From a virus (Duplodnaviria; Heunggongvirae; Uroviricota; Caudoviricetes), in IMG/VR virus record IMGVR_UViG_3300027747_001395: a stretch of 11,361 nt of DNA. One strand, 5' to 3'. Position 1 is the first letter of the stretch. Every line of letters starts with the position of its first letter. The translations under genes and the position numbers were made by a program. The notes beneath the pieces were generated by a model, which saw only the letters and a program-made list of their open reading frames with translations, ran no database searches and had not been told where the DNA came from. Below are positions 1-11,361 of the stretch, one piece after another.

Positions 1-1
1 T

Positions 2-133
2 ACTAAGGGTGTTGCTCTTGTATCTGGATTTAATACCCACATACTAAAAGCTGTTCTTGCGGCTGATATGGAAGGTTTTACCCCAGAAGGTATTATGAAG
101 AAAGCAGTTATGTCAGACCGATATACTGTTTAA
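2..133 (+). CDS. 3' end of a probable DUF2828-like vWA-domain protein (partial, runs off the window start)
   Basis: Frame 2 is open from the window edge: TKGVALVSGFNTHILKAVLAADMEGFTPEGIMKKAVMSDRYTV*, stop TAA 131-133, followed by a terminator. GVALVSGF...TP..IM...M..RY resembles my recollection of DUF2828 C-termini. Not in the ORF track. Confidence 0.5.
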   Translation, partial: TKGVALVSGFNTHILKAVLAADMEGFTPEGIMKKAVMSDRYTV

Positions 134-140
134 GTTAACT

Positions 141-172
141 ATGGGAGATTCTTCGGGTCTCCCATTTATTTT
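141..172 (+). terminator. Rho-independent terminator with cUUCGg tetraloop
   Basis: ATGGGAGA (141-148) pairs with TCTCCCAT (158-165), with one bulged T, a T-G pair and C(TTCG)G at 151-156, followed by TTATTTT. UUCG loops are typical of T4-like terminators. Confidence 0.85.
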
Positions 173-187
173 GAGAAGGGAAACTAT

Positions 188-856
188 ATGACAAAGAAAA
201 CTCTATCTATTTTTGCTGCACTTGATCGTTCTGGCTCTATGTCAGGTGAAAAGTGGACTAATGCTATTGCATCATTTAATGATTACGTCAAGGGTCTTCA
301 AGATGAGAAGATCGAAGGTGAAATCACACTTGTAGCTTTTGACAGTATAAATGTTCCAAATGCTGTTAATGCTCAGGGGCAGACATTTCAATCTTATAAG
401 TCAAATGAAAAGATTAGGCTTGAGAATATTGTAACTGCTCAGAGCATTGCATACTTTACACCAATTGATTCCAATGTTCTATCTCCATCTGGTATGACTC
501 CACTTTATGATGCTGCTGCACATGTAATGGATCTTGCTTTGGCTAACAATGCAGATCGTACTGTGGTAGTTATCATGACTGATGGTATGGAAAATACTTC
601 GAAGGAATATACTGCTGCTACAATCAAGAATAAGGTCAAGATTCTAACATTGTTGAAGTGGGAAGTCATCTTCCTTGGTGCAAACTTCGATGTTGCTCAA
701 TATACAGCTTCAGCAGGTCTTGAAATGACCAAGATGCGCAATTTTGATCTCAATGATCTCAATCAGCGTAAAGGTATGACTGCTTCATTTGTTATGAATT
801 CATCAACCTATGCTACTACTGGTGCGGCAATGGATATGACACTAGACGCAAAATAA
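188..856 (+). CDS. von Willebrand factor type A (vWA) domain protein
   Basis: MIDAS elements DRSGS, G-x-T (GMTPLYDA) and hydrophobic strand + TDG (VVVIMTDGMEN), plus VIFLGAN. RBS GAGAAGGG upstream. Confidence 0.85.
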   Translation: MTKKTLSIFAALDRSGSMSGEKWTNAIASFNDYVKGLQDEKIEGEITLVAFDSINVPNAVNAQGQTFQSYKSNEKIRLENIVTAQSIAYFTPIDSNVLSPSGMTPLYDAAAHVMDLALANNADRTVVVIMTDGMENTSKEYTAATIKNKVKILTLLKWEVIFLGANFDVAQYTASAGLEMTKMRNFDLNDLNQRKGMTASFVMNSSTYATTGAAMDMTLDAK

Positions 857-868
857 GGACTTATAACT

Positions 869-1156
869 ATGGATAAAATTTTAGAAGAACTAAAACAAGA
901 ACGTGAATATCAGAAGACTAAGTGGGGTTCTAAGACCGACGATACACTAAACACACCTATGGATTTTGTAGGTTATATTAGCAACCATTCAACTAGATGG
1001 TTTCCTGGTGGCTTAAAGCCATATTCAGAAGCTACAATTCATAATTTTAGACAACAAATGATTAAGACTGCAACACTTGCAGTGGCTGCAGTTGAATATG
1101 CGGACAAGTTGCTTGATAAAAGTAATGTTCGTCCTGATGTAATGGACGGCGACTAA
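869..1156 (+). CDS. Hypothetical protein, possibly MazG-like all-alpha NTP-pyrophosphatase fold (degenerate)
   Basis: EREYQKTKWG and RQQMIKTATLAVAAVE resemble phage MazG-like proteins (ER.RQ..KWG; ELIQVAAVAVA.IE). RBS AAGGA. The stop overlaps the next ATG (TAATG). Confidence 0.45.
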   Translation: MDKILEELKQEREYQKTKWGSKTDDTLNTPMDFVGYISNHSTRWFPGGLKPYSEATIHNFRQQMIKTATLAVAAVEYADKLLDKSNVRPDVMDGD

Positions 1157-1650
1157 TGAAAGAACGCCGGACTGATACACACGTCTATTTTGTTGGTGGT
1201 CCATTAAGTCAATGGTATGCATCACCATTCAAAGCTAAGATTCTAGATGCTGGCTTTCATTCTTTTAATACTTGCGAACAATACATGATGGCAGGAAAGG
1301 CTCTTCTCTTTAATGATGAAGAAGTTTTTCTTGCCATTATGCGTTCTACTAATCCAAAAGAACAGAAACAACTTGGTAGACAAGTACGAGGTTTTAATCC
1401 AGATGTTTGGAATGAGAATGCTCGTGATATTGTCTATGAAGGAAATGTAGCCAAGTTCACTAGCACTGACTTCTTTAAATCATATCTTCTTAATACAGAG
1501 AATCGATATTTAGTAGAAGGTGCAATTTATGATCCAGTTTGGGGAGTAAAGTTAGCTTGGGATGATCCTTTAATTGAAGATAGTAGAAATTGGCAAGGAA
1601 CTAATTGGTTAGGTCAAGTCTTAATGGCAGTACGTAAAACAATTGGTTGA
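1156..1650 (+). CDS. NADAR family (YbiA-like) N-glycosidase / ADP-ribosyl hydrolase
   Basis: LSQWY.SPF, EQYMMAGKALLFND, KQLGRQVRGF, N.AKF, LL.T...LVE, D.VWG and G.NWLG.VLM.VR form the NADAR motif series. Confidence 0.9.
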   Translation: MKERRTDTHVYFVGGPLSQWYASPFKAKILDAGFHSFNTCEQYMMAGKALLFNDEEVFLAIMRSTNPKEQKQLGRQVRGFNPDVWNENARDIVYEGNVAKFTSTDFFKSYLLNTENRYLVEGAIYDPVWGVKLAWDDPLIEDSRNWQGTNWLGQVLMAVRKTIG

Positions 1651-1675
1651 CATTTTTATGTTATTGTAATATAAC
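1647..1675 (+). promoter_or_regulatory. Host sigma70-type (early) promoter
   Basis: TTGACA (1647-1652, overlapping the NADAR stop), 17-nt spacer, TATAAC (1670-1675). Inferred start near A1682. Confidence 0.75.
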
Positions 1676-1681
1676 ACAACT

Positions 1682-1917
1682 ATAGGAAGTATAAATACAC
1701 TTTCTAAATGGAATCTTTTGGTTTCATTACTACTCTTACACAGCTTCACGTCCTTATGTGGCAAGAAAGCGGATAATCCTAGGATTATCCACCGACAAAA
1801 ACACTAATGACCAGCATTCCTATGTAAGAGGGGAATGGATATAGAAGATACAAAAGTTAAGTAAGTACTCTTCATATAGCGATTAAGTCGTCTAGTCATT
1901 AGAACTATGAGACGACT
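1682..1917 (+). ncRNA. Candidate structured 5' leader / cis-regulatory RNA
   Basis: Complementary segments found by eye: 1771-1778/1783-1790, 1815-1821/1831-1837, 1839-1851/1865-1877, 1804-1814/1892-1902, 1733-1740/1823-1830, 1886-1893/1910-1917. No family recognised. Confidence 0.45.
1690..1697 (+). promoter_or_regulatory. T4-type late (gp55) promoter
   Basis: Exact TATAAATA in an intergenic position upstream of the cell-wall hydrolase. Confidence 0.75.
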
Positions 1918-2361
1918 ATGTTACGAACAATTAAAATACTAGCAACAATCCTTGTTGCATTTTTTACAATATCTTTCGCTCATGCGGAAACAAATCCACA
2001 AATAATCTGTCTAGCACAAAGTATGTATCACGAAGCGCGCGGGGAATCCGACAAGGGCATGATTGCTGTAGGTAATGTGGTAATGAATCGAATAAGATCT
2101 GGCCGCTTTCCCACTACACCTTGTGCAGTAATCAAACAAAAGACTCATAGATCTTGTCAATTCTCCTGGGTCTGCACTAGAATTCAGATCAGAGAACTTT
2201 CTTTATACAATCGAGCATTACAACTTGCAAGTAGAGTGTATAGTAATAATATACAAGATATTACACATGGTGCTCTCTTTTTTCATTCTTATACCAATAG
2301 ATCATCTAGATTATATACAAATGCAGTGACAATTGGAAAACACACATTTTATCGAGGATAA
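1918..2361 (+). CDS. SleB / Hydrolase_2 family cell-wall hydrolase with N-terminal signal peptide
   Basis: CLAQSMYHEARGES (catalytic Glu motif), AVGNVVMNR, CQFSW.C, GALFFH, IGKHTFY. The N-terminus is basic + hydrophobic + AHA|E cleavage-like site. Confidence 0.9.
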   Translation: MLRTIKILATILVAFFTISFAHAETNPQIICLAQSMYHEARGESDKGMIAVGNVVMNRIRSGRFPTTPCAVIKQKTHRSCQFSWVCTRIQIRELSLYNRALQLASRVYSNNIQDITHGALFFHSYTNRSSRLYTNAVTIGKHTFYRG

Positions 2362-2364
2362 GTT

Positions 2365-2613
2365 ATGACTGATAATGATTTGATAATAAACAACGGACTA
2401 ACCGCGGAAAAGTTTGTTTCCGAACTTGACAATATTGTTAGGCAATTCAAGATTGACACAATAGATGCAATTGTTTATTATTGTGAAAAGAATAATCTTG
2501 AAATTGAGACTGCAGCCGCAATGATTAAGTCGAATGCTAGAATTAAATCACGGCTGCAGTCTGATGCAGAATCACTAAACTTTCTACCCAAGCGTGCAAA
2601 GTTGCAGTTCTGA
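2365..2613 (+). CDS. gp33: Late-promoter transcription co-activator (T4 gp33 homolog)
   Basis: KF..E....V......IDAIVYYCEKNN.EIE..A.......K..L..DAE.LNFL pattern. It precedes gp59 and gp32 as in T4 (33-59-32). Confidence 0.85.
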   Translation: MTDNDLIINNGLTAEKFVSELDNIVRQFKIDTIDAIVYYCEKNNLEIETAAAMIKSNARIKSRLQSDAESLNFLPKRAKLQF

Positions 2614-2807
2614 TGAATAAGGATCCTTATTTCACTATGCTAGATACTGCTCTAGACCATGTAAGTAAACACGCTGAAAAAGCAGACCAACTTGCTTATG
2701 TCATTTATGGCCTACTTGAAGGTGATGATCCTGAGGGAGCAGCACAACTTCTGGCTGACTATGGATATACTGATGAAAATGGTGAGTGGATTGGTGAAGA
2801 TGAGTAA
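2613..2807 (+). CDS. Small acidic hypothetical protein
   Basis: 64-aa ORF coupled to gp33 by a TGATG overlap. 16 D/E versus 3 K and no R. Confidence 0.65.
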   Translation: MNKDPYFTMLDTALDHVSKHAEKADQLAYVIYGLLEGDDPEGAAQLLADYGYTDENGEWIGEDE

Positions 2808-2871
2808 TTGGTTCTACCTTCTAGGTAGTTTCTGTTTTGCTCTAGGTACAATTCTTAATATGGTGAAGTAA
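2800..2871 (+). CDS. Unannotated 23-aa hydrophobic microprotein (MSNWFYLLGSFCFALGTILNMVK)
   Basis: ATG 2800 overlaps the end of the previous ORF, and TAA 2869-2871 overlaps the gp59 ATG (TAATG). It exactly fills the gap and encodes one TM-length hydrophobic stretch. Confidence 0.55.
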   Translation: MSNWFYLLGSFCFALGTILNMVK

Positions 2872-3446
2872 TGCAACCTTTCGACGCTTACAGAACATAT
2901 CTGGCTATGAAGAATCACTTCAGCCAGAAAGGATACGATTATTTCAAATATCAAGGGAAGGTAAATGTAGGACAGAGTTCATTTGATACTCGTAAAGATA
3001 AGTACCAGTTTCATAAACTCTCCAAACATAAAGACCCAGAACAATACTTGGTAGCAAACTTCATCAGTCGTGATGTAAAGTGGATTGGTGATCTACTTGA
3101 TGAAACAGCCGAAAAGACCTACACAGATTGGCTCAAGAGACAGCAATCACTTACATATAACTTTCAACAAGAACTAAACAATCTGGAATCAGACTTTCAG
3201 AACAATCTTATAGTAAAAGATGGACAGCATCCACTCTTACTAAAGCTATACCGACAAGGGATTGTCAGTATTGAGACTATGGTTATTCTTAATAGCCTGG
3301 TCAACTTCTTCCCATATTGGAACAGAGAAATAACTGATACAGTTCTCTGGCCAGAACTATATAACAAGATTCAAAAATACAAACCATTCGTAGATTTTGA
3401 CTTTGAGAAATGTAAAAAGATTCTAAGTTCTGCGTTTGATATCTGA
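2871..3446 (+). CDS. gp59: Helicase loader (T4 gp59 homolog)
   Basis: FDAY.TYLAMK.HF....YDY.KY.GK......F..RKDKY.F.KL, WIGDL, W.KR.QSL.Y.F, HP.LLK, ISIET..IL, KY.PF. Confidence 0.92.
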   Translation: MQPFDAYRTYLAMKNHFSQKGYDYFKYQGKVNVGQSSFDTRKDKYQFHKLSKHKDPEQYLVANFISRDVKWIGDLLDETAEKTYTDWLKRQQSLTYNFQQELNNLESDFQNNLIVKDGQHPLLLKLYRQGIVSIETMVILNSLVNFFPYWNREITDTVLWPELYNKIQKYKPFVDFDFEKCKKILSSAFDI

Positions 3447-3523
3447 GTGCTTGTATATATAGTATGTCATTATGACTATGTGAAATCAATCGTAAACAAC
3501 TATACAACGTAAAAGGAAATAAT

Positions 3524-4423
3524 ATGTCGTTTGCAAATCTTAAGCGCAATTCGAGTTCCAACTTTGAGAAACTCACAAAAGAGCTAACTAAGCTCAATTC
3601 CAATAACTACGACAACAACGAGATTGAAAATCTCTGGAAGCCTGCTACAGATAAGGTAGGTAATGGTTACGCAGTTATTAGATTTCTCCCAGCACCAGAA
3701 GGTGAAGATGTTCCATTCGTTCGTATTTGGGATCACGGATTTCAAGGACCAGGCGGTTGGTATATTGAGCGCTCTCTAACCACATTCGGTGAAAATGATC
3801 CGATTGGTGAGCATAATTCACAGCTCTGGAATACAGGTCTAGACGCAGACAAGGAAACTGTTCGTAAACAGAAGCGCCGCCTCTCCTACTACTCAAACGT
3901 CTACATTGTTAAGGATCCTGCTAACCCAGAAAATGAAGGAAAGGTTTTCCTTTTCAAGTACGGTAAGAAGATCTTTGATAAGTTAAATGATGTGATGAAT
4001 CCTTCAGAAGCTTTTGCAGATGAAAAGCCTGTTAATCCATTTGATCTATGGACTGGCGCTAACTTCAAGCTCAAGATTCGTAAGCTTGAAGGTTATCCAA
4101 ATTATGATAAGTCTGAATTTGATACACCTGCACCATTGAGTGAAGATGATGATGAACTAGAGGCAATCTACAAGAAGGAACATTCCCTTCAGGCTCTTCT
4201 AGATCGTAAGAACTTTAAGACTTATGATGAACTCAAGATCAAGCTTGATAAAGCACTTGGTAGATCTTCTACTAGTGCTCCTGCAAAGAACCGTGCTCCT
4301 GCTGAAGAAGCTCCTGCCTGGGAACCTAAGTCCGCTTCGGCCCCTAAGCTTGCCGAAACAAGCTCTGCTGATGATGACGATGACCTTGAATTCTTCCGAG
4401 GTTTGGTAGATGAAGAAGATTAA
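3524..4423 (+). CDS. gp32: Single-stranded DNA-binding protein (T4 gp32 homolog)
   Basis: GNGYAVIRFLP, W.HGFQGPGGWYIE.SLTT, KR...YYSNVYIVKDP.NPENEGKVFL.KYGKKIFDK, PFD.W.GANFKLK, YPNYDKSEF, acidic tail DDDDDLEFF. RBS AAAGGA. Confidence 0.97.
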   Translation: MSFANLKRNSSSNFEKLTKELTKLNSNNYDNNEIENLWKPATDKVGNGYAVIRFLPAPEGEDVPFVRIWDHGFQGPGGWYIERSLTTFGENDPIGEHNSQLWNTGLDADKETVRKQKRRLSYYSNVYIVKDPANPENEGKVFLFKYGKKIFDKLNDVMNPSEAFADEKPVNPFDLWTGANFKLKIRKLEGYPNYDKSEFDTPAPLSEDDDELEAIYKKEHSLQALLDRKNFKTYDELKIKLDKALGRSSTSAPAKNRAPAEEAPAWEPKSASAPKLAETSSADDDDDLEFFRGLVDEED

Positions 4424-4453
4424 ATAAATTGGGGAGCCGAAGCTCCCCTTTTT
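4424..4453. terminator. Bidirectional Rho-independent terminator
   Basis: GGGGAGC (4431-4437), loop CGAA, GCTCCCC (4442-4448), TTTTT on +. On - it reads GGGGAGC-TTCG-GCTCCCC-AATTTATTT. It lies between convergent genes. Confidence 0.9.
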
Positions 4454-4454
4454 A

Positions 4455-6383
4455 TTAGATTAGATAATCAAAGTACTCAGTGGTTGGTCTAATCATCTGT
4501 TTAGTTTGTGAGCTCTGAGATGCAATCATTGGCTGTTTCACATTTTTTGTAATCATATTATTCTTAACTATGATAGTAGGCGCATGTCTTTTAGTATGAG
4601 CTTTATTCATTGCACTTTGTGTTGATGTCGCCAACATTTGTTGTGATCTTGGTTGTCCTGATTGTACTTGATCAGGATTTCCATTTAATGGATTTCCATA
4701 ACCAGACGGATTTATAGATTGACCATTTTTTCTGACTTCAAAATGTAAATGTTCTCCTTCAGAACGACCTGTATTACCAGATTTACCAATTAATTGTCCT
4801 GCCGATACTCTTTGACCTTTAGATCCCATACGTTGAGATAAATGTGCATATCTAGTTTGTGTTCCATCAGTATGATCTACATAAATTACATTGCCATATG
4901 TTTTAGAATATTCTGATCTAGATATGATACCATCCATAATACTATATACAGGTGTTCCTATGGAAGCTTTAATATCTACACCACCGTGTATATGGTCACC
5001 TCTATCTGTACCATATGAGCCAGTTATAGTATATCCTGAAGATCTTTGAGCATCTTTTTGTAATGCTGTATTATTAGATGTTAGTTTTCTACTTTTAATT
5101 TGCGTATTTGCATCTTCTTCACTTATTGGATAATGAGTAGAATCTTGATTAGTCCAAGTCTCGTATTTTACCTTACCATTACGCGGATCATTTGTCTTAC
5201 TAACAAAGGTAATTAGACCACTCTTGTCTCGACCTTTCCAAATAGTACCTTTTCGGGCAGCAGAAGTACTTACATTTACATTCTTTGAAGATGTAGTCTT
5301 TTCATAGTCACCACCTGCTAGAGCAATAGCATTTGCAATTCGTTTGCCATCTGCTTGGCCTTCTGCACCTTCATAATACTTATTTACTATTAATGCAGCT
5401 TCCTTAGGGTCTCTAGCTGCTTTTAATCTATTACCTGCTCCCTTACGTGACCCTTCAGTTAGTTCATATTGAACGTAATTGAGTTGCTCTTCGAATGAAG
5501 ATCCATAAATTGACTTACCATATAGAAGATTAAATTTATTTCGTCTGTCGGTATCCCATTGAGCAATACCATACATTCCAATTTCGTTTTTTGCATTAGG
5601 ATCTAGATCTGCTTTTGATTCTTGTTGTAGATTACCTACGATACCTGCTGCTTGTTCTTTTGTCCAGCCTTTTGATTGAAAGAATGACATAGCTTGACCA
5701 GCATGAGCAGAATCTCCAGCAGGCTTTAGATTGCTATAATCTTCGCCACCACCAGTTACTGCATTAATAGCTCCACCAATTAATCCGCCTGTAAATAGAC
5801 TAGCCATAAAATTAGCAAACTGACTAGCAAAACTTTGTTCAGATACTTTGGTAGTTTCTAATCTTTGATCTGATTTTTGGATTGCATTACCCGCGGTTCT
5901 ATTAAGTTTATCCGATGTTTGATCTGGTCTGGAAAGTACTGCAGTTCCAATAGCTACAGCACCTGCAACTGCTACGGCCTTTCCTATATTCTTAGCAATA
6001 CCAAGCTCTGGCATCATTTGCACCGATCCTGATAGATCCGTCATTTTCATTTTTTCATTTAGTGTATCTACTAATTTAGTTAGATTCTGTAAAGATGAAA
6101 GTAACGCAGTAGGTTTGGCATTAACTAAGTTGGGACTATTATCATTAGAAGTCTTAGATTGCTCTAGAATACTCTCATTTCTTGCATTGGCTTTACTTAA
6201 CTGTGATGAATCAACAAGCTTGAGTATATTGTTATTATAAGTATTGATTGCACTAAGTGAATTGCGCTGTTGTGTGACGACATTAGAAACTTTCTTTATT
6301 TCTTTTGGGTCATCAAATAGCTTTATCTTACTATAAATTGCTTTAAGATCTTGATCATCATATTGTTCTAATTGAGCAAGCAT
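4455..6383 (-). CDS. Virion-associated peptidoglycan hydrolase: tape-measure-like N-terminus + phage tail lysozyme (Phage_lysozyme2-like) + M23 peptidase
   Basis: AMSFF..KGW..EQAAGIVGNLQQES, GIAQW, QL.YV..EL (approx. 5320-5700). M23 motifs HGGVD, YGN...VDH, TRYAHL, G..IG.SGNTG.S.G.HLHFEV (approx. 4700-5030). Confidence 0.85.
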   Translation of the reverse strand: MLAQLEQYDDQDLKAIYSKIKLFDDPKEIKKVSNVVTQQRNSLSAINTYNNNILKLVDSSQLSKANARNESILEQSKTSNDNSPNLVNAKPTALLSSLQNLTKLVDTLNEKMKMTDLSGSVQMMPELGIAKNIGKAVAVAGAVAIGTAVLSRPDQTSDKLNRTAGNAIQKSDQRLETTKVSEQSFASQFANFMASLFTGGLIGGAINAVTGGGEDYSNLKPAGDSAHAGQAMSFFQSKGWTKEQAAGIVGNLQQESKADLDPNAKNEIGMYGIAQWDTDRRNKFNLLYGKSIYGSSFEEQLNYVQYELTEGSRKGAGNRLKAARDPKEAALIVNKYYEGAEGQADGKRIANAIALAGGDYEKTTSSKNVNVSTSAARKGTIWKGRDKSGLITFVSKTNDPRNGKVKYETWTNQDSTHYPISEEDANTQIKSRKLTSNNTALQKDAQRSSGYTITGSYGTDRGDHIHGGVDIKASIGTPVYSIMDGIISRSEYSKTYGNVIYVDHTDGTQTRYAHLSQRMGSKGQRVSAGQLIGKSGNTGRSEGEHLHFEVRKNGQSINPSGYGNPLNGNPDQVQSGQPRSQQMLATSTQSAMNKAHTKRHAPTIIVKNNMITKNVKQPMIASQSSQTKQMIRPTTEYFDYLI

Positions 6384-6392
6384 TAAATGGCC

Positions 6393-8051
6393 TTAAAAAT
6401 ATAGCTGTTTAGCTAATGACATTGATAAATGATATGTAGGATCAGGAACATTACCAACACTAGCTTTACCTTGTTTGGTAATTACTTTTTGTGGAGATGG
6501 TAGATTAGTATTGTCATTTATAGCAATTAGTTGTGGTTGTTGCATTTCTTCATTCTGTTGTGATTTTTGAATGAGCTGTGTACTATTCATGTCTTGTGTT
6601 GGTTTACTTACTGGTGTAGCTTGAACATTAGATTCACTTACTGGTGCAGCAGTTGCGGCTTTAACACTAGATTCTGCGGCAGTTCCAGCTTGAACTTTAG
6701 ATTCACTTGCTACCGCCGCTGAAGGTGTGGCTGGCGTAGATTCTGCTGCAGGTGCCTTACTCACACCCGTATCAAACGAACCAGAAGAACCACCACCTCC
6801 AAAACTTCCATCTCCGGAAGAGAATCCTGCATTCTTCATCACAGTAGCGGCTTGTCCTTTTACTCCATTACTTGCTGAATCTGCAGGTGGTGATGGGCGA
6901 GCATCAATACTTTTACCTAGAGCTGCTGAAACAAGACCTTTAACTACTGTGGTTATTTCTGACATTCGATCACCAGCATTTGGGTCTTCTTCAGGTTGAA
7001 TGCCATACATTGCTGAATATATGTCACGTACTGTACTAGCAACAAATGCTGGAATTGCAGTTAAAGGCCCACCAAGACCTGATGCTGCATCCAATCCAGC
7101 ACCAATAACATCACCTTCAAGTAGTCGTCCAATAGCAAAGCCTGCACCAGCGGCAGCACCTAATATTGGAATAGATTTAAGTACAGTTTTACCAAGACCT
7201 TTTTCTATAATTGGTGCCGCTAGTTTTTCAATTGCTTTAGAAGTAGAACCACCGAGTCTGGATGCCGCCTGAGTTCCAGATCTAATCCCTCTACCTATTA
7301 CGTCTGCTGCTTTACCTAATCGTCCTGTTTTACTTATCTTTGATATATTATCATTAGCCGCAAGCTTTTCAACCATACTGGCTTCACGTCTGGCCGCTCT
7401 TGCGGCTTTATCTGCTTTACCAACTTTTGGTTTCTCAAAACCATAACGTTCTTTTAGATTATCTAAGAAACTATTACCATTAGACTCCTGAGCTTTTTCA
7501 TCTAGTATATCTATTAATGAGCTAATTGAATTTGAAAGTTTTGCTATTTCATCATTTAATGGTTCTAGTTCTAGATTTGAACCACCTGGCTCTAAGTCAC
7601 CATGTTTACCAGACTCTAGAATAGATTCTTTATTAGATGATTCGTTTGATAATAGTTGTGATACAAAATTATCTTGTTGCTTCTTTGTAATTGACTCAAG
7701 TATTTTAAGTTGATTGGCAATCAGATTAAATTGTTTTTCAAGTGTTTGTAGGGTAGGACTATTATCATTAGATACTCTAGTTGGCGTATCTAGATTTGGT
7801 ATATTGACATTATTGGATCTATTACGTGAAGTCTGTGGTGAAAAGATACCTAGTGTCTCAGTAAATAGTTTAGTCTTACCGATATTTGTTTCATCAAGCC
7901 CATATCTTGATAGGAAGTTTTTAGCAAACTGCTTCCGTTTCATGGAATTGAGACGCTTTTGAGCGGCAGCACGTCTCTCAGTAGTTGGAGCAACCACTCG
8001 CTTGGTATTTGTTATCGGTGATTTAATGCCCTTGATAGTCGGGAGCTTCAC
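6393..8051 (-). CDS. Probable tape-measure / baseplate-hub protein (gp29-like position)
   Basis: GTG start directly after the gp51 stop. Helical, Gly/Ala-rich hydrophobic segments (KSIPILGAAAGAGFAI.RL..GD..GAGLD.ASG) typical of T4-like tape-measure candidates, and position after gp26/gp51. Confidence 0.55.
   Translation of the reverse strand: MKLPTIKGIKSPITNTKRVVAPTTERRAAAQKRLNSMKRKQFAKNFLSRYGLDETNIGKTKLFTETLGIFSPQTSRNRSNNVNIPNLDTPTRVSNDNSPTLQTLEKQFNLIANQLKILESITKKQQDNFVSQLLSNESSNKESILESGKHGDLEPGGSNLELEPLNDEIAKLSNSISSLIDILDEKAQESNGNSFLDNLKERYGFEKPKVGKADKAARAARREASMVEKLAANDNISKISKTGRLGKAADVIGRGIRSGTQAASRLGGSTSKAIEKLAAPIIEKGLGKTVLKSIPILGAAAGAGFAIGRLLEGDVIGAGLDAASGLGGPLTAIPAFVASTVRDIYSAMYGIQPEEDPNAGDRMSEITTVVKGLVSAALGKSIDARPSPPADSASNGVKGQAATVMKNAGFSSGDGSFGGGGSSGSFDTGVSKAPAAESTPATPSAAVASESKVQAGTAAESSVKAATAAPVSESNVQATPVSKPTQDMNSTQLIQKSQQNEEMQQPQLIAINDNTNLPSPQKVITKQGKASVGNVPDPTYHLSMSLAKQLYF
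6606..6745 (-). repeat. Degenerate in-frame coding repeats (Ala/Ser/Glu/Pro linker)
   Basis: AGCTTGAAC(A/T)TTAGATTCACTT at 6618-6639 and 6687-6708. ACTTACTGGTG at 6606-6616 and 6636-6646. Four TAGATTC units encode ES-x-x-x-A repeats. Confidence 0.7.
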
Positions 8052-8225
8052 TTAGATTTCCTCTGTCAACTTATTTTTTTCTTTATCTAAATATGCCATA
8101 AGGAGATCAATGTAAAGATCTCGTTCAAAAGGTAACATGTCTTCTATTTCGGTAATTGAGTATTTATGATGTTGAGCCATAGCAAAAATAGTAGTATAAT
8201 AGTTTGCTAATGTGTTATGACTCAA
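8052..8225 (-). CDS. gp51: Small baseplate hub assembly chaperone (gp51-like, 57 aa; missed by the ORF track)
   Basis: (L/M)SHNTLANYYTTIFAMAQHHKYSITEIEDMLPFERDLYIDLLMAYLDKEKNKLTEEI matches the YY...F.M.QHHKYS.TE.E.M.P.ER..Y..LL pattern. The TTG start overlaps the gp26 TGA and no clear RBS is present. Confidence 0.85.
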   Translation of the reverse strand: MSHNTLANYYTTIFAMAQHHKYSITEIEDMLPFERDLYIDLLMAYLDKEKNKLTEEI

Positions 8226-8938
8226 CGCCAGGTAAAAAAATCATTTAACGTAGTAAGTTCAATCTTACGCTTAGAGCCTAATGAATTAGTATATTCGATC
8301 TTATAATACATCTGAGGAATATTATCAAAGAATGCTTTGATTTTGTCAAATGTCTCTACATTAAGATCATCTAGCCATGCTGCAAGTTCATCAGAGTCGA
8401 CTTCATTTGCAGGATATACGGTGTTCTCATCATATACAGATTCAATACATGAACGAATGAGATATTCAGTTAGTTCAGTTACTGTACTATTTTCTGGCAC
8501 ATTCTCAAGAATCTTGACTGATGGATATGACATAAGCATACCAATAGTATCCGTGATTTCAATCCGATTGGAGATTACAGTTTCAAGATTAGTTACAATA
8601 ACCTGGTCTAGATCAATCTCAAAGTCATAAATCTTATCATCTTCATTATCTCTATAAGATACATTAATGACGTTATTTACCGACATTGATCTAAGCTTGA
8701 GGAAGATGAACTCGAGATCAAATGTAGCAAGCCTATCAACATTTAGATCACGATCAGCTTGGCAACAATTCTGGATAACTTGCTTGATTGCAAGAATAAT
8801 ATCTTTTTCAGTACCGCTCTGTTGACCCATGAGAAGAATTTTTTCTTCCTTGACTGTAAATGGTCTGAATAGAATCGGCTGTTTGGTTGAAGGAATTGTA
8901 AGTTCAAATAGCGGCTTGTCAAGTTTAGGTAGTGTCAT
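8222..8938 (-). CDS. gp26: Baseplate hub assembly protein (T4 gp26 / T4_baseplate family)
   Basis: MTLPK...P.FEL.IPST...I.FRPF.VKEEKILL, L..FD.E.IFL.LR..SV, M.YP, F.KI..FF...P, GL/TL.DFF. RBS GGAG at 8946-8949 (-). Confidence 0.9.
   Translation of the reverse strand: MTLPKLDKPLFELTIPSTKQPILFRPFTVKEEKILLMGQQSGTEKDIILAIKQVIQNCCQADRDLNVDRLATFDLEFIFLKLRSMSVNNVINVSYRDNEDDKIYDFEIDLDQVIVTNLETVISNRIEITDTIGMLMSYPSVKILENVPENSTVTELTEYLIRSCIESVYDENTVYPANEVDSDELAAWLDDLNVETFDKIKAFFDNIPQMYYKIEYTNSLGSKRKIELTTLNDFFTWR
8234..8240 (-). other. Candidate -1 programmed ribosomal frameshift heptamer T TTT TTT
   Basis: gp26 reads GAT TTT TTT ACC TGG CGT TGA. The -1 frame reads TTT TTT TAC CTG GCG TTG AGT..., continuing into gp51 without a stop. 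Confidence 0.6.
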
Positions 8939-8950
8939 AAGTTAGCTCCA

Positions 8951-9598
8951 TTATTTAATAGGGAATGATCCATAAGTAATTTCAAAATCGGTATAAGCTA
9001 TAGTTACTTGTAACTTTAATGGTTGACCATCAGCCCAATTAAGAGTTAGAGGTGTGATTGCTTTAGGAAATGCCTTATAAGCATTAAAGATCATTGATGC
9101 ATTAGATTCAGTTGGGTCTGTATTATCATTATAAACATAAATTGTTAAATTAGTACTATAATAATCCTTATAACCTACTTCGTACGGAACCATGCCTGCA
9201 ACAGAACCTCGTGCATTTCGCAATTGTGACTGACCTGCCGCATGAAAGTTTACTATAGTATTCATCCAGTCATAAAAGAATTTATGAACACCTGCTTTAG
9301 TATCCAATACAAAAGTTAAATTAATATCCTCATATACTACATTATAAGGATTAAATTCGATTGGACCATAGCCTATTCTTGGTGGTCCTTCAATACCTGC
9401 AAATTGAAGCCCAGGTATTGATGCTGTTTCACAACGTAGTGCTAATTGGCCACCATTATAGATTGTCTTATATTTTGATATCGGAGAGTCTGGCCGATTA
9501 AGATAAGGAGGAACACCAAAATTTGCTACATATTTATTGTCTCTAAGTACGCCTGCTTTATTAATCTCTGCAATAAAATCATTTATCTTAACTATCAT
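8951..9598 (-). CDS. gp54: Tail-tube-fold baseplate protein (gp54-like tube initiator)
   Basis: I.DF...I...G..R.N.Y, LRCETASIPG, P...Y.DI.LTF.LD, FF..W...I, Y..N..I, AFP......L.W.......L.VT.AY. Confidence 0.7.
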   Translation of the reverse strand: MIVKINDFIAEINKAGVLRDNKYVANFGVPPYLNRPDSPISKYKTIYNGGQLALRCETASIPGLQFAGIEGPPRIGYGPIEFNPYNVVYEDINLTFVLDTKAGVHKFFYDWMNTIVNFHAAGQSQLRNARGSVAGMVPYEVGYKDYYSTNLTIYVYNDNTDPTESNASMIFNAYKAFPKAITPLTLNWADGQPLKLQVTIAYTDFEITYGSFPIK

Positions 9599-9599
9599 C

Positions 9600-10196
9600 T
9601 TAGTTACTCATTACTTTCTTTTTGGACTCTGCCCACACTTGAGTCTTTGTGGCTTTAGCAAAACGTTCAGTCGGTAGCCAAATTGCCACATCCCATTCAG
9701 AAGGGTAAATATACATAAACTTAGACTGTACATGATTAACTAGATATTGCTTCACACAAGGTTCAAAATATCTATACTTTGATGCACTAGTAAGCACCTG
9801 ATAACTAATTCTAAGTTTGGTCGATTCATCATACCTACTATTTATTCGAGTTTCATATAAAGCATCCATAAGTTTTGCTCTAAGTTCCAATGGAAGATAG
9901 TGCAAATTGATACCCCAAAATCTATTACTTTCTACTCTAAATGGAAATATAAGAGGTGCTCTATCGTAGTAAGGTAGCGTATCTTTATGTTTTGGATCGT
10001 AGAGATACATATACATTGATCCAGGTTTAATGACAGTTTTGCCTCGATCTGGATCTGAATTAATCAACTGTCGTTCGTTGATCCGACCTTGCTTTGAAGC
10101 CATTTCGCGGTACCATTTACGTGCTTCTTCAGTTCGTGCAGGAACATGCCCTGCACGGATACCTTTTGTGATAAGTTCGTCAAATACATTTGCCAT
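9600..10196 (-). CDS. gp2: DNA end protector protein (T4 gp2 homolog)
   Basis: PG.MY.Y.YDPKHK.TLPYYD..PLIF, FWG.NLHYLP...R..L, C.K.YL..HV.S.F..I...EW..A..LP.E.F. Confidence 0.9.
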   Translation of the reverse strand: MANVFDELITKGIRAGHVPARTEEARKWYREMASKQGRINERQLINSDPDRGKTVIKPGSMYMYLYDPKHKDTLPYYDRAPLIFPFRVESNRFWGINLHYLPLELRAKLMDALYETRINSRYDESTKLRISYQVLTSASKYRYFEPCVKQYLVNHVQSKFMYIYPSEWDVAIWLPTERFAKATKTQVWAESKKKVMSN

Positions 10197-10627
10197 TAAA
10201 ATAGTTCGTCCTCAGTAATTTTTATAAATTCCCAGTTTCGGTCTTTACAGTATTGCTCGGCTTGTTCCCATTTAGCTGAATTTACACCCCAAGTAGCAAC
10301 TTCATTAATATAGCGCTTTGTTGCTTTAGTCTGTAACTTTGGTGGTTTGGTTTGAGCTTTGGGTTTTACCTCAATTAAAAATGCTTTGATATTTCCTTCT
10401 TTATCTTTTCGTCTGATGAAAAAGTCAGGGAAATATCTGTGTATCCTGTTATCTATTGGTGATCTGTATGGTATTACTATTTCCTCTGAAGACCACTCTA
10501 TTACATCTGGATGAGAATCAAAGTGTAACATACATTTTAATTCCCAATGAGATCTGTAAACAATGTTAGTGGGATTACCTTTGTATTTATTCGGATTCTT
10601 GGGTGTGAATTTTCCTTTGTATGCCAT
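10196..10627 (-). CDS. gp4: Head completion protein, TnsA-like PD-(D/E)XK endonuclease fold (T4 gp4 homolog)
   Basis: MAYKGKF.PKNP.KY.G.PT.I.YRS.WE, W.SEE..IPY..P.D...HRYFPDF, IEVKP, W.VN.AKW..A...C. Confidence 0.93.
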   Translation of the reverse strand: MAYKGKFTPKNPNKYKGNPTNIVYRSHWELKCMLHFDSHPDVIEWSSEEIVIPYRSPIDNRIHRYFPDFFIRRKDKEGNIKAFLIEVKPKAQTKPPKLQTKATKRYINEVATWGVNSAKWEQAEQYCKDRNWEFIKITEDELF

Positions 10628-10638
10628 CTAAAATCCAA

Positions 10639-10646
10639 TATAAATA
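10639..10646 (+). promoter_or_regulatory. T4-type late promoter for the + strand structural genes
   Basis: Exact TATAAATA, with RBS AAAGGAAA (10667-10674) before ATG 10680. Confidence 0.8.
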
Positions 10647-10652
10647 AAGATA

Positions 10653-10660
10653 TATTTATA
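10653..10660 (-). promoter_or_regulatory. T4-type late promoter for the gp4 to lysin operon
   Basis: TATTTATA on + equals TATAAATA on -, about 25 nt upstream of the gp4 ATG. Confidence 0.8.
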
Positions 10661-10679
10661 AAAACAAAAGGAAACATTC

Positions 10680-11075
10680 ATGGCATTTAATGTCGGAAGT
10701 TTTATTAAAGATTCTGCAAAGTCTATTATTGGAAGTGCAGTAGATAATATCATCGGTAATGTTGTCAGCAATCTAGCATCCAATTCTAGACTCCCTGCTA
10801 AAAATGTAGCAGAATCTATGTTTAATATTGGTGCATCATATCAGAGTGTAGAAGCATTTGCTGCTTTGAAAACTGATACAATTATTACTGGTGCTTCAAA
10901 TGAATTCTTCGGATTGGCAGGAAAGGAACCTTCTAAGATAGGAGCTACTAACATGGCGGATCTCAGAAGTAAATCTATCACTGATATTAAGACATATCTG
11001 CAAAAGATTAACCCAGAAACCAAGATTTCAAGTAAGAAATCAGATTCTAATATTGAAATCTTGGCGGCCGTATAA
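10680..11075 (+). CDS. Hypothetical protein in the late structural module
   Basis: 131-aa ORF with its own late promoter and RBS. The stop overlaps the next ATG (TAATG). No family recognised. Confidence 0.7.
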   Translation: MAFNVGSFIKDSAKSIIGSAVDNIIGNVVSNLASNSRLPAKNVAESMFNIGASYQSVEAFAALKTDTIITGASNEFFGLAGKEPSKIGATNMADLRSKSITDIKTYLQKINPETKISSKKSDSNIEILAAV

Positions 11076-11361
11076 TGGTTGATACAATTCAAATTAATAG
11101 CCCAACCGATTCATATCTCGGTAAGTATTATACCCAGTTGACACTTGGTGAGTATAGTAGACCTGCACCATTTACAAGCTCTGAATTTAAAACAAAGAAG
11201 ATTATCTATTTCCCACTACCTGTAGATCTTAGAGATAATACTTCGGTTGGTTATAATAATAATCAGAATCTTGAATCCGTTGGAGATATAATCAATGGTG
11301 ATAGTGTTAATGATATAGGGCCTGGATTGAGAGCGGCATTAGCACGTAATTCAGGCGAATT
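11075..11361 (+). CDS. gp48: Baseplate tail-tube cap (gp48-like), 5' partial to the window end
   Basis: MVDTIQINSPTDSYLGKYYTQLTLGEYSRPAPF...KKIIYFPLPVDLRDNTSVGY..., open to the end of the window. I..P.P..L.D...V.Y is gp48-like, and the position divergent from gp4 fits. Confidence 0.6.
   Translation, partial: MVDTIQINSPTDSYLGKYYTQLTLGEYSRPAPFTSSEFKTKKIIYFPLPVDLRDNTSVGYNNNQNLESVGDIINGDSVNDIGPGLRAALARNSGE

Follow-up and report, generated by a model that had tools for sequence, protein, structure and literature searches.

Translational ON/OFF riboswitches, such as SAM-II/SAM-V and preQ1, combine a pseudoknotted aptamer with an expression platform that sequesters the Shine-Dalgarno (SD) sequence, and the ydaO/yuaA (c-di-AMP) riboswitch is frequently located upstream of genes for cell-wall hydrolases in Firmicutes and Actinobacteria. 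The textbook form of lysis control in T4-type phages is a single hairpin that is bypassed by the late promoter. To our knowledge, few structured sensor RNAs have been found in virulent phages, and we know of none that controls a lysis enzyme in T4-type phages. The leaders of the T4 genes e (lysozyme), soc, 49 and I-TevI contain a hairpin that hides the SD or the AUG (McPheeters et al. 1986, reviewed in PMC3014915), and the late transcripts of gene e escape from this hairpin as the late promoter is located inside its 5' strand (PMC3014915). T4-type phages also possess RNA operators for translational repression, e.g. those of gp32, which acts on a pseudoknotted leader, RegA and gp43 (PMC3014915). 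In the lysis module of phiCD119-like C. difficile prophages, c-di-GMP-I riboswitches are present (PMC3649979).

The window analyzed here is a stretch of 11,361 nucleotides (IMG/VR record IMGVR_UViG_3300027747_001395) and derives from a T4-like phage that has not been cultured. In this segment, a vWA-domain gene (188-856), a small ORF (869-1156) and a NADAR-domain gene (1156-1650) are followed by a non-coding gap of 267 nt (1651-1917) and by a gene encoding a Hydrolase_2 (SleB-like) cell-wall hydrolase of 147 amino acids [1918-2361; Pfam PF07486 (E 1.4e-22), PHROG endolysin families], after which come the genes for the late-transcription co-activator gp33 (2365-2613), gp59 (2871-3446) and gp32 (3524-4423), all of them on the + strand. 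The hydrolase has a signal or membrane segment at its N-terminus and is, judged by its sequence, a putative endolysin and the putative target of regulation by the leader in front of it. Among cultured phages, the best-matching hydrolases share no more than 43% identity with it, and the nearest cultured relatives of the gp32 in the window are found in cyanomyoviruses (~54% identity). The leader was also considered as a hidden small protein, and this was rejected, as the indels are not multiples of three and a 22-codon ORF (1709-1777) is missing in relatives. On balance, we lean towards reading positions 1698-1917 as a member of a hitherto undescribed leader RNA family, ~220-300 nt in length, which would act in cis as a riboswitch-like translational switch on the late mRNA of a lysis enzyme.

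A T4-type late promoter (TATAAATA) was read directly at 1690-1697 on the + strand and corresponds to the consensus given in PMC3014915. From the position of the promoter, the leader transcript should start ~6-8 nt past it, near 1703-1705. In 48 of 51 distinct homologs, TATAAATA or TAAATA occurs no more than 60 nt before the conserved AGCTTCA block. Since the late promoter is located just 5' of the first hairpin, the structured RNA forms the 5' leader of a late transcript. A preliminary description of this DNA had placed a densely structured leader between 1700 and 1917; a structured region is indeed found in front of the hydrolase gene, but it begins upstream of 1700, at the late promoter. A sigma-70-like promoter (TTGACA at 1647-1652 and TATAAC at 1670-1675 with a spacing of 17 nt) precedes the late promoter by ~40 nt and has been conserved in L001, L002 and L262. 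The locus thus resembles T4 gene e in that it belongs to a T4-type phage and combines a lysis-enzyme gene with a nearby TATAAATA late promoter and a helix that hides the SD or the AUG. Unlike the one simple hairpin of gene e, however, the late promoter precedes the entire 200-nt domain and both sequestering strands: in the window it is ~190 nt upstream of the 5' strand of the start-occluding hairpin at 1886-1893, and in all relatives it is also 5' of the 3' strand of helix P6 described below. The gene e mechanism does not fit the pairing modelled here.

Loci carrying the leader were collected by two pattern scans of viral contigs, one scan of metagenomes and one of GTDB, and were confirmed with an nhmmer profile; homolog detection relied on nhmmer together with MAFFT alignments. 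In total, 164 loci were obtained from viral contigs, metagenome contigs and GTDB genomes, and among them are 89 distinct full-length sequences. The pattern GGGGAATGGAT..AGAAGAT matched only loci that had already been collected, plus chance matches in coding sequence. GTDB contributed a single true match, located on a phage-like 201-kb contig that had been assigned to a Cellvibrionaceae MAG; as this contig carries gp33, gp59 and gp32 it is probably a binned phage genome. A blastn search of 50,697 GenBank phage records with the window, the leader and a typical member as queries gave no match, and nhmmer found no homolog of the leader in 56 other Hydrolase_2 loci (L008-L063).

A Hydrolase_2 gene is located directly downstream on the same strand in all 150 loci with enough flanking sequence, and the gene order RNA-hydrolase-gp33-gp59-gp32 is kept in almost all homolog loci. 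Because all members belong to one syntenic phage lineage, the association with the hydrolase gene is inherited and was not repeatedly acquired. Related T4-like contigs that share this gene order possess another, shorter leader of ~130 nt after TATAAATA, in which nhmmer detects no homolog of the RNA; the element is therefore confined to one sub-lineage, and the short, different leader in these related phages indicates that it is dispensable for the hydrolase gene as such. The leader is better conserved than the hydrolase protein. Among the IMG/VR relatives of the hydrolase, leaders are 81-86% identical at the nucleotide level where the hydrolases share 77% amino acid identity, and a 111-nt core of the leader is still 73% identical where the hydrolase is only 44% identical. 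In each of the five long records that were checked, the leader is present as a single copy.

The preliminary description had proposed dense folding, a competing helix that encloses two hairpins, and a pseudoknot, and the five pairings quoted in it were all located at the stated coordinates when the sequence was read directly. The segment 1651-1940 folds with a predicted energy of -67.2 kcal/mol compared to -49.1 ± 4.0 kcal/mol for 200 dinucleotide shuffles (z = -4.48), none of which was as stable. Covariation was analyzed in an alignment (A4) of 55 sequences below 93% identity, covering 53 base pairs in nine helices. In this alignment 96.2% of the cells are paired, a value that drops to 42-53% if the 3' partners are shifted by 1-3 columns, and 34 of the 53 pairs have changed on both sides, compared to 13.4 ± 2.1 in column shuffles (none of 500 reached the observed number). 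The same picture of covariation was obtained with a smaller alignment. As the structure is conserved with compensatory changes in related phages, it is far beyond what is expected by chance, and the competing helix, both enclosed hairpins and the pseudoknot (the hairpins being P5 and P6 and the competing helix P4 below) are real. The evidence for the RNA structure is strong.

The leader is a conserved multi-helix domain which consists of P1, P2, a variable P3, a P4 that encloses P5 and P6, and an optional P7, and in which a 7-bp pseudoknot connects the loop of P5 with a strand located 5' of P2. The junctions that link these parts are long, unpaired and nearly invariant, and ~60 positions of the leader are invariant or nearly so, many of them unpaired. 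All elements are on the + strand; the G-U pairs of P4 and P5 are compatible with this strand only. The first hairpin, P1, is formed by AAUGGAAUC (1707-1715) and GGUUUCAUU (1720-1728), which read GGAGG/CCUCC in most relatives. All five of its column pairs have changed on both sides, and 93.5% of the cells in A4 are paired. The pseudoknot strand CUCUUAC (1733-1739) follows and pairs with GUAAGAG (1824-1830) in the loop of P5, with a predicted duplex energy of -11.6 kcal/mol; the sequences CTCTTACA (1733-1740) and TGTAAGAG (1823-1830), between which a pseudoknot had been suggested, are both present as claimed. The pseudoknot is paired in 99.7% of the cells with compensatory changes in five of its seven pairs, and four compensatory versions exist, namely CUCUUAC/GUAAGAG, CCAUUAC/GUAAUGG, CUAUCAC/GUGAUAG (L270) and UCUCUAC/GUAGAGA (L343).

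P2 (1742-1770, strands 1743-1752 and 1760-1770) is a stem with an internal loop and the most conserved block of the leader. Its motif (AGCUUCA.GUC, a loop of 4-7 nt and GGC(U)AAGAAAGC) is nearly invariant, and 95-96% of the cells are paired with covariation almost absent. P2 and the junctions show so little variation that they carry no information on pairing, and the pairing of P2 is presumed rather than shown. P3, formed by GGAUAAUC (1771-1778) and GAUUAUCC (1783-1790), is variable: it measures 12-51 nt and has an unrelated sequence in each member, yet all members examined form a clean hairpin here, with compensatory changes in three of its four basal pairs and 99.5% of the cells paired. It is followed by an unpaired A-rich junction (1791-1803; ACCGACAAAAACA, consensus CACCGACGAAAACA) with invariant or nearly invariant columns in the alignments A3 and A4, which may serve for tertiary contacts or as a ligand pocket.

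The helix that had been described as competing, P4, pairs CTAATGACCAG (1804-1814) with CTAGTCATTAG (1892-1902; CUAGUCAUUAG in the RNA) at 10 of 11 positions, as claimed, with a predicted energy of -11.1 kcal/mol. Six of ten pairs are compensatory and 96.1% of the cells are paired. Of the two hairpins enclosed by it, P5 (1815-1837) consists of CAUUCCU (1815-1821) and GGGAAUG (1831-1837; -9.8 kcal/mol) and is paired in 99.7% of the cells with four of seven pairs compensatory. P6 (1839-1877) pairs 1839-1851 with 1865-1877 (duplex energy -8.4 kcal/mol), and seven of its eight core pairs and all three outer pairs are compensatory, with 92-93% of the cells paired. Its 5' strand (AUAGAAGAUAC) resembles a ribosome-binding site, and its 3' strand (GUACUCUUCAUAU) is an anti-Shine-Dalgarno sequence in most relatives. 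The columns of the junction AUAGC after P6 (1876-1880) are conserved. Most relatives have a further hairpin, P7, between P6 and the 3' strand of P4, which is absent from the window.

By comparison with described RNAs, the leader constitutes a new RNA family, and functionally it would fall into a known category, that of cis-regulatory, riboswitch-like elements. A search of the whole window with the 4227 covariance models of Rfam 15 at gathering thresholds gave no match to any family. At E ≤ 10 only two chance matches were obtained between 1600 and 1980, far below threshold and on the opposite strand, and two typical members (L097 and L146), searched whole at E ≤ 5, gave nothing over the leader. 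ARAGORN detected no tRNA or tmRNA genes in the window, and a full-text literature search retrieved no published description of the leader RNA. Viral metagenomes thus still contain large and well-conserved RNA families that are missing from Rfam. The phiCD119-like c-di-GMP-I riboswitches show that structured sensor RNAs can be part of the lysis module of a phage, but they are unrelated to the leader and differ in host range and phage type. Neither the c-di-GMP-I nor the c-di-GMP-II model matched even at E ≤ 10, so that c-di-GMP, a candidate ligand named in the preliminary description, finds no support. The leader is similar to ydaO/yuaA in being a large pseudoknotted leader in front of a gene for a muralytic enzyme; its conserved strings and helix layout are different, however, and the ydaO/yuaA model (RF00379) did not match it. 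The operator of T4 gene 32, by description a small H-type pseudoknot with an A/U-rich single-stranded tract that is coated by gp32, also looks different from the leader, which has seven helices and no long unstructured tract.

The nearest analogies to the leader are functional, namely pseudoknotted translational riboswitches, the T4 lysozyme leader and the phiCD119-like c-di-GMP-I riboswitches. As in translational riboswitches, a conserved domain in the 5' UTR contains a covarying pseudoknot and invariant junctions, and one strand would be common to the folded domain and to a helix over the SD and the start codon. Unlike SAM-II/SAM-V and preQ1, the leader is much larger (seven helices over 220-300 nt) and is found only in one uncultured T4-like lineage. 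A conserved structured domain backed by covariation, which is expected of riboswitches in general, is what we observe in the leader, and the constant position in the 5' UTR before the controlled gene, also general among riboswitches, is found as well, here as an inherited feature of one lineage. The leader is conserved, pseudoknotted, driven by a late promoter and fixed before the hydrolase gene.

The expression platform was analyzed at the 3' end of the leader. The SD-start stretch of the window (1909-1920) contains a weak GAGA (1909-1912) and the AUG (1918-1920), and its mean predicted unpaired probability in the late transcript is 0.32. The start-occluding hairpin of the preliminary description is present here: AGTCGTCT (1886-1893; AGUCGUCU in the RNA) and AGACGACT (1910-1917), directly before the ATG at 1918, pair with a predicted energy of -12.8 kcal/mol, the 5' strand overlaps the 3' strand of P4 by 2 nt, and the remainder of this P4 strand (1892-1902) sits in the hairpin loop. 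In the window, 1886-1893 is the best partner of the SD-AUG stretch (z -1.68). The hairpin is not general, however. Apart from the window, only L095 has retained it (AGUUGUCU/AGAUGACU, with wobble changes), and it is absent from the closest relatives L001/L087 and L002/L075 (AGAAAGC).

Partners of the SD-AUG stretch were therefore compared across the family, using for 40 members the region between P5 and the P4 3' strand against the region that extends from the end of the P4 3' strand to AUG+6. The best-partner duplex had a mean z of -1.76 compared to shuffles, and values below -1 and below -2 were obtained for 72% and 42% of the members, respectively. For the majority of members, the upstream partner comprises the P6 3' strand together with the 3' part of the P6 loop and the junction that follows the strand; the consensus of this side (CAUUUUGUAUCUUCUCAUAG) pairs with AAGAGGAUACAAAUG, often reaching into the first codons. 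In a permutation test, cognate duplexes proved more stable than non-cognate ones, with mean energies of -13.5 and -10.7 kcal/mol, respectively (p < 2e-5 for 18 representatives with less than 80% identity; p = 0.01 for seven with less than 70%). Both sides have changed in the divergent members L203 (GCCCUAA upstream and UUAGGGU in the SD-AUG stretch), L145 (UAUCUUUGUAU and AUACGAGGAUA), L121 (CUUCUUAGUA and UACUAAGAGG) and L270 (UCUUCGUG and CAUGAAGA). By alignment columns the sequestering helix is paired in 82.5% of the cells, with a weak covariation score that was reached by 18 of 500 shuffles, and an earlier cognate test, in which the anti-SD region was defined more narrowly, was marginal (p = 0.046); because of these two results we rate the expression platform as probable and not as proven. 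A duplex of the SD with the whole leader was not better than shuffles, as the target is then too long. The pseudoknot strand CUCUUAC, which is complementary to UAAGAGG, was considered as an anti-SD and rejected, since members with CCAUUAC keep the same SD. The SD-AUG complementarity consists largely of two conserved strings, one purine-rich and one pyrimidine-rich.

An equivalent of the sequestering helix is probably general in the family, with 1886-1893/1910-1917 as its lineage-specific version. Since the helix uses either the P6 3' strand or the segment adjoining the P4 3' strand, it competes with the folded domain, and it brackets the P4 3' strand in every version. In the window the two states are predicted to be nearly iso-energetic (-50.2 kcal/mol with P4 forced and -52.7 kcal/mol with the hairpin forced, the pseudoknot not being counted), a balance that is rough because nested-fold thermodynamics cannot model the pseudoknot. 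The evidence for a translational switch is moderate.

These data suggest the following model. The late promoter would transcribe the leader as the 5' UTR of the mRNA of a secreted or membrane-anchored SleB-like hydrolase, and the domain would operate in cis as a two-state translational switch. In the ON state, the folded P6 and P4 would hold their own 3' strands, leaving the SD and the AUG, 8-15 nt past P4, free. In the OFF state, the stretch from the SD to the AUG would pair with the P6 3' strand and the adjoining junction or, in the window and a few other members, 1910-1917 would pair with 1886-1893, the segment just 5' of the P4 3' strand; the helix bracketing the P4 3' strand would then block ribosome entry. 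Such a switch could time or dose the lysis enzyme late in infection. The riboswitch-like cis-regulatory gating put forward in the preliminary description is supported by the covariation, the constant linkage to the hydrolase and the co-variation with the SD-AUG stretch, from which we infer the gating itself.

The most likely trigger of the switch is a bound small molecule or ion, which would make the leader a riboswitch; this is favoured because of the pseudoknotted core and of the many invariant unpaired nucleotides, whose number is typical of ligand-binding aptamers. More specifically, and only tentatively, the leader may represent a phage-only riboswitch class with a pseudoknotted aptamer of ~200 nt that senses a small molecule derived from the host or from the infection. 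Candidate signals for such a class include nucleotide messengers, cell-wall precursors and metabolites that reflect the energy state. With one copy per genome in the long records checked, the family offers no second regulated gene as a hint to the ligand. With at least 89 distinct sequences, ~60 invariant or nearly invariant positions and four versions of the pseudoknot, the leader is a ready candidate for ligand screening and structure determination, and the trigger, once found, would reveal the signal that the phage reads before it commits to lysis.

A leader that works without a ligand, either as a fixed element that stabilizes the late mRNA or sets its translation efficiency or as a kinetic folding timer, in which the RNA would adopt the ON fold while being transcribed and only afterwards relax to the sequestered state, is the foremost alternative, and we consider it unlikely. 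It would agree with the SD-AUG stretch being mostly paired at predicted equilibrium (mean unpaired probability 0.29), with the sensor domain being transcribed first, with the single copy per genome and with the differences in the sequestering helix among clades. The numerous constrained positions, many of them unpaired, and the covarying pseudoknot nevertheless exceed what a stabilizer or timer needs, and a short leader suffices in related phages. Somewhat more doubtful is a protein operator, in which a phage or host protein (the hydrolase itself, a late regulator, a ribosomal protein or an RNA chaperone) stabilizes one of the folds. The gp32, RegA and gp43 operators of T4-type phages (PMC3014915) are precedents, and the conserved unpaired strings might offer a binding surface, but no candidate binder co-varies or co-occurs with the leader beyond general synteny, and the size and junction conservation of the leader are closer to those of metabolite aptamers than to those of the short T4 operators.

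That the RNA has a function of its own, as a stable non-coding RNA processed from the 5' end of the transcript or as a self-cleaving ribozyme, appears improbable. Its size and complexity are within the range of ribozymes and stable non-coding RNAs, and the phage lineage is rich in non-coding RNAs, with tmRNA-like genes nearby; against this stand the strict adjacency to the hydrolase gene with no terminator between the RNA and the AUG, the co-variation of its 3' part with the SD-AUG stretch and the lack of a match to any known ribozyme model. Least probable of all is control by transcript length as in T4 gene e, with read-through or early transcripts silenced by extra 5' sequence and late transcripts active, for which the conserved sigma-70-like promoter and the T4 lysozyme precedent (PMC3014915) could be cited, since the late promoter is 5' of both strands of every sequestering helix, so that late transcripts contain the inhibitory pairing, since the conserved multi-helix core would be left unexplained, and since, unlike in gene e, a 100-nt 5' extension does not lower the SD-AUG accessibility, which by thermodynamic prediction only is 0.29 in late and 0.33 in extended transcripts (n = 35), the late transcript being the more accessible one in 8 of the 35.

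A sigma-70-like promoter (TTGACA, a spacer of 17 nt and TATAAC) was found at window positions 1647-1675, where it overlaps the stop codon of the upstream NADAR gene and precedes the T4-type late promoter (1690-1697) by approximately 40 nt. This promoter is kept in three of the related loci (L001, L002 and L262), and it was missed in a simple promoter scan because its -10 hexamer has a final C.

Within the leader RNA, RNAalifold analysis of the homolog alignment (A3) lengthened the pseudoknot into a helix between columns 32-37 and 182-188. In the window this long helix corresponds to pairing of about 1725-1730 with 1833-1839, which joins the 3' side of hairpin P1 (UCCAUU) to the 3' side of hairpin P5 (GGAUGGA) and would be incompatible with both hairpins. 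The changes in this helix across A3 are wobble changes only. The predicted helix may belong to the alternative (OFF) fold, in which the SD and AUG would be sequestered, or may be an artefact of nested folding. A 22-codon ORF (MESFGF...) at 1709-1777 overlaps P1, the pseudoknot strand and stem P2. As this ORF lacks both an SD and conservation among the relatives, it is very unlikely to be a gene. Downstream of the leader, a terminator-like hairpin (GCAACAATCCTTGTTGC, 1942-1958) followed by ATTTTTT, with the T-run extending to 1968, is located 25 nt past the AUG within the signal-peptide codons of the hydrolase. The related locus L087 retains the stem of this hairpin, but without the T-run.

Four T4-like contigs (L041, L046, L054 and L056), in which the hydrolase-gp33-gp59-gp32 order is as in the window, carry a distinct conserved leader (sequence AGCTTTTCAGGAAAAG...) 3' of TATAAATA, approximately 130 nt 5' of the hydrolase gene in each. 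Its 3' end is formed by a 10-bp hairpin immediately 5' of the SD and could represent a second leader type.

The leader RNA, hydrolase, gp33, gp59 and gp32 are also all present on L203, a contig of 201,532 bp from a GTDB MAG of an uncultured Cellvibrionaceae. As L203 is similar in size to a T4-like genome, it is probably a phage genome placed in the bacterial MAG by binning, which offers at most a weak hint as to its host.

In several relatives, two-piece (alpha/permuted) tmRNA models gave sub-threshold matches 350-600 nt 5' of the leader RNA, including an RF01849 match of 39 bits (E 7e-9). Such matches were located at L097:1821-2044 (minus strand), at L146:1-151 (plus strand) and, in L031 and L035, 5' of the hydrolase gene. 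The matched sequence contains a part that codes for the tag as well as an acceptor part ending in CCA.

Follow-up and report, generated by a model that had tools for sequence, protein, structure and literature searches.

Programmed −1 ribosomal frameshifting very probably produces two proteins, one short and one long, from a single gp26-type gene for a baseplate-hub chaperone in the uncultured T4-like phage described here. The gene lies in a stretch of 11,361 nucleotides (hereafter the window) from a member of the Caudoviricetes, recorded as IMG/VR virus IMGVR_UViG_3300027747_001395. The frameshift model is favored because a slippery heptamer and the −1 phase of the following frame are conserved among relatives, the stop of the first frame and the candidate starts of the second vary, a downstream RNA stem covaries, and T4 gp51 is colinear with the predicted long product.

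The minus strand of the window, which has a GC content of ~0.37, carries a T4-type virion module with the following genes:

10627-10196, minus strand: gp4, head closure
10196-9600, minus strand: gp2, DNA end protector
8951-9598, minus strand: tail-tube-like protein (gp54/gp19-type) of 215 aa, matching PF23849 Phage_TTP_2 (E 2.2e-08) and phrog_45 tail tube (E 7.8e-28)
8222-8938, minus strand: gp26-like zero-frame gene of 238 aa, the predicted short product, with its stop TGA at 8224-8222
8225-8052, minus strand: ORF of 57 aa that could be annotated as 'small gp51'
6393-8051, minus strand: gene of 552 aa, a candidate tape-measure or hub protein, whose GTG start adjoins the TAA of the gp51-like tail
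6383-4455, minus strand: protein of 642 aa with phage tail lysozyme and M23 peptidase domains

The slot upstream of gp26 is annotated as gp54 or tail tube in phages PX29, S13, phiM7 and P-SSM7. At the other end of the module, the gp4 head-closure protein (10196-10627, minus strand) matches the Pfam family Tn7_TnsA-like_N (PF08722, E 3.2e-24) as well as phrog_218.

The 3' end of gp26 reads ...AAT GAT TTT TTT ACC TGG CGT TGA, which places a T-rich heptamer three codons 5' of the gp26 TGA. The elements that define the junction are:

8234-8240, minus strand: slippery heptamer T_TTT_TTT, read in the zero frame as gaT TTT TTT and thus in X_XXY_YYZ register
8241-8243, minus strand: TGA directly 5' of the heptamer, which shuts the −1 frame
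8052-8234, minus strand: gp51-like tail in the −1 frame, 60 codons plus TAA (YLALSHNTLANYY...), with matches to phrog_634 and phrog_150

In the −1 frame, the sequence runs TTT TTT TAC CTG GCG TTG AGT CAT AAC... through the TAA at 8054-8052, and the predicted gp26-gp51 fusion accordingly comprises 235 + 60 = 295 aa, with the junction peptide IELTTLNDFFYLALSHNTLANYYTTIFAMAQHHK (...NDFFYLALSHN...). Ahead of the conserved tail, the TTG at 8225-8223 is the sole candidate start; it overlaps the gp26 TGA (as TTGA), and no Shine-Dalgarno match is found at it. Because the −1 frame is closed by the TGA at 8243-8241 and this TTG is the only candidate start, any change of frame in the window is confined to 8240-8225. 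The original prediction, made from the letters of the window, had described the same arrangement: a gp26 ending with T TTT TTT at 8240-8234 in XXXYYYZ register, a 295-aa fusion reached by a −1 slip, a gp51 frame closed by TGA immediately 5' of the heptamer, and a TTG-only start with no clear ribosome-binding site. Each of these elements was recovered in the present analysis.

Runs of seven T or A are scarce in the window, with two observed against ~7 expected from shuffled sequences. The single T7 run taken alone is not beyond chance; its conservation exceeds chance. The only other 7-nt homopolymer is an A7 run at 8074-8080 (A_AAA_AAT at 8080-8074 on the minus strand), which is in register inside the gp51 tail; it precedes the tail stop by eight codons, and a −1 slip there would reach TAA immediately.

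The junction was compared across 80 related IMG/VR loci that carry gp26 at 93% to 35% amino-acid identity, 79 of which include the gene end, and counts were also taken over the 67 distinct gp26 genes among these relatives (35-93% identity). A T7 or T8 run that starts with the last base of the codon preceding Phe-Phe is present in 79/79 loci with the gene end, and the TTTTTTT heptamer is in register in 67/67 distinct genes. The codon that precedes Phe-Phe is GAT, ACT, AGT, TCT, AAT or GCT, encoding five different amino acids across the 67 genes, and its third base is always T. Elsewhere in the same gp26 genes, TTT accounts for 71% of Phe codons and T occupies 51% of such third positions, so that background codon usage gives ~0.26 heptamers expected per sequence. 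Some relatives carry T8 and keep the same two frames, and the tail lies in the −1 frame at every IMG/VR locus with a tail match.

The features that would matter for independent translation of the tail are variable in the same set. The gp26 stop is TAA in 29, TGA in 23 and TAG in 15 of the 67 distinct genes, and it falls 0, 1 or 3 codons past the run. Candidate tail starts shift position between loci: the TTG of the window is CTG in L007-L014 and CTA or ATA at the stop in other loci, and L018, L020 and L025 have no tail start codon within 25 codons. A Shine-Dalgarno-like match accompanies one candidate start in one locus only, and a conserved ATG with a ribosome-binding site for small gp51, which would have spoken for a gene in its own right, is found nowhere among the relatives. 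Amino-acid conservation in the −1 frame begins with the first codon past the run ([YSFL][LVI]x[LVM]SHxxLxxYY...) and takes in the stretch that leads up to the TTG, whereas the zero frame shows no conservation beyond Phe-Phe.

Ten cultured phages were examined for the same site, and nine of them keep the U-rich heptamer together with its register and the −1 phase, as do the 79 IMG/VR loci. Phage phiM7 has the T7 heptamer and Melnitz a T8 run, both with the tail in the −1 frame. In the more distant relatives, which make up seven of the ten, the site takes the form T_TTT_TTC: xxT TTT TTC is found in P-SSM7, Stenotrophomonas phage BUCT608, Cronobacter phage S13 and Aeromonas phage PX29, and also in S-WAM1, S-CAM8 and Vibrio phage D485, again with tails in the −1 frame. 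The heptamer is absent from Pseudomonas phage Cygsa01 (L086 3220-3245), which reads AGC ATT TTC ACC TAA and in which the ATG of the gp51-like ORF overlaps the gp26 stop (TAATG). This lineage has apparently switched from frameshifting to translational coupling, or may use a single-tRNA slip on U_UUC; TAATG without a heptamer therefore makes a stand-alone tail possible in at least one lineage.

The gp51-like tail was found by tblastn in 524 phage records, and no joined CDS is annotated in any GenBank record examined. Annotated small gp51 proteins have inconsistent lengths of 31-57 aa, for instance 31 aa in P-SSM7 and 53 aa in phiM7. The tail is unannotated in Cronobacter phage S13 (L087 3163-3327) and in Synechococcus phages S-WAM1 (L089 904-1095) and S-CAM8 (L090 904-1085), where the records show a 160-190 nt 'gap' past gp26. 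Annotation of the gp51 tail thus needs correction, since its starts are arbitrary or the tail is missing altogether.

A putative stimulatory RNA structure follows the slip site, with its two arms at:

8218-8226, minus strand: 5' arm GUUGAGUCA, 7 nt past the heptamer, which includes the gp26 stop codon
8171-8179, minus strand: 3' arm UGGCUCAAC

The proposed stem comprises 9 bp (8226-8218 with 8179-8171), extended in the window by three outer pairs (8230-8228 with 8169-8167), and its 7-nt spacer falls within the 5-9 nt expected for a stimulatory structure downstream of a −1 heptamer. The stem in the window has a minimum free energy of −17.4 kcal/mol (z −2.6), and the mean fold z across relatives is −3.4, a value to be read with the caveat that related sequences inflate the shuffle controls. 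In a gap-free alignment of sixty distinct sequences (A1), covering the run with 12 nt on its 5' side and 72 nt on its 3' side, the heptamer forms invariant columns 13-19, and 78.8% of cells at the proposed pairs are paired, a share that falls to 23-48% if the 3' partner is displaced by 1-3 columns. At pair 28/81, 32 sequences have C-G, 15 have U-A and 3 have a C-A mismatch; the pair joins the first base of Leu CUG/UUG to the third base of Gln CAG/CAA, and both changes are synonymous. Pair 31/78 is A-U in 35, U-G in 7 and U-A in 4, the change from A-U to U-A or U-G accompanying replacement of Ser AGY by Cys UGY and of Ala GCU by GCA/GCG. An analogous stem is present in phiM7; in P-SSM7 no stem is evident and folding is no better than in shuffles. 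As both arms encode conserved residues (LSH and AQH), the pairing could partly reflect protein constraint, and with related sequences in the alignment the support for the stem is good and not conclusive.

Profile searches place the two reading frames, in order, in a single protein family. The gp26 product matches PF12322 T4_baseplate over residues 11-235 (E 3.9e-51, 174.3 bits against a cut-off of 24.5) and phrog_150 baseplate hub at profile positions 5-233 of 282 (E 5.6e-54). The −1 tail matches phrog_150 at positions 246-276 of 282, in order after gp26, and phrog_634 baseplate hub assembly catalyst at positions 60-113 of 121 (E 2.4e-22). PF12322 also matches both T4 gp26 and T4 gp51 (215 and 178 bits), the latter over residues 1-201, in agreement with the statement in the original prediction that the two T4 proteins belong to one family. 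A profile HMM was built from 64 non-redundant fusion proteins; T4 gp51 aligns to it over positions 150-279 without a gap across the junction ('ledFFylalshn' in the profile against IVDVFKLLVNPD), and T4 gp26 aligns up to its last residues, GLKEFFELL and stop, which end two residues past the slip point. The scores of this HMM against the T4 proteins are modest, at 25.5 and 32.7 bits. The −1 tail is thus colinear with the C-terminal tail of T4 gp51, a resemblance that had been proposed at the outset together with alignment of the fusion to T4 gp51 by HMM.

Genes 26 and 51 of T4 encode 208 and 249 aa, respectively, and are transcribed in divergent directions; gene 51 heads a 51-27-28-29-48-54 cluster, and no slippery run is found at the equivalent sites (GAG TTC TTT GAG in gene 26 and GAC GTG TTT AAG in gene 51). 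Among five complete phage records, T4 has two PF12322 genes, and phiM7, P-SSM7, S13 and PX29 have one apiece. Given the T4 alignments, the order of the phrog_150 matches and these copy numbers, the predicted short and long products are the counterparts of T4 gp26 and gp51. T4 gp26 and gp51 are listed as baseplate hub assembly chaperones, and gp51 is needed for assembly yet absent from the particle (Leiman et al. 2010, PMC3004832). Cyanophage and vibriophage gp51 has been described as lacking ~200 N-terminal residues and as having only ~20% of the T4 length (Sullivan et al. 2010, PMC3037559). This shortness would be explained by the frameshift, since gp26 would supply the missing part.

The predicted structure of gp26 also bears on its role. 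The AlphaFold2 model of the full protein has a pLDDT of 88, and Foldseek returned no match for it in the PDB or the Swiss-Prot part of AFDB (E > 0.2). Among 48,161 chains compared with VIA-align, the top matches to the full model are 3fgx (Z 8.7), 2ob9 (Z 6.8) and 3klu (Z 6.5), all on residues 1-96. When the N-domain is modelled alone, VIA-align ranks 3fgx at Z 9.0 (rmsd 2.6 over 86 aa), 2ob9 at Z 7.2 and 3klu at Z 6.5, followed by chains at Z ≤5.3; Foldseek places the same three chains on top at E 0.3-1.3, which is not significant. Two of these structures are the HK97 tail assembly chaperone (2ob9) and YqbN (3klu), and all three are treated as tail assembly chaperones (PMC9603447). The ranking of chaperone structures fits the prior hypothesis, with Z-scores that are middling, and fold and gene order together favor a chaperone role for gp26. 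By analogy with T4 genetics and the G/GT paradigm, we infer that both forms would act in hub and tail-initiation assembly and be absent from the virion, and that the long form would be needed in small amounts.

A gene for a protein of 550-700 aa follows the tail in most relatives. In the window, its 552-aa product has no Pfam match, no tblastn match in the phage collection, and no similarity to T4 gp27, gp28 or gp29 by BLAST or jackhmmer; weak PHROG matches to 'peptidase' and 'endolysin' families fall over a Gly-rich core. In the equivalents from distant relatives, conservation is limited to this hydrophobic core (approximately residues 190-370). The initial description of the gene as tape-measure-like is among the weaker parts of the prediction, drawing on position, size and the Gly-rich hydrophobic core, with no T4 gp29 similarity. 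In some relatives an ORF of ~105-140 aa, missing from the window, separates the tail from the large downstream gene (L028 2623-2940, L031, L042, L051, L065, L075, L082 3894-4313 and L085 3411-3740), and several of these ORFs carry a DTNGDGVVSEEE-type motif that resembles a calcium-binding (EF-hand or dockerin-like) loop.

The same observations allow other accounts of the junction to be weighed. Translation of the tail as a separate protein of ~57 aa from TTG 8225 (or ATG 8180), by termination-reinitiation coupling and with the T run as no more than a conserved Phe-Phe, would need no recoding at all, and it is in keeping with the TTGA overlap (a common coupling layout), with the small gp51 CDSs annotated in GenBank, and with the TAATG of Cygsa01, which lacks the heptamer. 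We nevertheless consider it very improbable for the window. The TTG is not kept, being CTG in L007-L014, three loci offer no start within 25 codons, and annotated starts vary from record to record. Residues of the −1 frame upstream of any start are conserved and those of the zero frame after Phe-Phe are not; the third-position T and the choice of TTT over TTC are retained regardless of amino acid; and T4 gp51 is colinear across the junction. A split caused by an assembly or sequencing error, or by gene decay, is harder still to reconcile with the data and is hardly credible, for while homopolymers are prone to sequencing error, the same phase recurs in complete genomes of isolates sequenced by many laboratories as well as in 79 independent metagenome contigs, both frames persist in T8 variants, and both parts are clearly conserved at the amino-acid level.

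Slippage of the polymerase rather than the ribosome is an alternative that shares the outcome of the frameshift model. If one extra U were added on the T7 run, a minority of mRNAs with U8 would encode the identical fusion protein in frame. The T8 run of some relatives is compatible with such slippage, as is the under-representation of U7/A7 runs in E. coli genes, possibly on account of slippage (PMC4066793), which is matched by their rarity in the window. Seven of the ten cultured phages have TTTTTTC, however, in which six U form a poor template for a slipping polymerase and a perfect X_XXY_YYZ heptamer for a ribosome. Furthermore, a polymerase has no need of the invariant register of the run or of a covarying stem at the spacing of a ribosomal stimulator. 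Because many lineages carry six U and a C, the register is invariant and the stem is present, polymerase slippage is rated lower than ribosomal frameshifting, and we regard it as unlikely.

Under the model of programmed −1 ribosomal frameshifting, most ribosomes would read gaU UUU UUU ACC UGG CGU UGA and release the 238-aa short form, which would consist of a tail-assembly-chaperone-like N-domain and a second domain, together corresponding to PF12322. A fraction of ribosomes would stall with the P and A sites both occupied by tRNA-Phe, held up by the 9-bp stem 7 nt downstream. Both tRNAs would then slip back one base onto UUU UUU (tandem −1 slippage), and 60 further codons read in the −1 frame would give the 295-aa long form with its gp51 tail. 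In E. coli, H_HH.U_UU.Y heptamers rank among the −1 motifs of highest efficiency, and IS elements employ U_UU.U_UU.C (PMC4066793); both U_UUU_UUU and U_UUU_UUC belong to the H_HH.U_UU.Y class. The signal, its conservation, the covarying stem, the colinearity with T4 gp51 and the gene copy numbers are observed, whereas we infer the slip itself, its efficiency and the protein partners.

A −1 frameshift is conserved in tail assembly chaperone genes, as for lambda gpG/gpGT (Levin 1993; Xu, Hendrix, Duda 2004, as cited in PMC5009743). The tail-chaperone frameshift is known, and what is new is its probable presence in the PF12322 family of T4-like phages. No report of a gp26-gp51 frameshift was found in the openly accessible full-text literature, and baseplate, T4-like phages and gp51 go unmentioned in the accessible portion of a 2016 recoding review. 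The belief expressed in the original prediction that such a slip had not been described for T4-like phages agrees with this literature and with the GenBank records examined.

On a broader scale, we give about an even chance to the proposal that gp26/gp51 is the T4-lineage counterpart of G/GT, with a G-type fold in the N-domain and the same −1 logic, and that the frameshift is ancestral in T4-like phages (cyanophages, pelagiphage-like, rhizobial, Stenotrophomonas, Vibrio, Aeromonas and Cronobacter phages), the T-even branch having replaced it by a gene duplication that yielded gene 26 as the short and gene 51 as the fused long paralog. The earlier suggestion that one gene with a probable −1 shift here corresponds to separate paralogs in T4 fits the copy numbers; the suggestion that the recoded state came first stands on less firm ground, being drawn from distribution and not from a rooted tree. 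If true, the proposal would carry the conserved tail-chaperone frameshift over to the one large group of long-tailed phages believed to lack it, and would explain the catalytic amounts of T4 gp51. The frameshift would link T4 gp26 and gp51, hub chaperones that are poorly understood, to the G/GT principle of a fixed short:long chaperone ratio, and would provide a natural case in which one recoded gene in some lineages is represented by two paralogs in another. Cultured phages in which the frameshift can be put to a direct test include S-PM2, Syn9, P-SSM4, phiM12 and KVP40-like phages.

The predicted gp26 system resembles lambda G/GT in several respects: a short and a long product share a common N-terminus, the −1 shift lies near the end of the first ORF, gp26 in the window follows a tube-type gene and precedes a large candidate tail protein, and the best structural matches of the gp26 N-domain, at middling scores, are solved tail assembly chaperones. 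In contrast to lambda, where the slip heptamer is G_GGA_AAG, the heptamer here is T-rich; there is no sequence similarity between the two systems, gp26 has an extra domain of ~140 aa, and the T4 proteins are tied to hub assembly, not to tube polymerisation. A second point of reference is phage P2, whose gpE and gpE+E' form a chaperone pair for a myovirus tail and use a U-rich slip site. P2 and the window have in common a contractile-tail phage, a −1 shift (proposed for the window) on a T-rich heptamer and a short overlap, whereas the two P2 proteins are from a different family and, at about 90 and 140 aa, of far smaller size. The closest comparison is with T4 gp26 and gp51 themselves, which share the PF12322 family with the window gene, the predicted short form ending where T4 gp26 ends and the long form being colinear with gp51. 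The difference lies in how the two proteins would be encoded: T4 uses two separate genes without a slippery run, whereas the window has one gene and a proposed −1 shift.
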